A stretch of DNA of 61,095 bases. Origin: Candidatus Pacearchaeota archaeon (GTDB taxonomy: Archaea > Nanobdellota > Nanobdellia > Pacearchaeales > UBA284). The DNA is taken from contig JAWAPZ010000003.1 in assembly GCA_038894195.1 (NCBI GenBank), positions 1 through 61,095 of the forward strand, written 5' to 3'. The notes beneath the pieces are model-generated. The model saw only the letters and a list, made by a program, of their open reading frames with translations. It did no database searches and was not told the origin of the DNA. Shown piece after piece: positions 1 through 61,095 of this stretch; the stretch's first letter is position 1, and each line of letters begins with the position of its first letter. A program made the position numbers and the translations under genes.

Positions 1-120
1 TTGTCGTCTGTGCTAAGGACTTGAGAGGAGTTTTATGGCTTGTTGGCTGGGGAGACAGTTCACAAATTGGAAACCTAAGATAAACTAAAATTTTATAAAC
101 GTTTCTGCCTTCTTTTTCAT

Positions 121-1785
121 ATGAAAATCCTTACATTGCATTGTGACTATATTAAATTTAAGCCAACCAAAGAAGCAATAAAAGAGGCTGAAGAAACAGA
201 TAAAAAACTTATCGAGGTGAAAGAATGTCTTGTAGTTTTTACAGCAGTTGAGCAACAGGACTCTGAAAATTCTAGTGCTATTATTAAAAAATTTACAGAA
301 AATGTTACTGAAATTGCGGGTCAAGTTAAATGCAAAACTTTGGTTTTATATCCTTATGCCCACCTTAGCTCAAAACTTGCAAAGCCAACACTGGCCGAAG
401 AAATTCTAAAAAAAGCCGAGCAGCAATTAAAAAAGAACTTTAAAGTCACAAGAGCACCTTTCGGTTGGTACAAAGAGTTTGAGCTGAAATGCAAGGGACA
501 TCCTCTTTCAGAATTATCAAGAGAAATCACTGCAGAAGAAAAAGAAGAAAAAGCAGAAAAAAAAATTCTAAAAATAGTAATAAATAAGAGCAAGCTCAGC
601 GAGAATGATCATAGAATTCTAGGCCAGAAACTTGATCTTTTCTCATTCAATGAAACAGCCCCTGGAATGGTTTTCTGGCATCCTAAAGGCCTTGTCCTTA
701 GAAATTTATTGATAGAATTTTGGCGTAAAGAACATGATAAAGCAGGTTATCAAGAAATACTAACACCACAAATAATGTCAAAAAAATTGTGGAAACTTTC
801 AGGGCACTGGGATCATTACAAAAATGCCATGTTTTTCACTTCTGCAGGAAAAGAAGAATTCGCAATAAAACCAATGAACTGCCCTGGTGCAATGTTGCTT
901 TTCAAAGAAACTCCTAGAAGTTATAAAGAACTGCCTTTAAGATTCTGTGAACTTGGCATAGTCCATAGATTAGAACTTTCTGGAGTTTTAGCAGGAATGC
1001 TTCGTGTGATTCAAATAACACAAGATGACGCCCACATATTCTGTCAAGATGATCAAGTCGAGCAAGAAGTGATAAAAATTATAGAGTTAATTGACAAATT
1101 TTACAAAGTTTTTGGTTTTTCTTACCATGTTGAACTTTCAACAAAACCAAAAGACCATATAGGTACAGACGATGAATGGAAAAAAGCTGAAAATTCTCTA
1201 GAAAACGCATTAAAAAAATTAAAACTAAAGTTTAAAGTGAATCCTGGGGAGGGTGCTTTTTACGGTCCTAAGATAGATTTTCACATTAAAGATTCTCAAG
1301 GAAGAACCTGGCAGTGTGCTACAATACAACTTGATTTCGCGATGCCGCAAAGATTTAGCCTCGAGTACACTAGCCAGGATAACAAAAAACATGTTCCAAG
1401 AGTGATTCATAGAACAATTTATGGTTCACTTGAGCGATTCATAGGAATTCTAACAGAACACTATAAAGGACAGTTTCCCTTATGGCTTTCACCAACCCAA
1501 GTTCGTGTCTTAAGTTTCACAGCGAGAAATGTGAAAGCAGCTGAAAAAATTTTCAAGTTACTTAAAGAAAATTTTAGAGTAGAACTAGACATAAGAGACG
1601 AAAGTGTACCATACAAAATTCGTGAAGCAGAACTTCAAAAAATCCCTTACATAATTGTAATTGGTGATAAAGAAGAAAAAAATAATACACTGGCAGTCCG
1701 TGCTCGTGGCAAGAATCCGGAGTTCGGCGTAAAGCCTAAGAATTTTATAGAAAGACTTAAAAAAGAGGTTGAAGAAAAAAAATAA
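121..1785 (+). CDS. thrS: Threonyl-tRNA synthetase (archaeal editing domain + bacterial-type catalytic core)
   Basis: N-term YPYAHLS..RAPFGWYK..KGHPLSELSR; core DHRILG..PGMVFWHPKG, KPMNCPG, GEGAFYGPKID; anticodon-binding domain. Confidence 0.97.
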   Translation: MKILTLHCDYIKFKPTKEAIKEAEETDKKLIEVKECLVVFTAVEQQDSENSSAIIKKFTENVTEIAGQVKCKTLVLYPYAHLSSKLAKPTLAEEILKKAEQQLKKNFKVTRAPFGWYKEFELKCKGHPLSELSREITAEEKEEKAEKKILKIVINKSKLSENDHRILGQKLDLFSFNETAPGMVFWHPKGLVLRNLLIEFWRKEHDKAGYQEILTPQIMSKKLWKLSGHWDHYKNAMFFTSAGKEEFAIKPMNCPGAMLLFKETPRSYKELPLRFCELGIVHRLELSGVLAGMLRVIQITQDDAHIFCQDDQVEQEVIKIIELIDKFYKVFGFSYHVELSTKPKDHIGTDDEWKKAENSLENALKKLKLKFKVNPGEGAFYGPKIDFHIKDSQGRTWQCATIQLDFAMPQRFSLEYTSQDNKKHVPRVIHRTIYGSLERFIGILTEHYKGQFPLWLSPTQVRVLSFTARNVKAAEKIFKLLKENFRVELDIRDESVPYKIREAELQKIPYIIVIGDKEEKNNTLAVRARGKNPEFGVKPKNFIERLKKEVEEKK

Positions 1786-2324
1786 TGTCATTCAAATCTT
1801 TATTAAAACAAGTCGAAACAAGTTCAAAATTTCGCGAATTTAAAAAAAGAAACCCTAGAGCTAAACTTTATAGCGCATTCTTTACTCTGCGAACAGCATT
1901 TGGTAATCTTTTGGAGGATTCTCAACAGCTTGATTATCTAATTGGCAAAGAGAGAATAGTAACTTTTTCCTTGCAAGATGATCAGATAATCATGAAAGAA
2001 GATAAACTAGAAAAATTAGTTGAAAAATTCACAGCTTTAAAAAAAGATATAACAACTGATATTGAGGATATAAAAGAAATTGTACAAAAAGAAATGAAAA
2101 AACAAAAAATATCCTCAGAGATTCAGGAAATTGTGGCTATCCTACAAAGACAAAAAGAAAATCAGATTTGGAATATAATTGTTGTTCTTTCCTCTTTAGA
2201 CATGCTAAGATTGCATATAGACATACAAGGAAAAATTCTTGTTAACAAAAAAGAAAGTTTTGCAGATATCATAAAATTTAAAAAAGGAAATAAGGAAAAA
2301 GAAAGCTCACCAAAATATGTGTGA
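1785..2324 (+). CDS. Hypothetical protein
   Basis: 179-aa ORF overlapping the thrS stop by 1 nt. Confidence 0.75.
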   Translation: MSFKSLLKQVETSSKFREFKKRNPRAKLYSAFFTLRTAFGNLLEDSQQLDYLIGKERIVTFSLQDDQIIMKEDKLEKLVEKFTALKKDITTDIEDIKEIVQKEMKKQKISSEIQEIVAILQRQKENQIWNIIVVLSSLDMLRLHIDIQGKILVNKKESFADIIKFKKGNKEKESSPKYV

Positions 2325-2362
2325 CATTAAGTTTTTTAACTTATTCTATCCAAATTATTTAT

Positions 2363-2435
2363 GCCTCTGTAGCTCAGATGGTAGAGCACCATCCTCGTAA
2401 GATGGGGGTCCTGGGTTCAATTCCCAGCAGAGGCT
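2363..2435 (+). tRNA. tRNA-Thr(CGU)
   Basis: GCCUCUG/CAGAGGC acceptor, CCAUC-CUCGUAA-GAUGG anticodon arm, GGUUCAAUUCC T arm, U73. Confidence 0.96.
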
Positions 2436-3215
2436 TTAAACACCCTCTTCTCTTTTTTTCTTCATTTCTTCTAGTTTTTTTCTTACAAGTTTTCTTGCTT
2501 CTTCAAGGTCAATTTCTTTTTTTTCTTCAACTTGAAAAAAATCCTTAATATTTATTTTCTTTTTAATCCCTTTATTTTCAAGGAAAACTTTTGCAATTAA
2601 ATAAAGAGCAAGCCCTATGCTACTAGGACTTTTGTTATTACAAGGAACAACTATATCAACATATCTCGTCAAATTATTTGTACTGCATAAAGCTACTACA
2701 GGAATTCTTGCAGAAATAGCATCTCTCAATGCATTCTTGTCAAGCCATGGATCTGAGATAAACATTAATTCTGGTTCAAAAAAATCAACAAGAGCAGGAT
2801 TAGTGATTATACCAGCAGGATATTTTGTGAAAACCCTTATTCCAGTCAATTCTCCAAATAATTTTACTAATTTCTCGCAATTTTCTCTTTTGCAACAAAA
2901 AACAATTTTTTCTGCATCAAATTGTGAAAGAAATTTTGCCGCAATTCTTATTTTATCATCTACTTTTTGTGTATTTAAGACGGCTATTCCATCAGCCCTC
3001 CTCTTATAAACATATTCACGCATATCGGGAGTAACAGCCCTCGTACCAAGATGTAATCCAGCTTGAATGTAGTATTCCACAGGGACAAGCAATTTCTCTT
3101 CTTTTTCTTGTTTTTCTTCAGATTCTTCCTTCTTACTTTCTTTCTTCTCCTCTCCTTCTTCCCGCTTTTCTGTTAGAGCTTTTTCATCTTTGTCAATTTT
3201 TTTCTTTCTTGGCAT
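2436..3215 (-). CDS. rps2: 30S ribosomal protein uS2
   Basis: AGLHLGT..YKRRADG, DPWLDKNAL, IPVVALCSTNN, PCNNK motifs. Confidence 0.93.
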   Translation of the reverse strand: MPRKKKIDKDEKALTEKREEGEEKKESKKEESEEKQEKEEKLLVPVEYYIQAGLHLGTRAVTPDMREYVYKRRADGIAVLNTQKVDDKIRIAAKFLSQFDAEKIVFCCKRENCEKLVKLFGELTGIRVFTKYPAGIITNPALVDFFEPELMFISDPWLDKNALRDAISARIPVVALCSTNNLTRYVDIVVPCNNKSPSSIGLALYLIAKVFLENKGIKKKINIKDFFQVEEKKEIDLEEARKLVRKKLEEMKKKREEGV

Positions 3216-3256
3216 CTTTAAACATGTTAAGGTAGATTTTTAAATGTTATGAGAAA

Positions 3257-3378
3257 CGCCGGGACTGGGACTCGAACCCAGATATCCTTACGGAAACAGG
3301 TTTTTCATTTTTCTTCCAGAGGCTTCCTTTTAAGAAGGCTCTTAGCAAACCTGCGCCTTACCATTGGGCCATCCCGGC
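3257..3378 (-). tRNA. tRNA-Ser(GCU) with 40-nt intron at 37/38 (3303-3342)
   Basis: GCCGGGA/UCCCGGC acceptor, CAGGU/ACCUG anticodon stem, UUGCUA|A loop, long variable arm, G73; relaxed BHB (3 of 4 central pairs). Confidence 0.92.
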
Positions 3379-3464
3379 TTCTAACTTAAAAGAAAATTAA
3401 ACTTTTAAATTTTTTGAAATAAAAAGATTTTTAAATAAGAAATCTTTAAGAGCTCGGAGGTAAA

Positions 3465-4145
3465 ATGAAGAAACTCTTATTTTTTTTGTTGACTTTATTG
3501 CTTCTAGTTTCAGTTTCAGTTACAGCTTTAGCAAATGAAAAAGATATTGAAAGAGTTGATGTCATACATTACTTAAAGCCGGGAAATGGCATGCCAAGAG
3601 AAGCAAAAGCACAGGCGTGTTACAAATTACTTGGAATAAAATGGGACACTGCAGTCAATTATACAATTAATCCAACAAATCCACAGGGTTTGCCAGAAAA
3701 CTTTATAATTTTAGCCATCTCAACCTCAGCAGAAACATGGGATGACGCAACTTCAAGCGAGCTTTTTAATGACAACTATCTTGTAAATTATACGGCACAA
3801 TATGGTATAAGAAACAATGAAAATGCGCTTGTTTTTGCTGATTATCCCAGTGATAATGTAATAGCAATAACTTCTTATTGGTATAGTCGAAAGACAAAAA
3901 CAATACTAGAGTTTGATGTATTATTTAACACAAGGTTTACTTGGGGAGATGCTACACAAAACACGAGTGTAATGGACTTGCAGAATATAGCAACTCACGA
4001 GTTGGGTCATGCTGTAGGGATGAACGATGTTTATCAAACTGTTTGTTCTGAAGTTACAATGTACGGCTATTCAAGTTATGGAGAAACTAAAAAAAGAACT
4101 TTAGAACAACCGGACATAACAGGCTTGCAAAAAATGTATGGTTAA
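3465..4145 (+). CDS. Secreted metzincin (matrixin-like) zinc protease
   Basis: Signal peptide; HELGHAVGMND zinc motif; Met-turn VTMYG; GGAGGT SD. Confidence 0.88.
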   Translation: MKKLLFFLLTLLLLVSVSVTALANEKDIERVDVIHYLKPGNGMPREAKAQACYKLLGIKWDTAVNYTINPTNPQGLPENFIILAISTSAETWDDATSSELFNDNYLVNYTAQYGIRNNENALVFADYPSDNVIAITSYWYSRKTKTILEFDVLFNTRFTWGDATQNTSVMDLQNIATHELGHAVGMNDVYQTVCSEVTMYGYSSYGETKKRTLEQPDITGLQKMYG

Positions 4146-4177
4146 TTTTTCTTTGTTGTTTTGTTTTTTGCTAAAAA

Positions 4178-4713
4178 TTAACAAATATTTTCTCCTTCCT
4201 CTAGAACTTGTCTTTTAATATAAATTTTAGCATCAAACCTCAAAGCAATTGCTATTGCATCGCTCGGTCTTGAGTCGAGAGCAAGAATTTTGTTTCCTTG
4301 TCTTAAAAAGATTTTTGCAAGATAAATTCCATCTCTCGTTTCGTGAATAATCACATGAATAACTTTTATATCATAGATTTCAAAAATATTTTTTATTATA
4401 TCGTGCGTCAAAGGTCTCTCTGTTGTTTTATTTTTAGCGCCGCTTCAATAGAAATCGCCTGATCCTGTGTTATTGTCATTACAACTGCTTTGCATTCGCG
4501 CTTCAAAAAGAGAGTTTGTCCTTCTAAATAGACTTCAACTTCTTGAAAATTTTTCAAAGACAATTCTTCTATCCTTACTTCTTCAAGTTTTTCTTTATTT
4601 TCTTTATAGTGCAAGCCAATAAAGAGACCTAAGAAAAAGAAAATTATTGTTAAAACAACAAACAGAAAAAAAAGTTTTTTACCGATTTTTTTCTTACTCA
4701 TTTTCGACTGCAT
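4178..4713 (-). pseudogene. Bifunctional nuclease (DUF151) family, membrane-anchored, frameshifted
   Basis: Adding one A near 4426-4435 joins ..ISIEAALKIK to TTERPLTHDII..DSRPSDAIAIAL. Confidence 0.8.
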
Positions 4714-4942
4714 TCTTCTTCCTTTCGATTAATTTCTTCGCTCTTCCAAGCATCTCTCGTTTTAAGCCAATAAAACAACCTCCTGGTTTGCCAGCACAAT
4801 ATGTCGCTTCGCCTTCTTTAATTATTTCTGCAATTTCTGGAGATTCAATATCAATATGTGTAATTCTCGCACGACTTTTACCTTGCTCGTGCAAATAAAC
4901 TTTTGCCTTAATAAGATACTTGCCTTCACCTGGACCACTCAT
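4694..4942 (-). CDS. Small hypothetical protein
   Basis: 82-aa ORF, TATA-like element about 25 nt upstream, overlaps the next gene. Confidence 0.65.
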   Translation of the reverse strand: MSGPGEGKYLIKAKVYLHEQGKSRARITHIDIESPEIAEIIKEGEATYCAGKPGGCFIGLKREMLGRAKKLIERKKNAVENE

Positions 4943-4979
4943 GAAAAACTTAATAAGCCCATGTATTTAAAATTTATTA

Positions 4980-5165
4980 GGGGCTGTAGTATAACTTGGT
5001 TAGTATACGTGCCTAGGGAAGCATTCTTTCTTTTGAAAAAGAAAGAACCTTGGGAAGAAAGAAAATCAAAGTTAGAAAAAACTCTAGAACGCACGCGATC
5101 TGGGTTCAAAGAGCTTTCCTAAAGAGAAGCCTCGGAAAGAAAGCATGAGAATCCCAGCAGCCCCA
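4980..5165 (+). tRNA. tRNA-Pro (anticodon reads AGG) with introns at 37/38 (5019-5089) and 59/60 (5111-5151)
   Basis: GGGGCUG/CAGCCCC-A73 acceptor, D loop CUUGGUUA, CGUGC/GCACG anticodon stem, CUGGG/CCCAG T stem; both introns form BHB motifs; mature length 74 nt. Confidence 0.9.
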
Positions 5166-5202
5166 TCCGAAACTTTATAAAATTAGGAAATTTATTTTGA
5201 TT

Positions 5203-5449
5203 ATGAAAGTTGGAGCTTGCGGAATTTGTTGTAAAACTTGTGGTCCTTACACTAAAAAATCTGTCCTGGCTGTGAAAAATTCAAGAACATGTTGATTTCT
5301 TAAAGAACATAAATGCTAACTGTCCTGTTCTTGAATGTGCTGTCTGCAACAAGAAAGAAGTATGTTCTAAAGATTGTGAAAAGTTTCCATGTAAAAAATT
5401 TAAGGAATGCCTATCGGTTGATGGCTTGAAATTTTTAAAGGAAGATTAA
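5203..5449 (+). pseudogene. Cys-rich DUF3795-like protein, doubly frameshifted
   Basis: MKVGACGICCKTC..(K)ICPGCEK..CPVLECA..C..C..FPC restored by +1 A at 5254-5259 and at 5275-5279. Confidence 0.65.
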
Positions 5450-5499
5450 AAAATAAAGTATATAAACCCCTTTTTCTTGTTAGATAAAAAGGGGTAAGA

Positions 5500-6324
5500 A
5501 TGAAAATAACATTTATAGAAAAAACAGCAATCACTGTTATTTTTTTTGTAGCATTACTTTTTGTTTTTCCAAAAAATCTTTTTATTGGAGATATTTCAAA
5601 CTTGTTCACTGCAGTCTCTTTATTATTTGGAATTCTTGCTGGTTTTTTTATCGCAGCTACATTAAGTAATTATTTTAGATTACAATCATTAGTTGCCGAG
5701 GAAACAACTCAACTCGGAACAATATATGTAAAAGCTGTGCTTCTAGAACCAAAAATAAAAAAGGAATTAGAAGACGCTATTGATAGTTATGCTAGGGCAG
5801 AGTTCGATTACGAACTTCATGAATACATTGATAACACATGGAGAGAATTCGAAAATATAGTTAAAGCAACAGAAAAAATTAAAAAAAGAGAAACATCTTT
5901 ATTTACAAACTTTATTGATTCTATTGCAAGATTATCAACTATTAGACAAGAAATATCTTTAACTGCAAGAAAAATTCTAGGTCTTGGGCATTGGATTGTT
6001 TTGATAATACTTGCAGCAATGGTTATATTCTTATCATATATTATGAAAACCCCAACAGTTACTTCCTCAATTTTCACAGTTTTAATTTCAGCTGCAACTT
6101 GTCTTGTGTTATTCTTGCTGTATGAGATAGATAGTAATTTTTTTGCAGAAGAAAGATTGGCGTTTACATCTTTTGAAAGGGTTTTCCATGATATTGGAAA
6201 ACTTCCTTACTATCCAGAAGAATCTATTAAAAAAGGTAGAATAAAATTAAAAGGAAAATATAGGATTGGAATTCTTGAAAGTAAAAAACCAATAAAAAGG
6301 AGGATAGAGATACGAGAATTTTAG
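5500..6324 (+). CDS. Membrane protein, DUF4239/bestrophin-like
   Basis: Four TM segments in two pairs around a helical soluble domain. Confidence 0.6.
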   Translation: MKITFIEKTAITVIFFVALLFVFPKNLFIGDISNLFTAVSLLFGILAGFFIAATLSNYFRLQSLVAEETTQLGTIYVKAVLLEPKIKKELEDAIDSYARAEFDYELHEYIDNTWREFENIVKATEKIKKRETSLFTNFIDSIARLSTIRQEISLTARKILGLGHWIVLIILAAMVIFLSYIMKTPTVTSSIFTVLISAATCLVLFLLYEIDSNFFAEERLAFTSFERVFHDIGKLPYYPEESIKKGRIKLKGKYRIGILESKKPIKRRIEIREF

Positions 6325-6325
6325 A

Positions 6326-7600
6326 ATGAAATATATTGATTATGTAGACACAGGTTATAAACCATCAAAAGAAGATGTAATCTGTGAATTTTATATTGAA
6401 CCTTACAGATGCTCGATGAAGGAAGCTGCAGGTGCAGTAGCATCCGAGTCAAGTATTGGAACCTGGACTGAAGTAACAACAATGCATTCTGGCATCGAGA
6501 AACTCGCTGCAAAAGTTTTTTCTATTAAAAAAAATTTTATTAAAATTGCTTATCCAATAGAATTGTTTGAGCCAGGAAACATGCCACAGATTCTTTCAAG
6601 CATCGCAGGAAATATTTTTGGGATGAAACTTGTCAAGAATCTAAGACTTGAAGATGTACATTTCCCAAAAAAACTAGTAAACTCTTTTTATGGGCCAAAG
6701 TACGGCATAGAAGGGATAAGAAAATTATTGCACGTAAAAAAAAGGCCTCTTATCGGCACGATTGTTAAACCAAAAGTTGGCCTGAATGAAGAACAGCATG
6801 CAAGAGTAGCTTACAATGCATGGCTCGGTGGCTGCGACATCGTGAAGGATGATGAAAATCTTTCTAGTCTGTCGTTCAACAAATTTGAAAAACGTGTTCT
6901 TATAACCCTAAAAGCTAGGGACACTGCTGAAAGAATGACTGGGGAAAGAAAAATATACATGCCCAACGTAACAGCCGACCTACGCGAGATGCTTGACAGA
7001 GCAGAATTTGTAAAAAGAGTTGGTGGAGAGTATGTCATGGTCGATATATTAACTTTAGGTTGGAGTGCCTTACAAACATTAAGAGAATTCAATGAAGAAT
7101 TAAAACTTGTGTTGCACGCTCATAGAGCAGGACACGCTGCAATTACTAGAAATAAAAAACATGGAATAAGTATGTTAGTTATAGGAAAAATTTGTCGTCT
7201 AATTGGTTTAGATCAATTACATATAGGCACAGTAATAGGAAAAATGGAAGGTCCTCAAGAAGAAGTAATACATATCGATCAAGAAATTGAAAAAAAGCTA
7301 ATAAAAAAAGACCAAAAGGGCCATGTCCTTGAGCAAAAATGGTTTAGCAAAAAACCTGTACTTGCCGTATGCTCAGGGGGCTTACATCCACGCCATGTTC
7401 CTTTCTTAATAAAAAATCTTGGTAGGAACATAGTAATGCAGTTTGGTGGTGGGATTCACGGACATATTCGCGGCACGACCTCAGGTGCACGAGCAGTCAG
7501 GCAAGCAGTTGATGCTGTCATGAAAAATAAAACACTTGAAGAGTACTCTAAAGAACACAGAGAACTTTACGAAGCTCTAAACAAATGGAAAAAATCGTAG
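6326..7600 (+). CDS. rbcL: Form III RuBisCO large subunit
   Basis: ESSIGTW, GNIFG, KPKVG, DIVKDDE, HAHRAGH, GKMEG, SGGL, FGGGIHGH; all recognisable catalytic motifs intact. Confidence 0.96.
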   Translation: MKYIDYVDTGYKPSKEDVICEFYIEPYRCSMKEAAGAVASESSIGTWTEVTTMHSGIEKLAAKVFSIKKNFIKIAYPIELFEPGNMPQILSSIAGNIFGMKLVKNLRLEDVHFPKKLVNSFYGPKYGIEGIRKLLHVKKRPLIGTIVKPKVGLNEEQHARVAYNAWLGGCDIVKDDENLSSLSFNKFEKRVLITLKARDTAERMTGERKIYMPNVTADLREMLDRAEFVKRVGGEYVMVDILTLGWSALQTLREFNEELKLVLHAHRAGHAAITRNKKHGISMLVIGKICRLIGLDQLHIGTVIGKMEGPQEEVIHIDQEIEKKLIKKDQKGHVLEQKWFSKKPVLAVCSGGLHPRHVPFLIKNLGRNIVMQFGGGIHGHIRGTTSGARAVRQAVDAVMKNKTLEEYSKEHRELYEALNKWKKS

Positions 7601-7659
7601 CTAAAAAAAGCTTAACGCAATCCAATTTAAAAAATTCTTAAATCAAATGTATTTTAAAC

Positions 7660-7673
7660 CGAAAGTTTTATAA
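7660..7673 (+). promoter_or_regulatory. BRE + TATA box of tuf (probably leaderless mRNA)
   Basis: CGAAAG-TTTTATAA ending 22 nt before the ATG. Confidence 0.7.
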
Positions 7674-7695
7674 ATATATACAAACAAATCTTAAA

Positions 7696-8979
7696 ATGGC
7701 AGGCGAGAAACCAAATTTCAACATAATTTTTGTTGGTCACGTAGACCACGGTAAAAGCACAGCTGTAGGTAGATTACTCTATGAAAGTGGAATTTTCTCT
7801 GAGCAAGAACTTGCTAAGATGAAAGATATGGCTGAAAAACTAGGTAAGAAAGGTTTTGAGTTTGCATTTGTCATGGATCGCTTAAAAGAGGAAAGAGAAA
7901 GAGGTTTGACAATTGACCTAGCATACAAAAAGATTATGACTAAAAAATATCAAGTAACTATAATAGATGCTCCTGGACACCGAGACTTTGTAAAGAACAT
8001 GATAACAGGAACAAGCCAGGCAGATGCAGCAATTCTTGTAGTTGCAGTTCAACATGGAATCATGGCACAAACCAGAGAACATGTTTGGCTCTGCAGAACG
8101 ATGGGTGTTGAACAAATTGCAGTGCTTATAAACCAAATGGACACTGTAAATTATGACAAAGAAAAATACAATAAAGTTGTCGAAGATCTAAAAAACTTGC
8201 TTAAAATGACTGGTTACAAAGTCGACAAGATTAATTTCATACCAGCAAGTGCATATGTTGGAGACAATATTTTCAAAAAATCACCTAATTTGTCTTGGTA
8301 CAATGGCCCCACTTTGCTTGAACAATTTGATTTATTTGAGCCACCAAAAAAACCAGTTGACATGCCTCTAAGGATGCCAATTGAAAATATTTATTCAATC
8401 ACAGGTGTTGGAACCGTACCAGTAGGTAAGATCCTAACAGGAAAAATGAAGCCTGGCGACAAAGTAATCATTCTGCCTGCCAGATCAGGCAAAGGAATTG
8501 AAGGCGAGGTTAAAACAATAGAAATGCATCACGAACAACTTAAAGAAGCAATTGCAGGTGATAATGTTGGTGTTAACATAAGAGGAATAGGAAAGCAGGA
8601 TGTAGCAAGGGGGGACGTAATCGCACACACAAGTTCGCCCCCACCTGTTGTTGAAGAATTCACAGCACAGATTGTGGTAATAAATCACCCAACGGTCATT
8701 GCAGTTGGCTATCAGCCTGTTTTGCATGTTCACACAGCACAGGTACCAGTGCAATTTACAGAACTCGTGAAAAAACTTGATCCAAAAACAGGCCAGGTTA
8801 CACAAGAAAAACCAGATTTTCTGAAGAATGGAGAGGTGGCTATAGTTAAGTTAAAACCAGTAAAACCGCTAGTCATAGAAAAACAAGAGAAAAACCCGCA
8901 TATGGCTCGTTTTGCAGTTCGTGATATGGGCCAAACAGTTGCTGCCGGTATTTGTATAGACGTGGTTGAGAAAAAATAG
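7696..8979 (+). CDS. tuf: Elongation factor 1-alpha
   Basis: [39 protein letters not shown]. Confidence 0.99.
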
Positions 8980-9086
8980 AACTTAATCATAAAGCAAATT
9001 TTTTCAGGAATATTTAATTTTTTGATTTGCCACATATAACTAAATACTGCAAGGACGATTTTCAAAATAAAATTAAACCCTTAAGC

Positions 9087-10274
9087 TCAAAAACTTAAAA
9101 ATTTAATTTTTTCACTTGTTGCTTGAAAATTCTTTGCAGCAACATACTTGCATGAAAGTTGCTCGGCAATATTAAGAATACCCTGTGTCAAAGTCCCATC
9201 AATAGCAAGAGCCTCTATTGTTCTATTGCTTCTTTTTAAAGAATACAAAAATCTAACAACATCCGAAGCTGATTTCTTTATAATTTTAAAACCTTGTTCT
9301 GTCCTTAAGACAATTGCACATGCTTTTGTTCCTTTAACCTCTTTAATAACCCTCTCAAAATCAATCTCAGGCAAACCAGTATGCTCCTTACTTGCATCTC
9401 GAACCTCATATTTTTTATTCTCTTGTTCTTGCTTCTTTCTTCCCTTTTTGAAAAAAGTTTTTTTAAAATCTTCTACTTTCTGTGCATTTCTCAAACAAGT
9501 TAGAATTTCCTTTTCTGTTAATTCTTCAACTTCTTTGCCATCTGGCGCACGGGCGATTGCACTGACATTAAGGTTATCCAAAGCATCTTTAACAATAAGC
9601 AACCCTCCACGATCGCCATCAACAAAAAGAGTTATCTTCTTGCCAGTCAGCTCTTTCAATGTTCTAGGAATAACAGCCCCGTTCATGGCAATAACATTCT
9701 TAATTCCAGCTTTCAATAAATTAAGAACATCTGCGCGGCCCTCCACAACAATTATTTCCTCGCTTGAATCAATATCCGGACCTGCTGGCAACCTGTCTTC
9801 ACCATACTCTACAATCTTAGAAATTTTTGCATGGCTTGAAATTTCATTTTCCATCTCTCTCGTTTCTGGCAGGGTAGATGAAAGTTTTTCAAGTAATACT
9901 TTTGCCCTTTCAACTATATACTGTCTTTTACTTGTTCTAACATCCTCTACTTTGACTATTTCAAATTTAGCATCACAAGGGCCAACCCTGTCTATAGTCT
10001 CGATAGCAGCTGCAATAATTGTAGTTTCTGTTTTATCTATACTAGTAGGAATTTCAACATCTCCGTAAGTCTTAGAATCTTCAACATGCAAGTTAGCTTC
10101 TATTCTCCCTATTTTTCCTTTTTTCTGCAACTCCCGAAGTTCAAGATCCTCACCAAGCAATCCTTCTGTCTGTCCAAAGATAGCCCCAATTAAGTCTGGT
10201 TTTTCTACAACACCCTCTGCAGTAAATTTTGCTTTTATTATGTATTTTATTGAAGGTGGACTAACTTTTCCCAT
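9087..10274 (-). CDS. dnaG: Archaeal DnaG (TOPRIM primase-like / exosome-associated)
   Basis: GVVEKPDLIGAIFGQTEGLLG, VVEGRADV, DGDRGG, APDGKEVEEL. Confidence 0.96.
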   Translation of the reverse strand: MGKVSPPSIKYIIKAKFTAEGVVEKPDLIGAIFGQTEGLLGEDLELRELQKKGKIGRIEANLHVEDSKTYGDVEIPTSIDKTETTIIAAAIETIDRVGPCDAKFEIVKVEDVRTSKRQYIVERAKVLLEKLSSTLPETREMENEISSHAKISKIVEYGEDRLPAGPDIDSSEEIIVVEGRADVLNLLKAGIKNVIAMNGAVIPRTLKELTGKKITLFVDGDRGGLLIVKDALDNLNVSAIARAPDGKEVEELTEKEILTCLRNAQKVEDFKKTFFKKGRKKQEQENKKYEVRDASKEHTGLPEIDFERVIKEVKGTKACAIVLRTEQGFKIIKKSASDVVRFLYSLKRSNRTIEALAIDGTLTQGILNIAEQLSCKYVAAKNFQATSEKIKFLSF

Positions 10275-10487
10275 CTTTCAACTTTAATTTACTGTACAAC
10301 CAAGTCATATAGAAATCTAAGTAAAAACCGAACAAACCTAATCATGAAAAATGATAAGGTGCTAATCCAATGATCTACGTGATTGTCGCAATATATGACT
10401 TGTGAATTTTAATTTGTGATTTTTTATAATTAATAGCCTCTTTGAAGGTATATAAATCTTACTATCAAGTAACAAAATTAAAGAAGT

Positions 10488-10673
10488 TTATCCAAAGAGA
10501 CCCTTTCTCTTTTTCTTCTTTTTTTTCTTGCCGAGCTTGCCAGCTTTTGCTAATTTTATTAGTTTGGCAACCTTAGATTTTTTGCTTTTCTTACTCGGCC
10601 CTCTTGACTTATTGAATTTTTTTCTTGCTTTCTTTTTAAACTTTTTTTTAACCTTCTTTTTCTTTTTTGCCAT
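10488..10673 (-). CDS. Lys-rich basic microprotein
   Basis: 61 aa, 31 Lys, no acidic residues; GAGGT SD upstream. Confidence 0.65.
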   Translation of the reverse strand: MAKKKKKVKKKFKKKARKKFNKSRGPSKKSKKSKVAKLIKLAKAGKLGKKKKKKKRKGLFG

Positions 10674-10724
10674 CTTCCAATTAAAACCTCAACTCCTCCA
10701 GTATACTGTTCCTCTTTTAAAATA

Positions 10725-10956
10725 AAAGCTGACATCTGGACTCGGTGAAGGAAGTGCCTTGAACAACCGCTGAATCAAACTTAACCTATCAGCTTGCTCT
10801 AAAGGTTATCTCCTTCGCCCCATAACTAAGCTTAACAGGTGCAGGTTTCATTTGGCGAGTTATAGTCCAGTCGCCAAATTACTAGCTGAAACACCTGGCA
10901 GAGGCTGTTATGGTAGCATCCTTTCCAGGACAACCGAAATGTCCTTTGTCAGCTTT
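10725..10956 (-). ncRNA. Unclassified structured RNA (~232 nt)
   Basis: 10-bp terminal helix, several internal helices, AGUA/GAA motif, 7-bp pseudoknot; TTTATATA box about 20 nt upstream; no ORF. Confidence 0.7.
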
Positions 10957-11011
10957 GATAAACTAATTTAATTGTATATAAAAAACTATCTAATTACTAA
11001 AAAGTAAGAAC

Positions 11012-12289
11012 TTATAAGACAAGTCTCTCGTTAAACTCACCACTGAAATTTTCGAGCATCAATTTTTTGACTTTATCAGAATTTCTCCTAACTTGCTGCC
11101 CAAGCAACCATCCTAACTTAACGAAAGCTGTTTCAGCAAGCATATCTTTCAAAAATAAAACACCCTCTTTTTCTAATTTTCTTGCAGGAGTATAAACATA
11201 AGGGTTGACTCTTCCTGAAATAGTTTGGCTAGTTATTCCAATAATAATATTTTTAGAAATTGCTTTTTTGATTGCAGGAAGCCAGGAATTCTTACCCTTA
11301 ACACAAATTTGTCCCATACCAAAAGCTTCAATAATAATTCCCTTATATTTTCTTTTGATTAAATCATTCAAAATTTCTGTATTTGCCCCTGGAAAAAATT
11401 TTACTAGTGCAGTTTTTTCATTAAAAAAAGCTAGAGCCTTCACTTTACCTAAATTTCTTTTTCTATACTTATGATTTAGAATCTCAATTTTTCCATCAGG
11501 AAAAATCCTTGCAATTGGAACATCATTCACTGCTTTAAAAGCTGCCCGTTCTGAAGAGTGCATCTTTCTTACTTTAGTTCCTCTTAAAGCTAAACAACTT
11601 AGGTCATTAGTATTTTCATGACCAACAATCATTACTTCAGCAACATCACTCAAAGCCATGTAACACGCACATTTCAAATTGAGGTGCGCATCGCTAGAAC
11701 CCCTGTCGATGCTTCTCTGGCTATAAGTTAAAACAACCGGTTTGTTTAAATTGTGTAACATAAATGCTAAAGCACTTGAAGTGTAATGTAGGGTGTCTGT
11801 CCCGTGTAGAATAACAACTCCTTTAATATCTTTCCTATTAAGTATTTTGGCAACCAGTCTTGCAAGTTTTTTCCATTCTCTGCTCGAAATCTGTGAGCTA
11901 TCGATACTGTAAGGAACTTGTATCTCAAATTGCACAACATTTTTTAGTTCAGGATAACTTTCAAGCAAATCCTGGGGCTTTCCAACAGCCAAAACACCAC
12001 CGGTTGCATAATCAACTTTGCTCGCGATGGTGCCACCTGTCGCGATGATTACTATCTTCGGTAATTTTTTGTCTTGTTCAACTACTCTTTCTCGTTTTTC
12101 TTTTTTAACATCACAAATCTTTTCCAGATTCAAAATATCTTTTTTATTAAATCCAACATTATAACCATTATTCAACTTTACAAGAATAATTTTGGGGTCA
12201 TAACTTTCAAGAGCGATTCCTTCAAGTTCCTGATCTTTTGTCCTTATCCTGATTTTTGAACCTATCTCTACATGAAATTTCATAAACAA
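11012..12289 (-). CDS. gatD: Glutamyl-tRNA(Gln) amidotransferase subunit D
   Basis: N-terminal SH3-like domain (KLNNGYNVG), GGTIAS, HGTDT, SQRS asparaginase motifs. Confidence 0.95.
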   Translation of the reverse strand: MFMKFHVEIGSKIRIRTKDQELEGIALESYDPKIILVKLNNGYNVGFNKKDILNLEKICDVKKEKRERVVEQDKKLPKIVIIATGGTIASKVDYATGGVLAVGKPQDLLESYPELKNVVQFEIQVPYSIDSSQISSREWKKLARLVAKILNRKDIKGVVILHGTDTLHYTSSALAFMLHNLNKPVVLTYSQRSIDRGSSDAHLNLKCACYMALSDVAEVMIVGHENTNDLSCLALRGTKVRKMHSSERAAFKAVNDVPIARIFPDGKIEILNHKYRKRNLGKVKALAFFNEKTALVKFFPGANTEILNDLIKRKYKGIIIEAFGMGQICVKGKNSWLPAIKKAISKNIIIGITSQTISGRVNPYVYTPARKLEKEGVLFLKDMLAETAFVKLGWLLGQQVRRNSDKVKKLMLENFSGEFNERLVL

Positions 12290-12548
12290 ATCACGTTTAA
12301 AGAATATAAAAATGTTGCTAAATTCGATCGAATAAAATATTTCAACTGTCCCAAATAAATTAATTCTAATAAAAAAATCAAAAAAGAATTTTATTTTCTC
12401 TGGAAAATTACAAAAAAACCATAAAAATCTTAAAAATACAAAAGTTGAATTCTAAAATATATAATACATTATATATGTTATTTTGCGACAATGTATTTAA
12501 ATACAAAATTAAAGAATTTTAACATTAATATTTAATTAATAAAAGGGT

Positions 12549-12580
12549 GTTAAGCTTGGGGGCTTAACTTTTTGTTTTGA
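12549..12580 (+). terminator. Hairpin + U tract upstream of ftsZ
   Basis: GTTAAGC-N6-GCTTAAC followed by a T run. Confidence 0.4.
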
Positions 12581-12663
12581 ACTTTGTCTTATTCTAAAAT
12601 ATAAAAAATAAACTTATATATAAACCTTTCGGTCAACTCGAAAATTGGAGGTTAAAAAATAAA

Positions 12664-13740
12664 ATGGTCTTAGATTTTGCAAAAGAGGCAATTGAAGGAG
12701 CGGGAAAGTATGGCATTAACTTTGACGAGCTAAAAGCTGGACGAGCTAGCATAAAAGTTATTGGTGCGGGTGGTGCAGGATGCAACATGGTAACCTGGCT
12801 TTTCAACAAAGGAATCACAGGGGCTACGGTATATGCAGTAAACACAGACGCACTACACTTAAGTATAAGTAAAGCTGATGAAAAAATTTTGATTGGTAAA
12901 GAATTGACTCGTGGTCTTGGTGCAGGCGGTTTCCCTGACAAAGGGCGCGAAGCTGCAAAAGAAGCCATAGTTGAGTTGAAAAAAGCTGTAAGTGGTGCAG
13001 ACATGGTATTTGTAGTTGCAGGAATGGGTGGGGGTACAGGAACAGGAGCTTCACCAGTCATTGCACAACTTGCAAAAGAAATAGGAGCAATAACAATCGG
13101 TGTAGTAACAATGCCATGGGACACTGAAAAAGCAAGAATCGACAAAGCAGAATTCGGTTTACAACAACTAAGAGAAGTAACAGATACTGTAATTGTCATA
13201 GATAATAACAGATTAGTGGACATCGCAGGAAACTTGCCAATAGAGCAGGCACTTGCAGTTGCAAATGAACTAGTAAGCACAATGATAAAAGGTATTGTAG
13301 AAACAATAACAGTTCCATCTTTGATTAATCTTGACTTTGCTGATGTCTGTGCTATAATGAAAGATGGTGACGTAAGTTGTATAGGTATAGGTGAAAGTGA
13401 TACGCAGAACAGAGTAGAGGAAGCTGCAAAACAAGCATTAAGTCACCCACTACTAGATATAGATTACAAAGGAGCAACAGGTGCTTTGATACATGTGATA
13501 TGTGGTGAAGACTTAAAGCTTGAAGAACTTAACAATATCTGTGGCCTTATTAGCGAGAACTTAAATCCAGAAGCACAAGTAATACTTGGAGCAAGGATTA
13601 ACAGAGATTTCAGAGGCAAAGTTAGAGTTATTACAATAATAACTGGTGTAAAATCACCTTATGTATTAGGAAAAGCAAGAACACCTGAAACAGCACCTAC
13701 TGCAACAATGTCAGAAATAGGGGTAGACTTTTACCGCTAA
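12664..13740 (+). CDS. ftsZ: Cell division protein FtsZ
   Basis: GAGGAGCN, NTD, GGGTGTG, NLDFADV; GGAGGT SD. Confidence 0.98.
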   Translation: MVLDFAKEAIEGAGKYGINFDELKAGRASIKVIGAGGAGCNMVTWLFNKGITGATVYAVNTDALHLSISKADEKILIGKELTRGLGAGGFPDKGREAAKEAIVELKKAVSGADMVFVVAGMGGGTGTGASPVIAQLAKEIGAITIGVVTMPWDTEKARIDKAEFGLQQLREVTDTVIVIDNNRLVDIAGNLPIEQALAVANELVSTMIKGIVETITVPSLINLDFADVCAIMKDGDVSCIGIGESDTQNRVEEAAKQALSHPLLDIDYKGATGALIHVICGEDLKLEELNNICGLISENLNPEAQVILGARINRDFRGKVRVITIITGVKSPYVLGKARTPETAPTATMSEIGVDFYR

Positions 13741-13791
13741 AATAAAACTATGAATTCATGATTTTTCCCCTTAGCCTTTTGAGTTCTCTTT

Positions 13792-13829
13792 GGCTAGTCT
13801 CAAGAGAGACTAGCCTTTTTCTTTTTTTT
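13792..13829 (+). terminator. Terminator-like hairpin after ftsZ
   Basis: Perfect 10-bp stem GGCTAGTCTC/GAGACTAGCC, 4-nt loop, T tract. Confidence 0.65.
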
Positions 13830-13950
13830 ATTTTCTAAGAAAAATTGAGCAACGAAACTGTGCGGTTATTTCGTTTTCACTTTTTTAGTCCACCACGAAG
13901 AAACTAAAATTAAATTATGGGAAAATTGAGTTGTATTTGCAGAAAAAAGC

Positions 13951-14565
13951 TTAACGTATTTCACTTCTAATTTTATTGGCTTCAATCGGCTTGCCAATTC
14001 TATCATACAAATTTGCTAGTTTCAATTTTATTTCTTTCTCAAGTTCCTTATCTATTTTAAGTGTCAAAGCTCTTGTAAGTACTGAAATTGTTTTCGTCAA
14101 AGCTCTTGATGACTCGAATTCTTGTGCTTGCTGCAAGTAAGCATTTAGCAAAGTCTTATGAACTTCTGGTTTTTCTTTTTCAGATGCTAAAACAAGTGCT
14201 TTACGCATAACGGCTTCTGCTTCAAGATAGTCCTGTGCTTTCACAAAAAGCAACATTGACCTTAAGAGAAGATCAATTTTTTCTCTAAATGTACTAGCAA
14301 GATCAGCAGCATTGCTATAAGAACGTGCCGCAGTATTGAACCATTTTCTTTGTGCCTGTAAAGAAGCCATTAAAACAAAAATAGCTCTCCTTGTTGCCTG
14401 ATCAGGATTTTTTACAAGCATTTTTTCAAGATACTCTAATTTTCTCTCTTCAGTCTTGTATTGTTGGACATCCTTCAGAATCCTTGTACAAATTTCTAAT
14501 GAATTTTCTTGCTCTTTTTTCTCTTTTCTAGGAATATCAAGTTCTTCAAAAATATCCTCTGGCAT
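13951..14565 (-). CDS. TPR/SNAP-like helical repeat protein
   Basis: Repeated helical pairs with small-residue TPR-like pattern. Confidence 0.6.
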   Translation of the reverse strand: MPEDIFEELDIPRKEKKEQENSLEICTRILKDVQQYKTEERKLEYLEKMLVKNPDQATRRAIFVLMASLQAQRKWFNTAARSYSNAADLASTFREKIDLLLRSMLLFVKAQDYLEAEAVMRKALVLASEKEKPEVHKTLLNAYLQQAQEFESSRALTKTISVLTRALTLKIDKELEKEIKLKLANLYDRIGKPIEANKIRSEIR

Positions 14566-14717
14566 GTTCTTTTTTTAATGATTGAAGTATAAATATTTTT
14601 CTATGTTCAATTAGACAGATCGCGATTGAATCTAAAAATTTTTGTATCAGTGTAAGTACAAACAAGAATTATCCTTTTTGCCAACAAGCAGGTTACATCA
14701 ATAAAAAACTAAATTAA

Positions 14718-15251
14718 CTATTTACCTTTTTCTTTCTTACCCCACTCCTCAAAAAAAATAATGCTCTTAAGATCTGGTTTAAAAACTTTTCCAGGCTTTC
14801 CGTCTGCATATGCTATAGGAATTAAAGCTTCAATATCCACTTCTTGAGGTACTTTTAAAGTTCTCTTTACCGCAGTGTCGTCAAACCAACCAATCCAACA
14901 AGACGCTAATCCTAATGAAGTTATTTTTAAAAGCATGTTCTGGATCGCAGCTCCTGCTTGCTGGTGTGCATACTTAACACCGCGACTTGCGTAACTTCTC
15001 ACAACTTTAGAAGTTTCAGAACAAACTACAATTATAAAACTGGAATCATTCAAAAAAGGCTGCTGTGCAGCTTGAGCAAGATCTTTAATCTTTTGTCTTG
15101 CAGAAACTACTATCAACTTGAGTGTAAAAATGTTTCCTGCCATTGGGGCAAATCTTGCAACATCAAGAATTTCAGTAACATCTTTGAAAGAGACTTTCTT
15201 GTCAGAATATCTACGAATGCTTCTTCTAGCACGGATTATCTTGTCTAACAT
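14718..15251 (-). CDS. Nitroreductase family protein
   Basis: RRSIRRY, ARFAPMAGN, AIQNMLL..LGLASCWIG. Confidence 0.92.
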   Translation of the reverse strand: MLDKIIRARRSIRRYSDKKVSFKDVTEILDVARFAPMAGNIFTLKLIVVSARQKIKDLAQAAQQPFLNDSSFIIVVCSETSKVVRSYASRGVKYAHQQAGAAIQNMLLKITSLGLASCWIGWFDDTAVKRTLKVPQEVDIEALIPIAYADGKPGKVFKPDLKSIIFFEEWGKKEKGK

Positions 15252-15285
15252 GCTCTTTTCAGGAGTTTTGAATATAAAAATGTTG

Positions 15286-15627
15286 CTATGGTTGAAATCT
15301 CAAAATACCAAAAAATAAAAAAATCGCGTCAATCATTCCCAAGATAATGCAAATAATTCCAAGGGTTTTTTTGCCAGAATGAATAGAATAAAGTCCAAGG
15401 ATTATAGCTACAAAACCAACCAATATAGAAAAAATCCAGGGTAAGAACAAACCAATTACTCCTATAACTACACCAGCAATCCCATAAGATGCTCCACCTG
15501 GTTTTGGTTTTTTTGCTTCTTCAATAGCTTCTTTAAGATTCTGTTTGAATACCTCTTTTTCTAACGCTAGTTGTTTTCTCTCTGCCTCTTTTGATTTTGA
15601 TTTTTTCATAAAGGTAAATAGTATCAA
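15286..15627 (-). CDS. Small membrane protein (DUF4190-like)
   Basis: C-terminal TM hairpins with IILGLYS..G..LGIICIILG. Confidence 0.55.
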   Translation of the reverse strand: MILFTFMKKSKSKEAERKQLALEKEVFKQNLKEAIEEAKKPKPGGASYGIAGVVIGVIGLFLPWIFSILVGFVAIILGLYSIHSGKKTLGIICIILGMIDAIFLFFGILRFQP

Positions 15628-15697
15628 ATAATATAAAAAGATTACGAAAAAAATTTAAAAAAGCAAAATCTTAAAAGTTAGAAAAACATATAATTAT

Positions 15698-17464
15698 ATG
15701 CTCTACAAGGAACTTGTAAAGGTGTATGAAGCTCTAGAAAGTACAACTAAAAGGTTGGAAAAAACATATATACTGGCAGAATTTTTCAAAAAAATTCCAA
15801 AAAATGAATCGAAGGATCTAGCCTATCTCGTAAAAGGCAAAGTATTCGCAGATTGGCAAGAAGAACAAGTCGGAATTTCTTCGCAGCTCGCAATAAAGGC
15901 AATAAGCAAGGCAACCGGGATTTCAGAACAAGAGATTCTTAGAAAATGGCGTTCTGTAGGTGATCTGGGAAAAGTTACTGAAGAGATGATTAAGAAAAAG
16001 AAGCAAAAAACTCTTTTTACCGGAAAATTAACAACTGAAAAAGTTATCGATAACTTAAGAAAAGCGTCACAGCTTGAGGGCCCTGGAACAATTGAAAGAA
16101 AACTTTCACTTGTTGCCGAACTTTTGACAATTGCAGAACCTGTAGAAGCGCGTTATATTATAAGAACAATTTTAGAAGAGCTTCGCATTGGTGTTGCAGA
16201 AGGTACTATAAGAGACGCAATTGTCTGGGCATGCTTTGGTCACGAAATAGGTATAAAATATGAAAAAGAGATGAATGAGCTTGAGTTAAATGGAGAACAA
16301 CGTGAAAAATATAATAAATATATTTCAATTATACAAGAAGCCTATGATCTCGCAAATGATTTCGGTATAGTTCTTGAAGCTGCAAGGCAAGGCACCACGG
16401 CCTTGAAGAATATAAATCTTGAACCAGGTAGGCCTGTCAAAGTTGAGTTATGTCTTAAAGTAGATAGTATAGCAGAAGCATTTGAGCGAGTAGGAAAACC
16501 GGCAAGTTGCGAACTTAAATATGACGGTTTCAGAATGTTGATACATAAAACAAAAGAAGGCAAAATAATCATTTATACAAGAAGATTAGATAACGTCACA
16601 AAACAATTTCCAGAGGTAGTCGAAGCTGTCAAAAAACAAGTTTTTGGTAAGAGTTTTATTCTCGATGCAGAAGCAGTAGGTTATGATCCCAAAACTCATA
16701 AATATAGGCCATTTCAGGAGATAAGTCAACGCATCAAAAGAAAATATGATATTGAAAAATTAAAACGTGAGCTTCCTGTAGAAGTAAATGTTTTTGACTG
16801 TATTTTTTATAACAACAAAAATCTAATTAAAGAACCTCTTGAAAAAAGAAGAAAACTTATTGAAAAAATTATTAAACCAATAAAATGGAAGTTAAAACTA
16901 GTTGAAGGGATAATCACAAGTAGCGAAGAAGAAGCTGAAAATTTTTACAAGCTTGCACTAAAACAAGGAATGGAAGGGATAATCATGAAAAACTTGAAAT
17001 CTTTCTATCAGCCAGGGGCAAGAGTTGACACCTGGGTCAAATTCAAGCCAGTTCAAGAGCCATTAGATCTTGTGATCATAGGTGCAGAATGGGGTACAGG
17101 AAAACGCGCTGGTTGGCTCTCATCATTTATTCTTGCATGCCGACATGAAGATAAATTTCTTGAAATTGGTAAAGTCGGCACTGGTGTAAAAGAAAAAGCT
17201 GAACAAGGTTTAAGTTTTGAAGAACTGACAAAATTGTTAAAACCGTTAGTTATAGAACAAAAAGGTCGTGAAGTAAAAGTCAAACCAAAAATTGTCGTGG
17301 AGGTAGCTTATCAAGAAATTCAGAAAAGTCCAACCTATGCTAGCGGGTTTGCCTTAAGATTTCCCCGTATCTTAAGATTAAGAGAAGAGCATGGTATTTT
17401 TGACATTCATTCACTTGACGAAATAAAAAAATTTTATCATGACCAGTTCAAAAAGAAAAAATGA
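15698..17464 (+). CDS. lig: ATP-dependent DNA ligase
   Basis: ELKYDG, LDAEAV, EGIIMK, WVKFK, LRFPR motifs. Confidence 0.98.
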   Translation: MLYKELVKVYEALESTTKRLEKTYILAEFFKKIPKNESKDLAYLVKGKVFADWQEEQVGISSQLAIKAISKATGISEQEILRKWRSVGDLGKVTEEMIKKKKQKTLFTGKLTTEKVIDNLRKASQLEGPGTIERKLSLVAELLTIAEPVEARYIIRTILEELRIGVAEGTIRDAIVWACFGHEIGIKYEKEMNELELNGEQREKYNKYISIIQEAYDLANDFGIVLEAARQGTTALKNINLEPGRPVKVELCLKVDSIAEAFERVGKPASCELKYDGFRMLIHKTKEGKIIIYTRRLDNVTKQFPEVVEAVKKQVFGKSFILDAEAVGYDPKTHKYRPFQEISQRIKRKYDIEKLKRELPVEVNVFDCIFYNNKNLIKEPLEKRRKLIEKIIKPIKWKLKLVEGIITSSEEEAENFYKLALKQGMEGIIMKNLKSFYQPGARVDTWVKFKPVQEPLDLVIIGAEWGTGKRAGWLSSFILACRHEDKFLEIGKVGTGVKEKAEQGLSFEELTKLLKPLVIEQKGREVKVKPKIVVEVAYQEIQKSPTYASGFALRFPRILRLREEHGIFDIHSLDEIKKFYHDQFKKKK

Positions 17465-18246
17465 TTATTAAATTTGGCCCAGCTGGTATAGGTGGTTTTA
17501 AAGAAGCCCAAGAATTTTTAGAAAGATATAACAAAGTTGGAATAAAATGTGCTGAAATTCCTTTCACTTATAAAGTTTGGCTTGATAATTCTCAAGCTAA
17601 AAAAATTGGCGAGATTGCAAAAAAATTTCAAGTAGAATTAACAATCCATGCCCCTTACTACATCAACTTAAATTCTCGTGATTTTAAAAAAGTGCAAGCA
17701 AGTATGCAAAGAATTCTCGATTGTTGTGAACGCGCACATTATTTGCAAGCGAAATATGTTGTGTTTCATGCAGCTTATTACGAAGACATAAATCCTGAAA
17801 AAGTTTTTCAAATAGTTAAAAAAAGAATTCTTGAAATGGAGAGAATAATAAAAAAAAATGAGTGGCATGTGGTACTTGCACCTGAAACAACCGGCAAGGC
17901 AAGCCAGTTTGGTTCATTGGAAGAATTATTACAACTAGTTAAGGAAACAAAATGTTTTTTTTGTGTTGATTTTGCACATATGTTGGCAAGAAAACAAAAA
18001 ATTAATTATAATGAAATTTTTGAAAAAATAAAAAAAGCCAATATTGATAATCTGCACTGCCACTTCTCCGGGATTGAATTCACAAATAAAGGTGAAAAAA
18101 GACATGTAACAACCAGTGAAAAAGCTTGGCGCGATCTTCTCTCAGCCTTCAAAAAAAATAAAATAAGTGCAAACATAATCAATGAAAGCCCAACACCTGT
18201 GGAAGACTCTTTGCTAGGGTTAAAAATTTGGAATTCATTAAAATAA
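17461..18246 (+). CDS. nfo: Endonuclease IV (AP endonuclease family 2)
   Basis: HAPYYINL, VFHAAYY, ETTGK, DFAH, HCHFSG. Confidence 0.92.
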   Translation: MIIKFGPAGIGGFKEAQEFLERYNKVGIKCAEIPFTYKVWLDNSQAKKIGEIAKKFQVELTIHAPYYINLNSRDFKKVQASMQRILDCCERAHYLQAKYVVFHAAYYEDINPEKVFQIVKKRILEMERIIKKNEWHVVLAPETTGKASQFGSLEELLQLVKETKCFFCVDFAHMLARKQKINYNEIFEKIKKANIDNLHCHFSGIEFTNKGEKRHVTTSEKAWRDLLSAFKKNKISANIINESPTPVEDSLLGLKIWNSLK

Positions 18247-18392
18247 TTTCAGTGTCACTCGCTCCAAGTTACTTTCTTGACGAAGAATAAAAGTTACCCA
18301 CTATTAGTAACTACTTTTATCGTTGGACAGAAAAGCTTTTAAACTGACTTAACTTAAAAATAATAACAATTTAAATTTAAATTAAAAAGAAA

Positions 18393-19718
18393 ATGAACAA
18401 AAATTTGTTTTTAGTTTTAGCATTCGCTATTATTGCAATGCTATCAGTGACCGTGTATGCAACAGGATGGCAAGTTACTGGAACACCAGATATAAAATAT
18501 TTCTTAGTTTACGTTAACGGCGAACCAGTTTGGAAAGGAAATTGTACGGAAAACCCAGCACCAGGAATAGTAGAGAATACATGGACATGTACCACACAAC
18601 AACTTGCAGTTCCAGCAATCGAACGTGGAGAACAAGTTACTATAAAAGCGGTTTTCTTTGCAGGAAATAACTTGAACAATGTTATTGTGCACGCGTGGCT
18701 TCGAGGTTCTGGAAGAACAATTGAAGATGAAACAAGAGCTTTTGATGTTTATGCAGAAAACCAATACACAAAATGGATTTACCTAAGCATACCCGAAAAC
18801 TGGAAAACAGACGGTAAAAAAGAGTACACTTTACATGTAGAAATTGAAGGGGAAAATAGATTGACTGGTGTTAATGAAGCAGAAATTGATTTAGACGTCC
18901 AGCGCGTAGCAAATTTATTAGATATAGTAAGTATAAACCTAGAAGATAGTAATGTGAAGGCTGGCAATGCCCTTGAAGCAAGTGTTGTTGTCAAAAACAC
19001 AGGAAACCATGAACTAGAGGATGTATATGTAAAAGCAACAATCAAAGAACTTGGAATTTCAAAAACAGTTTACCTAGGCGATCTGGCAGCTTATGACAGT
19101 TGCAATGATGATTGCGACGAGGATGATACAAAAGCAGTTACAATATCCTTAATTGTGCCAAAAGAAACCCAAGCAGGGGTATACACTCTTACAGTTGAAG
19201 CTTATAACGAAGAAACAAGTTCAAAAGAAAATGTCGGATTTACTGTTGAAAGTGGTACAGTTGTTGGAAAAGTAGAGGTAACACCACAAACTACAAGAAA
19301 CAATATAATCGCGGGTGAAAGCGCAACATACAGCATTCTAGTTACAAACAATGCCGACACAACCAAAAGATTTGCAGTAGCTGTCTTTGGAACTGAAGGA
19401 TGGGCAACTTCAGAGATAATGCCTGCATCATTCAGTTTAGCTCCGGGGGAAAGCAAACTTGTAAGTATAACTTTGCACGTAGAAAAAGATGCAATAGTTG
19501 CAGAACATTTGTTTTCAGCACAAGTTAGTTATGACAATAACGAACAAAGATTCAACTTTATAGCAAATGTGACTGAAGCACAAGGGAAAGTACAACTCGG
19601 CTTGAAGGACGCTCTATTGATTGTAGGCATCATACTTGCAGCAATAATAGTTATACTTTTAATAGTTCTTTTGACAAGAAAAAGTGTAGAAGAAAAACCT
19701 GAAGAAAGCTACTACTAA
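18393..19718 (+). CDS. S-layer-like surface protein (CARDB/NEW3 Ig-like domains)
   Basis: Signal peptide, beta-sandwich repeats, C-terminal TM + EESYY tail. Confidence 0.7.
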   Translation: MNKNLFLVLAFAIIAMLSVTVYATGWQVTGTPDIKYFLVYVNGEPVWKGNCTENPAPGIVENTWTCTTQQLAVPAIERGEQVTIKAVFFAGNNLNNVIVHAWLRGSGRTIEDETRAFDVYAENQYTKWIYLSIPENWKTDGKKEYTLHVEIEGENRLTGVNEAEIDLDVQRVANLLDIVSINLEDSNVKAGNALEASVVVKNTGNHELEDVYVKATIKELGISKTVYLGDLAAYDSCNDDCDEDDTKAVTISLIVPKETQAGVYTLTVEAYNEETSSKENVGFTVESGTVVGKVEVTPQTTRNNIIAGESATYSILVTNNADTTKRFAVAVFGTEGWATSEIMPASFSLAPGESKLVSITLHVEKDAIVAEHLFSAQVSYDNNEQRFNFIANVTEAQGKVQLGLKDALLIVGIILAAIIVILLIVLLTRKSVEEKPEESYY

Positions 19719-19878
19719 AAACTAAAAAGGCTAAGGAACTTTTGATTTTATTTTTCTTTTTATTTTTTATTTTTTTAATTCAAATTTTTTCTTTTAAAGT
19801 AATAACAAAAACAATATTCTACAACATTTATATTATTTTGCAACAATATTTTTATATCTTTCAAACTCTTTTTTTTAG

Positions 19879-22227
19879 ATGAAAAAGAAACTAAATTTTT
19901 TGTTTTTAGCATTTTTTGTACTTGCAATTATAACTATTTCAGCAACAGCCAGTGCAGAACTAACCGTAGAGACTAAACTTCAAACTAACACAGTATGCCC
20001 ATCAACAACAATACTAATAGAAGAACAAATAACCTCAAGCGTTTCTGATTCTTTTACAATAACTCTTTCTGGTTCAGCCTCTAGTTTCTCAACGGCGGTC
20101 CCTCCTGGACTTTATATAAGCACAGGACAAACAAAAAGCATTTTTGTATACATAACTCCATCTACAAGAATAAATCCCGGAACATACAATTTGGAAGTTT
20201 CGATTTCAGGAACAAGCGGTTCAAAAAGAATATTCCATGAAATAATAGTAGAAAATTGCCACAAAACAACTCTTGAGATTCGTCCTTCCCAGGACAAAAT
20301 ATGCGCATGTGAATCCAAAACCTTCGAACTATTACTGAACAATAAAGGAAGTTACCTGGAAAACTATAAAGTAAACGTAGAAGGGCCAGCAGCTCAATGG
20401 ATAACCTTATCTGGTTCAAGCTTCGCGTTACAAAAAAATTCCTCAATACCAATTTCAGCACAAATGAAAGTACCTTGTGATGTTAAAGGTAATTACCAAA
20501 CCACATTCAAAGTAACTTCGGACTCTAGATTTGCTGAAGCTCAAACAACTCTGAATATAGAAATTGTTCCTTGCTATGATTATATAATAGGTATGAAAAG
20601 TTACACTGAATTATGCGAAAATGAAAAAATTATCCTGCCAGTTACAATCAAGAATCTTGGTACAGCAGATAACATCTATGCAATAAACTTGAAAGCACCT
20701 TCTTGGGTTTTTTTGGATAGAAGAAATATAGAAGTTAACAGTGGAAAAGAAAATATCCTAAATCTCGTTGCTCAACCACCATTTAAGACGGTTGGAGAAA
20801 CTAGTGTTACAATAGAGGCCTTATCAGAAAAAGGAAAGGTTATTAGAACTGCTGAAAGTATTTTAAAGGTCAACTCTTGTTATGGTGTCACGCTGGATAT
20901 AGAAAAAGATCAAGATAAAATATGTAATGGGTTGAATAACACATATGCAATTACAATAAAAAATACTGGTAAGTTTAATGCAACTTTTAATATAGATCTC
21001 GATGCACCCGGATGGGCAAGTGTAGAAGAAAAAACTATCACTCTAGAAGCTGGGAAAGAAAAAGTATTATCGTTAGTACTAAATCCTAGTAAAGACGTGA
21101 AAGCTGCAGATTATTCTATAATAATAAGAATAAAAGATCCTACTAGCGGGATTTCAGCTGAAGACAAGTTGAGTGCCACTACAATAAGTATGGAAGATTG
21201 TTACAAGCCACTCATCTCTAGCGATAAAGACGAAATAGATATTAGTAGAGATTCCACAGGATTAGCAGCCATTACTCTTGAAAATAAAGGCACTTTAGAT
21301 GCAGAATATGTAATTGAACTTTCCGGAACTGCTGCAAGTTTCTCGCAGATAAACCCAGCAACACTCAAAATTGAAGCAGGAAAGGCGCAACCCTTGTATG
21401 TTTATCTTGCACCTTCTTTAGATGTGGCAATAGGAAGTTATACCTTAAGTGTAACAGCAAGATTAAAAGACACTACAATTATTTCATCAAAAACTTTGAA
21501 GATTAACGTGTTAAAAGAAAAAGAAATTGCAGAAACGCCAACACGAAATATAACAAATATCACAACGAACATAACCAATGTAACGCAAATAACTGGGGGG
21601 GTTGTTGAAGAAAAACCAAAAATTAACATTTTTAATAAAATAATAGAATTCTTTAAAAATTTGTTCAAAGCAAAAGCGATCAAAGAAGAAAAAATCACAG
21701 TCAACGTAACAAACCAACCACCAAAACTAAAAAAGAACATACCTGAAATTAAGTTGATAGTCGGAGAAGATTATAAGATAAACCTTTCAGAATATTTTGA
21801 AGACCCAGAACACGAAAGATTGTTCTTTACAACAATAAAACCACTCAAAATAGATGTTTCGATATATAATGATATAGTAACCCTACGTGCAAAAGAGGAA
21901 ATTGACGGCGAGCGCGATATCACTTTTTATGCTAGTGATGGGGAAAACATAGTAGAAAGTAATAAAATAAGGATAACTGTAACAAAAGCAGAAAGCGAAC
22001 AACAAGAGAAAGTTGAAAAGGAAGTTCAAAAAGGTAATGAAACGGTAGAGGTGACGGGAGCGGCAACCGAAAAACAAGAAACTAAAACAAATTTCTTTAA
22101 AACATATCAAAATTATATAATTGGAGCAATAATAATTGTGATTATAATTATAGTTTTGATGTCCGGACTTGGTAAAAAAATAGTTAAGTTCTTCGAAGAA
22201 GAAGTTCCTGAAGAGAAGAAAAAATAA
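19879..22227 (+). CDS. Large multi-Ig surface protein
   Basis: Signal peptide, repeated Cys-bounded Ig-like modules, NIT-repeat linker, C-terminal TM. Confidence 0.75.
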   Translation: MKKKLNFLFLAFFVLAIITISATASAELTVETKLQTNTVCPSTTILIEEQITSSVSDSFTITLSGSASSFSTAVPPGLYISTGQTKSIFVYITPSTRINPGTYNLEVSISGTSGSKRIFHEIIVENCHKTTLEIRPSQDKICACESKTFELLLNNKGSYLENYKVNVEGPAAQWITLSGSSFALQKNSSIPISAQMKVPCDVKGNYQTTFKVTSDSRFAEAQTTLNIEIVPCYDYIIGMKSYTELCENEKIILPVTIKNLGTADNIYAINLKAPSWVFLDRRNIEVNSGKENILNLVAQPPFKTVGETSVTIEALSEKGKVIRTAESILKVNSCYGVTLDIEKDQDKICNGLNNTYAITIKNTGKFNATFNIDLDAPGWASVEEKTITLEAGKEKVLSLVLNPSKDVKAADYSIIIRIKDPTSGISAEDKLSATTISMEDCYKPLISSDKDEIDISRDSTGLAAITLENKGTLDAEYVIELSGTAASFSQINPATLKIEAGKAQPLYVYLAPSLDVAIGSYTLSVTARLKDTTIISSKTLKINVLKEKEIAETPTRNITNITTNITNVTQITGGVVEEKPKINIFNKIIEFFKNLFKAKAIKEEKITVNVTNQPPKLKKNIPEIKLIVGEDYKINLSEYFEDPEHERLFFTTIKPLKIDVSIYNDIVTLRAKEEIDGERDITFYASDGENIVESNKIRITVTKAESEQQEKVEKEVQKGNETVEVTGAATEKQETKTNFFKTYQNYIIGAIIIVIIIIVLMSGLGKKIVKFFEEEVPEEKKK

Positions 22228-25146
22228 TTAAATTTTTAATCCAACAACCTTTGTAACTCCTTCTTGCATTGACGCACCATATAAGGTAGTTGCATTATTT
22301 ATCATTACATCGTTGTGAGTTATTATTATGTACTGTGATTTGGTGTCCTTGCTTATAAGATTAGACAATTTTTCGCTATTCCTTTTATCCAAAGCAGCAT
22401 CTATTTCATCGAAAATATAAAAATGATATGGTTTATATTTCTGTATTGCAAAAATTAAAGACAAGGCAACTATAACTTTCTCTCCACCAGATAAAGCATT
22501 AGAATCCATGTACTTCCCTTTTACCAGTTTTATTACTATATTGACGCCTCCGGCAAAAGGGTCTTCTTTATTCTCAAGTTCAAGAAAAGCAAGGCCCTTA
22601 TTACTCAACATAGCAAAGTTTTCACCGAAATATTTATTAACAGAATTAAAAGTTTGCATAAATGCCTGCTTCTTTTTTTTGTCTATTTCTGCAATTACTT
22701 TCAATATCTCTTGCTTTTCTTCATCAAGTTTTTTAACTTTTATTTCTATTTGTTCATATTCTTTTTTCAATTTTTCATATGCTTCTAATGCTCTCAAATT
22801 GACTGTTCCAAGTTCCAAAAGTTCTTTCTCATATTTTTCTAGCTTTTTTTCCAATTCTTCTATGCTCGCTTTTATAAATTCACTTCCTTCAAATTCCTTT
22901 AACTCTTCTTTTAAAGTAGAAAGTTCGGCGTCTATCCTTGCTTTATTTATTTTATATTCATTTATTTCTTGGTCCATAAGATTTTTCTGCATTTGATACT
23001 CACTGATTTTAAGATCAAGTTTGTGATTCTCCTCTTGAAGCTTCTGTTTTTCTGAAACAAGTTTTTTAAATTTTTTTTCAAGCAATTCTTGCTCTTTTTC
23101 TTTTTCTTTAAGTTGATTTTCTTTTAACCCAACTTCTTTAATGATACTATGCAGTTTTGCTTCTAATTCTAATCGATCGTGTTGTGCTTGTTTTATATTC
23201 CTCTCACATTGTTCTATTTCTCGGTAATTTAAAGTCAATTCTGTTTCAAAGTCTCTCTCTATATAAAGTTGTATTGGTTTCTTAAGTTTTATTTTTAACA
23301 AATCTTCTTTCAATTTTTCCATCCGGTTTGAAAGATCATCATGTTTCTTAGAAATTCTATCATAATCTGGTAACTCTTTTTTAATTTTGTTTATATCTTC
23401 AGTAAGAGAGTTAGACTCTAGTTCAATTTGCGAAAGTTTACTTCTATTTTGTTCAATTTGTTTTTGTTTTGATATAAATATTTTTTTTCTTTGATAAAAC
23501 TCTTCTAGCTCTTTTTCCTTTTCTATAAAATTACTTAATACCACCGCTATTTTTTCTATTTCTTTTTCAATCTCTTCTTTACTCTTTCGTTTTTCATCAA
23601 GTTCTTTTTCAATAATTTCTATAGAGCTCCAAACATCTTTCGCGAGTTTTTCTTTATATTCTTTAGTTATTTTTTGTTTGCACCTAGGACATTGCTCTAA
23701 AGAAAAAATTTCATCAACATCCTTCTTATGTATCTCCTTCTTTGTCAAAAGTTGGATTATTTCTTTTTCAATCTCTTCTTTAGTTTTTTTGATTTCACCC
23801 AATAAAGTCTCGTGATGTTTTTTTTGGGTTTTTATTTCAAGTTCGTCAATAGAACCCACATCTAAACTAGAAATTTCTTTTTCCAATTCTGTAATCTCCC
23901 TAGTAAGGTATTCTTTTTGTTTTTCTTTCTCTTCAAAAAGTGCCTGTTTTTTTTCTATTTCTGTTTTTTTAATTTCATAAATTTTCTTTTTCAATTCTAG
24001 TTCTTGTAAATCTTTTTTGATTTTTTCAATTTCTTTGTTTATAAAATCAAAATTCTCTTTTTCGTTTTTGCTTATTTTGATTTTTTCTTTTTCTTTAAGA
24101 TCCGTTATCGCTTGTTCCAACCTTTTCTTTTCTTCTATGTTGCTTTCTTCCTTTCTCAATGTACTCTCAATCTGGTCCCTTAAATTTTCTTTTTTGACGT
24201 CAAGAGTCGCAACTTCTGTCTTTAAAGCCAACAAATCTGTTCTCAATTTTTCTTGGGCTATCCCCGTCTCTTTTTCTATTCTTTTTTCAATTTCTTGTAT
24301 TCTTCTTAAATTGGATTCTATAGATTTTTTAGAAATGTCTACTAATTTTGTTATTTTTTCTATATCTTTCTGCTTATTATCTATGCTTGACCCTATCTTT
24401 TTAATTTCTTTTTCTTTGATTTCTATCTTCTTGTTTAAAACGGAAGCCTTGCAATTCTTTATTTGTTTCTTTAAATATTCATGCCTTAAAGCTTGTTTTC
24501 TCTCTTTTTCCAGATTGTTCATATACGCAGATCTCTCTCTTAAAACAGTATTTATCTCTTTTAATTTCCCTTCAGTTTTTTCAAGTTCGTTCAAAGATTT
24601 TAATTTTCTATCTTCATAAACAGAAATTCCAGCAATTTCTTCGATAATCTGTCTTTTTTCTTCTGGACGCATTTTGATTATCGTATCAATCTGTGCTTGT
24701 AAAATTATATTAAAACCTTCTGGATCGATTCCAGCTTGAGCAAGAAGATCAAGAATCTCCTGCCTTGTTTTAACTTCACCGTTTATTTTATAGATGCTTG
24801 TTCCATCTCTTCTTACCAATCTAGAAATTTCAATTTCCTCGTCAGCTAAAGAAAAAGTCTTGTCAGAATTGTCAAAAACCAAACTGACTCGTGCAGAATT
24901 TGCTGGTTTGTTTGTCTTGCCACCGTTATAAATCAAATTTGAGTGCCTTGAAGCACGCATACTTTTCGCACTTAGTCTACCTAAAACAAAACAAATAGCG
25001 TCAACAACGTTGCTTTTTCCTGAACCATTCGGACCAACAATTATATTCATGCCTCTATCAAAAACCACTTCAGTAGGTTTTGCAAATGATTTAAAACCAT
25101 GCATAAAAACTTTTTTTATATAGGGCATCTTACTCCTTTCTCTCAA
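22228..25146 (-). CDS. smc: SMC-family ATPase with zinc hook instead of hinge
   Basis: GFKSF, GPNGSGKSN, LGTVNLRALEAY, LSGGEK, FDEIDAALD; CPRC at residue 486 of 972. Confidence 0.9.
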   Translation of the reverse strand: MRERSKMPYIKKVFMHGFKSFAKPTEVVFDRGMNIIVGPNGSGKSNVVDAICFVLGRLSAKSMRASRHSNLIYNGGKTNKPANSARVSLVFDNSDKTFSLADEEIEISRLVRRDGTSIYKINGEVKTRQEILDLLAQAGIDPEGFNIILQAQIDTIIKMRPEEKRQIIEEIAGISVYEDRKLKSLNELEKTEGKLKEINTVLRERSAYMNNLEKERKQALRHEYLKKQIKNCKASVLNKKIEIKEKEIKKIGSSIDNKQKDIEKITKLVDISKKSIESNLRRIQEIEKRIEKETGIAQEKLRTDLLALKTEVATLDVKKENLRDQIESTLRKEESNIEEKKRLEQAITDLKEKEKIKISKNEKENFDFINKEIEKIKKDLQELELKKKIYEIKKTEIEKKQALFEEKEKQKEYLTREITELEKEISSLDVGSIDELEIKTQKKHHETLLGEIKKTKEEIEKEIIQLLTKKEIHKKDVDEIFSLEQCPRCKQKITKEYKEKLAKDVWSSIEIIEKELDEKRKSKEEIEKEIEKIAVVLSNFIEKEKELEEFYQRKKIFISKQKQIEQNRSKLSQIELESNSLTEDINKIKKELPDYDRISKKHDDLSNRMEKLKEDLLKIKLKKPIQLYIERDFETELTLNYREIEQCERNIKQAQHDRLELEAKLHSIIKEVGLKENQLKEKEKEQELLEKKFKKLVSEKQKLQEENHKLDLKISEYQMQKNLMDQEINEYKINKARIDAELSTLKEELKEFEGSEFIKASIEELEKKLEKYEKELLELGTVNLRALEAYEKLKKEYEQIEIKVKKLDEEKQEILKVIAEIDKKKKQAFMQTFNSVNKYFGENFAMLSNKGLAFLELENKEDPFAGGVNIVIKLVKGKYMDSNALSGGEKVIVALSLIFAIQKYKPYHFYIFDEIDAALDKRNSEKLSNLISKDTKSQYIIITHNDVMINNATTLYGASMQEGVTKVVGLKI

Positions 25147-25224
25147 TGAGTTAAATCAGTTATTTAAAATTTGTTATAACAAACATAACAAAAAGTATTT
25201 AAGCTTTTCAAAATTGATAAAAGA

Positions 25225-25569
25225 ATGGGAACCACAACTTTTGTTATTTTGCTTGTACTTTTTTGTTCACTACTTGGCGCAAGTGGTCAATTATTTTTTA
25301 AACTCGCTTCTCCCGAATTTTCATTCAATCCGTTGAGCTGGTTAAAAAATTTTTATTTTCTTCTAGGAATACTCTTTTATGCAGTAGCCACAGTTCTTTT
25401 TGTTTGGGCCTTAAGGCACGGCAATCTTTCGATCCTTTATCCAATCATTGCCACAAGTTATGTGTGGGTAACAATTTTTGCCTCACTTATTCTAAAAGAA
25501 CCTTTTCCAGCACTCAAGTGGATGGGTATCGGATTAATAATTGGTGGTGTAATTTTAATCACAACGTAA
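25225..25569 (+). CDS. SMR/EamA-family small transporter (ArnE/F-like flippase candidate)
   Basis: Four TMs; LSILYPIIATSYVW. Confidence 0.75.
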   Translation: MGTTTFVILLVLFCSLLGASGQLFFKLASPEFSFNPLSWLKNFYFLLGILFYAVATVLFVWALRHGNLSILYPIIATSYVWVTIFASLILKEPFPALKWMGIGLIIGGVILITT

Positions 25570-25572
25570 ATA

Positions 25573-26286
25573 TTATAGGTAATTGAGCCTTATTCTCGTG
25601 ATATCTCTTAGCATAAGAAAACTATGTTTTAACAAACTTATGCTTGTTTTTTGGGCCTCTTTCCATTTTACAGGAATTTCGATAATTTTGTAATTTTTCT
25701 TTTTTGCCAAAAAAAGCAATTCTGCATCAAAAGCAAAGCCATTAATTTTTTGCTTTATTACAAGCTCTTTGGCAACATCAATCTTAAAAAGTTTAAAACC
25801 GCACTGCGTGTCTTTACAATTTAAACCAAGAATAAGCCGTACAATTTTAGCATAGATCTTCCCAGCAAGTTTTCGTATTGCTGATCTTTCTACCCTAGAC
25901 TTTTCTAAATTCCTTGAGCCTATAACAATATCATAATTAAGATATCTGAAAAATTTGTTCAATTCGGATAGTGGTGTTGCAAGATCAGCATCTGTAAACA
26001 AAATATAAGGAAATTTTGCAAGCAAAATTCCTTGTTTCACAGAAAATCCCTTACCTTTATTTTTTCTTTTCCTAGTTATTTTTATACTTTTTATTTTTAA
26101 TTTCAATTTATTTATTATTTCCCTCGTAGAATCTGAACTTCCATCATCGACACATATTATTTCATATTTCTTTATTTTTGGGTTTGTCTTCAAAAAATCA
26201 TTTATTTGGATTAGGTTATTCTTAATACATTCTTCTTCATTATAACAAGGGACTACAACTGAAATATTTATTCTATCCATTTTCAA
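25573..26286 (-). CDS. GT2 dolichyl-phosphate glycosyltransferase
   Basis: VVPCYNEE, VDDGSSD, GKG, TDADL, DTQCGFKLF. Confidence 0.93.
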   Translation of the reverse strand: MKMDRINISVVVPCYNEEECIKNNLIQINDFLKTNPKIKKYEIICVDDGSSDSTREIINKLKLKIKSIKITRKRKNKGKGFSVKQGILLAKFPYILFTDADLATPLSELNKFFRYLNYDIVIGSRNLEKSRVERSAIRKLAGKIYAKIVRLILGLNCKDTQCGFKLFKIDVAKELVIKQKINGFAFDAELLFLAKKKNYKIIEIPVKWKEAQKTSISLLKHSFLMLRDITRIRLNYL

Positions 26287-27735
26287 TTTTATTTTTGCAA
26301 AAAGATTTTAAAAAAGATGGCATGATGATCTGACAATTATTCAGTTTAGTTATTTTTTTTCCACGAAGTGTATCAAGATATGTTTTATTTATTTTGTAAG
26401 GTTTAATGCACAAACTTTCATTACTAACAATTGAGTAATCAGAAGTTTTTTTATGGTTGGGAGGGTCTCTAAAAAAGGTCTGTCATTTAGATATTCTGGT
26501 TCTGCTGATCCAAAAATAACAAATCTTTTACCTTTTCCTAACGCTTGTAAAAGCTCTTCTTTATTCCAAGGCATCGGTTCTGCGACAATGCCAAAATAAT
26601 TTAAGTATACCCATTTATCAGAAGAATACATGCAGTCTTTTTCGATGTTCATAAGAACATTCTTGTACTCAAGTCTATTTGAAAAAGGAGAAATATATGA
26701 AAAAAGTACGAAAATAGAAAATAGAAAATTGGCTAGAATGATTGTAACTAGAATAATAATGATTGCCCTTCTATTTAATTTTTTTTCTAATTTCTCGAAA
26801 AAAGATGTGGAAAAAAAAGTAATTGGTAATGTCAATAAGAATAAGTAACGCGGGTTTTTCAACGGAATTCGTGAATAAAAATATAAAACCAAAAGAAAAA
26901 AAATAGACATTAGTAGTAAAGGAAAATAATCAATTTTTTTATTTTTTAAATTTTTAAAACAAATAAAAATTCCTGGAATGAAAAAAGCAAGATAGTAGTA
27001 GCTGAATGCCTGTAAGAAATGACTCAGACTGAAAGGCATAAAAAGATAATCACGGAAATAAATGTTTTGAGCATAACTATCTGCTATACTTGTTAGCAAA
27101 CTACCCGTAGCTAAAAAGTTATAAAGAAACCAAGGGGATATTATAATTATAAAAGAAACTAAAGAAGTGAAAGTTCTTTTCAACCAAGGCCTCCTGACAA
27201 AAAACAAAAACATAAAAACAAGAGAGGTGTAATGTGTTAGAAAAGCAAGCCCAACAAAAATTCCTAAAAAAATAGCACTATTCTTCTTGTCCGAAAGAGT
27301 AAAATTGATGGCAAACATTAAAAAAGTCAAATATAAAAGTTCTGTTCCAGCAGTCAAGCCAACAAGAAGCAAAAAAGGTGAAAGCAATAAACCATAAAAA
27401 ATTAAAAGATTGATTCTCAATTTTTTAGCAAGCGTCACAGAAGCGAAAAAAAATAAAAAGGAAACAAGAGCAATGTAGAGATACTCTGCTACCAAGTAAC
27501 TGCCAAAAGCAACGAAAGATAAAATTCCTATAATTAACGGGACAAGTGGGGCTCTTAACCATTCAAAATAAAATCCTCCTGAAAAGAGATATTTCGCATT
27601 TAAAACATAAACAGAAAAATCCCATCCCAGATCACGAGAATGCTGAAATATAAAAAAAGCAGTAGAAATAACAAATAAAATTAGAAGTAAAATTAAAACC
27701 TTTCTATTCATCTTTAAATTTTTGTGCATTTTCAA
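26273..27735 (-). CDS. GT-C (PMT-like) membrane glycosyltransferase, C-terminal frameshift
   Basis: WDFSVY, EWLRAPL, multi-TM; +1 A at 26446-26452 extends the ORF to overlap the next start codon. Confidence 0.75.
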
Positions 27736-27737
27736 AA

Positions 27738-28433
27738 TTAAAGAAGTTCCTCAATTTCATCCTTTGTTAGATAACCAAAAGTTTTTCCATTGATAACAAG
27801 GGAAGGAGCTTTTGTTATATTATATTTCTGTCTCAAAGCAATTGACGCAGAATTTATGGAATTTATATCAAATACCAAAATGTAAACTTTCCTTCCGGTT
27901 TTCTTTTCATTGTGATACTGGCTGACTTGATCAAGGATAAGTCCTTGGTCTTCGCTACCAGCCACGCTTCCTAGAGGGTCATTTTTCTTGTTAGTATAAA
28001 AAAATAAAATTATGTTAAAATCTTCATGACATTCTTTTTTTGTTTTTTCAAGAAGTTCAAGAATTTTAATTTCTATAAGCTCATAAATCTCCTTCTTGTT
28101 TTTAAGTTTAGGGCTGTCCTTTCCAAGTCTTTTTTCTAGAACAGTAAGCATCTGTCCTAAAGAAATTTTTTTATCCAATATATCCTGCCAGTTTGAACTG
28201 CAAAAATTTTCAATAAAATAGTCTCGAGATTCTAAAGCTAGTAGCTGTATGAGAAACATTTCTTCAGTCTCTTGAAATCTTTCAATTCTTGAAGTGGCAA
28301 GATAATTTCCTAACAGCAAGCCAAGAATAAAAATAATCATAGTTGCGATTGAAGAGGCAATTAAAAATTTATTTGATCTTTTTGTTTCTTTTCTTATTTC
28401 TATTTCTTTTTCCTTTATCTTTTTCATTCTCAT
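27738..28433 (-). CDS. Membrane-anchored protein with thioredoxin-like C-terminus
   Basis: N-terminal TM; YNITKAPSLVING. Confidence 0.6.
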   Translation of the reverse strand: MRMKKIKEKEIEIRKETKRSNKFLIASSIATMIIFILGLLLGNYLATSRIERFQETEEMFLIQLLALESRDYFIENFCSSNWQDILDKKISLGQMLTVLEKRLGKDSPKLKNKKEIYELIEIKILELLEKTKKECHEDFNIILFFYTNKKNDPLGSVAGSEDQGLILDQVSQYHNEKKTGRKVYILVFDINSINSASIALRQKYNITKAPSLVINGKTFGYLTKDEIEELL

Positions 28434-29713
28434 TTATGCATTTCTCCCCAACTCATTTTCAGTTTAAAAATATATCTTATCAAACCCTCAAGCTGTGTGT
28501 AAGCTAAAAACCAAGTATATGGAATGAAAAAGACAAAATAATGCAATAGGTTTATTTTTTTCCCAGAATACTTCTGAGCAAAACCTAAAAAAATAACTGA
28601 AATTAGAACGCCTGCTAGTCCTAAAATAAACCTTGGATCTGAAAGCAGCACAGAAATATCAAAAAAATTGATTTTAAATTCAAGGACGGGTTTCCACCCA
28701 ATACTAAGCTGGTGTAGTATCGTTGTTATTCCTGCAATAGCACCATAAATAAGCATGACAAGTGCTGCAATTATAAGGGCAATTCCTAGTGCAACAGTAA
28801 CTGGTAGGAAAAATGTTCCTACCATGCCATATTTTGGTGAGATCATATAACTATAATCTTTAAACAAAGCCTGGAAGGTTCCGTGAGCCCATCTAACCCT
28901 TTCTTTGTAAAGTTTACCCAAACTTTCTGGTGCTATAAACCGAACCTGACTATCTATCTGTACTATTTTGTAAAACCTTGATCTAACACGTAACGCAATT
29001 TCAAAATCCTCTGTCCATGTTTTTTCACTATATAGACCAGCCTCTTTAAAAAAACTTGTTCTAAAAATTGAAAAAGCAGGTGTAAAACATAATGCATTGA
29101 TTCTGCTTAATAATTTTCTGAAAAACATCGCCATGACATACTCAACATGCTGCATTTTTTCAAGGAACTTACGAGGTTTATAAGGTAACAAAGGACACGT
29201 TATTGCTACGACATTCGCATCCTGTTCAAAAAAACCCATAGCCTTTTTCAGTATGTCTTTTGCAATAAAAGTATCTGCATCAAGTGGTGCAATAATTTCA
29301 ACATCGAGATTCTTGAGAACATATTTTATTCCTTCATTGAGGACAGGTGCTTTCCTTCCGACACTTTTTTTTCTATCCAATAGAATAATCTTTCTTTTTG
29401 AAGAACTATGCCTTTTAATTAATCTTTTTACAACATCAGAAGTGTTGTCAATGCTTGCATCATTCACAACTACAATATAAATTCTATTTTTGTAATCCTG
29501 GTTTAGTACAGATTTCACACAGCGTTCAATGTATCTTTCAACGTTCTTGGCAGGGATCACAAAGGCCACTTCTGGAAAAAACTTTCTTGCAAGTGGTTCT
29601 TCTTCCTTACCAATAATAAGTACAAGGACATAAAAAAAAGCTATAAAAAATCCGATTGCTAAAATTGGATAAACTGTCCATAAAGGTAACTGCGGTAATA
29701 TTGGAATTGCCAT
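28430..29713 (-). CDS. Processive-type GT2 glycosyltransferase (polysaccharide synthase-like)
   Basis: VIPAKN, NDASID, LDADT, TEDFE, ERVRW; flanking TMs; start reassigned to MAIPIL. Confidence 0.85.
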   Translation of the reverse strand: MAIPILPQLPLWTVYPILAIGFFIAFFYVLVLIIGKEEEPLARKFFPEVAFVIPAKNVERYIERCVKSVLNQDYKNRIYIVVVNDASIDNTSDVVKRLIKRHSSSKRKIILLDRKKSVGRKAPVLNEGIKYVLKNLDVEIIAPLDADTFIAKDILKKAMGFFEQDANVVAITCPLLPYKPRKFLEKMQHVEYVMAMFFRKLLSRINALCFTPAFSIFRTSFFKEAGLYSEKTWTEDFEIALRVRSRFYKIVQIDSQVRFIAPESLGKLYKERVRWAHGTFQALFKDYSYMISPKYGMVGTFFLPVTVALGIALIIAALVMLIYGAIAGITTILHQLSIGWKPVLEFKINFFDISVLLSDPRFILGLAGVLISVIFLGFAQKYSGKKINLLHYFVFFIPYTWFLAYTQLEGLIRYIFKLKMSWGEMHK

Positions 29714-29773
29714 TTTTGATAAAGGAAGAAGGAGTATAAAAGAATTTATATACATTAGGGAATAAAATAAAAT

Positions 29774-30116
29774 ATGCTGGTTAACAAAACAACAAAAAAA
29801 AATAATTACAAAAGAAATCAAAATTTGTGACACGTCCATTAAAAAAGCCCTAGGACTTATGTTCCACAAAAAGACAAATGCGGCTTTTATCTTTTGTTTT
29901 AACAAATCAACTTCTCAGATCATACATAGTTTTTTTGTTTTCTTTCCTCTCTGGCTTGTTTTTCTTGACAAAAACAAAAAAGTTATCTCAACAAGATACC
30001 TAAAACCTTTTCAAATATTTAAACTAAAACAAAAGGGTAGTTATCTTCTTGAATTCTGTGAAAAACCAGAAGTTCAAGAAGGTGATCTTTTAGAATGGAA
30101 AAACCACAAAATATAA
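29774..30116 (+). pseudogene. DUF192 family protein, frameshifted in an A9 run
   Basis: ICDT..KKALGLMF..IHSFFVFFPLWLVFLD; ATG at 29774 is out of frame by one A in 29794-29802. Confidence 0.75.
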
Positions 30117-30187
30117 AAATCATATTTTCATTAGATATAAATAATAATAAATTCAAAAAAGATTGAAAGGATGTTAAAAGAGGTAGA

Positions 30188-31183
30188 ATGAAAAAAGAGA
30201 TTAAGATATCTACACCGATGCCATCAATTTCTGAAAAAGATAAGAGTTTTAAAGCAACCTTCTGGATGTTTGTTGTTATTGCAGTTGCCCTAGGTTTTTT
30301 ACTTGCATTCACAATCACAACAAGTAACTTAATTAAAGATACTCAAACAAAAGTTGAATCAATTTCTGGGAAAGCTTTGTTCAGTTTCTTGGGTGGAGAA
30401 AAAACTTCTGAAACTGAAGAAACCGGAACAACAGATATAAATGAAATATGTGAAAAAATTAGTCAAGAACAAGGCATAACAGTCGAGGAATGTATTGCAA
30501 ATTATGAAAAAAGTAAAGCAGAATTTGATATGGTAAGCAACATAACATACAATTGTACAAGATATGAAACAATCCAGCTTCAAGATTTGCATGATCCAAT
30601 GCTCCTTGTAGCTTATAAAGATTTCAGAACTAGAGACATAGTTTGTTCAAAAGCACAATACACAGAAGGTTATAAACAAGTTGTTGTTACATACTATGGG
30701 AATAGATTTGATAGGAATAGAGGTAAAATTGTAGCAAGATTATCATTTGATTGCTATATAAACGGAAGTATATACAATCATCATGATGAAGAGATGTCAG
30801 TAGATGATATTGGATTTTTCGGAGAAGCATTGAAGATACATACTTACATTGCAACAGGTAATGTTTCAAGGCTATTATTTGTAATACCAAAAACATACAT
30901 TGATTTCTGTAACGCTGGCATGGAACCTTGGCAACATGACCAGTGGGGCGGTTTGTATGGAACCAATGGCGGCGGTGGAGGTGGCGGTGGTAATCCCAGT
31001 GGTCCATGTGATTTCGCAGGCACAACTTTTAGCTATGGAGATATACTTGAATGTTATAACCTGTGTATGGGTCATTGTGGATGGTGGTGCCAATATAACG
31101 CAGTCCCAAATCATCCATGTAGTAGGTTGTATTATGCCTGTTTTTACACCGGAGATTGTGTATGCGCTTGCAGAGAACCGTAG
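30188..31183 (+). CDS. Membrane-anchored surface protein with poly-Gly linker and Cys-rich tip
   Basis: N-terminal TM, G7 linker, 10 Cys in the C-terminal tip. Confidence 0.75.
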   Translation: MKKEIKISTPMPSISEKDKSFKATFWMFVVIAVALGFLLAFTITTSNLIKDTQTKVESISGKALFSFLGGEKTSETEETGTTDINEICEKISQEQGITVEECIANYEKSKAEFDMVSNITYNCTRYETIQLQDLHDPMLLVAYKDFRTRDIVCSKAQYTEGYKQVVVTYYGNRFDRNRGKIVARLSFDCYINGSIYNHHDEEMSVDDIGFFGEALKIHTYIATGNVSRLLFVIPKTYIDFCNAGMEPWQHDQWGGLYGTNGGGGGGGGNPSGPCDFAGTTFSYGDILECYNLCMGHCGWWCQYNAVPNHPCSRLYYACFYTGDCVCACREP

Positions 31184-31215
31184 TAATATATAATAGCTTA
31201 ATTTTTTTTTCTATT

Positions 31216-31557
31216 TTAAATTCTAAGAACAAGACAGATTTCTCTAAAAATCTTGTTGTCATTAGTTTTAACAAAATCCTCTGCCTTTTTCAAAAAATAA
31301 ATAATTTCTTTAGACTTTGCAGAGTTTAGAAAAAAATGTAATTCTTGGGTTGACTTTTTAATTAATAGAAATTTGTTATTGAGACCAACTTTAATTGCAT
31401 AGTTGATAGCTCGTCTACCTTTATTTGTTTGCGTTATCCAAGATGGCATTCCTTTGGTAAGATTATAGATAGCAGTATGCCTTCCGCCCCACACCCCTCT
31501 GCTACGAAGATTATCAATAATAAAAAATAAAACTTTAACTATAAGCTCTTTTTCCAT
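31216..31557 (-). CDS. Small basic hypothetical protein (possible winged-helix/toxin)
   Basis: WGGRHT..NL.KG.P pattern; divergent from an HTH gene. Confidence 0.55.
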   Translation of the reverse strand: MEKELIVKVLFFIIDNLRSRGVWGGRHTAIYNLTKGMPSWITQTNKGRRAINYAIKVGLNNKFLLIKKSTQELHFFLNSAKSKEIIYFLKKAEDFVKTNDNKIFREICLVLRI

Positions 31558-31601
31558 AGCATTTTAAATAAAAAAATATATTTAAAAGTTATCCTACAAA
31601 A

Positions 31602-31619
31602 TGAACCAATAGTGGCTCA
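31602..31619. promoter_or_regulatory. Candidate operator
   Basis: TGAACCA-N4-TGGCTCA imperfect palindrome between divergent TATA boxes. Confidence 0.5.
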
Positions 31620-31657
31620 AAAGAAAGATTTAAAAATATTCAGATATTATAATTTCT

Positions 31658-31975
31658 ATGAAAAAAGAAAAAACAATCTTTTTACAATACATCGGAGACT
31701 CGCCAAGAACAAAAATACTAGACTTTTTAATAAACGGCAGAATGTTTGACTATAGCTTAACAGAAATATCAAAAAAAGCTGGGATTAGCTGGAGCACTTT
31801 CAAGAGAATCTGGCCAGATTTTATAAAACAAAAATTAGTAATACAAACAAGAACAATAGGAAACGCCAAACTATTTAAAATAAATTTAGAGAATTCTTTT
31901 ATACAAAAACTATTAGAACTGAGAGAAAAAATACTCGAAGAAGCAACTTCAAAAAAAATTCTCATCCCAGTTTAA
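31658..31975 (+). CDS. Winged-HTH transcriptional regulator
   Basis: KILDFL..YSLTEISKKAGISWST..TRTIGNAKLFKIN. Confidence 0.8.
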   Translation: MKKEKTIFLQYIGDSPRTKILDFLINGRMFDYSLTEISKKAGISWSTFKRIWPDFIKQKLVIQTRTIGNAKLFKINLENSFIQKLLELREKILEEATSKKILIPV

Positions 31976-31983
31976 TCTCGCCC

Positions 31984-32718
31984 TCATTTTACTTCTTCAT
32001 AATCTTCTAATGAGCCAATATCTTTCCAAGAACCCTGGAAAACATAACCATAAACATCTTCATGCTTGCATAACTCTTGAAAAAAATGAGTCACGCCAAG
32101 ATCAGGATTTGCCTTCCAATCGTTTTGAGCTTTTTTATAAAATTCTCTTAACAAGTTAAGATCTTCCTTCTTGATAATATAAATTCCTGTAACAACCAAA
32201 GAACTTCTTGCTTCTTTAGGTTTTTCTTCAATGCTTAAAATTTTTGCTTGTTCATCTAATTCAACAACACCATACTTGTAAGCCCGCTCTTTCTTTTTTA
32301 AATCATGAAGAGCAATGCAACTTGTCTTTTTGTCAAAAAAGAAATCAACAAAAGATTCGAGATCAAAATCAAAAAACAGATCACCATATACAACAAGAAT
32401 ATCATCATTAATTTTTTCTTGTTCTAAAACAAAAAGTAGATCATGAACGCTTCCTTTCCGGTCTTCTACACTTTTTGAGCCTGTACTCAAAACCTCAATT
32501 TTTCTTTTTTTATTTTCGTTGTTCTTGCTTAACCACCAAACAAAATTCATGTAAAACTTTTCATTTGAAACAATAAAAATTCCTATATTTTTTGGAATTC
32601 TTTCAAGAATATATTCAAGTAATGCTTTTCCTTTGATAGACAATAAAGCTTTGGGTTGTTCTAAAGTCAAAGGATAAAGCCTTGTTCCATAGCCAGCACA
32701 AAACACCACTGCTTTCAT
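31984..32718 (-). CDS. Sugar-phosphate nucleotidyltransferase
   Basis: AGYGTRLYPLT..PKALL, GDL, EEKP, WKDIG. Confidence 0.93.
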   Translation of the reverse strand: MKAVVFCAGYGTRLYPLTLEQPKALLSIKGKALLEYILERIPKNIGIFIVSNEKFYMNFVWWLSKNNENKKRKIEVLSTGSKSVEDRKGSVHDLLFVLEQEKINDDILVVYGDLFFDFDLESFVDFFFDKKTSCIALHDLKKKERAYKYGVVELDEQAKILSIEEKPKEARSSLVVTGIYIIKKEDLNLLREFYKKAQNDWKANPDLGVTHFFQELCKHEDVYGYVFQGSWKDIGSLEDYEEVK

Positions 32719-32858
32719 TCTAAAAGGAAGAAAAATGGATTTATAAAAGTTAGGTAACTAGACACATCCTTTTTAATTTTCTATACAAACTACCTCTTAA
32801 AAAACCAGAATTATTAAAAAAAAGAAAAATAAAATTAAAAAATAAAATTTAGTAAAAT

Positions 32859-32987
32859 TTATCTTTTTTTCTTTTTCTTTCTCCCACCGCGGGCCATTTT
32901 TGCTTCACAGACATTTCCCTTACCGTCGACATAATACAAAAATCCCTTTTTTCTCTTAACGGCATTCTTAATTAAAACTCTTCCCAT
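32859..32987 (-). CDS. 42-aa basic protein (absent from ORF track)
   Basis: MGRVLIKNAVKRKKGFLYYVDGKGNVCEAKMARGGRKKKKKR; AGGAGGT SD. Confidence 0.8.
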   Translation of the reverse strand: MGRVLIKNAVKRKKGFLYYVDGKGNVCEAKMARGGRKKKKKR

Positions 32988-33047
32988 TTTTTTACCTCCT
33001 TTGCCATTTAAATAAACATTAACAATAATTTAATAATTAACTTATAT

Positions 33048-33473
33048 TTAAACCTTTCTATCACCGACGATACTGTCATTGATAGAGAATCCCAAATTTT
33101 TGGCTTTCAAATCTTTAAATTTTTGAAATAATTTTTTCACTTCTCGTTCTTTAACAAAATTGTGATGCAAAAATCCCCCTTTGAAACTTTTTGGAATATG
33201 CAAAAGTTCATGGATTAGAATTTTTATTTTTTCTTCATCGCTTAATTTATCGAATTTTTCTGAAATAACTTCAATGACATAAGCCGGTTCTGTTTTCAAA
33301 GCTTTCTGCAATAAAACTGGTAGTGAATGACACCTTGCAACAACATTTCTTGAACTAGAACCTCGGCTTTTAAAACAAAAAACTCTTTCTGTGTGTATAT
33401 GTTTGAAACCGAGTAACTCGACAATCTCTTTAATTACAGAATTCAATTCAGGGGATTCTTCATAACGAATCAT
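33048..33473 (-). CDS. Putative metallopeptidase
   Basis: HELLH motif; ARCH..P..L. Confidence 0.75.
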   Translation of the reverse strand: MIRYEESPELNSVIKEIVELLGFKHIHTERVFCFKSRGSSSRNVVARCHSLPVLLQKALKTEPAYVIEVISEKFDKLSDEEKIKILIHELLHIPKSFKGGFLHHNFVKEREVKKLFQKFKDLKAKNLGFSINDSIVGDRKV

Positions 33474-33551
33474 GAACTAATATCATGAAATGAATATTTA
33501 AATTTTTACGACCTCAGTAAAATTTAAAACCAGAGAAATCCTAAAATAAAG

Positions 33552-36500
33552 ATGGCAAAAGAGGAAAAAACAAGAAAAAAAACGAGCGAGCCTTCTTATG
33601 TATCTTGGCGAGCGAGTTTTTTTTTGGTTTTGATTTTGATGTGTGCTATTATGCTAACGGATAAAGTATATGCTAGCGAGTCTTGTCCTGACAATATTAA
33701 GATTCAAGCAGATGGAAGCATCTCCATGGAGCAAAGATATGATCCTAACGATTATTTTAATGTTAGTGGAAATATATACAATTTAAAGAGAAGTTTATCG
33801 GGTTGTAGATATAGTGGTATCCGAATATTAAGGAGGGGTATTACACTAAACTGTAATGGGTATTCTATTTATGGGGATGCGGCAGGAAACGACCGCGGAA
33901 TTTGGATTATTAATGCTAATGCGGTTACCATAACAAATTGCTATATCGGTATGTTCTGGGCTGGAATCGAAGTAGAAGATTCAAACACTGTAGTTATAAT
34001 AAAAAACACAATAGATGGCTATGATTACGACCCGCACGAATATGGAGTTTATTTAAAAAATTCTAAATATAGTCAAATTTTATCAAACACAATAAAAGAT
34101 TGGAAGACGAGTATTAGATTAGAAAATTCTAACAATACTTCAATCAGCTATAACTCTATAAATGTAAAAAATAGTCTTATTGGAAGAGTAAGAGAGGGTA
34201 TTTTTATATGGGGGGGTTCTTCCTACAACACAATTGAGTTTAATAATATATATACCGCATCAAACAACACATGGGGGATACAGGTAGGAGGCGCATCAGG
34301 TAGTCCAACAATACAAAATAACATAACACACAACACCATTGAAAATTTATCAACAGGGATCTATATTGGTATTAAGGCTAACAATACCAAAATCACAAAT
34401 AACAGAATTTGCTCCAAGGTATTTGACATCAGGAATGTATCTAATACACATATCACTTGTGAGTATAATATGTTTAACGGAAGTAAAATAAGTGAAGGGC
34501 TCTGCCTTAGTAATACCAATATTCGTGAGTGTAAAACATGTTCGGGATGTGTAAGAAGTGATACTAATAAATGTTCAATTTACTGCCCTGGACGAGGTTC
34601 AAATTTCCCTTCAGGATTGCCAGAAAGTCCTAACAGCTGGTGTAATCTCATGCCCCTTGTACCACAATATGGTGGAATTAACTGCAATGAACAAAGCCCA
34701 ACAGGTCGATGCCTTGGTTGCGGCGGAAATGCAACAAATGCAACTGGTGGTGAGGATACTTGTTCAAGTTGCGCAGACTGTACAACAAAATTAAGTAACC
34801 CCAATTACCAAGTTATAAAGTTAAACTACGATATTACAAACGTCGTAGGAGATTGCATTAATCTACAAAATATAAACGGTCAAGGAAGAATTTTTGACTG
34901 TCAAGGACACAGTATTGCAGGACCGGGAAGTAATATAGCAGAAGCAATTTACATAAAAAACTCGCAAAATTTCACATTTGTTAATTGTAATCTTAGTAAT
35001 TTTAAGTACGGCATAGAAATTGATGATTCTTCTCATATAAGTATAAGTAACACGAACATAAGTTCAATGGAAAAGGGAATTTATGCTCATGGAACTAGTC
35101 GTTCACTCAATATTTCACAAAATAAAATTTTTAATAATGAAGACCGTGGTATTTATATTGATCCAACATACTCGATAACAAACGCAATGATAATTATAAA
35201 AAATAATGATATAACAAACAGTTCAGGTTCTAGAAATAAAGGTGCTTTGTATTTAAGTGGTGTTAGAGGCACAACATCAGACAATCTTGTTGAATTGAAC
35301 AGGATCTGCGACAATAAATTAGATTTAAAAATATCTAGTTCAAATTTAAGTCTTATAAATAACAAGTACGACCGTATCGATACTAGTGGAACTAATCAAA
35401 TTGTTAGTTCAGGAAATGAACCATGCCTGTGCAACTTAACCTCAGCAACTTTAACACCAAATTGTCCTCCAGAAGGATGTAATCTCGGAGACAACATTAC
35501 ACTAGAAGCAGAATTATCTGGCTGTGACAATGGTACACTTGTAATAAATGTTTATGGCGAGGCATATGGTAAAACCTGCAGCATGAATTTATCTGTTCCA
35601 TGCTCAGTTTCAGGAAATTCTTGTTCAAAAGATTACACTATAGGTTATGTTCCTCAAAATTGTACTGGCATGCAAGTCGGACCAACACGTGCTTGGATAT
35701 ATTCCAACACAAATTTGATTAATGAAACCACAAATGTAAATGGAAATTTCATTTTTGGTGACATTCCTTTGCTTAAGAGAATTTTTGTTTTGCCAAAATA
35801 TGTCGCGATACCTAGAGACAACGAGGACTGTGACAAAGCTTATCTTTACACAACCGCCGTTTATGAAGGTGGTTTTAATCTTGATATCTCAACTCATGCA
35901 TTCACAAATTATAGCACTAACTCAAGCCAGATTGCTTATCCTTACCTGAATGACCCAACCCGTCCAAAAAATATGTTTGACAGTGGTTTTTCATTGCAAT
36001 CAGGACATTCAAATATAACAGCAAAATTCCCTGTTGACTCATGGAATTCAAATTGGCTAGTTTTCCAAAACAACTCAAGCGCTAAAATATTTTCTCCGCC
36101 ACCGAATTTACACATCGTTTGTCTCGATACCTCTATCAACAACAGCCAGTGCGGATACGACGGTTGTAACATTGGAGAAAACATAACTATAAAAATAAAA
36201 TTTTCTAATAACAAAAATACTGTAAATAATTATATTAATAATATAAGTATATGGGCGATGTCAGATGAAACATGTCCTTTCTATACACTATCCACAAGGA
36301 TCACCCCATCGACCGAATGCATAGACGTTGGCTTGTACTCTATCTGTGAAAAAAATTTGACCATCAGCAGCATCCCTGCTGGTTGTGAAGGTAAAACTAT
36401 GTTAGTATACGAGACACTAGTCTATAATAATTCAGGTAACATAATTGATGCAAGATTTGGTACTCCCCCAGATTTTTTCGGCAATTTCTCTTTTTATCAA

Positions 36501-38711
36501 GAACTTCCAGGAGCAGACATGATTGAAATTGTTCCGTGGCCAAATTGGGAAATTCAGCAAGGCGAGTTCGTTGAATATCAAGCATGGGCAATAAACTTAA
36601 CAAGTCACGCAACATATAATTTAACTTCCGAGCCCTACTACAGTAACACGCTTTTCAATTCAAGTAACACAACTGTTGCAAACAATCCAGGAGAACCAAG
36701 ATACAAATTTCGTGGAATAAATTTTGGAGAAGCAGAAATAACGATAAAATATCCTAAACAAGCATTTCCAGGGGTAACACCAGTAAGTAATACAACCACA
36801 CTATCCGTTTACCCTAACACTGGATGCAAGATTTTTGATGCAAAAATAACTCCATACTGTACTGACAACGGCAAATGCCAAGATGGTGATCAGATTACTT
36901 TAAATGTAACTGTAAATGCAACTTGTCTAAATCTTGGTATGAACAAAATTATAATGAACTTTTCTGAGCATTTGAACGAGGCATCGCCTTCAGAAAGATG
37001 CCGGTTCGGATTGGTTGCTGAAGATTTAGAATTGAATGAGTGTGATTGGTCTGCCCCGTCAGGCACAAAAGTCTGTGCTAGAAATGTTTCATTGAGTAAC
37101 CTGCCAGCCCCATGTGCTGGAAAAACAGTTTATGCTTATGGTGTCACTGTTAAAAATTCTTCTGGTTTTTTGGCTTCTCTTACAAGAACAGTATTCCCTG
37201 GCTTTGGTAACTTTACTTTTTCCGGGCTAATCGGAAGATTATGGGTAAAAATAACAAGTCCTGAAGACGGAAGTATTTTTGCTTACTCCAATCCTCCAGA
37301 GATTCAGTTTAATCTGACAAGTGGTCCCCATGGAAGAATATCCAACTGGAGTTGGTACATTAAAAAAGAAGAAGAAACTAACTGGTATAAATTTTATAAC
37401 ACAACAGAGGAATCACAAGCAAATACTACGGCTAATCTTCGCGATTATATCCAAGAAACTAATCGAGGTCCAGGTTCTTATAAAATTAAGGCAGAAGTTA
37501 GAAATCAAACTAGTATGGCTGATGATACAATTAATATATATTTTTGCAAACCAGGAGTGCCATGTGCAATAATTTCAGAGCCGCATGAAGATGAAATCAT
37601 AAAAAAGGGTGTAACAGCAAGTGGAAGTATGCGAGTCTTTTTTAATGGCTCACGAAGTTTTGATTCAAATGCTAACCCACCAGACAATTTTAATTTAACC
37701 TGGTTCTTTGATATAACAAATAGAACAAAAAAAGTAACAGGATTATATAATAGAACTAATATAACACCACATCTTTATGAAAAATCTTATATTGAAAGAT
37801 CAGCGATTACTGCTGAACTAAATGCGAGTGATGGACAAAATTCAACTATTGACTTAGTAAACTTCAGTTTTGGTTATTGCCAAGAGCAAGGACAAAAAGT
37901 TTTTCCTGGTCAATGTCTGAACCAAAAGTACTGTAATGGAAGTAATTGTAATGGAAGAATATGTACTCTTAATCCAGATTGCAGAGCATATGATTGTTGT
38001 CCTGGTCCGCCATACTGTGATTATCTTACAGGCCAGTGCATTGTAACACAATCAGCTCTTGGTTGTGGATCTCGAACATCGCGAAACACGTGTCAAAACT
38101 CTTCAACAACATTTCCAACGAGAGGTTGTTTCTGGAATGCTACACAAGCTTCTGGTAATTACTGCAAGAACTGCACACCAGCACCACCAGGACCCCTGAT
38201 GTGTAGAGATTATAACAATCAATGGGCATGTGATAATGATATTTATGGTTGTAATGTTGGTGCCACGGGTCCTGATGCAAGAACAATCCTAGGAAAAAGA
38301 GAAAATACAAGTGGAGTTGAATATGAAGCAATAGCAACAAGATGTAGCTGGTCCACAGCCAGCAATAATTGTACCTTAAACGTGACCTGGAGTCCAGTAA
38401 TTGGTGGGGGGGGAGGTGGTGGCCCTGGTGATTATTCCTGCAATTACTATCCTTCTATTAGTGATTGCGGACCACCAGAAGGTTGCACAACAAACACAGG
38501 AAGAAAAGGAAGATGGATAAACCTAACTGCATTATCTAACGGAAATTGCCTAAACTACTCAACATGTCAAGCCTGTGGCATAGGTTTTGAAAGATTACCT
38601 TTCTTTGAAGCATGGCATATGTTAGTTGCTGCTTGTTTAATTGCAATGTTATACTTTTTAATACAAAAAAATAACATAAAAATTAAGAATTTAAGGGAAA
38701 AAAATGAATAA
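33552..38711 (+). CDS. Giant surface protein with parallel beta-helix repeats and Cys-rich modules
   Basis: Two NosD/CASH-like repeat regions, PKD-like FNGSRSFD domain, C-terminal TM. Confidence 0.8.
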   Translation: MAKEEKTRKKTSEPSYVSWRASFFLVLILMCAIMLTDKVYASESCPDNIKIQADGSISMEQRYDPNDYFNVSGNIYNLKRSLSGCRYSGIRILRRGITLNCNGYSIYGDAAGNDRGIWIINANAVTITNCYIGMFWAGIEVEDSNTVVIIKNTIDGYDYDPHEYGVYLKNSKYSQILSNTIKDWKTSIRLENSNNTSISYNSINVKNSLIGRVREGIFIWGGSSYNTIEFNNIYTASNNTWGIQVGGASGSPTIQNNITHNTIENLSTGIYIGIKANNTKITNNRICSKVFDIRNVSNTHITCEYNMFNGSKISEGLCLSNTNIRECKTCSGCVRSDTNKCSIYCPGRGSNFPSGLPESPNSWCNLMPLVPQYGGINCNEQSPTGRCLGCGGNATNATGGEDTCSSCADCTTKLSNPNYQVIKLNYDITNVVGDCINLQNINGQGRIFDCQGHSIAGPGSNIAEAIYIKNSQNFTFVNCNLSNFKYGIEIDDSSHISISNTNISSMEKGIYAHGTSRSLNISQNKIFNNEDRGIYIDPTYSITNAMIIIKNNDITNSSGSRNKGALYLSGVRGTTSDNLVELNRICDNKLDLKISSSNLSLINNKYDRIDTSGTNQIVSSGNEPCLCNLTSATLTPNCPPEGCNLGDNITLEAELSGCDNGTLVINVYGEAYGKTCSMNLSVPCSVSGNSCSKDYTIGYVPQNCTGMQVGPTRAWIYSNTNLINETTNVNGNFIFGDIPLLKRIFVLPKYVAIPRDNEDCDKAYLYTTAVYEGGFNLDISTHAFTNYSTNSSQIAYPYLNDPTRPKNMFDSGFSLQSGHSNITAKFPVDSWNSNWLVFQNNSSAKIFSPPPNLHIVCLDTSINNSQCGYDGCNIGENITIKIKFSNNKNTVNNYINNISIWAMSDETCPFYTLSTRITPSTECIDVGLYSICEKNLTISSIPAGCEGKTMLVYETLVYNNSGNIIDARFGTPPDFFGNFSFYQELPGADMIEIVPWPNWEIQQGEFVEYQAWAINLTSHATYNLTSEPYYSNTLFNSSNTTVANNPGEPRYKFRGINFGEAEITIKYPKQAFPGVTPVSNTTTLSVYPNTGCKIFDAKITPYCTDNGKCQDGDQITLNVTVNATCLNLGMNKIIMNFSEHLNEASPSERCRFGLVAEDLELNECDWSAPSGTKVCARNVSLSNLPAPCAGKTVYAYGVTVKNSSGFLASLTRTVFPGFGNFTFSGLIGRLWVKITSPEDGSIFAYSNPPEIQFNLTSGPHGRISNWSWYIKKEEETNWYKFYNTTEESQANTTANLRDYIQETNRGPGSYKIKAEVRNQTSMADDTINIYFCKPGVPCAIISEPHEDEIIKKGVTASGSMRVFFNGSRSFDSNANPPDNFNLTWFFDITNRTKKVTGLYNRTNITPHLYEKSYIERSAITAELNASDGQNSTIDLVNFSFGYCQEQGQKVFPGQCLNQKYCNGSNCNGRICTLNPDCRAYDCCPGPPYCDYLTGQCIVTQSALGCGSRTSRNTCQNSSTTFPTRGCFWNATQASGNYCKNCTPAPPGPLMCRDYNNQWACDNDIYGCNVGATGPDARTILGKRENTSGVEYEAIATRCSWSTASNNCTLNVTWSPVIGGGGGGGPGDYSCNYYPSISDCGPPEGCTTNTGRKGRWINLTALSNGNCLNYSTCQACGIGFERLPFFEAWHMLVAACLIAMLYFLIQKNNIKIKNLREKNE

Positions 38712-41358
38712 GAAATTTGTTATTATGATAATTTTTTCAATTAGTATTATCTTACTTAGCTCTTTCCCTGTAGAAGCTTCAATCGCTCAGGGGACACCTT
38801 TTTTTAATCTAACTCAAATAAGTTACGGGCCTGGTCAGGTGATTGAAGGTTTTGTTAATTTTTCAATAACAAACCAAGTAAGTAATACAAAAGTTAGTAC
38901 AAGAATAAGTGGTGTAGGTATAAGAGAAAACAGAACAACAACGCTTCTTGATTTTTTAAAAAAAGCACAGGTTAGTTTTACATGCAATCCTGCTAGTTGC
39001 TTAACAAGTTATGCCACAAGTGGGCAAAATACTGAGAAAAATTTAGACATGCAAGAAGGGCAAGAAAGTTTAGTTGCTTTTAAGATACCTGCTGGTAGCA
39101 ACACCGAAATTCAAGATTTTAGTTTTAAAATTGCTGGCTCAGCTTCTGGAAGTTTTAGTTGCGAGGACAGTATAATAAAACTTGATTTGTTAGATGATGG
39201 CAGTATTGACTGGGAGTACGTGGCTTTTGCAGAAGAAAATAATTGCTCTGACTTTATTGGTGGTTGTTTTACAAACATAAACACACAGGACTTGAATCTT
39301 GATTCAACATTGAGATGCGAAAAAATTAAAATTGGTAAAACAGGTAAGGCTGACTTAGGAGTTTTTGTTAATCTTGACAACCCAGAAAATCAAGGAAACT
39401 TGCTATTATTACTTTATGATCCTCTTACGCAAAAACAATACAACTGCACTGTTGAAAGTGCTGGAAATGGTCCTAACTTTTGCACAATCAATTTTAATAA
39501 AAACAATTTTTTTATAAACAGTTCTCGAGACGTTTTTGTTTGTGTCAGAGCCATAAGTGGTGCTTATACAATAAAAGTTGAAACAGACATGCCATGTGGT
39601 TTTTTTGGCAATCCGCAAGAATGGCAAGGGGATTTTACATCTGATTATCCCTTGTATTTAAAATATTACGGATTCTCGTCAATGAATGAAGAATTTGTAT
39701 TCAGCAATGAAACCTTTACCCAAGGAAACTTAAAAGATTATTTGCAAGCCTACATCAATTCAAGATACTCTAAAAACTGTCAAGCGGGTTGTGTAATTCC
39801 TTTAAAATTTATTGCAAATGCAAACCAGACAATACAGGTGTCAGAACCTTTGTTGAACTACAATCATACTTTGGGTTCAGCCTCAAACAATTATTTTTAC
39901 AATGCTACAGCAAATTATGCTACAATTACAATGCCCCTATCCACTTTACAAATTAGTTTTCTTAATATCAGTGCTCCGTCCACACAAGGAACTTATACCT
40001 TTGATTTTCAAATTGCTACAATTTCAGCTTCGGCTCAATTCAGGGTAGAGGATGTCCCAATAATTCAGAACTTACAACCACTATCTGTTATTCCTGATAA
40101 AGCAACAACTTTCTATGTCACAGCTACAGCACCAGCTGGAAGACAAATTGTAAATTACACCTGGCAATGGGGTGATGGTTCTCAAGACATAACGACAACC
40201 GCAGAAGCAACACATACATATGCTGCAAGTGTGACTCCATATACTTTAACAATAACTGTCAAAGATACTGCTGGATTGCAAGGTTCTCGAAGTTTTGCAA
40301 TAACAAGTAATTTAACAAAAGAAACACTAAACAACACACTTCTTGCACTTAAAACAAGACTAAACAACATAACACAATCAATCGGTTTGCTAGAAAGCTG
40401 GTATTCCAGTATTGCTTACAGCTATATCAATTTAACTCAAATAAATTCAACTCTTAATTCTATTGAGCTACAACTACCAAATGCAAATGAAAATAGTTTC
40501 CAAACAATAAGAGACCAACTTCAGCAAATAGACTCAACCCTGCCTTTAGAAATAATAACAACTGAAAATTTAGAACCGGGTAGTTATTTCTCAAACCCGG
40601 AAATGATAGACCCTGGTTATGTTAAAGATCTTGGGGGAGGCAACTTCAATACTAGTGACCGTGAAAAACTTGCAAACAAGATAGCAGTATGGCAAGAAAA
40701 AAATCTTGATGTGAAAGTTGAAGGAAACATCAAAGCTTTCAAATACCAAGACCACTTAGAAGAATTCGTAACGATCTTAGAAATTTCTATAGACCCAGAA
40801 GAATACGAAGGGCAAGTCTATTTTGTTTTTGTTGCTCCTGAAAACATTAATCCTGAAAAAATTAAAAGTTCTGAAACTCTTGAAACGTTAGATGGTGCAC
40901 TTGGCAAATCCTTTGATCTTGGCTCTAGAAAAACAATAAAAATGGCGGTTCCAGGAAAAAAATCACTTTTTGAAATGAATTTTTTTATAGCGCCTCCACT
41001 AAGTGAGTTGCGTGAAACACTCTTAGATGACAGAAAAGGTGATAACAAATTACTCATTTTCCTTATAATAGTTATTATTATTGCTGTCGCTATAGGTCTT
41101 TTTCTAATATGGCACAAAACACCAAAAAGCCAGTTAGAAAACTTATTCAGAAATGAAGCTGACTTGGCTGGTTTGATTAATTTTATCATGATGGGTCTTG
41201 GAAGAGGCATGCAAAGAAAAGAAATTGAGAATCAGCTGATGAATTCTGGCTGGTCAAAGAAACAGATAGATTATGCTTTCAAACAACTAGGAAAACCAAC
41301 AAAACAAGAAACACAAAAATCTCCATACGATCTTGAGAGATATGGATATAAAGTTTAG
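38704..41358 (+). CDS. PKD-domain surface protein
   Basis: Signal peptide, YTWQWGDG..THTY, TM, cytoplasmic GW..QIDYAF tail. Confidence 0.8.
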   Translation: MNKKFVIMIIFSISIILLSSFPVEASIAQGTPFFNLTQISYGPGQVIEGFVNFSITNQVSNTKVSTRISGVGIRENRTTTLLDFLKKAQVSFTCNPASCLTSYATSGQNTEKNLDMQEGQESLVAFKIPAGSNTEIQDFSFKIAGSASGSFSCEDSIIKLDLLDDGSIDWEYVAFAEENNCSDFIGGCFTNINTQDLNLDSTLRCEKIKIGKTGKADLGVFVNLDNPENQGNLLLLLYDPLTQKQYNCTVESAGNGPNFCTINFNKNNFFINSSRDVFVCVRAISGAYTIKVETDMPCGFFGNPQEWQGDFTSDYPLYLKYYGFSSMNEEFVFSNETFTQGNLKDYLQAYINSRYSKNCQAGCVIPLKFIANANQTIQVSEPLLNYNHTLGSASNNYFYNATANYATITMPLSTLQISFLNISAPSTQGTYTFDFQIATISASAQFRVEDVPIIQNLQPLSVIPDKATTFYVTATAPAGRQIVNYTWQWGDGSQDITTTAEATHTYAASVTPYTLTITVKDTAGLQGSRSFAITSNLTKETLNNTLLALKTRLNNITQSIGLLESWYSSIAYSYINLTQINSTLNSIELQLPNANENSFQTIRDQLQQIDSTLPLEIITTENLEPGSYFSNPEMIDPGYVKDLGGGNFNTSDREKLANKIAVWQEKNLDVKVEGNIKAFKYQDHLEEFVTILEISIDPEEYEGQVYFVFVAPENINPEKIKSSETLETLDGALGKSFDLGSRKTIKMAVPGKKSLFEMNFFIAPPLSELRETLLDDRKGDNKLLIFLIIVIIIAVAIGLFLIWHKTPKSQLENLFRNEADLAGLINFIMMGLGRGMQRKEIENQLMNSGWSKKQIDYAFKQLGKPTKQETQKSPYDLERYGYKV

Positions 41359-41405
41359 AAAAATAGTATAGCAAAGCTTATATATATTAGTCAAGTTTTA
41401 AAAAA

Positions 41406-42050
41406 ATGGTGATAAAAGTAATTCCAAATCTAATAAAAAGAATATTCTATAACTTATTTAGAACAAGAAGGAAAGTCAAACTTGGTTTTTACGGCCCACC
41501 AAACAGTGGCAAGACAACTCTTGCAAATAGGATCTGTAAAGATTGGACAGGCGAAGAGCTAGGAAAAGTAAGCAAGGTACCGCACGAAACACGAGAAGTT
41601 CAATTTAAAGAGGAAGTCATAGTTAAAAAAGACAATAAAGAAATTAATTTCAAACTTATAGATACGCCAGGTATAGCTACTAAAATAGACTATGAGGACT
41701 TTCTGAGTTATGGTCTAAATGTCAAAGAAGCAAAGAAACGCGCAAGGGAAGCAACAAGAGGCGTGATCGAAGCGATAAAGTGGCTTGATGACATGGACGC
41801 TGTTGTGGTTGTCCTAGATGCAACAAAGAATCCTTATACGCAAGTCAACATAACTATAGTTGGCAATCTGGTAGCAAGAAAAATTCCTGTGCTTATCGTC
41901 GCAAACAAAATCGACCTTCGAGGAGCCAATGTCAAAAAAGTAGAGGCAGCTTTCCCAGAGTACGATGTTGTCGGGATGTCGGCTAAATTCGGCAAAAACA
42001 TAGAAGAATTTTATGAATCTTTATTTAATCTTGTAAAAAAAACAAAATGA
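41406..42050 (+). CDS. oapA: Era-like GTPase OapA
   Basis: GPPNSGKTT, DTPG, NKID; synteny with DUF2073 and DUF2072 genes. Confidence 0.85.
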   Translation: MVIKVIPNLIKRIFYNLFRTRRKVKLGFYGPPNSGKTTLANRICKDWTGEELGKVSKVPHETREVQFKEEVIVKKDNKEINFKLIDTPGIATKIDYEDFLSYGLNVKEAKKRAREATRGVIEAIKWLDDMDAVVVVLDATKNPYTQVNITIVGNLVARKIPVLIVANKIDLRGANVKKVEAAFPEYDVVGMSAKFGKNIEEFYESLFNLVKKTK

Positions 42051-42559
42051 AACTCGCAATCACCTTTGTTTTTCTGGCATTTTTTTTAGTCTTATCTATG
42101 TATTCGTCGAACGCGGCAATTGGTCCAGAAGAAATGGAAAATTTAATCAACAATGCAGAAGAACATCTCATTGGAGAAGTAATAAAAATTACAGACTTGC
42201 AGGATCATCACGAGTGCTCGGATGATAAATATGCTGAAATTAAAATTATCGAGGTGATAAAAACAAACAATAATCTAAATGTTGGACAAACAATAAAAAT
42301 TGGTTATGAAGATACTCGAGGAATTTTTTGTACCAGGGCAGTTCCAACAGTTAAACTCTATAAAGGAGATAAAATAAACTTCCATGCTAATAAAATAAAA
42401 GAATTAGAAATACAAAAGATTTATCCTGAAGCAGATTACACTTTTGCGGCTGGTGGATATAAGTTAAAAATTTTAGAAAGAAAAAATAATATAGAATATT
42501 TTTTTACTCCATTTAAAATAATAGAACAATTTTTCAAAATTTTGTTTAGAGCAAAATGA
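42047..42559 (+). CDS. Secreted hypothetical protein inserted in the oap operon
   Basis: Signal peptide; overlaps both neighbours by 4 nt. Confidence 0.7.
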   Translation: MKLAITFVFLAFFLVLSMYSSNAAIGPEEMENLINNAEEHLIGEVIKITDLQDHHECSDDKYAEIKIIEVIKTNNNLNVGQTIKIGYEDTRGIFCTRAVPTVKLYKGDKINFHANKIKELEIQKIYPEADYTFAAGGYKLKILERKNNIEYFFTPFKIIEQFFKILFRAK

Positions 42560-42927
42560 AACTCGCATTGCAATTCATTCCATATGCAGAAATTGCTTAC
42601 CTCAGCAGTTACCAGCGTGTGAAAAAATTGATCGATAGTGTTGGTGACGATAAGATACTACTTATACAAGGCAAACTAGCACCTGAAGAAGAAGCAGATT
42701 TGATACAAGAAGCTATGCGCAAAATAAGAAAATCCACACGGTTTAAAGGCATCGAACTCGCAACTTTCGCTCCAAAAGCAAAAAATCTCGGTTTCTTTAG
42801 AAGTTTCAGAGAAAGAATAGCTACAGCAATACTTGGAGAGAGGGATATTTTCACTGTTGTCGGACCAGCAGCGATAGTAAAAGAAATTAAAAAAGATCCA
42901 ACAAAAATGGAATTGTTCTTAAGATAA
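42556..42927 (+). CDS. oapB: DUF2073 protein OapB
   Basis: RVKKLI..ILLIQGKLAPEEEADLI..GIE..TVVGPA. Confidence 0.82.
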   Translation: MKLALQFIPYAEIAYLSSYQRVKKLIDSVGDDKILLIQGKLAPEEEADLIQEAMRKIRKSTRFKGIELATFAPKAKNLGFFRSFRERIATAILGERDIFTVVGPAAIVKEIKKDPTKMELFLR

Positions 42928-42989
42928 GAAATTTAGTTCTTTAATTGCACTACAAAAATATTTATATACGTAATACCTTATTTTAAAAG

Positions 42990-43472
42990 ATGGCACACAG
43001 ATGTGTTAGATGTGGTAAAATATACCCTAGTACTGCGCAAGAAATTCTAAAGGGATGCCCATGTGGTTCACACTATTTTTTCTTCTTTCGCGAAGATGAT
43101 CTAAGTCTAAAAGAAGAAACCGCAAGATTAACTCCAAAAGAACGAGAAGAAATTGTAAAAGATGTAAAAACTTTAATTGGACCTGATGTTGAAAAGCCAA
43201 TAATCTTAAATCTTGAATCAATTCGTGTTAGAAAGCCAGGCAAATTTGAGCTAGACCTCGTGAATATTTTAAAACGAAAACCAATAATTTACAAACTAGA
43301 AGAGGGCAAATATATTATAGATATCGCATCAACATTTCAAATGCGTAAAAAACTCTCTGAAGTTGAAGCCGAGATTGAGGCAGAATTGGGGGAGCCAGAA
43401 CCAGAATCACCAGAACCGCCAATAGAGCCTCCGGAACCTCCAGAAGCTAAAGAAGAAAAATCAGAGAATTAA
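42990..43472 (+). CDS. oapC: Zn-ribbon protein OapC (DUF2072)
   Basis: HRCVRCG..ILKGCPCG..F; ESIRVRKPGKFELD. Confidence 0.85.
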   Translation: MAHRCVRCGKIYPSTAQEILKGCPCGSHYFFFFREDDLSLKEETARLTPKEREEIVKDVKTLIGPDVEKPIILNLESIRVRKPGKFELDLVNILKRKPIIYKLEEGKYIIDIASTFQMRKKLSEVEAEIEAELGEPEPESPEPPIEPPEPPEAKEEKSEN

Positions 43473-43476
43473 AGAA

Positions 43477-44190
43477 CTAACCCATATAAGTTAAATCTTT
43501 TTTTTGCTTCTCACTTTTTACAGTAGTCATCTGTGATAAGATGTTCTTTAACTTGTTTTCAAATTCTTTCGCTTTTTCGAGTAATGGTCTATAATCAACT
43601 TTCAATCCAAGATACATATCTAAGACTTTAATTAATTTAGCTGCCCCCGCATTGTCTGGTAATTTTGAATGAGTTTCAACAAAAAAACATGATAAAGGCA
43701 AATCAGTTTTCATCAATAAAGCACCTGTAACTCCTATTATTATCCCTTCCTCTAAAGGTGGAATTTTTAATTGTTGTGAAAATTTTTTCTTTCCTTTAGC
43801 TCTAGAAAAGAAAAAAACCTTAGATTCCTTTAATTCTAAAGGTGAGGAAACCCCTTCCAAACTTATTATTTCTTTAGCTTTAATTTTTTTGGCAAGATCT
43901 GAAATTGTTTCAGCAATCTCCCATTCTAGCCCATCCACCGGAACAAGAGCTTGAACAATAACGAGGTTCTGTTTCTTAGCATAAAAAATTTGCAGTGGAT
44001 TTAAAACTTCGTTTTTATGTATAGCAGCTACTGGTTCTAATTTTGTGCTAATAATTTTTCCTATAGGCTTTGCGTCTAAGTGCTTTATCAAGAATTCAGT
44101 GGCTATTGTTGAAACAAACCCAAATCCAGGAAATCCTTCGATTATTGTAGATTTTTCAGCGGGTTTCTCTTCTAACTCTATTTGTAACAT
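43477..44190 (-). CDS. PAC2-family proteasome assembly chaperone
   Basis: IIEGFPGFGFVSTIA, PDNAGAA. Confidence 0.9.
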   Translation of the reverse strand: MLQIELEEKPAEKSTIIEGFPGFGFVSTIATEFLIKHLDAKPIGKIISTKLEPVAAIHKNEVLNPLQIFYAKKQNLVIVQALVPVDGLEWEIAETISDLAKKIKAKEIISLEGVSSPLELKESKVFFFSRAKGKKKFSQQLKIPPLEEGIIIGVTGALLMKTDLPLSCFFVETHSKLPDNAGAAKLIKVLDMYLGLKVDYRPLLEKAKEFENKLKNILSQMTTVKSEKQKKDLTYMG

Positions 44191-44263
44191 AACTATCTCA
44201 AAGTTAGAAAGTATTTAAATTTAACGGGCATAGTTTTTTAAATTTCTCCTTCCTTCATAAAAT

Positions 44264-45922
44264 ATGTTTGAAGAAAAAATAAAAGCAAGGATTTCAGAAG
44301 CGACTGGAATGAAAAAAGATGAGATTTTTCTTGAAAAACCTAAAGAAAATTATGGAGATTACGCATTTCCATGCTTCAGTTTAGCAAAAAAACTAAAAAA
44401 AAATCCAATTGAAGTTGCAAAAGATTTGGCAAACAAAATAAAACCATCAAAAGAGATAGAAAAAGTTGTGGCACTCCATGGTTACTTGAATTTTTTTATT
44501 GACAAAGAAATAATGATCAAAAAAATTCTAAAAAAAGTTCTGGGAGAAGAAAAAAGAAAAAAGAAAAAAGACATAATTCTTGTAGAATCTCCAGGGCCAA
44601 ACACAAACAAGCCGCTACATGTCGGTCATCTAAGAAATTTATTTATAGGCGACTCTATTGCCAGGATATTTGAATTTCTTGGATATAGAGTAAAAAGGGT
44701 TGATATAATAAATAACAGAGGAATTCACATCTGCAAGTCAATGCTAGCTTATCAGAAATGGGGTAAAAATAGAAAGCCAGATAAAAAACCAGACCATTTT
44801 GTTGGCCAGTTTTATGTTTTATTTTCACAAAAAGCAAAAGAAAATCCAGAACTTGAAAAAGAAGCCCAAGAACTACTTAGAAAATGGGAACAACAAGATA
44901 AAAAAACATTAAAATTATGGAAAAAAATGAATTCTTGGGCTATGCAAGGAATTCAAAAAACTTATAGACTTTTGAATTTTAGACATGACAAACAATATTT
45001 TGAATCAGAAACTTACAAAAAAGGTAAAGAGATTGTATTGCAAGGGTTGAAAAAAGGAATTTTTAAGAAAAGTGATGATGGTTCGGTTTTTGTTGATCTT
45101 AAAGAACTAGGAAAAAAAGTTTTATTGAGGGGTGACGAAACTAGTATTTATATTACCCAAGATATTGGCCTTGCAAAGAAACGATACGAAGATTATAAAT
45201 TTAGTAAAATGTTTTATGTTGTTGCTTCTGAACAAGATTATCATTTTAAGTGCTTATTTAAAATTTTAAATTTGTTAGGTTATAAGTGGGCTAGGAATCT
45301 TGTACATTTAAGCTACGGTATGGTTAATCTACCTTCTGGAAAAATGAAATCAAGAGAGGGCACGGTAATTGATGCTGATGATCTTATTTCCGAGGTTCTT
45401 GAAGGTGCTAAAAAGGAATTAATCAAAAGGTACAAACTAAGCAAGCAAAAATTAAAAACTAGAAGCTTAGCCATTGCTATTGCTGCAATTAAATTTGCTT
45501 TGCTTAAAGTAGATATTAAAAAAAATATTTTATTTGACAAGAAAGAAGCTCTTGACTTTGAAGGTTTTTCTGGACCTTACTTACAATATAGCTATGCTCG
45601 TGCCTCGAGCATTTTAAAAAAAATTAAAAACAAGAAGAGTAAAAAAAATTTTAAGAATCTTAACGAATCAGAAATTAATCTTGTTAAAAAATTAAGCGAG
45701 TTTCCAAGCACTATAGAAAGAACAGCCAGAGAACTAAAACCAGATATTTTAGCAATTTATTCCTACGAACTAGCACAGCTATTTAGCAACTTTTACCATA
45801 CTTGTCCTGTTTCGCAAGCTAAAGAAGAACGAGGAAGAAGAATCTTGATAGTTCTTGCTTTTAAGAAAATAATGAAAAACTGTCTAAATCTTCTTGGTAT
45901 TGAAGCGATTGAGGAGATGTAA
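44264..45922 (+). CDS. argS: Arginyl-tRNA synthetase
   Basis: PNTNKPLHVGHLRN, MKSREG, GPYLQYSYAR, FYHTCPV. Confidence 0.97.
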   Translation: MFEEKIKARISEATGMKKDEIFLEKPKENYGDYAFPCFSLAKKLKKNPIEVAKDLANKIKPSKEIEKVVALHGYLNFFIDKEIMIKKILKKVLGEEKRKKKKDIILVESPGPNTNKPLHVGHLRNLFIGDSIARIFEFLGYRVKRVDIINNRGIHICKSMLAYQKWGKNRKPDKKPDHFVGQFYVLFSQKAKENPELEKEAQELLRKWEQQDKKTLKLWKKMNSWAMQGIQKTYRLLNFRHDKQYFESETYKKGKEIVLQGLKKGIFKKSDDGSVFVDLKELGKKVLLRGDETSIYITQDIGLAKKRYEDYKFSKMFYVVASEQDYHFKCLFKILNLLGYKWARNLVHLSYGMVNLPSGKMKSREGTVIDADDLISEVLEGAKKELIKRYKLSKQKLKTRSLAIAIAAIKFALLKVDIKKNILFDKKEALDFEGFSGPYLQYSYARASSILKKIKNKKSKKNFKNLNESEINLVKKLSEFPSTIERTARELKPDILAIYSYELAQLFSNFYHTCPVSQAKEERGRRILIVLAFKKIMKNCLNLLGIEAIEEM

Positions 45923-45994
45923 GTTAAGTTCTTTCTAGGTTCATTACTTTTCCAAAACATTAAAGTTTTTAAAATTGATTAGACTAAACTAAAA

Positions 45995-47290
45995 ATGAAT
46001 ATCTACCTTGAGACATATGGATGTTCGGCAAATCAAAACAACACAGAAATTATGGCTGGACTATTAGAGCAAGCAGGTCTAATCACAACAAACAACCCTG
46101 AAATTGCTGAAATTGCCTTGTTAAATACTTGTATTGTCAAAGGCCCGACTGAACAAAGAATGTGTTCTCGAATTAAAGAACTCTGTAAAACATTCTACAG
46201 ATTAATTGTGGCAGGTTGCATGGTTGATGTTGAAAAGGAAAAAATAAAAGAAATTGTTAAAACAAATAATAAAAACTGTAAGCTAGCTTTGATAAGTGTT
46301 CATAATATTACTAGAATTCTTGATGCCATCAAATCTCTTGCTAAAGGAAAAGAAACAGAGTTGATTCAAACTAATAAAGAAATAAAATTATGTATGCCTA
46401 AAAAAAGAAAAAATAAAATTATTGGAATAACACAGATCGCATCTGGCTGTCTAGGTTCTTGTTCTTACTGCTATGTCAAATTTGCTAAAGGAAATTTGGT
46501 TTCATCCCCTCCAGAACTTATTATTAAAAACATTGAACAAGATCTAAAGACTAATTGTAAAGAGATATGGATTACCAGCCAAGACAATGCTTGTTTCGGA
46601 CTTGACCAAGGCAAACAAGAACTTCCTGAATTAGTGAAAAAAATCCTCTCTTTGAAAGGTAAGTTTTTTTTGCGTTTAGGGATGATGAATCCTAATCATG
46701 TCCTACCGATACTTGATGAGCTAATGGAATGTTATAAAAATAAAAAGATGTTCAAGTTCCTGCACTTGCCCTTGCAATCCGGCTCTGATAAAATTTTAAA
46801 ATTAATGAATCGCAATTACAAAGTCAGTGACTTTTTAAAAATAATTGAAAAATTCAGAAAAGAAATTCCTGAGATAACTATCTCTACAGATGTGATAGCT
46901 GGATTCCCTGGAGAGAACGAAAAAGATTGGAAAAAAACATTAGCAGTTGTATCAAAAATTCAACCAGATATCCTAAACATATCAAAATTTTGGTCAATGC
47001 CGATGACTAAGGCAAAGAAAATGAAACAACTCGCAAGCGAGATTATAAAAAAAAGAGCAAAAGAACTGAGCTCTTTGCACAAAAAAATTGCACTTGAAAA
47101 AAACAAAAAACTTATCGATAAAAATTTTAAAGCACTTGTTGACGAAAAGGGCTTTAATAGTACATGGATCGCAAGAAACATAAATTACAAGCCAATAGTA
47201 TTTGTCTCTAAAAAAAATTTTTTAGGGAAAGTTATTGAACTTAAAACTATAAATGCAACTTCTGGGTACTTAATTGGAAAAATTCATTGA
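45995..47290 (+). CDS. mtaB: tRNA t6A methylthiotransferase (MtaB/MiaB family)
   Basis: TYGCSAN, NTC, CLGSCSYC, HLPLQSGS, TRAM domain. Confidence 0.9.
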   Translation: MNIYLETYGCSANQNNTEIMAGLLEQAGLITTNNPEIAEIALLNTCIVKGPTEQRMCSRIKELCKTFYRLIVAGCMVDVEKEKIKEIVKTNNKNCKLALISVHNITRILDAIKSLAKGKETELIQTNKEIKLCMPKKRKNKIIGITQIASGCLGSCSYCYVKFAKGNLVSSPPELIIKNIEQDLKTNCKEIWITSQDNACFGLDQGKQELPELVKKILSLKGKFFLRLGMMNPNHVLPILDELMECYKNKKMFKFLHLPLQSGSDKILKLMNRNYKVSDFLKIIEKFRKEIPEITISTDVIAGFPGENEKDWKKTLAVVSKIQPDILNISKFWSMPMTKAKKMKQLASEIIKKRAKELSSLHKKIALEKNKKLIDKNFKALVDEKGFNSTWIARNINYKPIVFVSKKNFLGKVIELKTINATSGYLIGKIH

Positions 47291-47722
47291 CTATTTGTAT
47301 CTTATCAAAATAAAAATAGAGAATGCAAGAAGAAAAATATTAACAAAGGCTGATGATATTAATGTTATTGGATGAAAAAACCCCTCTGGAGTGAAATAAA
47401 GATTAAACGAAAATAAGAATATAAATAAAAGGAGTGAAGCAAAATAAAATATCGGTGCTGTTAAAGCTAAATAAACTTTTAGTTTTATGAATTTGAATAT
47501 AACAATTATGCTTAAAACGAAAAAAGCTAATTCAAAAAGCGACAAGAAAAAAATCCATAAGGTTAAGCCAGAGGTTGGTCGAAGTAAGCTCATTCTACCG
47601 CTCACGAAGAATATATCAATTATTCCTAGAATAGTGCTAATTATAAGTAAAATAAAATAAGCTTTAAAAAATCTAGATTTTTTACCTTGTTTAGTTTCTT
47701 CCTTCTTTTTTGACATTCCCAT
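47291..47722 (-). CDS. Membrane hypothetical protein
   Basis: Four TM segments. Confidence 0.6.
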   Translation of the reverse strand: MGMSKKKEETKQGKKSRFFKAYFILLIISTILGIIDIFFVSGRMSLLRPTSGLTLWIFFLSLFELAFFVLSIIVIFKFIKLKVYLALTAPIFYFASLLLFIFLFSFNLYFTPEGFFHPITLISSAFVNIFLLAFSIFILIRYK

Positions 47723-47812
47723 AATTATCTTTGATTAAAATTTCAAATATTGATTTTACCAGGCCATATGAGTTTAAAAGTCAACTTTCAAGTTACCTCT
47801 TTTCCAACTAAG

Positions 47813-48631
47813 CTACTTAATTTTTAGTTTCTGTAAAGGTGTCATCTTGTTCCATGTTTCTTCAAAAACGCTGTCTAGTGCCTGCGTGAAAAAAGGACTG
47901 TTGATCCAGACAGCGGTATCATAGGTTGGATGTACCTCTTCGTCATTCAAAACCATAAGCATCGCCTCTTTCTTGTCGCTTAGTGTAAATCTTGCATTTA
48001 TCTTGCCACTCCTTACTTCTGCTATTTTACTCAACTCCTTAGCTATTTTATAGTTTTTTTCATTTATAGGAGCAGCTATTCTTATCTTGACACCCTTTTT
48101 TCTTGCTTTTTCTAAAGCTAATTTAAGTGCTTCAAACTTTCTGTTTAAACCATCTGCTGTTGTCACCATGACAAGTTCTTTGTTGGTATTTCTTATCATC
48201 ATATCTAGATGATTGTACAAGTTTGTTCTTCCTCTTAACGCACCACTCAATTCTGTCGGGTCTATATATCTAACTCCTTGCAAGAATAGAGAATTCAGTT
48301 CATTCATGATATCTGTCCCTTTTAACTCTTCTAATCTTTTTGCCATTTCTTGTGCCTCTCGCACCATATTCTTCTTAACCCTTTCAACAACCTCAGTTGG
48401 TTTAAAAGCAACGAACTTAATTGGTTTTCCAAGTTTCATCAATATAAATCCCTTCTTCTCTAGACTTTCTAGAATGTCATAAGTTCTAGATCTCGGAACA
48501 TTGGCTATATCACTTATTTCACCAGCTGTACTAACACCGCGAGAAAGTAATGCCGTCCACACCTTTACCTCGTATAGATTAAGCCCAAAAAGTTTTCGTA
48601 GCCTGCTCAAAGACTCTTCTTTTACAATCAT
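47813..48631 (-). CDS. TrmB-family regulator (TrmBL2-like)
   Basis: LNLYEVKVWTALL..VPRSRTYDILESLEKKG + effector domain. Confidence 0.9.
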   Translation of the reverse strand: MIVKEESLSRLRKLFGLNLYEVKVWTALLSRGVSTAGEISDIANVPRSRTYDILESLEKKGFILMKLGKPIKFVAFKPTEVVERVKKNMVREAQEMAKRLEELKGTDIMNELNSLFLQGVRYIDPTELSGALRGRTNLYNHLDMMIRNTNKELVMVTTADGLNRKFEALKLALEKARKKGVKIRIAAPINEKNYKIAKELSKIAEVRSGKINARFTLSDKKEAMLMVLNDEEVHPTYDTAVWINSPFFTQALDSVFEETWNKMTPLQKLKIK

Positions 48632-48680
48632 TTTTACAACTTCAATATAGTAAACTATTCTCTTTAAAGTAAAGGCGGTA

Positions 48681-48727
48681 TTTAAAGCTTTCGTTTATTT
48701 TTCGGTTTTAGGTTTAAGTATATCGAC
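48681..48727 (-). repeat. 47-bp diverged direct repeat, copy A (contains trmB promoter)
   Basis: 35/47 identical, ungapped, to 51879-51925. Confidence 0.7.
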
Positions 48728-48743
48728 GAGAAAACGACAAAAA

Positions 48744-51635
48744 TTAAAAATAAATCTCGATTTTATGATCTTTTATATTCTTTCTCAATCTTAATATTGT
48801 CATTTTCTCAAAATCTATTGAAGAAGCATTAACTCTATCTCTGATTATTTTTTCATTCTTTTTTATTAATTCTTTTAAGTAACTATCACACTTAATCTGA
48901 AGTTTAATAAGGTGCCCTCTTTTTAGAGATGCTCTCTTCCTAGCCTCTTGGATAATTCTTACAATTTCGCGAAGGTAACCTTCTGCTTCTAATTCAGGAG
49001 TAAGTTTTGTGTCAAGCTTGACAGAAATTTCTTTTCCTTGTTTAATTTTAATTTTTTTGACATTTAATTGTCTCATTATCAAATTTTCTAGTTCGGGGTT
49101 TAATTTCTCTTTCGAGATTATTTCTGCATTAAGCAAAGGCCATTTTATCCCAACTCTCTTCTCTGCTCTTACTGCAAGACCTTTCTCAATAATTTGAAGT
49201 ACAACATCAAACAATTTTTCAAGTTGCTTATCTTCAAATTTTTTGTTTGCTTTCGGCCATCTACACAAATGAATCGATTCTTCTTTTAAATTAATTTTTT
49301 TCTTAAATTCTTGAAATATTTTTTCCGTTGTGAAAGGAATTGCTGGCGCAAGCAATTTTAAAGTGGTTAAGTAAGTATCTAGTAAAACTTTCAAAGCAAT
49401 CTTGCTGCTCTCATTTTTTTCCTGGAACTCTTGTACCCGCGGGCGAATCATTTGGATATAGGTTCTTGAAAGGTTATTAATAAAAAAATTCTCTATAGTC
49501 TTAAGATAAAAATCTGGTTTATATTCTTCAACGTATTTTGTTGATTCCTCTATGACACTGTTGATTCTACTTAAAATCCATCTGTCCTCTGGTTGGAGGT
49601 CTTTTTCAGAAAAATTATCATTTTCTATACCAAGTTCGAGTATATAATTGCCTATGTTGTTTAGAATATTTAAAGCACGTTCAGAATCTCTTGCAAGTTC
49701 AAAACTAAAATTCAAATTTTCATGCGGATTTACTCTTATGTACAAATATCTTAAAGCATCTGCACCTAATTTTTCAATAGCTTCATCAAGCCATATTGCA
49801 TTTCCTAAACTCTTATGCATTTCTCTTCCTTTTGCATCTTTAACGAGCTCGTATGTAAAAACATTTTTGTATGGTGCCTTGCCTTCAAGAACTACTCCTG
49901 CAAGTAACATAAAAAAGAACCATAATCTGTACTGTCCTGGACCGCATTCAAGAACAAGATCAGCAGGAAACCATTCATTAAAATATTTTTTATTTTTCAA
50001 CCAGTCTAAAGTATAGAAAGGAACAAGACCTGCGTCCATCCACACATCTACCGTATCTAAAACACGACGCATTAAACCACCACACTTACATCTCAAAAAA
50101 ACTTTATCGACGCCAGGTCTCCTGTGCTCTTTGAAATGTTCTATTCCTTTAACAGCCTTCTCCTTTAACTCATCAGCAGAACCTATAACCTCGAAGTTGT
50201 TACACTTTTCGCATTCCCATATAGGCATTGCTAACCCGTAATATCTTTTTCTGGAAAGAAGCCAGTCACCCATGTTTTCAAGCCAGTTTTGTTCATAGAA
50301 TTTTCCCTGCTCAGGAATCCAATTAACTGTTTCATTTGCCTCCATCAAAGCTTTTCTAATCTCTTTCATTGATATATACCATTCTGGAACAAGTCTGAAA
50401 ATAACCGGGGTTCTGCACCTGGTGCAATGTGGATAACTATGTTTATATTTTTCTTGCTTAAGTAAAAAATTTCTTTTCTCAAGGTCTTTGACTATTTCAT
50501 TATTAGCTTTAGAAGAATCCATGCCAGCAAGCCACCCATAACCCTCAAGATATTTACCTTCTTCATCAAGAGGCGAGATAGCAGGTAATTTGTATTGCTT
50601 GCCGAGCTGGTAATCCTCTGGCCCACAACCAGGAGCTATATGAACAATTCCAGTACCTTCCTCGCTACTAACATCCTGCCATAAGATAACTCTATGTGGC
50701 GCTTTAACTTTCTCCTTAGAATCTAACTTCGACCCAGCAATCCGCGATGCTTTTTGTGGTTCAAAATCTTTATAAGGCATTTTATACTGAATTCCTTCAA
50801 GATCTTTACCTAACATCTTACCAACAATCTCGAATTTTCCAAGGATTTTTTCAGCTAGATTTTCAGCTAGAATAAAAATTTCATTATTTTTCTTAGCTTT
50901 AACATAATAAATTCCCGGATGAACAGCTAACGCGACATTTGCAGGCAAGGTCCATGGTGTTGTTGTCCAAACTAGAAAATATTCTTTCTCATTCGTGTTT
51001 TTAACAGGAAATTTCAAGTAAACAGCAACATCCTCGCGATCTTCGTAGCCCTCTGTTGCTAACGCATGCTTTGATTGTGCTGTTGTGCATCTCGGGCACC
51101 AAGGAACAACATCTATCCCTTTATATAACCACCCCTTCTCGTGACAGTGCTTTATAAAAAACCATTTGTAATCATTTGCTATAAAACTATGCGTGTAATA
51201 ACTGTTTTCCCAATCCATCCACTGCCCCAAACGAATTGACTGCTCTGTTATTAATTTCGCCATTCTTTCAGTTCTTTCTTTGCAAGCTTCAACAAAATTT
51301 TCTATTCCGAATTTTTCTATATCCTCCACAGTTTTCAAACCTTTCTCTTTCTCAACTTCAACCTCAATCCAAAGACCTTGGCAATCAAAACCATTCTGAA
51401 ATCTCTGTTGAAAACCTTGCATCGCCTTAAACCTTTGAAAAAAATCTTTATAAGTACGACCCCACGCATGATGGACCCCCATAGGATTGTTGGCAGTTAT
51501 AGGGCCATCTATAAAACTCCATCTCTTACCTTTACTATTTTGTTTGCAGAGTTTATCAAAAATCTTATTTTCTTTCCAAAATCTCAAAATCTCAAGTTCT
51601 GTTTCTTTAGACATAGTAATTAAAAATAATGGCAC
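48744..51635 (-). CDS. ileS: Isoleucyl-tRNA synthetase, atypical GVHH type (likely start 51614)
   Basis: DGPITANNPMGVHH, GFDCQGL, WTTTPWTLPAN, DWLLSRKRYYG, EMHKSLGN. Confidence 0.93.
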   Translation of the reverse strand: MPLFLITMSKETELEILRFWKENKIFDKLCKQNSKGKRWSFIDGPITANNPMGVHHAWGRTYKDFFQRFKAMQGFQQRFQNGFDCQGLWIEVEVEKEKGLKTVEDIEKFGIENFVEACKERTERMAKLITEQSIRLGQWMDWENSYYTHSFIANDYKWFFIKHCHEKGWLYKGIDVVPWCPRCTTAQSKHALATEGYEDREDVAVYLKFPVKNTNEKEYFLVWTTTPWTLPANVALAVHPGIYYVKAKKNNEIFILAENLAEKILGKFEIVGKMLGKDLEGIQYKMPYKDFEPQKASRIAGSKLDSKEKVKAPHRVILWQDVSSEEGTGIVHIAPGCGPEDYQLGKQYKLPAISPLDEEGKYLEGYGWLAGMDSSKANNEIVKDLEKRNFLLKQEKYKHSYPHCTRCRTPVIFRLVPEWYISMKEIRKALMEANETVNWIPEQGKFYEQNWLENMGDWLLSRKRYYGLAMPIWECEKCNNFEVIGSADELKEKAVKGIEHFKEHRRPGVDKVFLRCKCGGLMRRVLDTVDVWMDAGLVPFYTLDWLKNKKYFNEWFPADLVLECGPGQYRLWFFFMLLAGVVLEGKAPYKNVFTYELVKDAKGREMHKSLGNAIWLDEAIEKLGADALRYLYIRVNPHENLNFSFELARDSERALNILNNIGNYILELGIENDNFSEKDLQPEDRWILSRINSVIEESTKYVEEYKPDFYLKTIENFFINNLSRTYIQMIRPRVQEFQEKNESSKIALKVLLDTYLTTLKLLAPAIPFTTEKIFQEFKKKINLKEESIHLCRWPKANKKFEDKQLEKLFDVVLQIIEKGLAVRAEKRVGIKWPLLNAEIISKEKLNPELENLIMRQLNVKKIKIKQGKEISVKLDTKLTPELEAEGYLREIVRIIQEARKRASLKRGHLIKLQIKCDSYLKELIKKNEKIIRDRVNASSIDFEKMTILRLRKNIKDHKIEIYF

Positions 51636-51686
51636 ATTTTAAAATTTTTGCTAAAGAATATTTAAAAAGAAAAAAAATTAAATTTT

Positions 51687-51839
51687 TTAAAATTCGCTTT
51701 CTTCTGTGTCAAACAATTCTTCATCAGTATTTTCCTCTTCGGGTTCTGCTCCGTCGCTAAACTCTTCTTCTTGCTCTTCTTCTTGTGTTTCTTCTTTCTC
51801 CTCTATCGGTTCTCCCTTCTTTTTTTTCTTTTTTGCCAT
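51687..51839 (-). CDS. 50-aa basic-then-acidic microprotein (absent from ORF track)
   Basis: MAKKKKKKGEPIEEKEETQEEEQEEEFSDGAEPEEENTDEELFDTEESEF; GGAGAT SD and TATA upstream. Confidence 0.65.
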   Translation of the reverse strand: MAKKKKKKGEPIEEKEETQEEEQEEEFSDGAEPEEENTDEELFDTEESEF

Positions 51840-51878
51840 TTTTTTATCTCCAGTTAAATGCAAGGGATTTAGACGATT

Positions 51879-51925
51879 TATAAAACTTTCGTTTGTTTTT
51901 CGGTTTACGTTTTTATATGCTCGAC
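51879..51925 (-). repeat. 47-bp diverged direct repeat, copy B
   Basis: 35/47 identical to 48681-48727. Confidence 0.7.
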
Positions 51926-51954
51926 AAATCTATAAATAGATAACCAGATGCAAA

Positions 51955-52470
51955 TCAACCTTTAAGTTTAGGAACGCTCAAAATCTCTTCCGGGGTAAGT
52001 AAAGAAATCCCTGCACGCTCGCCATCAATCTCAACCTTAATTATTTTCTGCGGATTATTTAAATCAACTTTTGGTTTGTCGACTACGTCTGTCAATCTTA
52101 TTATTAGATCCTTTCCATAATCCTTCACTGTTTTTCTCTTTATAAGATCCATCTTCCATTTCTCGTCCTTTTTGATGTTTTCTTGTACTTTTTTTATTAC
52201 TTTCTGCATTTCTGCCAAGTCAGCTTTACACCACTTATCAACCGGCCACCAATTAAAAGTGTATTTAAATTTTCCGATGTTTTTTTTCGCAATCTCAAGT
52301 AACGAGGCTACCGATTTCCTTGGGTCCTTCACAGAAAGTTCAGCTAACCCTTCAGAAATACTGATAACTTTAGCTGTCTGTTTAGCTTCTTTCAGTAAAC
52401 CAAGAATTTCAGCTTTAGCTGACTCTTCATGCACCGGATCAAAACTAACAAGCAAATTTCCTTCGGCCAT
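51955..52470 (-). CDS. Stand-alone THUMP-domain protein
   Basis: KVDLNNPQKIIKVEI; GGAGG SD before MAEGNL. Confidence 0.85.
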   Translation of the reverse strand: MAEGNLLVSFDPVHEESAKAEILGLLKEAKQTAKVISISEGLAELSVKDPRKSVASLLEIAKKNIGKFKYTFNWWPVDKWCKADLAEMQKVIKKVQENIKKDEKWKMDLIKRKTVKDYGKDLIIRLTDVVDKPKVDLNNPQKIIKVEIDGERAGISLLTPEEILSVPKLKG

Positions 52471-52523
52471 ATTTTCCTCCTTTTTAGTCAAGTTTGGACG
52501 AGTTTTTATAGTTTTCGATATGC

Positions 52524-52640
52524 TCATGCGGCAGCCATTCTCTTCTGTTTCCTCTTTCTTTTCTCTCGTTTCATTCTTTTACGTTGCCATTTCCACCTCA
52601 TCTGCCTTTTCTTTTTCCATCTACGCGATGAACGTTTCAT
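52524..52640 (-). CDS. rpl41e: Ribosomal protein eL41 (absent from ORF track)
   Basis: MKRSSRRWKKKRQMRWKWQRKRMKREKRKRKQKRMAAA. Confidence 0.85.
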   Translation of the reverse strand: MKRSSRRWKKKRQMRWKWQRKRMKREKRKRKQKRMAAA

Positions 52641-52641
52641 T

Positions 52642-52902
52642 TTACCCCTTTTTAAATTCTTTTAAAAGCTCGTCATTCCTTTCCCTAAGCTTCTTTATTG
52701 TATCTTGTAAAACTTTTTTTGCAGTTTTACCTTTAGTTTTTAAAACAAGCACAGGATTCTTGCTTGGATGTTCACGTTTCCATACAGCTAGTTCTGTCGC
52801 CTTATCTTGCCACAGTTCGTTCCTTAAAAGCTCGGCAACAGTAAGGTTATCTGTTTCTATTTCAAGGATGTCTTTATCTTGTTTAATTATCTTATATGTC
52901 AT
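52642..52902 (-). CDS. rpoL: RNA polymerase subunit Rpo11 (L)
   Basis: TVAELLRNELW..REHP. Confidence 0.85.
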   Translation of the reverse strand: MTYKIIKQDKDILEIETDNLTVAELLRNELWQDKATELAVWKREHPSKNPVLVLKTKGKTAKKVLQDTIKKLRERNDELLKEFKKG

Positions 52903-52918
52903 TTCAATTCCTAAAAAT

Positions 52919-53443
52919 TCATACTTTTAAAACTTTCCCTGATATCTCTTCTTTAGCTTCTTCTACCAACCCTTCCCTGTTTTTCTTGCCTCTAATTTTT
53001 TCAAATGCCCTGTTAAAAAAATCTCTGACGCTAAATTTTTTATTTTCTTCTAAGTTAAAATTAAATTCACTTTCTTCAGCTTCTACAGCTTTCTTGATTT
53101 CTTCTATATCTCTAGCTTGCTCTTTCTCAAGGTCTTCTAAAAATTCTTGTTCATGCATGATCTTTTGTTTTTCTTCAGCTTCTTTTGCCCTTCTCTCTCT
53201 ATATCTTTCATAAAGATCATTAAGTGAAAAGTTCTCTTTTGGCTTAACTTTCATTTTTTCAAGAATAATCTTAGCTGGTCCTTCTTCTTTTTTAACCAAA
53301 ATAAAAGAACCATTTAGTTGAGCACACCTTCTACATAAACGAATCGGTTTACCATCAGTTATAGTATCAAAAAGCTCCTCGACAATGCCACACTCCTCAC
53401 ACCCTTTACTAAAATTGATTTCTTTCTTCAAGTCAGCCATCAT
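52919..53443 (-). CDS. Zn-ribbon protein (aMBF1-like N-terminus)
   Basis: CEECG..LCRRCA; no clear HTH. Confidence 0.5.
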   Translation of the reverse strand: MMADLKKEINFSKGCEECGIVEELFDTITDGKPIRLCRRCAQLNGSFILVKKEEGPAKIILEKMKVKPKENFSLNDLYERYRERRAKEAEEKQKIMHEQEFLEDLEKEQARDIEEIKKAVEAEESEFNFNLEENKKFSVRDFFNRAFEKIRGKKNREGLVEEAKEEISGKVLKV

Positions 53444-53464
53444 AAAAATATGGAAGAAGTATAT

Positions 53465-53938
53465 TTAAACTTTACGAAATTTTTCCTGAAATTCTTTTTT
53501 AGTAAGCAAAGTCCTTCTATGTTTCTTCTCTAGTTCTTTAGGGATTTTCTTTTTATGTTTTTTCAAATAATTATAAATTGCTTCTGCAAGAGCATCTTCT
53601 GCAAGCAAAGAACAATGATATTTAACGGGTGGTAATCCTCCAAGAAACTTAACAATACTCTGATTTGTTATTCTCAAAGCTTTTTCAAACGTTTTTCCTT
53701 TTGCAAGTTCAGTCACAACACTTGATGTGGCTATGGCAGCAGCACACCCCAAGGTTTTGAACTTTATATCTTTGATATAATATTCATTTTTCTTGTTCTT
53801 GTCAACCTTAATAAAAATTCGCATGATATCTCCACAAATTATATTCCCAACTTTACCGACACCGTCAGCATTTTTGATTTCACCAACATTTTTTGGATGC
53901 AAAAAATATTTCATTACTTTTTTGTTATATTCTGCCAT
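53465..53938 (-). CDS. iscU: Fe-S scaffold IscU/NifU
   Basis: HPKNVG, CGD, GCAAAIA, KYHCS. Confidence 0.95.
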   Translation of the reverse strand: MAEYNKKVMKYFLHPKNVGEIKNADGVGKVGNIICGDIMRIFIKVDKNKKNEYYIKDIKFKTLGCAAAIATSSVVTELAKGKTFEKALRITNQSIVKFLGGLPPVKYHCSLLAEDALAEAIYNYLKKHKKKIPKELEKKHRRTLLTKKEFQEKFRKV

Positions 53939-54031
53939 TTTCTCTTTCCCCTATAATTTCTTTAAATAATTCAATAAATTCTTCGCATCCAGATTTGCAC
54001 TCAAACATTTTTTCAATTATAGACATTTTAT

Positions 54032-54268
54032 TTATTTTTTCTTCAATTTTTCGTTTAACTCTTTAACAAGCTTATCAGGATCAAGACCATGAGCTAAAGC
54101 ACCTTGTTCGATTGTTTCATATCTACCAACAGAACAGCCAACACAATGCATGTTATATTTTAAAAAAACATCGACTGTTTCAGGATACTGGCTAAGAACT
54201 TGATAAAAATACATCTTTTTTGTTATTCTAATTTTTTTTTCTTTCTTTTTTGATTTTTTTGTTTTCAT
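54032..54268 (-). CDS. DUF1858 protein
   Basis: YPETVDVF..MHCVGC..ETIEQGALAHG. Confidence 0.85.
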   Translation of the reverse strand: MKTKKSKKKEKKIRITKKMYFYQVLSQYPETVDVFLKYNMHCVGCSVGRYETIEQGALAHGLDPDKLVKELNEKLKKK

Positions 54269-54269
54269 C

Positions 54270-55100
54270 TTAGATATTTTTCAGATTTTTGACTAAGATC
54301 TTAAATCTTTCATTATTTTCGTCAATAAACCAAGGACAATCGCTAAATCCTCTGTGAAAAGAAAAGATGTAAATAGATGGCATTGAAATAATTAATTCGT
54401 TTAGATCTGGTTCAGCATAACTAAAATATAATTCGTGAGGGAATAATTTTTTGTATCTTCTTCTTGCAAAGATTCTAAAATATATATATCTTTTCGCTAC
54501 TTCTTCAGAAGTCATAATATTCTTCTTAACAAAAAGTGAATGCTTTTCTGCTTGGGATTTAAATCTTTCAAAAAAAGGGCTTTTAATTATCTTTTCTGCT
54601 CTTGTTTTTACCTCATTCAAAATATCCACATCTTTTGTTTTTTTTGCTATTTCATCCAAGGTCAAATTTTCTTTTGGATCCAATTTGAATAGGTTACCCC
54701 ATATTTCTTGGTTCACTCTAATTAGCTTAAAATCCTCGCCCAAAGAATCAAAAATTGGCTTAAGAGTATTATAGTACAAATCTATTTTTTCTCTGGGATA
54801 TCCTTCCAAATAAGAAGCATTGATATCTGTAAATAATATCTTAATAATCACCCTTACATTTATTTTTTTAAGCTCATCAACAATTCTTTTTTTTAAAAAT
54901 AGTAAAGCTGCTTCATCAACTTTATCTGCAACTCCTTCTTTGGTCGTCTTAACTCCCAGCCAATTTGTGACAAGAATTAACGGTTGATCGTTATCTAAAA
55001 AATATTTAATACACTCTTTTACACCATGTGGATTTGGTGGCCAAGATTTTCTGATACTAGACCGAGTTAAGATTTGATATACCTCTTTAACATTTGCCAT
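54270..55100 (-). CDS. Unknown Rossmann-like enzyme (weak PvcA/DIT1- or CDPS-like resemblance)
   Basis: LILVTNWLGVK..ADKVDEAALLFL..KILFTD; C-terminal PWF; tightly coupled to the radical SAM gene. Confidence 0.45.
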   Translation of the reverse strand: MANVKEVYQILTRSSIRKSWPPNPHGVKECIKYFLDNDQPLILVTNWLGVKTTKEGVADKVDEAALLFLKKRIVDELKKINVRVIIKILFTDINASYLEGYPREKIDLYYNTLKPIFDSLGEDFKLIRVNQEIWGNLFKLDPKENLTLDEIAKKTKDVDILNEVKTRAEKIIKSPFFERFKSQAEKHSLFVKKNIMTSEEVAKRYIYFRIFARRRYKKLFPHELYFSYAEPDLNELIISMPSIYIFSFHRGFSDCPWFIDENNERFKILVKNLKNI

Positions 55101-55101
55101 T

Positions 55102-56058
55102 TTATTTTTTAACACTTGGCCATGCAATCGGCCAAGCACATCCAGGACATTTAATTCTATCTTTATCTTTTATCCAATCATCCTTAAAATTTTTATATAT
55201 CTTTCTGTTAAGGTTCAAAATATTGTATTTTTCGGCAACAGACCCTTTGACATCATTGCATATCCACAATGAACCATCACTGTCTATCCTTAACCTAGCT
55301 AACACAGAACAATGCCATCCAATGGGGTTACAATTTATTTTAGCTAGATTTTCCAAATACTGTGTTGGATTTACAATTCTATAACCTCTTTTCTTTAATT
55401 TAACCAACTTGTTCATTACTTTCCCAACTAAAAATCTATCATCTTCTTTTATTTTAAACTCGTCGGCAACATCTTCTGCTCGAAACTCCCATTTAAAATG
55501 TTTGCCCCAATGTAATGGAATAATATTTATCCAAATCCCAAGACTAGATAATCTCTCAACAATAAAAGGTATTTCTTTGATATTCCTTTTGCTAATAATT
55601 ATTTCTGCTTGAACATAAGGAACTCCAGCTGTCTTCATTTTCATAAGCATTTTAAAACATTTACCTGATTTGATTGTTAACCAATCCTTTTTTGTTTGAA
55701 AATTAAAAGTATTCACGTCGGCACAGTATCCTCTTATTCCTGCTTTTAGTAAGCTAACAAATCTTTCTTTAGTAAAAGTAGAGTTAGATTGTATTGAATA
55801 AAATAACTTTGTCTTTTTATTAAGGAAATTGATCAAATCCTCAAGATAGTCAAGAGTTGTTGGCTCTCCCCCAAGGATTTGTATTGATTTAACTCCTATC
55901 TTTTCAAGATTTTTAATTCCTTTTTTCCATTGTTCAAAAGTAATCTCATTTGGAAGTTTTTTACTCCTCCTAATTTTACAGAAGGGACATTTTAAATTAC
56001 ATTTCCTTGTTATCACAATCTTAGCATCGTAACCTTTGTTCACAACAATTGGTACCAT
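55102..56058 (-). CDS. Radical SAM protein with twitch/SPASM-like extension
   Basis: CNLKCPFC, GGEP, WHC..IDSDGSLWICND..CPGC. Confidence 0.9.
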   Translation of the reverse strand: MVPIVVNKGYDAKIVITRKCNLKCPFCKIRRSKKLPNEITFEQWKKGIKNLEKIGVKSIQILGGEPTTLDYLEDLINFLNKKTKLFYSIQSNSTFTKERFVSLLKAGIRGYCADVNTFNFQTKKDWLTIKSGKCFKMLMKMKTAGVPYVQAEIIISKRNIKEIPFIVERLSSLGIWINIIPLHWGKHFKWEFRAEDVADEFKIKEDDRFLVGKVMNKLVKLKKRGYRIVNPTQYLENLAKINCNPIGWHCSVLARLRIDSDGSLWICNDVKGSVAEKYNILNLNRKIYKNFKDDWIKDKDRIKCPGCAWPIAWPSVKK

Positions 56059-56059
56059 T

Positions 56060-57208
56060 CTAAAAAGGACTAATTCTTCTTAAAGAATTTATAATTTTTG
56101 GCAAGACTTCGAGCAACTTGTCAACATCTTGTTCTGTATTATCTTTTCCTAGAGTAATTCTTAAACTTCCGTGGGCTTCTTCTGGTTTTAATCCTAGAGC
56201 CGTAAGCACATGACTTGGTTCTAAGGATTTTGATGAGCATGCAGAGCCAGTTGAAACCGCGAACCCTTTTTCGCTTAGCCTTAGCAATAAAGCTTCTCCC
56301 TCTATGCCATGAAAAGAAACATTCACATTATTTGCAAGTCTTTTTTCTTGTGAACCATTCAACCTTGATCCTTGAATCTTTAAAATTTCTTTAATTATTT
56401 TATCTCTTAATTTTTTCTGCCTCTCTTGTTCTTTTTTTCCTAATTTTTGCATTAGTTCAACTGCTTTTGCAAAACCAACAATTCCAGGAACATTTTCAGT
56501 TCCACTTCTCAAGCCTTGTTCATGGCCACCACCATGTTGTGTAGGCTCAATTTTAACATCTCTATTAACATAAAGTATTCCTACTCCTTTTGGACCATAA
56601 ATTTTATGCGCTGAAGCAGATAAAATATCTAGATTCATTCTTTTAATATTAATATCCAATTTACCAAAAGACTGAACAGCATCTGTGTGGAAGTATACAT
56701 CATACTTTTTACATATTTTACCTATCTCTTCTATTGGTTGTATTGTTCCAATTTCGTTGTTAGCGTGCATTATACTTACAAGCACGGTTTCTTTTGTTAT
56801 GGCTTTCTCAACATCAGCAGGGTTTATTATACCATCACTATTTACTGGTAAATAAGTAACTTTCCAGCCCTGTTTTTCAAGCCATCTACATGGTTCAAGA
56901 ACAGCAGGATGTTCTATCTTACTTGTTATAATGTGTTTGCCTTTCTGCTTATTAGCAAATGCTACCCCTTTTATCGCTAAATTATTTGATTCAGTTCCTC
57001 CAGAAGTAAAAACAATTTCAGCTGGCTTAGCATTAATAAACTTTGCTATATCATCTCTTGCTTTTTCTACAGCATTTCTTGCTTCCTGGCCATACACATG
57101 TAAACTTGAAGCATTACCAAACTTTTCTGAAAAATATGGCTTAATTGCTTCAAAAATTTCGTTAGCTAGTGGTGTGGTTGCGGCATGATCAAGATAGATA
57201 TGTTTCAT
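56060..57208 (-). CDS. iscS: Cysteine desulfurase IscS/NifS
   Basis: YLDHAATT, SGGTESNN, SAHKIYGPKG, GSACSS. Confidence 0.97.
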   Translation of the reverse strand: MKHIYLDHAATTPLANEIFEAIKPYFSEKFGNASSLHVYGQEARNAVEKARDDIAKFINAKPAEIVFTSGGTESNNLAIKGVAFANKQKGKHIITSKIEHPAVLEPCRWLEKQGWKVTYLPVNSDGIINPADVEKAITKETVLVSIMHANNEIGTIQPIEEIGKICKKYDVYFHTDAVQSFGKLDINIKRMNLDILSASAHKIYGPKGVGILYVNRDVKIEPTQHGGGHEQGLRSGTENVPGIVGFAKAVELMQKLGKKEQERQKKLRDKIIKEILKIQGSRLNGSQEKRLANNVNVSFHGIEGEALLLRLSEKGFAVSTGSACSSKSLEPSHVLTALGLKPEEAHGSLRITLGKDNTEQDVDKLLEVLPKIINSLRRISPF

Positions 57209-57218
57209 TTTCTCTTTT

Positions 57219-57593
57219 TTATCTTGTTTCCATCAGTGGTCTGGCTGAACATAAAGCAAGTATTCCTTTATTGTATTTTTTACAAATGCAGCACGCCAAA
57301 CCTTGTTGCTTGATAATATTTAGCAAATGCAAGATTTCTTGGATTACTTTTTTATTATCTTTAACAATTACTCCAGCAGCATTTTCAAATTCCTTTTTCA
57401 TTTTTAAAGGAAATTTTAATTCTATTGCTCTTTTCTTACTTAAATATTGAGAAACAGCAGATTCTGTTGTTCCAAGAATGTTTGCAACTTCCTTTTGTTT
57501 AAGTTTGTGTTTTTCTACAAGAACGCGCGCTAGCTCACGTCTTATAGCTGGAATTATGTACCATACTTCAATTTCCTGAGGCAAACTGTACAT
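57219..57593 (-). CDS. XRE-type HTH regulator with C-terminal Cys cluster
   Basis: PQEIEVWYIIPAIRRELA..QKEVANILGTTESAVSQY; CCIC. Confidence 0.8.
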   Translation of the reverse strand: MYSLPQEIEVWYIIPAIRRELARVLVEKHKLKQKEVANILGTTESAVSQYLSKKRAIELKFPLKMKKEFENAAGVIVKDNKKVIQEILHLLNIIKQQGLACCICKKYNKGILALCSARPLMETR

Positions 57594-57671
57594 AAATTAC
57601 TTAACTATTGTTAACTTTATAAATCTTTTGCTCATGAAAACTTTTAAAAACCCTAGCAACATGATAATCTT

Positions 57672-58244
57672 ATGATGCCACTGCTTATTATTTTAGTAAT
57701 CATCGTAGCAATAGTTGTAATTGTCCTATTAATGTGGCTCGGTTATTACAATAGATTTGTTATTCTAAGCAACAGAATTAAAAATTCCTTGGCACAAATT
57801 GATGTTCAGCTTAAGAAACGTGCCGATCTTGTTCCTAACCTAATTGAAACTGTGAAGGGGTACATGAAACATGAAGCTAAAATGATAAAAGAGGTCAGTG
57901 ATGCAAGAAAAGCCCTTGTAAGTGCCAATACAACTGGTGATATGACTAAAAGAATTAAAGCGGGTGATGCTCTACAAAGCGCATTAAAAACAATTTTTGC
58001 AATAGCTGAAAACTACCCTAACCTAAAAGCAAATGAAAACTTTGTAAAGTTACAAGAAGAACTCACTGCCATAGAAGATAAAATAGCTTACGCAAGACAA
58101 TTCTATAATGATTCTATCTTAAGTTTTGACAATGCAGTTCAAACAATTCCAGGGAAGTGGTTTGCAGGCCGCTTTAGACTTGAAGCTGGCAAATACATAA
58201 AAATTCCTGAACAAGAAAGACAGGTCGTGAAAGTTAAATTTTAA
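57672..58244 (+). CDS. lemA: LemA family protein
   Basis: YNRFV, IDVQLKKRADLVPNL, ENYPNLKANENF. Confidence 0.95.
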   Translation: MMPLLIILVIIVAIVVIVLLMWLGYYNRFVILSNRIKNSLAQIDVQLKKRADLVPNLIETVKGYMKHEAKMIKEVSDARKALVSANTTGDMTKRIKAGDALQSALKTIFAIAENYPNLKANENFVKLQEELTAIEDKIAYARQFYNDSILSFDNAVQTIPGKWFAGRFRLEAGKYIKIPEQERQVVKVKF

Positions 58245-58249
58245 AATCT

Positions 58250-59191
58250 ATGTTTCTTTTATGTTTTATGGCAAAAGAAAAAGAAACTAAAAAACAAGAA
58301 ATAAAACATCTTGATTTTAGAGATCAAATTTCAAGAAACAAAACAAGATCAGTCGTTTTGCTAATTATTGTTTTTATAGTAATTATTGCAATTGGTTATG
58401 TAATTAGTCTGGCATTTTCACCAGGATACTTTTTTGTTATAATGACTATCGCAAGTTGTGTAGCTATTGCTTATGTTTTGTTGACTTACAATAACTGTGA
58501 GAAAATCGCTCTTGCAAGTGTTAATGCAAAACCAGCAAGTCCTGAAGATTATCCTGAGCTACATAATGCTGTAGAAAACATGGCTCTCGCTTCTGGAATG
58601 CCAAAACCAAGAGTGTATATTATGCCAGGCAAGCAGATTAATGCATTTGCAACTGGCCGCGGTCCTAATCGCGCTGTGATTTGTGTTACAGAAGGGTGCA
58701 TCGAAAAATTAAACAAACAGGAATTAGAAGGAGTTATAGGCCATGAAATGTCCCATATAGCAAACTATGATATAAGGTACATGACGATTGTTGCTGTAGT
58801 AGCAGGTGCCATAGTAATTTTTTCACAACTTTTTTTAAGAAGCTTATGGTTCGGTGGAAGACGTAGCGAAGGACGAAGTGAAGGCCAAGCAATTTTAATG
58901 TTGATAGCTCTTGCACTCGCAATTGTTGCACCTATTATAGTTATGCTAATACAACTCTCTATTTCAAGAAAGCGTGAGTTCATGGCAGATGCAACTGCTG
59001 TGCAGTTTACAAGATACCCTCCTGGTTTGATTAATGCTTTAAAAAAAATAAAAGCAGAACATGAAAGCTTGAAAGTTCCAGGAAGTGTTACCCCTTTACT
59101 TTTCAACGAAAATACAAAAAGAGAAGCTTCTAGTTTGCTAGCCACGCATCCAAGCATTGACGATAGAATTAAGGCATTAGAAGCAATGTAA
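58250..59191 (+). CDS. htpX: HtpX-like M48 zinc protease
   Basis: NAFATG, HEMSH, SRKREFMADA, THP. Confidence 0.93.
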   Translation: MFLLCFMAKEKETKKQEIKHLDFRDQISRNKTRSVVLLIIVFIVIIAIGYVISLAFSPGYFFVIMTIASCVAIAYVLLTYNNCEKIALASVNAKPASPEDYPELHNAVENMALASGMPKPRVYIMPGKQINAFATGRGPNRAVICVTEGCIEKLNKQELEGVIGHEMSHIANYDIRYMTIVAVVAGAIVIFSQLFLRSLWFGGRRSEGRSEGQAILMLIALALAIVAPIIVMLIQLSISRKREFMADATAVQFTRYPPGLINALKKIKAEHESLKVPGSVTPLLFNENTKREASSLLATHPSIDDRIKALEAM

Positions 59192-59196
59192 AAAAA

Positions 59197-59556
59197 TTAG
59201 CTCTTTTCTAGTTGAAATCTCAAGTCAATACATTTATTATCTTTACAACTTATGTCTTGTAAAGAAGGTGGAATCGGGCAATCATAAACACATATAGGAC
59301 ATTTATCAAAATATTTTTCCGTGAGTTTATTTATTTTTGTTAAATCTTCATTTTTATTAACCAATCCATAGCACCCAAACGGGCATGCAAACATATGAGT
59401 AACAACACAATCAGAAACTTCATTTCAGTAATTTGCTTCATTTAACATACTCTTAATTTTTTCTTCCAATTTTTCACAATTGACTTTGGAGAAGAAAAAA
59501 TATGCCCATGTGATAATTATAATTAGGATAATAATCCAGATTACCCACTTTTTCAT
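59197..59556 (-). pseudogene. Cys-rich membrane-anchored protein with in-frame TGA (59425-59427)
   Basis: Frame is continuous across EANY*NEVSDC; 9 Cys plus the TGA codon. Confidence 0.65.
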
Positions 59557-59557
59557 C

Positions 59558-61095
59558 TTAACCACAACTTCCACCACTTCCAGAACTAGAACTAGTGCCG
59601 CCACCAAACCCCGGGCTTGGATTTTCTGTTGAAAATGCTTGAGAGCATTCACTTGGCTTTGTTTTAAATGCTTTACATAAAGCATTTGCAATGCTTTGAG
59701 GATCTCTCGGATAAATACTTGCTTCTTGGCCATCAATTATTACAGTGGGAGATCCTCGGACACCATACTGTTCGTTCAGTTGATTGTCTACTTGAAGATA
59801 ACTTTCTGCCCTGCTTTCAACACAAGAATCAAGTTTTGTTTTATCTAAGTATTTAGAGATACAGGATTGCGTTCCTTGCTCAGTACCATCTGCGTAAACA
59901 AAACATTTAAGATAATCAAGCAACTTTTCACTCTGTTCCTCCCTTACACATGCGATTCTTTTGTTGTCAAGTTCTTCCTGAGCACCATGCATCGTGTATG
60001 AAACAAATCTCAACTCGATATTTGCTTTATCCAAAAATGCTTGCCATACTGGCAAAAGACCTTTAATAATCTGAGTTCCATAAGGACAATGGCTCATAAT
60101 AAAGACTTGCATTGTTGGTGCTCCTTCAATATGCTTTATCGCACTACCAGTAGTTTGTGTTTGTTTTTCCTTAGAAAAAAGTTTAAAATTTACAATAACT
60201 TCTTTGCCGCAATGCTTGTGATTATCTGTTAAGGTTATTGTTGTTTCATTTAAGGTAATAACCCGTGATCTTGGCAACCCAGGAAATTCAACTTCTTGAT
60301 CTAGTTCGGGTGTCAAAATAAATTTTACTTTATCAGACGTAAATTTAACTTCTATATTTCCATTATCACTGGGTATTACAGAATCATTTCCTTCAAGTCT
60401 TAAGGTTAGCTTATCTTCTGTAACTTTTACAACCTTGGAACTAAAATATAACGAAGGGATAATCTGCCCGACTTGCGCTTCAGCACTTATTTTAACAGTA
60501 TCGTTAGAAACATCGATTACCTTATACTGCCAAGGTGCCAAGCTAACATTATACATTTTATTTAGCATAGCTGTTTCACCAAAAATCTGTTCAAAAGTGG
60601 CAATATCCATTTCAGTTGTTCTATTAACTTCTTGCTCACGAGGGACCTCTTCTGTTCTGTTATAATAATAAATTTTGTTAGAATCACAAGCTCCAAACGC
60701 ATCTACTGCTTCAAGTGTTATATTCTTTTCTTCCCCAGCCTGCATTCTTGCGACTTCCTTATCAATCTTATCTGAAACAAATCCAAGAACGTCTGATAAA
60801 GTTCCTTCTTGAAAACTGCCAGAACCTTGTTTAAAATTTTGGCCATCAACAAAAATAGAATATGAAACATTTAGGTAATTAGTTCTTACAGATGCGCCTT
60901 GTAATAATATCTTTCCAGGCCATATGAAGACAAGTATAAATGCTATGATTGCAACAACAATCCCGACCCTTTTCCAATTAATTTTTGTTGTTTTTTTTGT
61001 TCCACCAGTCATGCTTGGAGTTTCCTTTTTCGGATCTCTGGGTGGCTCTTTGCCCTCCTTCGTTTCACTCGTTTGAGAAACTGGTTCGCTCTTGG
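59558..61095 (-). CDS. FKBP-type PPIase + DsbA/thioredoxin-like fusion (5' end beyond window)
   Basis: MQAGEEKNITL..DAFG, NHKHCGKEV, MSHCPYG, GVRGSPT; frame is open to the window edge. Confidence 0.75.
   Translation of the reverse strand, partial: KSEPVSQTSETKEGKEPPRDPKKETPSMTGGTKKTTKINWKRVGIVVAIIAFILVFIWPGKILLQGASVRTNYLNVSYSIFVDGQNFKQGSGSFQEGTLSDVLGFVSDKIDKEVARMQAGEEKNITLEAVDAFGACDSNKIYYYNRTEEVPREQEVNRTTEMDIATFEQIFGETAMLNKMYNVSLAPWQYKVIDVSNDTVKISAEAQVGQIIPSLYFSSKVVKVTEDKLTLRLEGNDSVIPSDNGNIEVKFTSDKVKFILTPELDQEVEFPGLPRSRVITLNETTITLTDNHKHCGKEVIVNFKLFSKEKQTQTTGSAIKHIEGAPTMQVFIMSHCPYGTQIIKGLLPVWQAFLDKANIELRFVSYTMHGAQEELDNKRIACVREEQSEKLLDYLKCFVYADGTEQGTQSCISKYLDKTKLDSCVESRAESYLQVDNQLNEQYGVRGSPTVIIDGQEASIYPRDPQSIANALCKAFKTKPSECSQAFSTENPSPGFGGGTSSSSGSGGSCG

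Follow-up and report, generated by a model that had tools for sequence, protein, structure and literature searches.

A large double-pseudoknotted RNA family coupled to a lysine-rich microprotein gene in DPANN archaea

The stretch of DNA analysed here (61,095 nucleotides from Candidatus Pacearchaeota archaeon, referred to below as the window) carries on its minus strand a structured RNA of 232 nt at positions 10725-10956 (covariance model score, 264.6 bits), with an unannotated lysine-rich ORF of 61 aa (MAKKKKKVKKKF...SRGPSKKSKKSKVAKLIKLAK...) located immediately downstream at 10488-10673 on the same strand. The upstream neighbour is gatD (11012-12289), identified by its Asparaginase/GatD_N domains (PF00710, PF17763, PF18195), while the downstream neighbour is a gene for a Toprim-domain (DnaG-like) protein (9087-10274). 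The host genome is a bin of 535 kb that is 70% complete, and the bins sampled for comparison are in general incomplete. An earlier note, made from the sequence alone, had placed a structured RNA at exactly these coordinates on this strand, and both hold. The minimum free energy of the segment is -86.8 kcal/mol, compared with -62.6 +/- 4.8 kcal/mol for dinucleotide shuffles (z = -5.07; matched by 0 of 200 shuffles), and it forms an island of high G+C content: 45.7%, where the genome as a whole has 33% and the flanks have 29-31%. In an alignment of 50 sequences, G-U pairs are abundant when the fold is read on the minus strand, which fixes this strand as that of the RNA.

A putative TATA box (UUUUUAUAUA, 10975-10984, minus strand) lies approximately 25 nt upstream of the first paired base of P1, the closing helix of the RNA. 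The earlier note had also pointed to this element, and it agrees with a peak of TATA-like hexamers approximately 28 nt before the first P1 base across 130 homologues. Among the homologues with linked ORFs, a positionally conserved promoter was found only upstream of the RNA. We infer that the RNA is transcribed from its own predicted TATA promoter, with the start at P1. An oligo-U tract (UUUUAUUUU, 10719-10727, minus strand) directly follows the last paired base of P1; judged by its sequence, it is likely to be an archaeal termination or attenuation signal, and it possibly doubles as a TATA-like element for the ORF.

BLASTN searches of 60 relatives identified about 25 full-length homologues with 72-88% identity, some genomes possessing two copies, and RNAalifold analysis of 25 sequences predicted 62 pairs, with compensatory changes seen at 40. 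A covariance model (R1) was built without pseudoknots and employed to collect an alignment (A2) of 50 sequences from several families of the class, so that the nested part of A2 is fitted to the model while the pseudoknots and an extension of P9 are not. Mutual information on A2 returned the nested helices together with three features outside the model (pseudoknot 1, pseudoknot 2 and the P9 extension), which for this reason are independent tests of the structure. The final structure consists of 76 pairs in 14 helices, with 95.1% of the alignment cells paired, compared with 31-42% when partners were slid by one to three columns. Changes on both sides were observed at 57 of the 76 pairs, and none of 500 shuffles reached any of the pairing measures, the shuffling being one that ignores phylogeny. 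The covariation among homologues that the earlier note had suggested as a check is therefore present, with 50 homologues in support of the 76 pairs. The fold is new, strongly constrained and locked by two pseudoknots.

From 5' to 3', the architecture comprises P1, J1/2 and then a four-way junction at which P2, P3, the long arm P4-P5-P6-P8 and the arm P9-P10-P11 meet, leaving hardly any residue unpaired. Many invariant unpaired nucleotides are found at junctions and loops. P1 pairs AAAGCUGACA (10947-10956) with UGUCAGCUUU (10725-10734), as drawn in the earlier note, and shows compensatory changes at all 8 pairs. It is an optional element, present in approximately 61% of members and absent from approximately 39%; in RNAs lacking it, the start codon of the ORF is often just 4-20 nt from pseudoknot 1. 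J1/2 (AAGGACAUU, 10938-10946) carries the sequence GGAC. P2 pairs UCGGU (10933-10937) with ACCGA (10742-10746) and is 99.6% paired in A2, five sequences possessing a GC to AU exchange. In P3, a hairpin (GUCC-UGGAAA-GGAU, 10918-10931), a U-A pair closes the GNRA tetraloop, which is GGAA or GAAA. The long arm (10817-10917) includes the P8 stem of 8-9 bp (10871-10878 paired to 10851-10858) and, in the loop of P8, the invariant half UAUAAC (10859-10864). The P8 stem corresponds to the 9-bp stem UUUGGCGA/UCGCCAAA of the note and shows covariation at 6 of 8 pairs. The arm P9-P10-P11 (10747-10816) has a conserved internal loop (GAUAA/CA), and the P9 extension (columns 160-162/237-239) is 96% paired in A2 and covarying. 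Other elements drawn from the single sequence are not conserved among the homologues. The bases of a proposed GGACA/UGUCC hairpin belong to J1/2, P2 (UCGGU/ACCGA) and P3 (GUCC/GGAU); in place of a CCUGG/CCAGG helix, CCAGGUG pairs with CACCUGU in P6; and the G of a supposed AGUA/GAA loop E flanking P8 is peculiar to the host genome, the family consensus being AUUAAU/ACGAAA.

Pseudoknot 1 is formed between CUGGAC in the 5' half of the P8 loop (10865-10870) and GUCCAG between P2 and P1 (10736-10741). This pairing of the loop with the 3' end had been noticed from the sequence alone and proves real. Across 50 sequences it is 98% paired and shows exchanges of the types UA/CG/AU and AU/GC. Complementarity extends to six of six positions in 96 of 114 RNAs and to five of six in the other 18, with 13 coordinated sequence combinations. 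Pseudoknot 2 is formed between CCUG just 3' of P8 (10842-10845) and UAGG (10785-10788) in the conserved loop of P11 (AUAGGUUAAG). It was identified by mutual information between columns 129 and 194 (UA in 45 sequences, CG in 4) and is 90.5% paired in A2, with three covarying pairs. The helix CCUGUUAAGCUU/AAGCUGAUAGG that had been proposed for this region is not conserved, as it employed the wrong CCUG; the loop UAGG pairs with the upstream CCUG of pseudoknot 2.

Both pseudoknots have a competitor. The 3' GUCC of pseudoknot 1 can pair instead with GGAC of J1/2, which gives an alternative nested state. This pairing is 85.6% paired, with covariation between columns 23 and 246 (AU in 37 sequences, GC in 6), and the third base of GGAC tracks the U/C change in the 3' strand. 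GGRN of J1/2 is retained in 89 of 119 RNAs, many RNAs without P1 among them. A 3-bp CAG/CUG helix, 83.9% paired, competes with pseudoknot 2; this helix (P7, from RNAalifold) was considered for the final structure and rejected, as the sequences that discriminate between the two favour pseudoknot 2. Because of these two competing pairings, two states are possible, namely a nested rod and a compact double pseudoknot, and exchange between the two may reflect a regulated switch or a folding pathway. No conserved link of the alternative pairings to a terminator, a Shine-Dalgarno element or the AUG was found.

The comparison with Rfam that the earlier note had proposed showed no family matching the locus or 18 diverse homologues. 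At gathering thresholds, Rfam 15 identified two tRNAs and nothing else in the whole window. With permissive filters, cmscan of 4227 families against positions 10600-11100 gave no meaningful match at E<=10; the sole match at the locus was a meaningless lncRNA on the opposite strand. Nothing relevant was matched at E<=1 by the 18 homologues, and a full-text literature search returned no description of the RNA family. The RNA represents an uncatalogued family, absent from Rfam and from the literature searched. The suggestion of a new ncRNA class is upheld, there being numerous covarying homologues in addition to the lack of an Rfam match and of a published description. Neither archaeal RNase P RNA (RF00373), archaeal SRP RNA (RF01857) nor 5S rRNA (RF00001) matched the locus at E<=10 (10600-11100 for RF00373), and RF00010 and RF00011 did not match the RNA, in agreement with the observation in the note that RNase P P4 and SRP signatures are lacking. 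The host genome encodes all three of these RNAs elsewhere: RNase P RNA at C1:192044-192404 (82.1 bits, E 7.6e-24, full model), SRP RNA at C1:115091-115354 (105.1 bits, above the gathering score) and 5S rRNA at C7:7291-7404 (65.9 bits). The RNA is consequently none of these, and the further suggestion of a very divergent RNase P or SRP RNA is refuted. A very divergent riboswitch had also been proposed; the RNA is neither a lysine (RF00168) nor a c-di-AMP/ydaO (RF00379) riboswitch, both models giving nothing at the locus at E<=10 or among the 18 homologues at E<=1, but it may have a riboswitch-like role.

Three further candidates were tried and rejected. An omega RNA of TnpB or IscB does not fit with flanks encoding GatD and a Toprim protein, no tnpB or iscB gene adjoining the RNA and the flanks being diverse in 54 and 47 other loci. 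A multi-intron tRNA or an rRNA fragment was discarded on the lack of a match to tRNA or rRNA models and on the conservation of the RNA over its full length, unlike introns. Finally, GAGAU(A/C)ACCUUU in P9/P10 resembles GGAUCACCUCCU of the 16S 3' end; this match is short and was spotted a posteriori, and for these reasons the likeness was not relied on.

With the covariance model, 23 of 61 relatives were positive for the RNA. A sample of 401 genomes from the phylum included 49 positive ones (40 of 281 genera), all of them in the class of the window. One 21-nt motif of the RNA alone was found in at least 119 species-representative records, mostly labelled Nano-, Woese- or Pacearchaeota or Nanoarchaeia, with some labelled Micr-, Iain- or Aenigmarchaeota and a few from other lineages; labels outside the first group are regarded as unreliable bin labels. 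As far as sampled, the RNA family is restricted to small-genome DPANN archaea of the GTDB class of the window. Genomes encode one to four copies, and complete RNA-RNA-ORF tandems behind one promoter were identified in G224 and G302 only. No match to the RNA was found among IMG/VR viral contigs.

The ORF downstream of the RNA encodes a polycationic microprotein beginning MAKKKKKVKKKFKKKARKKFNKSRGPSKKSKKSKVAKLIKLAK..., and the motif GRxPSKKSKxSKVKKLIKLAK is common to its homologues, which are ORFs of 36-75 aa. Codon turnover across these homologues is synonymous (Leu TTA/CTN, Ser AGY/TCN, Arg AGR/CGN, Val GTN), and the ORF is therefore a real coding gene. The earlier note had read the RNA alone and missed this coupling. 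Among 130 distinct full-length RNAs, collected by genome search and a pattern scan of contigs, the motif ORF is located downstream of 117 (hmmsearch E<1e-3), with a median distance of 31 nt from the 3' strand of pseudoknot 1 to the start codon. Of the others, three divergent RNAs precede a different ORF (MVCPKL...), which contains Cys and is also lysine-rich, two lie at contig ends and about eight stand alone. Spacers shorter than 20 nt occur in 32 cases (the shortest being 4 nt); none of these possesses a T-run, and they are too short for a promoter. As the sole conserved promoter is upstream of the RNA, these short spacers suggest that RNA and ORF usually form one transcript, and we infer their co-transcription. 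A run of four or more T is present in the spacer of 31 of the 117 linked homologues, the host locus included, and T-runs also follow most stand-alone RNAs. Shine-Dalgarno-like elements were seen in 35 of 117 spacers, and no conserved pairing that would mask the start codon was found.

The microprotein showed no significant match to Pfam or NCBIfam at E<=10 (best weak matches, E 0.12-5.3), and only single chance matches were returned from PADLOC and PHROGs; 36 microproteins had no match in PADLOC, Pfam or NCBIfam. A profile search of the PDB and a search of 5.8 billion predicted proteins with the microprotein each returned zero matches. It was considered whether the microprotein replaces histones, and this idea was rejected: across the class, histones are present in about 36 of 43 RNA-positive genomes, the same rate as the 80% background. 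Within the order of the window, a histone-fold match is missing from 15 of 20 protein-positive genomes as against 18 of 41 others, which, given the class-wide rate, is a lineage effect. Subtypes of the RNA and of the protein, compared by eye, showed no clear co-variation.

Co-occurrence of the two components is asymmetric. Among the 61 relatives, all 20 genomes encoding the microprotein have the RNA directly upstream, in matching copy numbers, and 39 of 40 protein-positive genomes in the 401-genome sample of the phylum are RNA-positive. Four apparent cases of protein without RNA were inspected: two are truncations at contig ends, one of them retaining the last 17 nt of the RNA, and the other two are a start-less ORF remnant within a segment of 950 nt that two genera share at 97% identity. 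The protein is thus not found without the RNA, with one degenerate exception, while the RNA persists without the protein. The stand-alone RNAs are well conserved, at 120-218 bits, and are followed by T-runs and unrelated genes. In G034 and G039, which belong to one genus, RNAs of 218 and 173 bits precede a T5 run and unrelated genes, with no microprotein, and in genus g22 no microprotein was found at all. These conserved stand-alone RNAs and the genus lacking the microprotein mean that the RNA must also have a role independent of the ORF. Conserved synteny is absent (the largest cluster of flanking genes comprises 5 of 54), and the flanks showed no association with mobile elements or defence islands. 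Since there are no conserved neighbours, the RNA-ORF pair is a self-contained module, in which RNA and polycationic microprotein are physically and evolutionarily coupled and probably act together.

The reading that we tentatively prefer, and that appears quite possible, is a unit in which the RNA would bind the product of its own downstream gene, with feedback on synthesis, formation of an RNP or both as the consequence. The folded RNA would be the specific binding partner of the microprotein encoded at 10488-10673, and binding would favour the compact double pseudoknot over the nested alternative, where the partner of the 3' GUCC is the 5' GGAC and not the P8 loop. The compact fold adjoins the start codon at a distance of a few to a few dozen nucleotides, and because of this proximity, feedback of the protein on its own synthesis is proposed. 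An alternative or additional outcome may be a stoichiometric (1:1) RNA-protein particle. In the host genome, the oligo-U tract after P1 would release a free RNA of 232 nt, while the mRNA would arise by read-through. How the fold would act on translation is a conjecture, as Shine-Dalgarno-like elements are found in only 35 of 117 spacers and no pairing masks the start codon.

Several observations are in favour of such a unit: the linkage in 117 of 130 cases with short spacers to an ORF that is coding, the co-occurrence in 20 of 20 and 39 of 40 genomes, the recurrence of a lysine-rich partner, of the Cys type, beside divergent RNAs, and a two-state feature, one 3' strand covarying with the P8 loop as well as with the 5' GGAC. 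A structured RNA is present in the leader of the gene, with co-transcription suggested by the layout. The leaders of the genes for ribosomal proteins S15, L20 and L1 are comparable, in that a structured and partly pseudoknotted 5' leader precedes the gene of a protein that is small and very basic, the fold adjoins the start codon and the module is self-contained. Against this reading, about eight RNAs stand alone, whereas an autoregulatory leader would be expected only with its gene. The RNA, of approximately 230 nt with 14 helices and two pseudoknots, is also far larger than known autoregulatory leaders and more highly conserved, its conservation extending across the class. In further contrast to ribosomal-protein leaders, the partner is an orphan microprotein and no known ribosomal protein, mimicry of rRNA by the RNA could not be demonstrated and binding of the microprotein is only predicted.

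A second reading is doubtful though to be taken seriously: the RNA may be a subunit of a previously unknown DPANN RNP, acting in trans as a ribozyme or in a structural or regulatory capacity, with the microprotein as a dedicated cofactor that is accessory and lineage-specific. In a variant of this reading, a double-pseudoknot fold dependent on Mg2+ and polycations would sense and set the supply of the protein polycation, as a counter-ion homeostat. Taken in its strict form, with a trans-acting catalytic or scaffolding RNA subunit, the microprotein as its dedicated basic cofactor and co-transcription as a matter of operon layout only, the proposal seems rather unlikely. The ribozyme-like conservation of a complex fold, the stand-alone RNA genes conserved without an ORF, the predicted promoter of the RNA and the oligo-T before the ORF in 31 of 117 loci, that of the host included, would all be accounted for, as would the near-absence of the protein from genomes without the RNA. 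A housekeeping RNP would not usually be so patchy (23 of 61 and 49 of 401 genomes), nor occur in one to four copies with tandem duplicates. The start codon is moreover mostly within approximately 30 nt of the fold with no evident processing signal, and no substrate or activity can be named. Bacterial RNase P RNA and its protein RnpA offer a parallel, as a large conserved RNA with long-range pseudoknots and a closing P1, and a small polycationic partner protein that is absent where the RNA is absent. The two RNAs are nevertheless non-homologous, the host possessing its own RNase P RNA, and differ in that the present RNA is patchy and multi-copy, has the protein gene, predicted to be co-transcribed, immediately downstream and is not known to be catalytic. 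If the RNA does act in trans, tmRNA with SmpB would be another example of an RNA with a dedicated basic protein cofactor.

A riboswitch sensing a metabolite or an ion (Mg2+, polyamines or another counter-ion), in which a double-pseudoknot aptamer would control the lysine-rich protein in cis, is judged unlikely. Such a switch would explain why 90% of the RNAs (117 of 130) precede members of a single gene family as a 5' leader, why invariant unpaired nucleotides are concentrated at junctions and loops and why mutually exclusive pairings covary for two strands. Likewise, the cobalamin, lysine, c-di-AMP/ydaO and SAM-I aptamers are multi-helix junctions closed by long-range loop contacts, with invariant junction nucleotides, a position in the 5' leader and alternative pairings. 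The RNA-RNA-ORF arrangement of G224 and G302 recalls tandem riboswitches, among them the glycine riboswitch with its occasional tandem copies. Sequence and structure, on the other hand, match none of these aptamers, and essentially a single target gene family is found, one of no metabolic meaning. Genes controlled by riboswitches usually occur elsewhere without the switch, whereas this protein is not found without the RNA. The stand-alone copies with terminators have no downstream target, and no recognisable or defined expression platform was found. Riboswitches are, in addition, rare in archaea.

The asymmetry of co-occurrence, with orphan RNAs and a protein not found without RNA save for the one degenerate case, is also seen in type III toxin-antitoxin systems such as ToxIN, CptIN and TenpIN, which have the order RNA gene, (partial) terminator, protein gene, possess a pseudoknotted RNA and are patchy and multi-copy. 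By analogy, the free polycation would be harmful, and excess RNA produced through partial termination would sequester the protein. A T-run between RNA and ORF in a quarter of the loci, RNA copies in tandem and a module that is patchy, multi-copy and context-free are compatible with this buffering, which we nonetheless regard as improbable. The antitoxin RNAs of known systems are short processed repeats (tandem repeats of 34-36 nt), whereas here there is one large fold of 230 nt. The partner is a lysine-rich peptide of 40-75 aa and not an endoribonuclease as in known type III toxins (ToxN, AbiEii or CptN type), and it matched no model in PADLOC, PHROGs, Pfam or NCBIfam. No match to viral contigs and no phage, mobile-element or defence-island context were found, and sequence conservation across the class is unlike that of fast-evolving toxin-antitoxin systems. 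A very divergent RNase P, SRP or 5S RNA, an rRNA fragment, an intron-containing tRNA, a transposon guide RNA or a known riboswitch can be dismissed as extremely improbable, the likenesses being superficial (a closing helix whose start recalls that of E. coli M1 RNA, the motif GGAAAG and an internal loop of the form UAA/GAA) and set against RNase P, SRP and 5S RNAs encoded elsewhere, an Rfam comparison without a match at E<=10 (LSU/SSU, lysine and ydaO models included) and neighbours that are gatD and a Toprim gene rather than tnpB or iscB.

DPANN make up about half of archaeal diversity. Apart from the universal ones, very few structured RNAs with a regulatory or catalytic role have, to our knowledge, been characterised in archaea, and almost none in DPANN. 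The RNA described here, of 230 nt, equals a large riboswitch or a small ribozyme in elaborateness and covariation support. It occurs in well over a hundred species-level genomes and yet is missing from Rfam and the literature searched, and its partner microprotein was missed entirely by gene callers. For direct tests of the pair in vitro, a synthetic peptide and an RNA transcript would suffice, and no culture of the organisms is needed. Whichever mechanism is true, be it an autoregulated RNP, a new class of riboswitch in archaea or a polycation buffered by RNA, it would be the first of its type for DPANN.

In the tandem arrangements found at two loci (L073, G224:C9; L074, G302:C48), one promoter is followed by two complete copies of the structured RNA and then by a single gene for the lysine-rich microprotein. 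The optional closing helix P1 is absent from the second tandem copy in G224 (L073). Two 'b-type' copies of the RNA (L034, G023:C14; L035, G022:C90) are followed by a second conserved element of approximately 55 nt, located in the spacer that separates the RNA from the start of the microprotein gene (GAUUUUGGUG...GUUGCAAAAUC...AGCUUAA). Strong hairpins were also seen in other long spacers between RNA and ORF (L097, L104 and L170).

The conserved GAGAU(A/C)ACCUUU of helices P9/P10 of the RNA (window 10800-10812, minus strand) is similar to the 3' end of 16S rRNA, GGAUCACCUCCU, which in the window's own genome lies at about 11090-11125 of G000:C1; the matching stretch is short, the similarity was recognised a posteriori, and it may be due to chance. 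With GAGG/AAGG present on the pairing strand, the P9/P10 helix looks like an internal SD:anti-SD duplex.

Among the other RNA genes of the genome, a tRNA gene (window 3257-3378, minus strand; 45.9 bits) is of the intron-containing type typical of DPANN, with 42 nt inserted in the region of the anticodon arm and a further insertion within the variable region. RNase P RNA was identified outside the window (G000:C1:192044-192404; 82.1 bits, E 7.6e-24); standard annotation would overlook it despite coverage of the full model, as its score lies slightly below the Rfam gathering score of 84. Histone-fold (PF00808) matches are present in 80% of the class and are missing or weak across much of the window's own order (61 relatives compared), with some weak matches possessing an in-frame stop; a search of the window's own genome for this fold gave no match.

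A segment of approximately 950 nt, sharing 97% identity across two genera (L214, G335:C64; L217, G190:C68:12300-14000), contains a remnant of the lysine-rich ORF that lacks a start codon. Ahead of this remnant lie approximately 300 nt of GC-rich sequence that appears to be structured and has no match in Rfam. This segment may be a mobile element or reflect a recent transfer.

Divergent members of the RNA family (L092, G375:C2; L093, G397:C46; L072, G048:C44; 52-93 bits) have a different microprotein family at their 3' side, with four cysteines (MVCPKLxxGDC...C...KxC) and a lysine-rich tail. The occurrence of these proteins after divergent RNAs suggests that the RNA family is linked to polycationic microproteins in general.

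Follow-up and report, generated by a model that had tools for sequence, protein, structure and literature searches.

Does a tiny archaeon of the DPANN group (Pacearchaeota-type) carry an SMC protein whose arms end in a zinc hook of the Rad50 kind, where other SMC proteins have a hinge? What the SMC hinge does has been disputed for two decades: it has been cast as an entry gate for DNA, as a site that binds DNA while loops are extruded, and as something with which the heads and kleisin interact. The question is raised here by one open reading frame in the window, that is, the whole 61,095-nucleotide stretch of DNA that was analysed, which corresponds to positions 1-61,095 of the forward strand of contig JAWAPZ010000003.1 (Candidatus Pacearchaeota archaeon, GCA_038894195.1; GTDB lineage Archaea; Nanobdellota; Nanobdellia; Pacearchaeales; UBA284).

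The smc gene and its SMC-type heads

The open reading frame (22228-25146) lies on the minus strand, a point on which the initial annotation was silent; translation of the plus strand of this interval gave stops only and was rejected. The initial annotation assigned it a product of 972 amino acids, which is correct for the open frame read from the TTG at 25146 but probably not for the protein. The start is likely the ATG at 25128, giving 966 amino acids, because homologues have MPYIKK as their first residues and this ATG has an AAGGAG 6 nt before it. The predicted gene occupies 22228..25128 (966 codons and a stop at 22228-22230), with the frame open upstream to the TTG, and the 966-residue numbering is used below. 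Its neighbours are unrelated genes for Ig-like surface proteins, an EamA transporter fragment and glycosyltransferases; as had been remarked, neither scpA/scpB nor mre11 is adjacent, and no nuclease or defence gene was found in the neighbourhood.

The two halves of the ATPase head lie at opposite ends of the protein, and all of the features that follow are on the minus strand. The N-terminal half (residues 1-167, 24628..25128) was recognised by SMC_N (PF02463, 170 bits) and by its similarity to the structures 5xei and 4i99, and contains the Walker A sequence GPNGSGKS (25012-25035). The C-terminal half (residues 801-966, 22231..22728), delimited by its motifs, PDB match and alignment, contains the signature LSGGEK (22477-22494), the Walker B sequence FYIFDEID (22399-22422) and the H-loop ITHND (22309-22323), and residues S880, G881, G882, D907, E908 and H938 are invariant in an alignment of 83 sequences. 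The motifs originally quoted as SMC-specific (GFKSF, DAICFVLG..SAKSMRA, LGTVNLRALEAY, LSGGEK and FDEIDAALD) are all present in the translation.

These heads are of the SMC type and are closer to SMC than to other SMC-superfamily heads. The protein scores 534.3 bits with TIGR02169 (curated cut-off 729.4) and 505.9 bits with TIGR02168 (cut-off 567.35), below both cut-offs, and each match is split into two stretches around the absent hinge, the first TIGR02169 stretch placing residues 9-493 on model positions 1-485; it is the absence of the hinge that takes the TIGR02169 score under its cut-off. With Rad50 models, whose cut-offs are 700-1087, the same protein does not exceed 90 bits, and the ASRP model NF045487 gives 86.6 bits against a cut-off of 300, so that it falls outside the ASRPs in score, as it does in length. 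In a sequence search of the PDB, Smc heads were matched at E 1e-110 to 1e-60 (5xei, from Pyrococcus, at E 2.8e-110), and Rad50 heads reached E 1e-11. The head of the AlphaFold2 model, compared by Foldseek, superimposes on the Pyrococcus SmcHead-ScpA structure 4i99 with a TM-score of 0.92-0.93 and on 5xns with one of 0.86. Two trees separate SMC from Rad50 by a branch of 3.1-4.6 substitutions per site (UFBoot 97 where the branch is 3.1); a search for loci with the full alignment (80 loci), which gave mostly canonical SMCs of all taxa, supplied tree references. Within SMC the hook-bearing proteins are monophyletic (UFBoot 81-85) and nested among the hinge SMCs of the same class (Nanoarchaeota), with one named Woesearchaeota SMC among their neighbours. 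The assignment of the heads to SMC, and not to Rad50 or ASRP, agrees in all three kinds of analysis (profile scores, PDB search and trees).

Arms without a hinge and an apex like the Rad50 hook

The ascending coiled-coil arm comprises residues 168-476 (about 309 residues, 23701..24627), as delimited by AlphaFold2, TIGR02169 and hhalign, with predicted helices at 168-205, 216-347, 354-421 and 429-476; the descending arm (residues 489-800, 22729..23664) was delimited by AlphaFold2 helices, which on this side run at 489-585, 589-615, 625-744, 756-771 and 781-841. At about 310 residues the arms fall within the ~300-330 residues per strand of long antiparallel coiled-coil arms. The N-arm is collinear with that of hinge-bearing SMCs, and the full-length profile aligns collinearly with hinge SMCs (hhalign E 4e-198) with a single gap over the hinge. 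The hinge is absent from this SMC, as the initial annotation held: a Pfam search found no match to SMC_hinge (PF06470) anywhere in the protein, and no globular hinge domain was found in the full-length AlphaFold2 model, in which helix 429-476 is followed by a loop (477-488) and helix 489-585.

That loop, LEQCPRCKQKIT (12 residues, 23665..23700, minus strand), was delimited by conservation, profile and AlphaFold2, and is zinc-hook-like. It includes a CPRC at 23680-23691, whose cysteines are C480 and C483 (C486 and C489 in the 972-residue numbering) and which is the CxxC earlier placed at C486, at the midpoint of the protein. This motif is more than chance. The whole protein has only five cysteines; all of more than 100 homologues (~950 aa), the most distant at 41% identity, have a CPxC halfway along their length; and in the 83-sequence alignment no column from residue 213 to residue 730 is invariant apart from C480, P481 and C483. 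The CxxC is invariant throughout the family.

The conserved apex resembles the Rad50 hook in sequence and in predicted fold, and the likeness reaches past the CxxC, which bears out the description of the hook as "Rad50-type". A PSSM derived from the flanks of Rad50 hooks, leaving out the CPxC columns, gives the SMC apex +12.5 bits (z ~4.8); for the 66,125 other positions in the arms the same matrix gives -31.5 +/- 9.1, and none attains the median apex score. When the SMC apex profile was run against all of the PDB (177,635 sequences), the top two matches were Rad50 hooks, 1L8D (the Pyrococcus Rad50 zinc hook, aligned in register) at E 2.3e-7 and 6ZFF at E 3.4e-7. By hhalign the apex aligns in register with the Rad50 hooks of the same class (score 118, E 1e-21), and five other arm segments used as controls score 16-32. 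Foldseek comparisons with the full-length model were dominated by the heads, and a separate model of the apex (AlphaFold2, pLDDT 92.6) was built for the comparison of this part; its first two ranks are 1L8D chains A and B (TM 0.76-0.79) and its third is the human Rad50 hook 5GOX, the E-value to 1L8D being weak (0.011), as is expected for a helical hairpin. The Pfam model of the hook, Rad50_zn_hook (PF04423), has no match to the apex at E <= 10, but it is insensitive here, because it also misses the genome's own Rad50. The signature common to the SMC and Rad50 hooks is L-x-x-CPxC-x-x-x-[IV]-x-x-x-H-K. Most hook SMCs have S or T two residues past the second cysteine, where Rad50 hooks carry an invariant Q; the family of the SMC described here retains the Rad50-type Q (CPxCKQ).

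Distribution and partners of the hook SMC

The hook-type SMC is restricted to one order, where it is present as a single copy in 148 of 151 genomes. Independent assemblies have yielded more than 100 protein clusters with this architecture. In the phylum, 359 of 401 genomes have a PF06470 hinge; none was found in the 29 sampled genomes assignable to the host order, nor in this one. The remaining 12 hinge-negative genomes were considered as carriers of a hook SMC outside the order and rejected, since they have SMC fragments at contig ends (three genomes) or no SMC (nine). Among the 80 loci from the search with the full alignment, which are mostly canonical SMCs and cover all taxa, no hook SMC was found outside the order. 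A second SMC may exist in this genome, which is about 70% complete; high-quality relatives have one SMC copy and no hinge. Some genera of the same order have SMC forms of ~800 aa with neither hook nor hinge.

The hook SMC co-occurs with ScpA, ScpB and a separate Mre11-Rad50 pair, all encoded elsewhere in the genome. The genes for ScpA (PF02616, 42-43 bits) and ScpB (PF04079, 110 bits; TIGR00281, 93 bits, over its cut-off) are on contig 1, apart from smc; the order has kept ScpA in 96 of 101 genomes, and ScpB was examined in this genome. On contig 6 the Mre11 gene overlaps, in an operon, that of a 676-aa Rad50 which has a hook of its own; in the phylum, 119 of 121 genomes encode a Rad50. The hook SMC has no Mre11 partner at its locus, Mre11 being paired with a different gene, that of the 676-aa Rad50.

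Origin and function of the hook SMC

We consider it probable that this protein is the organism's single genuine SMC, belonging to an Smc-ScpAB condensin whose dimerisation runs through a hook derived from Rad50. It would descend from a hinge-bearing SMC of its class in which the hinge (~190 residues) was exchanged for a hook module around the invariant CPxC loop, the replaced stretch reading as ~50 residues in the alignment. The Rad50 origin of the hook is suggested by some 30 in-register residues, and the most likely source would be the lineage's own Rad50, through recombination. Each protomer would give two cysteines to one zinc ion, in the fashion of Rad50, and the zinc bridge would keep the arm tips permanently joined; the SMC heads and full-length arms, with the kleisin ScpA and with ScpB, would form the usual ring or rod, which would serve chromosome organisation and segregation. 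We infer that the apex binds zinc, that the protein homodimerises through the hook, and that its function is condensin-like. The term SMC/Rad50 hybrid used in the initial annotation holds insofar as SMC heads and a hook are found together, but the protein is better seen as an SMC whose module for dimerisation was swapped than as two whole proteins combined. It is plausible, as suggested there, that chromosome organisation can do without the hinge.

The same SMC with the same function could have acquired its CPxC apex afresh after deletion of the hinge, by convergence under the constraint that the fold puts on the sequence, and not by capture from Rad50. The common signature is short, PF04423 does not match the apex, and most members have S or T at the position of the invariant Q of Rad50 hooks, all of which would fit such an origin; against it are the in-register likeness with the CPxC columns excluded, the hhalign E-value beside its weak arm controls, the fact that Rad50 hooks are the best sequence match in the whole PDB, the Q retained in this protein's own family, and the availability of a donor Rad50 in nearly all genomes of the phylum (119/121), and we regard convergence as unlikely. 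A good deal less probable is that an SMC-derived protein has taken on a new role as a tether, repair or defence factor (Rad50-, ASRP/ClsN-, Lamassu- or Wadjet-like) outside an Smc-ScpAB condensin. Hooks are otherwise known only from Rad50/SbcC and ASRP-type proteins (PMC9389158), smc is unlinked to scpA and scpB in this genome, and PADLOC matches the head to mad3 (177 bits) and LmuB (88 bits). The PADLOC scores are, however, far below that of TIGR02169, and a defence system was rejected as a candidate because these are generic head matches with no defence context. The locus has no nuclease or defence neighbour, the arms are collinear and of full SMC length, ScpA is retained (96/101) and ScpB is present in this genome, and a single-copy protein found in 148 of 151 genomes of the order leaves no other SMC for housekeeping.

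That the protein is a Rad50 or ASRP paralogue, or an artefact of assembly or annotation such as a truncated SMC, is scarcely credible. Its 966 residues and central CxxC do resemble Rad50, and its TIGR02169 score is below the cut-off, but head scores, structure matches and trees all point to SMC, the genome has a separate Mre11-Rad50 operon, and an architecture repeated in 148 genomes and more than 100 protein clusters from independent assemblies argues against an artefact.

The probable Smc-ScpAB condensin with its hook can be set beside several known systems. With Smc of Smc-ScpAB (TIGR02169 SMC_prok_A; Pyrococcus 5XEI, 5XNS and 4I99) the protein shares head motifs and fold, collinear arms of ~310 residues, ScpA and ScpB in the genome, a single copy and a place within the Nanoarchaeota SMCs; it differs in having no PF06470, in having a CPxC hook for ~190 residues, in being ~200 aa shorter and in scoring below the TIGR02169 cut-off. 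With the Rad50 zinc hook (P. furiosus 1L8D and 6ZFF; human 5GOX) it shares the CPxC at the apex of an antiparallel coiled coil and the in-register flanks L-x-x-CPxC-x-x-x-[IV]-x-x-E-H-K, but here the hook is borne on SMC heads and arms of SMC length, without an Mre11 partner, and the genome's own 676-aa Rad50 is separate. ASRP, ClsN (coalescin) and Sph1-2 (PMC9389158) are likewise archaeal, with SMC-superfamily heads and an apex zinc-hook motif; the ASRPs, however, are ~600 aa long, have divergent heads and are not known as ScpA partners, whereas the protein described here is orthologous to bona fide SMC. The "hinge-less" SMC variants of marine actinobacteria (Sussfeld et al. 2025, PMC12153180) also have SMC heads and arms without a hinge, but they are bacterial, have no CxxC hook, and resemble the ~800-aa hook-less forms of this order. 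B. subtilis Smc with a Pyrococcus Rad50 hook for its hinge supports normal growth (Buermann et al. 2017, Mol Cell 65:861; PMC5344682), and hook/hinge swaps have also been described by Tatebe et al. 2020 (PMC6969161). This engineered Smc(Zh) has the same design, a Rad50 zinc hook for the hinge; it is a laboratory construct, whereas the protein here is natural, fixed in an order and diversified to ~41% identity. No account of a natural SMC with a hook came up in full-text literature searches, in which the hook-for-hinge swap appeared only as a laboratory chimera.

A more far-reaching reading, which we hold to be improbable, joins these points: hinge-less chromosome organisation throughout the order, a tip captured from the lineage's own Rad50, possible mixed SMC-Rad50 hook pairs or bridges between separate complexes, and an apex that is an exchangeable cassette, swapped once more for a third type of helical tip in the ~800-aa SMCs of the same order. 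The SMC and Rad50 hooks of one cell have the same in-register signature, and mixed zinc-bridged pairs are therefore possible; if such mixed hooks exist, loop extrusion would be physically coupled to double-strand-break repair, and SMC dimerisation would be zinc-dependent.

The engineered B. subtilis chimera is the only evidence we found that the hinge is dispensable. A natural hook SMC, fixed and diversified in an order, would mean that evolution has made the same swap and retained the outcome, with arm length conserved and ScpA retained order-wide alongside the hook apex. Such proteins are missed or misnamed by hinge-seeded searches and by annotation at the TIGR02169 cut-off. The many natural sequences could be used to test which functions of the hinge are essential and how arm geometry is coupled to another tip, and the system could reveal zinc-dependent SMC dimerisation or pairing with other hooks.

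The smc gene and its heads

The smc gene occupies an open reading frame at 22228–25146 on the minus strand, where the plus strand is full of stop codons. The initial annotation placed the frame correctly, but its 972 amino acid reading starts at a TTG; since homologues start with MPYIKK and the ATG at 25128 has an AAGGAG sequence 6 nt before it, the real product is most likely a 966 amino acid protein that begins there. All of the SMC motifs quoted in that annotation are found in the minus-strand translation, as is its CPRC motif at the midpoint of the protein (residues 480–483 of 966, or 486–489 of 972; 23680–23691), which has only five cysteines.

That the heads are of SMC type, as had been proposed, is borne out by several comparisons. 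The only Pfam matches are SMC_N and generic P-loop models. The NCBIfam models TIGR02169 (SMC_prok_A) and TIGR02168 score 534 and 506 bits, each match being split into two stretches with residues 9–493 on model positions 1–485, and the best Rad50 and ASRP models score 90 and 87 bits, respectively. Pyrococcus Smc heads top a PDB sequence search (5xei, E 2.8e-110), followed by bacterial Smc and eukaryotic Smc2/3/1/4, and Rad50 heads appear only at 1e-11. In a full-length AlphaFold2 model (83 homologues as input, pLDDT 81) the head superimposes on Pyrococcus SmcHead-ScpA 4i99 with a TM of 0.92–0.93, and on 5xns with 0.86. Two maximum-likelihood trees of the concatenated head halves both set Rad50 apart from all SMCs (UFBoot 97, branch of 3.1–4.6 substitutions per site) and join the hook SMCs (those with a CPxC apex and no hinge) in one clade (UFBoot 81–85); this clade sits within the hinge-bearing SMCs of their own class, Nanobdellia, one of which is a named Woesearchaeota SMC. 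Aligned against a profile of 20 hinge SMCs, the hook SMC profile matches end-to-end (E 4e-198, 35% identity), and the one large gap covers the hinge. The PADLOC model "mad3" matches the C-terminal head (22231–23200) with 177 bits, and LmuB models reach 88 bits at most. Scans for defence systems may thus falsely flag a housekeeping SMC.

The apex loop and its likeness to the Rad50 hook

The hinge is missing, as first noted: Pfam finds no SMC_hinge in this SMC, and the full-length model has no globular domain. The modelled apex consists of a helix (429–476), a 12-residue loop with a beta-bridge (477–488, LEQCPRCKQKIT) and a second helix (489–585). Across an alignment of 83 sequences whose identities fall as low as 41%, C480, P481 and C483 are the sole invariant positions within residues 213–730; CPxC is central in every homologue of about 950 amino acids (>100 examined). 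The protein is an SMC orthologue: its arms are of full length, and they end in a conserved CPxC loop that resembles the Rad50 apex.

This likeness extends beyond the cysteines. The SMC apex pattern, L-D-x-CPLC-K-x-K-I-T-x-E-H, is in identical register to that of same-class Rad50, L-x-x-CPxC-x-Q-x-V-x-x-x-H-K, and the Rad50-type Q (CPxCKQ) is kept in SMCs of the window's own family. With a PSSM built from Rad50 hook flanks, CPxC columns left out, SMC apices score a mean of +12.5 bits and 66,125 other arm positions -31.5 ± 9.1, none of which reaches the median apex score. When a 121-column SMC apex profile was searched against all PDB sequences, the top two matches were the Pyrococcus Rad50 zinc hook (1L8D, E 2.3e-7; 6ZFF, 3.4e-7), in register across CPxC and T-x-E-H, and the human Rad50 hook 5GOX was next (E 0.13). 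By hhalign the apex matches Rad50 hooks with 99.4% probability (E 1e-21, score 118); five control SMC arm segments score 16–32 against the same profile, so the match is not an effect of coiled-coil composition. A separate AlphaFold2 apex model (pLDDT 92.6) retrieves 1L8D chains A and B at Foldseek ranks 1–2 (TM 0.76–0.79, rmsd 3.2–3.5 Å) and 5GOX at rank 3, with E-values (0.011) that are weak, as expected of a helical hairpin. Pfam PF04423 matches neither the SMC apex nor the Rad50 of the same genome. Convergence upon a Rad50-like hook is the less economical reading of these sequence comparisons, and an origin of the SMC hook from Rad50 the more economical one.

Distribution and apex variants

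A hinge domain is present in 359 of 401 genomes of the phylum (Nanobdellota), every one from another order of the class (ORFs of about 1165 amino acids), and was found neither in the window's own genome nor in 29 sampled genomes assignable to its order, Pacearchaeales. Of the remaining 12 genomes without a hinge hit, three contain SMC fragments at the ends of contigs and nine lack SMC wholly. These nine (G059, G186, G248, G253, G255, G273, G316, G345 and G370), with no detectable SMC, hinge or hook, are near-complete genomes of other orders of the class, several being single contigs of 500–800 kb; Rad50 was also not found in G059. The hook SMC is present in single copy in 148 of the 151 genomes surveyed in the order, nearly all matches aligning over 1–966 in ORFs of 950–1000 amino acids. 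ScpA is kept in 96/101 genomes of the order, and Rad50 in 119/121 of the phylum. Homologues carry the NCBI names "Candidatus Pacearchaeota archaeon", "Nanoarchaeota archaeon" or "archaeon".

In some genera of the order, including members of the window's own family, the SMC is about 800–810 amino acids long and has neither hinge nor CxxC (proteins P0048, P0050, P0056, P0057, P0064, P0068, P0077, P0085 and P0094; genomes G418, G427, G429, G431, G433, G436, G437, G442 and G404). It is the sole SMC of its genomes and aligns to residues 1–~380 and ~520–966 of the window's SMC, the two stretches being joined by an unrelated helical apex some 100 residues long. Because these proteins fall inside the hook clade of the head tree, a second apex change seems to have taken place, in which the hook was lost or replaced. 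Several hook SMCs (P0013, 1490 amino acids; loci L021, L023 and L026; about 10 more genomes; ORFs of about 1490–1516 amino acids) are interrupted right after Walker A (GSGKS|C...HN|S) by an insert some 520 residues long; its intein_splicing and LAGLIDADG Pfam matches make it look like an intein in the SMC P-loop. In other taxa, the SMC homologues at L136 (uncultured bacterium, 779 amino acid ORF) and L100 (Nanoarchaeota archaeon, partial) have no central CxxC, and no hinge was seen in them with a class-specific HMM; this is a weak negative, as the HMM also misses some Actinobacteria hinges.

Partners, precedent and meaning

The assembly (535 kb, 9 contigs) is about 70% complete. The ScpAB and Mre11-Rad50 genes lie elsewhere in it: ScpA (274 amino acids) and ScpB (196) on contig 1, about 2 kb apart, and on contig 6 (L009:3833–7113, minus strand) a 676 amino acid Rad50 with its own hook (SVCPTCQQKVSDSYK), its start overlapping by 4 nt the end of the gene for Mre11 (417 amino acids). 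The cell thus has a Rad50 distinct from the hook SMC, which occurs together with ScpA, ScpB and this separate Mre11-Rad50 pair. The Rad50 is short relative to archaeal models (about 880 amino acids); the commonest length in the class is about 680–700, and other families have forms of about 810–840. The smc neighbours encode Ig-like surface proteins, an EamA fragment and glycosyltransferases. Two adjacent plus-strand ORFs (18393–19718 and 19879–22227; 441 and 782 amino acids), with weak Ig-like/NPCBM-associated domain matches only, probably encode surface or S-layer-type proteins; the second is convergent with smc and ends directly beside its stop codon. Two minus-strand ORFs between glycosyltransferase genes (26389–27735 and 27738–28433; 448 and 231 amino acids) have no Pfam match at E <= 0.001.

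We infer that the four cysteines of two protomers would hold one zinc ion, giving a constitutive apex dimer, normally the role of the hinge, with which heads, arms and ScpAB would then act as in Smc-ScpAB. There is a precedent from experiment: when the hinge of B. subtilis Smc is exchanged for the Pyrococcus Rad50 hook, arm alignment is near-normal and growth normal, the protein's function still being dependent on arm length (PMC5344682; see also PMC6969161).

Such engineered hook/hinge chimeras are already known (PMC5344682, PMC6969161), and a full-text literature search found no description of a natural hook-bearing SMC. ASRP/ClsN proteins bear hooks yet are not SMC orthologues (PMC9389158), and the hinge-less SMCs of marine actinobacteria differ in lacking CxxC (PMC12153180). 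An archaeal SMC survey nowhere mentions zinc or a hook (PMC8665677), and that of Buermann et al. used hinge sequences as seeds (PMC5344682) and so, in our reading, would have missed hook SMCs. The analysis confirms the original observation of an SMC with a Rad50-type hook for its hinge and supports its interpretation. The hook SMC is a known machine in a new, naturally occurring form, of direct relevance to the purpose of the SMC hinge.

Follow-up and report, generated by a model that had tools for sequence, protein, structure and literature searches.

Type-2 isoleucyl-tRNA synthetases (IleRS2) carrying a swapped HIGH signature are the closest described systems to the enzyme reported here. Activation falls about 1000-fold in several class I enzymes that lose the first His of HIGH (PMC10485003), and neither IleRS1 nor IleRS-A is active with GXHH (PMC10485003; PMC13752280). 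The G/AXHH motif is restricted to IleRS2, where it is compatible with near-normal kcat/KM (PMC10485003). For natural G/AXHH IleRS2 enzymes the Ki of mupirocin lies in the mM range, and engineering GVHH into an enzyme increases its Ki about 200-fold (PMC10485003). The natural enzymes assayed, those of D. radiodurans (ALHH) and S. griseus, carry KMSKS (PMC10485003). GIHH has been described as a HUP-2 feature, and IleRS2 also occurs in archaea, whose enzymes respond to mupirocin with unexpected variability (PMC13752280). Two sets of sequences deserve mention for what follows: a "minor IleRS2 clade" with ancestral GXHH (Brkic 2023, PMC10485003), and a sparsely sampled "IleRS2 early branch" from Planctomycetota and Chloroflexi (PMC10485003).

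The ileS gene and its two altered signatures

The window, which is the whole stretch of 61,095 nucleotides analysed, contains an ileS gene on the minus strand with the following features.

48744..51614, minus strand: ileS coding sequence, 956 aa, ATG start at 51614
51456..51506, minus strand: extended first signature GPITANNPMGVHHAWGR, in which GVHH (51468-51479) replaces HxGH
50931..50969, minus strand: Thr-rich peptide WTTTPWTLPANVA of the CP1 editing domain, including WTTTPWT
50610..50657, minus strand: editing-domain motif GTGIVHIAPGCGPEDY, matching GTG.VH.AP..G..D
49809..49823, minus strand: EMHKS at the KMSKS position, residues 605-609 (context ...KGREMHKSLGN...)
48798..49109, minus strand: type-2 C-terminal domain (Pfam DUF5915, PF19302), residues 843-946
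47813..48631, minus strand: trmB-family regulator gene (Pfam TrmB), directly downstream of ileS

The open frame containing ileS spans 48744..51635 on the minus strand and extends upstream to a GTG at 51635. The ATG at 51614 is likely the true start, and the database copy (P0002) also has 956 aa. In a whole-protein profile search the product scored 731.8 bits with TIGR00392 (ileS), above the cut-off of 621.4, and 458.5 bits with the valS model, below its cut-off of 612; the former score identifies the protein as an IleRS rather than a ValRS or LeuRS. Its Pfam domains are tRNA-synt_1, Anticodon_1 and DUF5915. When solved structures were searched with phmmer, the best relatives were the IleRS2 enzymes of T. 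thermophilus (4.9e-167) and P. megaterium (9e-160), and solved IleRS1 enzymes scored 2e-99 or weaker. The nearest homologues come from Pacearchaeota, Woesearchaeota and Nanoarchaeota MAGs, in agreement with the DPANN host proposed earlier.

The plus strand at 51468-51479 reads atgatggacccc, whose reverse complement, GGG GTC CAT CAT, encodes residues 53-56 (G53-V54-H55-H56). In the phmmer alignment these residues lie column for column opposite HVGH of T. thermophilus IleRS (1ile) and opposite GVHH of the P. megaterium IleRS2 entry 8c8w, so that Gly occupies HIGH position 1 and His position 3, as in the G/AXHH type. EMHKS lies opposite KMSKS of both 1ile and 8c8w, with Lys1 changed to Glu and Ser3 to His; the catalytic second lysine (K608) is kept and is invariant in alignment A1. 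Translation and alignment to the solved structures thus confirmed both substitutions reported in the preliminary description, GVHH for HIGH and EMHKS for KMSKS. The ValRS (HVGH and KMSKS) and LeuRS (HMGH and KMSKS) of the same genome are both canonical.

Both signatures are conserved far beyond this gene. The 17-mer of the extended signature was near-invariant across 121/121 near homologues and also in 80 named loci of many phyla, these genomic relatives including Chloroflexota, Planctomycetota, CPR bacteria, Bathyarchaeia, Thorarchaeota/Asgard archaea and others. G[VI]HH together with xMHKS was found in 120/120 of the closest database homologues (DPANN MAGs, 49-73% identity), and EMHKS itself in 119 of the 121 near homologues. 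Among the named loci, xxHH was present in 80/80 and His3 (xMHK[ST]) in 79/80. Judged from these sequences, GVHH with xMHKS is fixed and inherited in a large, already described IleRS2 subfamily of bacteria and archaea.

By analogy with the studied enzymes, the catalytic imidazole that normally comes from the first His would be supplied by the third-position His of GVHH (H55). K608 would retain the function of the essential KMSKS lysine, and H607 probably assumes the role of the missing first lysine. A tentative extension is that GVHH and xMHKS form a co-adapted and distinct active-site configuration, with the catalytic groups shifted from His1 to His3 in HIGH and from Lys1 to His3 in KMSKS. Among 255 diverse IleRS sequences, KMSKS His3 had at least about 12 origins and was never combined with Lys at position 1 (0/135); it was almost confined to sequences with non-canonical HIGH (xxHH or HxG[T/N/Q], 133/134). 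Raw counts link xMHKS strongly with non-canonical HIGH, but the association loses significance when phylogenetically independent pairs are compared (median p 0.6); GxHH-MHKS coupling is likewise not significant. The two motifs are also separable, as 41 sequences had GxHH without MHKS and 12 had MHKS without GxHH. If the two signatures are co-adapted, the altered KMSKS could change how ATP and the transition state are handled and how inhibitors bind, over and above the known effect of GXHH. The strict exclusion of Lys1 by His3 in the KMSKS loop offers a directly testable hypothesis on class I synthetase catalysis; in the searchable literature text, which does not cover figures, no discussion of an EMHKS or MHKS variant of a tRNA synthetase was found.

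Both elements of the CP1 editing domain are present, namely the Thr-rich peptide (T224, T225 and T229 invariant in alignment A1) and the GTG.VH.AP..G..D motif (G327, G329, H332, A334, P335, G338 and D341 invariant). From established IleRS knowledge we take WTTTPWTLPANVA to be the editing-site peptide. [quoted passage not shown] A segment of about 80 residues at the INS subdomain position (ARD2) is absent between residues 866 and 867 (about 49035-49040); compared with P0007, P0017, P0122, the Phycisphaerae, Dehalococcoidia and Bathyarchaeia sequences and the Sutcliffiella plasmid IleRS2, 76-81 residues are missing. This absence is compatible with IleRS2 membership, because INS has been lost independently and repeatedly within IleRS2 (PMC13752280).

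Placement among type-2 enzymes

Trees were built from full-length proteins and from the catalytic core, with E. coli and A. baumannii IleRS1, MupA and the Sutcliffiella plasmid IleRS2 as clade anchors. The query fell inside a GVHH clade with support 99 in both, and in both this clade was the sister of the IleRS2 clade that holds MupA. Together with the MupA, Sutcliffiella and eukaryote-like clade it formed a group of 52 rows (support 99 for full length, 95 for the catalytic core). The IleRS1 enzymes of E. coli and A. baumannii and the IleRS-A-like rows lay outside this group, and several intervening branches with support of at least 95 separated the query from the IleRS-A-like Nanoarchaeia clade. 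Both trees therefore place the query with the IleRS2 references rather than with IleRS1 or IleRS-A. IleRS-A has canonical HIGH and clusters near IleRS1, and the query has GVHH. The earlier assignment to type 2, for which a phylogeny against IleRS1 and IleRS2 had been proposed, is supported by both trees and by the DUF5915 C-terminus.

Within the GVHH clade, the basal rows included P0130, P0148 and P0127. Sequences of the ALHH type sit in the other IleRS2 clade. From its taxa and motif, we infer that the GVHH clade corresponds to both the "minor IleRS2 clade" and the "IleRS2 early branch". On sequence and tree placement, the query is included in a deep, cross-domain subclade of type-2 IleRS with a HUP-2 catalytic domain.

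Copy number and history of the gene

A single ileS above cut-off was found in the genome (G000, 535 kb, about 70% complete), and the second ileS whose presence had been raised as a question did not turn up in this assembly. Consistently, each complete same-order relative has exactly one ileS above cut-off, and the class sample, queried with this protein only, gave one match per genome at E <= 1e-100. The gene is the sole housekeeping isoleucyl-tRNA synthetase of this archaeon, as read from a genome only about 70% complete. At the same completeness, aragorn detected 11 tRNAs in the assembly and no tRNA-Ile.

The synteny around ileS is conserved. The gene lies among trmB, a THUMP gene, iscU and radical-SAM genes, with no mobile-element genes adjoining it. 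The ileS-trmB adjacency is kept in the same-order genomes G031, G189 and G106, with TrmB 61-65% identical, and in G031 and G189 the same slot is occupied by a GVHH-type enzyme of 49-52% identity. The GC content of ileS is 34.7%, against 34.2+/-2.3% for long ORFs of the genome. Direct repeats of 47 nt flanking ileS were considered as insertion scars and rejected; they resemble two similar BRE/TATA promoter elements.

At the same time, the IleRS type is not uniform in the class. GVHH-type enzymes occurred in 17/200 other sampled genomes (about 9%), and the other class sequences fetched were mostly IleRS-A-like, forming their own well-supported Nanoarchaeia clade. The Nanoarchaeia class holds at least five IleRS lineages, family f2 alone has three IleRS types, and inside one DPANN family the ileS-trmB slot has passed from one lineage to another. 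A single clade for all IleRS of the Nanoarchaeia was rejected (delta lnL 1578, p-AU 4.6e-10). IleRS types have thus truly been exchanged within the class, and for this lineage the exchange is old, whichever way it went. One DPANN family with three IleRS lineages and a slot replacement is an example of how readily an essential translation gene is exchanged in these reduced genomes.

These results bear on the suggestion that a bacterial hyper-resistant ileS2 was recently gained by lateral transfer and selected by mupirocin-like antibiotics acting on the archaeon or its host community. The rejected single Nanoarchaeia clade and the three types within one family show that such enzymes do move, and in the catalytic-core tree the EMHKS DPANN group adjoins CPR and other bacteria (support 95). 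We nevertheless consider a recent gain very unlikely. The base composition is native and the neighbourhood free of mobile-element genes, the low identity to the enzymes in the same slot of G031 and G189 points to long residence, and in the full-length tree the DPANN sequences group in a subclade separate from all the bacterial ones (support 97-99). The motif is also fixed across the subfamily, anaerobic subsurface lineages included, and the HUP-1/HUP-2 split has been argued to be older than mupirocin (PMC13752280). Lateral acquisition, raised as a possibility in the preliminary description, is thus borne out as exchange of types within the class, but a recent transfer into this lineage is not supported; nor is the idea of a special or recent event, given a motif pair fixed subfamily-wide, native composition and the shared slot in same-order relatives. 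The motif can be accounted for without antibiotic selection.

The opposite view is vertical descent, in which GVHH/xMHKS marks the ancestral IleRS2 of all or part of the Nanoarchaeia and the other types are later replacements, so that this lineage would never have gained its enzyme by transfer. This is possible but doubtful. In its favour, the full-length trees have Nanoarchaeia L101 and then a DPANN-only subclade diverging before the bacterial, CPR and TACK members, and the origin of IleRS2 has been placed in archaea (PMC13752280). However, the catalytic-core tree loses DPANN monophyly inside the GVHH clade, only the 17 of 200 class genomes carry the type, and most remaining class enzymes belong to the IleRS-A-like clade with its own good support. 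A motif ancestral and widespread in archaea had been named as refuting the preliminary proposal, and this applies by half: it is ancestral to the subfamily and reaches several archaeal phyla, but the class itself carries it in about 9% of sampled genomes.

Predicted activity and mupirocin response, and comparison with known systems

In conclusion, our results are best explained by a single housekeeping IleRS2 of a Nanoarchaeia (Pacearchaeota-like) archaeon, with both signatures fixed in non-canonical form and inherited with the subfamily; we put the probability of this reading at about 0.8. By analogy with its relatives, we expect the enzyme to have full activity and to be, intrinsically, only poorly inhibited by mupirocin. 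A catalytically impaired or non-translational IleRS-like paralogue, with both ATP-binding signatures damaged, is extremely improbable. The roughly 1000-fold loss of activation after removal of the first His in several class I enzymes (PMC10485003) and the inactivation of IleRS1 and IleRS-A by GXHH (PMC10485003; PMC13752280) would fit it, but the IleRS2/HUP-2 clade tolerates GXHH with near-normal kcat/KM (PMC10485003). The gene is moreover the only ileS in this genome and in near-complete relatives. Strong purifying selection acts on its sequence in hundreds of genomes, and the protein keeps the second KMSKS lysine and an intact editing site.

For the housekeeping IleRS2, mupirocin hyper-resistance is a reasonable prediction. 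The preliminary description was correct that swapped-signature IleRS2 enzymes are hyper-resistant in the literature, with a Ki in the mM range (PMC10485003). Because the natural G/AXHH enzymes assayed carry KMSKS, and ALHH belongs to the other clade, activity and mupirocin Ki are extrapolated here. Insensitivity, if present, is expected to be an inherited property of the subfamily and not an adaptation of this organism. A predicted insensitivity that is inherited and not driven by antibiotics argues against using the motif as a resistance marker in metagenomes. At the column of the mupirocin-contact residue H582 of P. megaterium IleRS2, T. thermophilus and P. megaterium differ.

On its own the gene is a routine annotation: its type, the housekeeping IleRS2 with a swapped motif, was described in 2023. 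It does show that some DPANN archaea depend on a naturally GVHH enzyme as their only IleRS. The plasmid-borne, mupirocin-resistant staphylococcal MupA and MupB share the IleRS2 family with it (34% identity over 90% of length). Orthology to them was rejected, as the query reaches 526 bits with NF000257 and 546 bits with NF000258, below the cut-off of 1900. MupA has HTGH with KMSKS and is mobile, whereas the present gene is chromosomal and housekeeping.

Among DPANN enzymes, DaIleRS2 of Candidatus Diapherotrites (Modrusan et al. 2026, PMC13752280) is likewise HUP-2, tolerates GIHH and resists mupirocin. It is naturally canonical and has GIHH only as a made mutant, whereas the query is naturally GVHH. 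IleRS-A of Woesearchaeota and Micrarchaeota (PMC13752280) is also from DPANN, but it has HIGH, is inactivated by the swap and belongs to a different clade.

The closest match is the G/AXHH IleRS2 group of Brkic et al. 2023 (PMC10485003), comprising D. radiodurans ALHH, S. griseus and the engineered GVHH enzymes of T. thermophilus and P. megaterium. These are of the same family and have the same swap of HIGH positions 1 and 3, and they share with the query the type-2 C-terminus and the housekeeping role. The query differs in belonging to the other ("minor") subclade, in its extended signature (TANNPMGVHHAWGR versus TANG.PGIHH), in having xMHKS instead of KMSKS, in lacking INS and in its archaeal host.

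The ileS gene of the window and its setting

The preliminary description had reported an IleRS with GVHH in place of HIGH and EMHKS in place of KMSKS in a DPANN archaeon. This observation proved accurate throughout, in the minus-strand codons (GGG GTC CAT CAT at 51468-51479), in the translation of the open frame and in the alignments to solved IleRS structures, where GVHH of the query aligned on HVGH of 1ile and GVHH of 8c8w, and EMHKS on KMSKS.

48744-51635, minus strand: ileS open frame, 963 codons.
Query residues 44-60: first signature, GPITANNPMGVHHAWGR, which contains GVHH.
Query residues 605-609 (49809-49823): EMHKS, within KGREMHKSLGN.

Translation likely starts at the ATG at 51614, yielding 956 aa, and the entry in a public protein collection (P0002) is identical to this 956-aa query. 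The query scored 731.8 bits against the ileS equivalog model TIGR00392 (cut-off 621.4) and under the cut-off of every ValRS, LeuRS and MetRS model. Its Pfam domains are the class I catalytic, anticodon-binding and C-terminal DUF5915 domains, and its editing-domain motifs are intact in the sequence and in the alignment of IleRS homologues (A1). The top solved-structure match was T. thermophilus IleRS (1ile, 4.9e-167); P. megaterium IleRS2 structures (8c8u-8c9d) matched at about 1e-158, and IleRS1 structures at 2e-99 to 7e-97 (8c9f, 1ffy, 8c9e) and 1.9e-67 (8wni, 8wnf). The query belongs to the non-canonical G/AXHH class already known within IleRS2. It is no orthologue of MupA or MupB (526 and 546 bits versus a cut-off of 1900), nor is it an IleRS-A.

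In the genome assembly (G000; 535 kb, 9 contigs, of which the window is contig 3; estimated 70% complete) one locus only exceeded the ileS cut-off, and no second ileS was found above it. The two other class Ia enzymes found, ValRS (814 aa, HVGH/KMSKS) and LeuRS (833 aa, HMGH/KMSKS), are canonical, so the motif deviation is IleRS-specific rather than genome-wide drift. In the 535-kb assembly aragorn detected no more than 11 tRNA genes, none of them for tRNA-Ile; this may be due to assembly incompleteness or to intron-containing or split archaeal tRNAs.

A TrmB-family regulator directly adjoins ileS downstream, followed by a MiaB-like radical-SAM enzyme; a THUMP-domain protein, IscU and another radical-SAM protein lie upstream. 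No mobile-element gene was seen among these neighbours. ileS had a GC content of 34.7%, compared with 34.2 ± 2.3% across 177 long ORFs from this assembly, and a GC3 of 28.8%, compared with 25.2 ± 2.4%. Similar elements of about 47 nt flank the gene, and a small ORF lies beside it.

48681-48727: element upstream of trmB.
51879-51925: element upstream of the small ORF and ileS.
51687-51863, minus strand: small ORF between the promoter-like element and ileS, encoding a Lys-run and then a highly acidic tail (MAKKKKKKGEP...EEE...).

Both elements contain AAACCGAAAAA.AAACGAAAG.TTTA, which is BRE/TATA-like; their appearance suggests a pair of promoters and not scars left by an insertion.

Spread and placement of the motif pair

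The best 120 matches to the query among 5.8 billion proteins were 49-73% identical and, where named, came from Pacearchaeota, Woesearchaeota, Nanoarchaeota or 'DPANN group' MAGs. All 120 carried G[VI]HH, and the KMSKS site read EMHKS in 118, AMHKS in one and DMHKS in one. An exhaustive search of 50%-identity representatives showed three main motif styles.

Style (a): GPITANNPMGVHHAWGR, the KMSKS loop beginning with a residue other than Lys (xMHKS, xFSKT or the like).
Style (b): GPPTANG.PG[IVL]HH with KMSKS.
Style (c): archaeal GPPY..G..HxG[TH]AWNK with KMSKS, in some with xMHKS.

Scanning one genome per species gave 80 named style (a) loci. All carried xxHH (GVHH 77, GIHH 1, GAHH 1, AVHH 1); His was found at KMSKS position 3 in 79/80 and Lys at position 1 in 0/80. 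Their hosts were DPANN archaea; CPR bacteria, namely Nealson-, Gribaldo- and Staskawiczbacteria together with records carrying the label Saccharibacteria; many Chloroflexota and Thermomicrobia, Planctomycetota, Fidelibacterota, KSB1, Cloacimonadota, Spirochaetota, Acidobacteriota, Bacillota and Armatimonadota; and Bathyarchaeia, Nitrososphaerota and Thorarchaeota. Representatives with source-given names added Heimdallarchaeota, Gemmatimonadota and Magnetococcales. The near-universal presence of the pair across such diverse hosts indicates that both altered motifs are ancestral to a large cross-domain subfamily and near-invariant.

Many archaeal IleRS-A-like sequences (among representatives P0146-P0264 and loci L105, L113, L114, L124 and L126) have Thr (or Asn/Gln) for the fourth His of HIGH (HxGT), and eleven of them have xMHKS. 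The published description of the IleRS-A group gives HIGH conservation as near-absolute.

Trees were built with FastTree (136 and 171 rows), with IQ-TREE under LG+G4 (78 full-length rows; three ValRS as outgroups; E. coli and A. baumannii IleRS1, MupA and Sutcliffiella plasmid IleRS2 as anchors) and with IQ-TREE under LG+C20 PMSF for an alignment restricted to the catalytic core (residues 40-172 and 500-648 of the query). In all trees the query fell within a GVHH clade (support 99), sister to or grouped with a clade of MupA, Sutcliffiella IleRS2, eukaryote-like HYGH and GIHH/ALHH + KMSKS enzymes, and outside both IleRS1 and the archaeal HxG[HT] enzymes, which form a basal grade. This bears out the type-2 assignment of the preliminary description and agrees with the published scheme, in which G/AXHH is confined to IleRS2 (HUP-2) and never occurs in IleRS-A or IleRS1 (PMC13752280). 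Matched by taxa and motif, the GVHH clade appears to be the 'minor IleRS2 clade' of Brkic et al., whose reconstructed ancestor was already GXHH; they also note that few sequences, from Planctomycetota and Chloroflexi, represent the 'IleRS2 early branch' (PMC10485003). In full-length trees a subclade made up solely of DPANN sequences (support 97-99) stood next to all the bacterial, CPR and TACK members, whereas in the catalytic-core tree the EMHKS-type DPANN sequences joined a CPR and bacterial group (support 95). With this disagreement, either direction of inter-domain transfer is compatible with the trees.

The query lacks about 80 residues after residue 866 (49029-49046 encode ORF residues 864-869). 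The segment is present in the closest longer relatives (P0007, P0017, P0122; 1033-1046 aa) and in Phycisphaerae, Dehalococcoidia, Bathyarchaeia and Sutcliffiella enzymes, and its position and size match those of the INS subdomain of the type-2 C-terminus. Repeated INS loss is known in IleRS2 and IleRS-A (PMC13752280). In the 78-row tree the INS-less pair of the query and its homologue P0003 was sister to P0007/P0017, which carry INS, and the group branching next again lacked it; this interleaving makes at least two losses within the DPANN subclade likely. CPR Nealsonbacteria IleRS is also without INS. That the nearest longer relatives keep INS and the Nealsonbacteria enzymes do not suggests repeated, independent losses.

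Turnover of ileS in Nanoarchaeia

A further 200 near-complete genomes, selected evenly from the phylum sample and all listed as the class or order of G000, were searched. With the query protein as sole probe, 196/200 had one match at E <= 1e-100 and none had two. An IleRS at least 43% identical to the query was carried by 17/200; the 15 of these fetched were all GVHH/xMHKS (929-961 aa). Among 25 genes fetched from the remaining genomes, 17 were IleRS-A-like (HxG[HT] + KMSKS), three GLHH/ALHH + KMSKS (the other IleRS2 clade), three eukaryote-like HYGH and two a further HVGH lineage. Nanoarchaeia thus hold at least five IleRS lineages (loci L087-L126, L135, L138): GVHH/xMHKS, GLHH or ALHH + KMSKS, eukaryote-like HYGH, 'GPPYAND..HVGH' and IleRS-A-like. 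Forcing all 30 Nanoarchaeia rows into a single clade cost 1578 log-likelihood units (p-AU 4.6e-10); the group was chosen with the tree already in view, but this margin is very wide.

IleRS types are mixed within families f2, f23, f25 and f41 of the sampled relatives. The only family sampled in the query's order, f2 (G000 itself is listed as f1), holds three types, namely GVHH in genomes G031 and G189, GLHH + KMSKS in G106 and HYGH in G085, each with one ileS above cut-off. In G031, G189 and G106, ileS lies immediately upstream of a TrmB homologue 61-65% identical to that of the window, and in G031 and G106 a homologue of window gene 44264-45922 comes next on the opposite strand. G106 therefore has a different IleRS2 lineage in the same ileS-trmB slot, and lateral ileS replacement is therefore frequent in this group. 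The query lineage shares the GVHH type with relatives whose enzymes have diverged to only about 50% identity, which argues for long residence in this lineage. The suggestion of a special, recent or antibiotic-driven event is thus unsupported, since the motif pair is fixed in a cross-domain subfamily and the GVHH type has long been resident.

Genome G153 carries at L136:13803-14044 a fragment, now a pseudogene, of another ileS of the GVHH type, about 2.8 kb from the intact gene (8377-11025). It corresponds to query residues 2-85 (956-aa protein, ATG 51614), has two in-frame stops, reads ANNPMGVHHARGR and seems to be left over from a duplication or replacement.

The KMSKS variant, the HIGH swap and mupirocin

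No discussion of the EMHKS variant was found in the searchable literature. Among 255 diverse IleRS sequences, 135 had His3 in the KMSKS loop and none of these had Lys1; their position-1 residues were E 85, P 22, A 14, D 6, S 4 and others 5. K..S.. was found in 105/255 and neither Lys1 nor His3 in 15/255. The His3 state changed at least 12 times on the tree, and in phylogenetically independent pairs Lys1 loss went in the same direction in about six and the opposite in none (median sign-test p 0.03). We hypothesize a functional hand-over from Lys1 to His3, parallel to the His1 to His3 swap in HIGH. By raw counts, 133/134 xMHKS sequences had a non-canonical HIGH (xxHH or HxG[T/N/Q]); the association was not significant in independent contrasts. 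GxHH occurred without MHKS in 41 sequences and MHKS without GxHH in 12, so the two are separable and the KMSKS change is not required by the GVHH swap.

A GVHH/EMHKS gene by itself is an ordinary finding, since two 2023-2026 papers (PMC10485003, PMC13752280) have already described the motif, shown that it is confined to IleRS2 and established that IleRS2 exists in DPANN; they also confirm the background given in the preliminary description on swapped-motif IleRS2 and mupirocin. The noteworthy parts are the Lys1/His3 exclusivity and the rapid in-place ileS turnover in one DPANN family.

As the only IleRS of G000, the query enzyme would be active, with H55 as the putative catalytic imidazole and K608, invariant in A1, probably in the role of the essential second KMSKS lysine. 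In IleRS2 the position-3 His can occupy the usual site of the first His, and adenine is not displaced (PMC10485003). The first KMSKS residue of P. megaterium IleRS2 lines the cleft taking mupirocin's carboxylate tail (PMC10485003); Glu at this position could, speculatively, add to mupirocin exclusion. Mupirocin would bind the query enzyme poorly, and by analogy with characterized enzymes hyper-resistance of its subclade is a fair prediction. D. radiodurans IleRS2, with a natural ALHH, works at a normal kcat/KM, and its Ki for mupirocin is 6.6 mM, a value that falls 823-fold on changing ALHH to HVGH; introducing GVHH into T. thermophilus or P. megaterium IleRS2 raises Ki about 200-fold, and the same swap kills IleRS1 and IleRS-A (PMC10485003).

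Follow-up and report, generated by a model that had tools for sequence, protein, structure and literature searches.

A rare, self-contained, horizontally mobile and presumably biosynthetic two-gene cassette was found in the 61,095-nt stretch of Candidatus Pacearchaeota DNA analyzed here (the window), which comes from a tiny, symbiotic archaeon of the DPANN group. One gene encodes a radical SAM enzyme with the sequence features of the twitch type, and the other encodes a 276-aa protein that belongs, as a highly diverged member, to the isonitrile-synthase (IsnA/PvcA/Dit1) superfamily. The fold and family placement of this protein, the conserved adjacency and co-divergence of the two genes, the swap of one partner in bacteria and the lineage-specific insertion of the pair are established. 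We predict that the likely product of the cassette is a small reactive metabolite formed without oxygen, and the reading favored here, with a probability of roughly 40%, is that it represents an oxygen-independent version of the pathway in which an isonitrile synthase is combined with an oxidase.

The cassette lies in a minus-strand operon of six ORFs, and the order HTH(Cys)-NifS/IscS-radical SAM-276-aa protein-DUF1858-IscU given in the original prediction was recovered with every ORF in its place. The HTH gene (57219..57593) is followed by the genes for the cysteine desulfurase NifS/IscS (56060..57208; PF00266, 332 bits; TIGR03402, 553.8 bits against a cut-off of 530.75 bits), the 318-aa radical SAM enzyme (55102..56058), the 276-aa protein (54270..55100), a DUF1858/redox-disulfide domain protein (54032..54268; PF08984, 74 bits) and the Fe-S scaffold IscU/NifU-N (53465..53938; PF01592, 150 bits). 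The DUF1858 domain is of a type associated with hybrid-cluster proteins (TIGR03980, 88.4 bits). The operon is of the ISC type, as judged from the desulfurase score over the TIGR03402 cut-off, the PF01592 score of IscU and the retention of the operon in relatives. From iscS through the DUF1858 gene, the junctions read TAGaATG, TAAaATG and TAAgATG; thus, each of the gaps is 1 nt, as had been described. The start codon of the 276-aa protein was the ATG at 55100, where homologues also begin, and not the GTG at 55139. Both cassette genes are real conserved genes and not chance ORFs. The source genome is approximately 70% complete.

The host operon is found in relatives without the cassette. The pair was absent from 60 relatives, and those without it retained HTH-iscS-DUF1858-iscU. 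IscU was found in 36 of 41 related genomes, and HTH homologues were located in 15 relatives, where they share contig and strand with iscU at a distance of 2.6–5.2 kb. Contiguity of iscS and the DUF1858 gene, which had been proposed as a check, was observed in relatives L018, L022, L024 and L025, where the two genes follow each other directly with no pair between them. Moreover, the same operon gaps held unrelated cargo in relatives (GNAT, HAD, Nudix and membrane proteins), and the pair's other copies were all located outside Fe-S operons. Since pair-free relatives share the operon and the other copies lie outside Fe-S operons, the insertion is specific to the window lineage, and it was in this lineage alone that the pair entered the junction of iscS with the DUF1858 gene. 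Owing to this position, the cassette probably shares a transcript with the genes of the Fe-S machinery. The pair could accordingly be regarded as an accessory of Fe-S assembly that modifies, for example, the scaffold or a cofactor, which would explain its place in the ISC operon; the points in favor are confined to its location, the 1-nt spacing and the probability that it is transcribed together with iscS and iscU. However, every other copy of the pair stands outside Fe-S operons, 60 relatives run the same operon without it, and the same junctions carry unrelated cargo in relatives, so that the comparative data all but refute an accessory role. On the same grounds, the earlier proposal that the two enzymes are wired to their own cluster supply was not supported as a functional design.

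A two-enzyme unit had also been proposed, and the pair does co-occur elsewhere. The radical SAM gene was directly upstream of the IsnA-like gene in six lineages (the window, L001-3, L004/5, L032, L033 and L058). Identities for the IsnA-like and radical SAM proteins ran in parallel, at 61–62% and 65–70% in four lineages and at 51% and 52% in L004, and the two genes form a real conserved unit diverging in step. In bacterial lineages L008 and L009-11, the position directly upstream of the IsnA-like gene was occupied by an Frd/NadB/TfrA-like flavoprotein, which scored under both the NadB and TfrA cut-offs. One flavoprotein-paired copy, P0003, grouped as sister of the window protein, nested among radical SAM-paired copies with support values of 92/81 and 99/98. 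The flavoprotein thus displaces the radical SAM enzyme in two bacterial lineages, one of them nested in the radical SAM clade. The archaeal copy L006 is without a redox partner, an observation that counts against the isonitrile reading; it abuts a true NadE gene (267.7 bits, cut-off 255), with a canonical NadA 4 kb off and RpiA nearby.

No sequence match to the 276-aa protein was found in Pfam, NCBIfam or the PDB. When its AF2 model (pLDDT 86.5, pTM 0.85) was searched with Foldseek, ranks 1–7 and 9 were chains of PIsnA (9dhm/9dh4) or PvcA (3e59), with E values of 1.6e-6 to 9e-5, TM scores of 0.56–0.62 and approximately 280 aligned columns. Judged by this model, the protein shares the PvcA/PIsnA fold. 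At the sequence level, a profile of the close 276-aa family (A1) collected 192 representatives at E ≤ 1e-3 and joined the wider family at E values down to 1e-34. The wider family comprises at least 574 proteins, many of which carry the JGI annotation 'L-tyrosine isonitrile synthase'. A profile of this wider family (A4, 82 sequences) had PIsnA as its best PDB match (E 3.6e-5, 26.6 bits), followed by TyrRS (4e-3) and PvcA (0.099). PF05141 (gathering score, 26.4 bits) gave zero matches at E ≤ 10 among 10 close members of the family and likewise in the source genome. It was touched only by distant members, 5 of 60 (best E 8.7e-5), with scores under the cut-off (22.6 bits for P0071). Alignment of A1 with a PIsnA fragment by hhalign was not significant (E 0.13). 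As there was no direct PF05141 match and the hhalign result was of this order, the link to IsnA rests on the fold and on intermediate sequences. From the Foldseek and A4 results, the original fold guess of PvcA/DIT1 was right; a cyclodipeptide synthase, the other fold named there, scored lower (TM 0.41).

The conserved motifs of the 276-aa family were W47-L-G-V-K51, D59, D62, F90-x-D92 and C-P-W-F at 255–258, in keeping with the motif layout and PWF ending noticed earlier. In the alignment of A4 with the PDB, the conserved residues K51 (the Lys after strand 1), D59 (the Asp of A-D), D92 (the Asp of D-x-H after strand 2) and Y109 (the Tyr of the following helix) matched PIsnA positions. The His of the D-x-H motif, common to IsnA, the wider family and TyrRS, was Asn94 in all 10 close members, and the conserved Asn after the motif was Glu99 in the 276-aa protein; owing to these two exchanges, its chemistry may differ from that of IsnA. 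The motif also bears on chemistry of the aminoacyl-tRNA synthetase or cyclodipeptide synthase kind, in which a peptide or amide bond would be formed from an aminoacyl-tRNA or activated amino acid before radical SAM modification. The class Ic TyrRS catalytic domain and cyclodipeptide synthases share a Rossmann-type fold and the F-x-D-x-H-A motif with the family, TyrRS and one cyclodipeptide synthase appeared in the Foldseek list, the A4 match to TyrRS covered this motif, and fusions to AMP-binding domains occur in a few distant members of the family. However, TM scores were lower (0.41–0.48 for TyrRS and 0.41 for the cyclodipeptide synthase, against approximately 0.6 for PIsnA/PvcA), neither HIGH nor KMSKS was present in the family alignment, there is no anticodon-binding domain, and ancestry with TyrRS is common to IsnA and PvcA too, which makes chemistry of this kind highly improbable.

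The radical SAM enzyme scored 68 bits with PF04055 (cut-off, 29.5), and its CxxxCxxC motif (C20/C24/C27) was invariant among homologues (30 sequences). The auxiliary Cys residues noticed in the original prediction, C250, C267, C304 and C307, were invariant in 30 homologues as well. In the AF2 model (pLDDT 87.1), strands 255–258 and 263–265 form a beta-hairpin that is followed by a helix at 285–297, and no match to the SPASM family of Pfam (PF13186) was obtained. Judged from its sequence, the enzyme is of the twitch type, with a single C-terminal Cys set and a predicted auxiliary cluster. The CxxxCxxC motif, the C-terminal beta-hairpin and helix, and the four conserved Cys residues are features shared with the twitch enzymes BtrN, MoaA and SkfB and with viperin/BlsE; unlike BtrN, MoaA and SkfB, the enzyme is under every curated family cut-off. 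In NCBIfam it was far under all of them, the best being MoaA_archaeal (69 bits against 325), and identity with MoaA (GTP 3',8-cyclase) was rejected (TIGR02668, 69.2 bits against 325; TIGR02666, 57 against 284). The fully ligated four-Cys pattern presumably resembles that of BtrN, a radical SAM dehydrogenase; BtrN was absent among the best 50 Foldseek matches, which included viperin (E 2e-10), BlsE (TM 0.69, the best), MoaA, SuiB, SkfB and AbmM.

The nearest folds (viperin, BlsE, MoaA and AbmM) use nucleotide or sugar substrates, which counts against the isonitrile reading. They suggest a pathway in which the radical SAM enzyme rearranges, dehydrates or oxidizes a pentose phosphate or nucleotide and the IsnA-fold enzyme couples an amine to the keto-sugar phosphate so formed, or else supplies the radical SAM enzyme with its substrate; a modified sugar or nucleoside would result, and not an amino-acid isonitrile. 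Gene neighborhoods are consistent with this pathway, as radical SAM homologues at 30–45% either neighbor UPRTase-like genes or belong to clusters of the sugar-phosphate type. UPRTase-like genes are paired with such homologues in a Methanosarcinales MAG and a bacterial MAG (40–73% mutual identity), homologues at approximately 30% stand amid PHP, GT1, HAD sugar-phosphatase, APH kinase and Nudix genes, and RpiA lies near the L006 copy. Furthermore, a substrate of IsnA itself is ribulose-5-phosphate (PMC11350588). However, the generic core fold of radical SAM enzymes always brings up viperin and MoaA, no IsnA-like gene adjoins any of the more distant homologues of the enzyme, and the replacement partner in bacteria belongs to the Frd/NadB family. 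The substrates of that family are C4-dicarboxylates, aspartate or acrylate-type acids, and it is not known to act on sugars. A sugar or nucleoside product was considered unlikely.

The flavoprotein and the Nad genes also suggest a link to aspartate and NAD metabolism, in which the IsnA-fold enzyme would condense aspartate with a ketose phosphate and the oxidant, a NadB-like flavoprotein or the radical SAM enzyme, would complete a non-canonical route leading to iminoaspartate, to quinolinate or to a pyridine precursor related to them. This would agree with the NadB/TfrA-like flavoprotein directly upstream in two bacterial lineages, with NadE and NadA at the L006 locus, and with a Spirochaetales MAG in which NadE adjoins a radical SAM homologue. 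However, the flavoprotein is under the NadB and TfrA cut-offs, and the NadA already present in L006 is canonical. Moreover, NadA, NadB and NadE were not found by tblastn in the approximately 70% complete source genome, nor was NadC, for which the sole match (13.7 bits) was a MinD-like ATPase; thus, quinolinate or nicotinate would be a product without a downstream path, and a role of this kind is very unlikely.

For the favored oxygen-independent isonitrile-type pathway, the closest known systems are IsnA/PvcA with IsnB/PvcB/AmbI3 (9DHM, 9DH4, 3E59; PF05141), which gave the best structural match and the profile-level link, in which Lys, Asp and Tyr positions align, and which likewise combine a condensing enzyme and a redox enzyme in a compact two-gene set. 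They differ in being matched by PF05141 and in having D-x-H where D-x-N is found here. Furthermore, IsnB, PvcB and AmbI3 are O2-dependent Fe(II)/2-oxoglutarate dioxygenases, whereas here a twitch radical SAM enzyme or a flavoprotein takes the partner position, and the hosts of the pair, unlike those of IsnA/PvcA systems, are anaerobic, ultra-small archaea and bacteria. Neither an Fe(II)/2-oxoglutarate dioxygenase nor another O2-dependent oxidase was found beside the IsnA-like gene copies. Yeast Dit1/Dit2 (N-formyl-tyrosine, dityrosine) and the fungal isocyanide synthase clusters, which come as monodomain forms, TauD fusions and NRPS-like fusions, belong to the same superfamily and include minimal two-gene clusters of a synthase and an oxidase (PMC10153163). 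They differ in that the oxidase is a P450 or TauD, the hosts are eukaryotic and aerobic, and the synthases are matched by PF05141. Dit1 is reported to yield no isonitrile, which counts against an isonitrile product and indicates that the fold need not release one in free form (PMC7345447).

In the isonitrile-type pathway, the 276-aa protein would act like IsnA and link an amino acid, through its amino group, to a ketose phosphate at the carbonyl carbon of the latter, giving an isonitrile group or, after hydration, an N-formyl group. The amino acid is probably neither Tyr nor Trp, since the pocket His of D-x-H is Asn here, and aspartate is a candidate because of the NadB/Frd-type partner in bacteria. 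The twitch radical SAM enzyme would carry out an O2-independent two-electron oxidative tailoring, either desaturation or oxidative decarboxylation. It would thereby fill the slot held elsewhere by the oxidases IsnB or AmbI3 (PMC11350588), PvcB, or TauD fusions and the Dit2 P450 (PMC10153163), and in the bacterial copies the Frd/NadB-type flavoprotein would take its place. It is tentatively suggested, although with some doubt, that a minimal O2-independent isonitrile-type pathway is exchanged among DPANN archaea and ultra-small bacteria. In it, a new branch of the isonitrile-synthase superfamily would place a reactive N-C group on an amino acid that is not aromatic and may be aspartate, with tailoring by a radical SAM enzyme or a flavoprotein interchangeably. 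To our knowledge, the oxidative tailoring step depends on O2-dependent dioxygenases or P450s in all known isonitrile systems. If true, isonitrile-type metabolites would thereby gain their first anaerobic route, and the pair would provide a rare example of specialized chemistry (metal-binding or host-directed) in organisms thought to have nearly none.

At the head of the operon, the HTH regulator (124 aa) showed a weak HTH_3 match at residues 27–59 and a Cys cluster at its C-terminal end (CCIC...C); it is part of the conserved host ISC operon and not of the inserted pair. A TATA-box-like element, TTTATAAA (57616..57623, minus strand), was recognized by eye ahead of the HTH gene, 23 nt from its start codon, and is the putative sole promoter of the whole operon.

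The 276-aa protein, encoded on the minus strand of the window at 55100–54270, was without a family match: neither the protein alone nor its 10-member alignment gave a meaningful hit in Pfam, NCBIfam or the PDB sequences. Similarly, a search of the window's own genome with the DIT1_PvcA family PF05141 (E ≤ 10) gave no match to this protein. The close family was very rare, comprising 10 clusters among 5.8 billion proteins; no confirmed locus was obtained when 185,579 species genomes were scanned for the pattern of its 10-sequence profile (A1), and no member was found in 60 genomes of the same archaeal family or order. From the 10-sequence alignment, AlphaFold gave a confident model (pLDDT 86.5, pTM 0.85). 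When this model was compared with the PDB using Foldseek, the top matches were the isonitrile synthases PIsnA (9dhm, 9dh4) and PvcA (3e59), with E values of 1.6e-6 to 9e-5 and TM scores of 0.56–0.62 over approximately 280 columns, followed by tyrosyl-tRNA synthetases (TM 0.41–0.48). The original prediction had loosely likened the product of 54270–55100 to PvcA/DIT1-type enzymes or to cyclodipeptide synthases and had suggested this search; it was the former that came out on top, and a single cyclodipeptide synthase reached only 0.41. A tRNA-dependent chemistry was considered very unlikely for the 276-aa protein, and the HIGH and KMSKS motifs were absent from the family alignment.

The evidence from sequence comparison agrees with the isonitrile-synthase fold, though only via intermediates. 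The A1 profile retrieved 192 representatives at E ≤ 1e-3, and 5 of 60 distant family members touched PF05141 below its cut-off. With the 82-sequence profile of single-domain members, the best PDB sequence was PIsnA (E 3.6e-5), followed by TyrRS (4e-3) and PvcA (0.099). The close family aligned co-linearly with a PIsnA fragment in hhalign at an E value of 0.13, which was not significant, and a PDB search with the wider-family protein P0071 gave nothing useful. In the alignment between the wider-family profile and PIsnA, the motifs W-G-G-x-K, A-D-x-x-D and F-x-D-x-H-A corresponded to P-A-F-P-T-K, A-P-D-M-A-E and C-S-D-G-H-V, respectively, and the invariant Tyr109 corresponded to a PIsnA Tyr; TyrRS exhibits F-A-D-L-H-A-Y at the position of the third motif. 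In the clade of the window, which was set off from the remaining family by a long branch (support 100/98), the motif His was replaced by Asn94 and the next conserved Asn by Glu99 in 10 of 10 members. The change to Asn94 may point to another amine substrate and not to a loss of activity, because the counterpart of this residue in M. jannaschii TyrRS, His70, lines the tyrosine side-chain pocket.

At E ≤ 1e-5, the matches of the 82-sequence profile numbered at least 574 proteins; the majority were labelled "hypothetical", and several carried the JGI label "L-tyrosine isonitrile synthase". The wider family, including the set P0043–P0298, is related to isonitrile synthases and largely invisible to PF05141. 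The finding exposes a large, nearly unannotated superfamily branch missed by PF05141-based genome mining. Some members of the set P0043–P0298 bear an AMP-binding domain or, at the N terminus, an unknown domain of 150–190 aa. Proteobacterial members are solitary and lie near PxpB/PxpC, EamA and GGDEF-EAL genes, contexts that were uninformative. No radical SAM/IsnA-like fusion was found among the 298 collected proteins.

In the window, six consecutive minus-strand ORFs lay within 53465–57593. These encode an HTH protein of 124 aa whose C-terminal part carries a Cys cluster (57593–57219), the cysteine desulfurase IscS (57208–56060; PF00266, 332 bits; TIGR03402 NifS, 553.8 bits, above its cut-off of 530.75), a radical SAM protein (56058–55102; PF04055, 68 bits), the 276-aa protein, a DUF1858/redox-disulfide protein (54268–54032) and IscU (53938–53465; PF01592, 150 bits). 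The junctions from iscS through DUF1858 read TAGaATG, TAAaATG and TAAgATG, and each gap is therefore 1 nt, so that the gene order and spacing claimed earlier were borne out. The ORF finder selected GTG at 55139 as the start of the 276-aa gene, while all homologues start at the position of ATG 55100. Between DUF1858 and iscU, a gap of 93 nt is occupied by a 33-codon ORF (MSIIEKMFECKSGCEEF..., 53925–54026, minus strand) with a CxxxC pair, which overlaps the iscU start by 14 nt; in the relative L015, this gap is absent. After iscU, a 174-aa zinc-ribbon and coiled-coil protein (52919–53443, minus strand) is encoded, and it occupies the same position in the relatives L015, L016 and L025. The HTH protein matches no named family; it has four C-terminal cysteines, is conserved ahead of iscS in at least 15 relatives, and may regulate the ISC operon by sensing Fe-S.

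The radical SAM protein exhibited the invariant cysteines C20/C24/C27, C250, C267, C304 and C307 across 30 homologues. In its model (pLDDT 87.1), the last four were placed on a β-hairpin and a helix, and no SPASM Pfam match was found in the protein. The twitch-type auxiliary cysteines proposed in the original prediction were thus recovered, and the C-terminal set is, as modelled, a putative twitch-type auxiliary site. Its C-x16-C-x36-C-x2-C spacing is similar to that of BtrN, a radical SAM dehydrogenase in which this cluster is fully ligated. Every curated family cut-off was far above the score of the protein (MoaA, 69 bits vs 325). The Foldseek neighbours of the model were viperin (E 2e-10), BlsE (best TM, 0.69), MoaA, SuiB and SkfB, and homologues of approximately 30% identity were surrounded by PHP, glycosyltransferase, HAD phosphatase, kinase and Nudix genes. 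Both the fold neighbours and these distant contexts point to a sugar or nucleoside pathway, which we regard as rather doubtful for the pair of radical SAM and IsnA-like genes. None of the more distant radical SAM homologues adjoins IsnA-like genes, and no IsnA-like ORF was found near the second-tier homologues; unknown proteins of 251 and 255 aa adjoining distant homologues were considered and rejected as not IsnA-like. In the next-closest radical SAM clade (approximately 41% identity), the gene overlaps a UPRTase-family phosphoribosyltransferase gene (L026/L048, 6001–7679; L049, 4971–6637). The hosts of this arrangement are a Methanosarcinales MAG and, at 73% identity, a bacterial MAG, and it is another undescribed radical SAM cassette common to both domains.

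In the window and at the loci L001–3, L004/5, L032, L033 and L058 of other genomes, the IsnA-like gene was immediately preceded by the radical SAM gene, which confirmed that the two genes co-occur elsewhere. L058 was the single additional intact pair from a metagenome scan. Judging from matching contig sizes, the pair probably also occurs in two more lineages (P0002/P0014 and P0010/P0016). Identities of the IsnA-like and radical SAM proteins to those of the window were 61–62% and 65–70% in four lineages, and 51% and 52% in L004; as these values run in parallel, the two genes were inherited together. In L001, the radical SAM gene is frameshifted within a run of ten A's (4630–4650), identically in three separate assemblies (L001, L002 and L003), for which an assembly error, a slippage site and a pseudogene are possible causes; the gene is intact in the related locus L058.

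In two bacterial lineages (L008 and L009–11), a flavoprotein of the fumarate reductase/L-aspartate oxidase family was found upstream instead of the radical SAM gene. It scored 475 bits for TfrA and 343 bits for NadB, under both cut-offs. These contigs bear SLT, LysM, YceG, RuvX and FtsA genes, and their hosts are probably Patescibacteria. In L008 (1122–5405), genes for an alanyl-tRNA synthetase, the Frd/NadB-like flavoprotein and the IsnA-like protein overlap end to end in an operon-like manner. In the tree, the bacterial protein P0003 (63% identical) was the sister of the window protein (support 92/81 and 99/98) and fell within a clade otherwise paired with radical SAM, so the partner was swapped recently. 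The simplest explanation of this swap would be that the radical SAM enzyme and the flavoprotein share one job, a two-electron oxidation. Moreover, the 63% identity between archaeal and bacterial copies documents gene exchange between DPANN and CPR. The archaeal copy L006 has neither partner; it abuts NadE, with NadA 4 kb off. Such NadE and NadB-like neighbours suggest an aspartate- or NAD-linked role, which was judged unlikely; this reading is weakened because NadA, NadB, NadC and NadE were not found in the window's genome, which is approximately 70% complete.

IsnA joins the amino nitrogen of Trp or Tyr with a carbon of ribulose-5-phosphate, and the resulting isocyano acid is passed to an Fe(II)/2-oxoglutarate enzyme for decarboxylation and desaturation (PMC11350588). 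Fungal isonitrile synthases have a TauD fusion or a P450 partner (PMC10153163), and the product of Dit1 is probably N-formyl-tyrosine (PMC7345447). Each IsnA-type isonitrile synthase described in these accounts is partnered by an O2-dependent oxidase (PMC11350588, PMC10153163). The pathway proposed here would have the two-step logic in common with these systems, whereas oxygen would be dispensed with. We know of no exception to the O2-dependent partner of IsnA-type synthases. The 276-aa enzyme would carry out the condensation without oxygen, and its product would then be passed for oxidation to the twitch radical SAM enzyme, the role of which would fall to the flavoprotein in bacteria. We tentatively assign a probability of about 40% to this oxygen-free condensation-then-oxidation pathway. 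A version paired interchangeably with a radical SAM enzyme or a flavoprotein in these strictly reduced-genome, probably anaerobic symbionts would extend isonitrile-synthase chemistry to anoxic life. With only two genes to express heterologously, the pair would also be a concrete target and, for DPANN/CPR biology, would offer a candidate small molecule for host interaction or metal handling.

The original prediction had further regarded the pair as wired to its own cluster supply. This link was not conserved, as none of the other copies lies inside an Fe-S operon, and a role in Fe-S assembly itself was considered extremely improbable. HTH-iscS-DUF1858-iscU was kept throughout the family and order, and the contiguity check suggested earlier found DUF1858 directly after iscS in the relatives L018, L022, L024 and L025. 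Among relatives, the content of the operon gaps varied: a GNAT acetyltransferase in L015, a HAD hydrolase in L017 and L022, a Nudix protein in L020 and L021, and membrane proteins in L019–L025. In this archaeal order, the operon serves as a site for cargo, and the window's pair is a further insertion of this kind, the Fe-S operon being only where it landed. An enzyme with two putative clusters may well benefit from being co-transcribed with the Fe-S machinery. A foreign composition of the pair was considered and rejected, its GC content of 0.29–0.31 being unremarkable against the genome mean of 0.334 (SD 0.03). The cargo of L015–L025 also includes a 150-aa membrane protein and a membrane-anchored protein of approximately 210 aa with a G-Y-G-T-R-H-A-A-A motif, a putative diadenylate-cyclase domain by its appearance.
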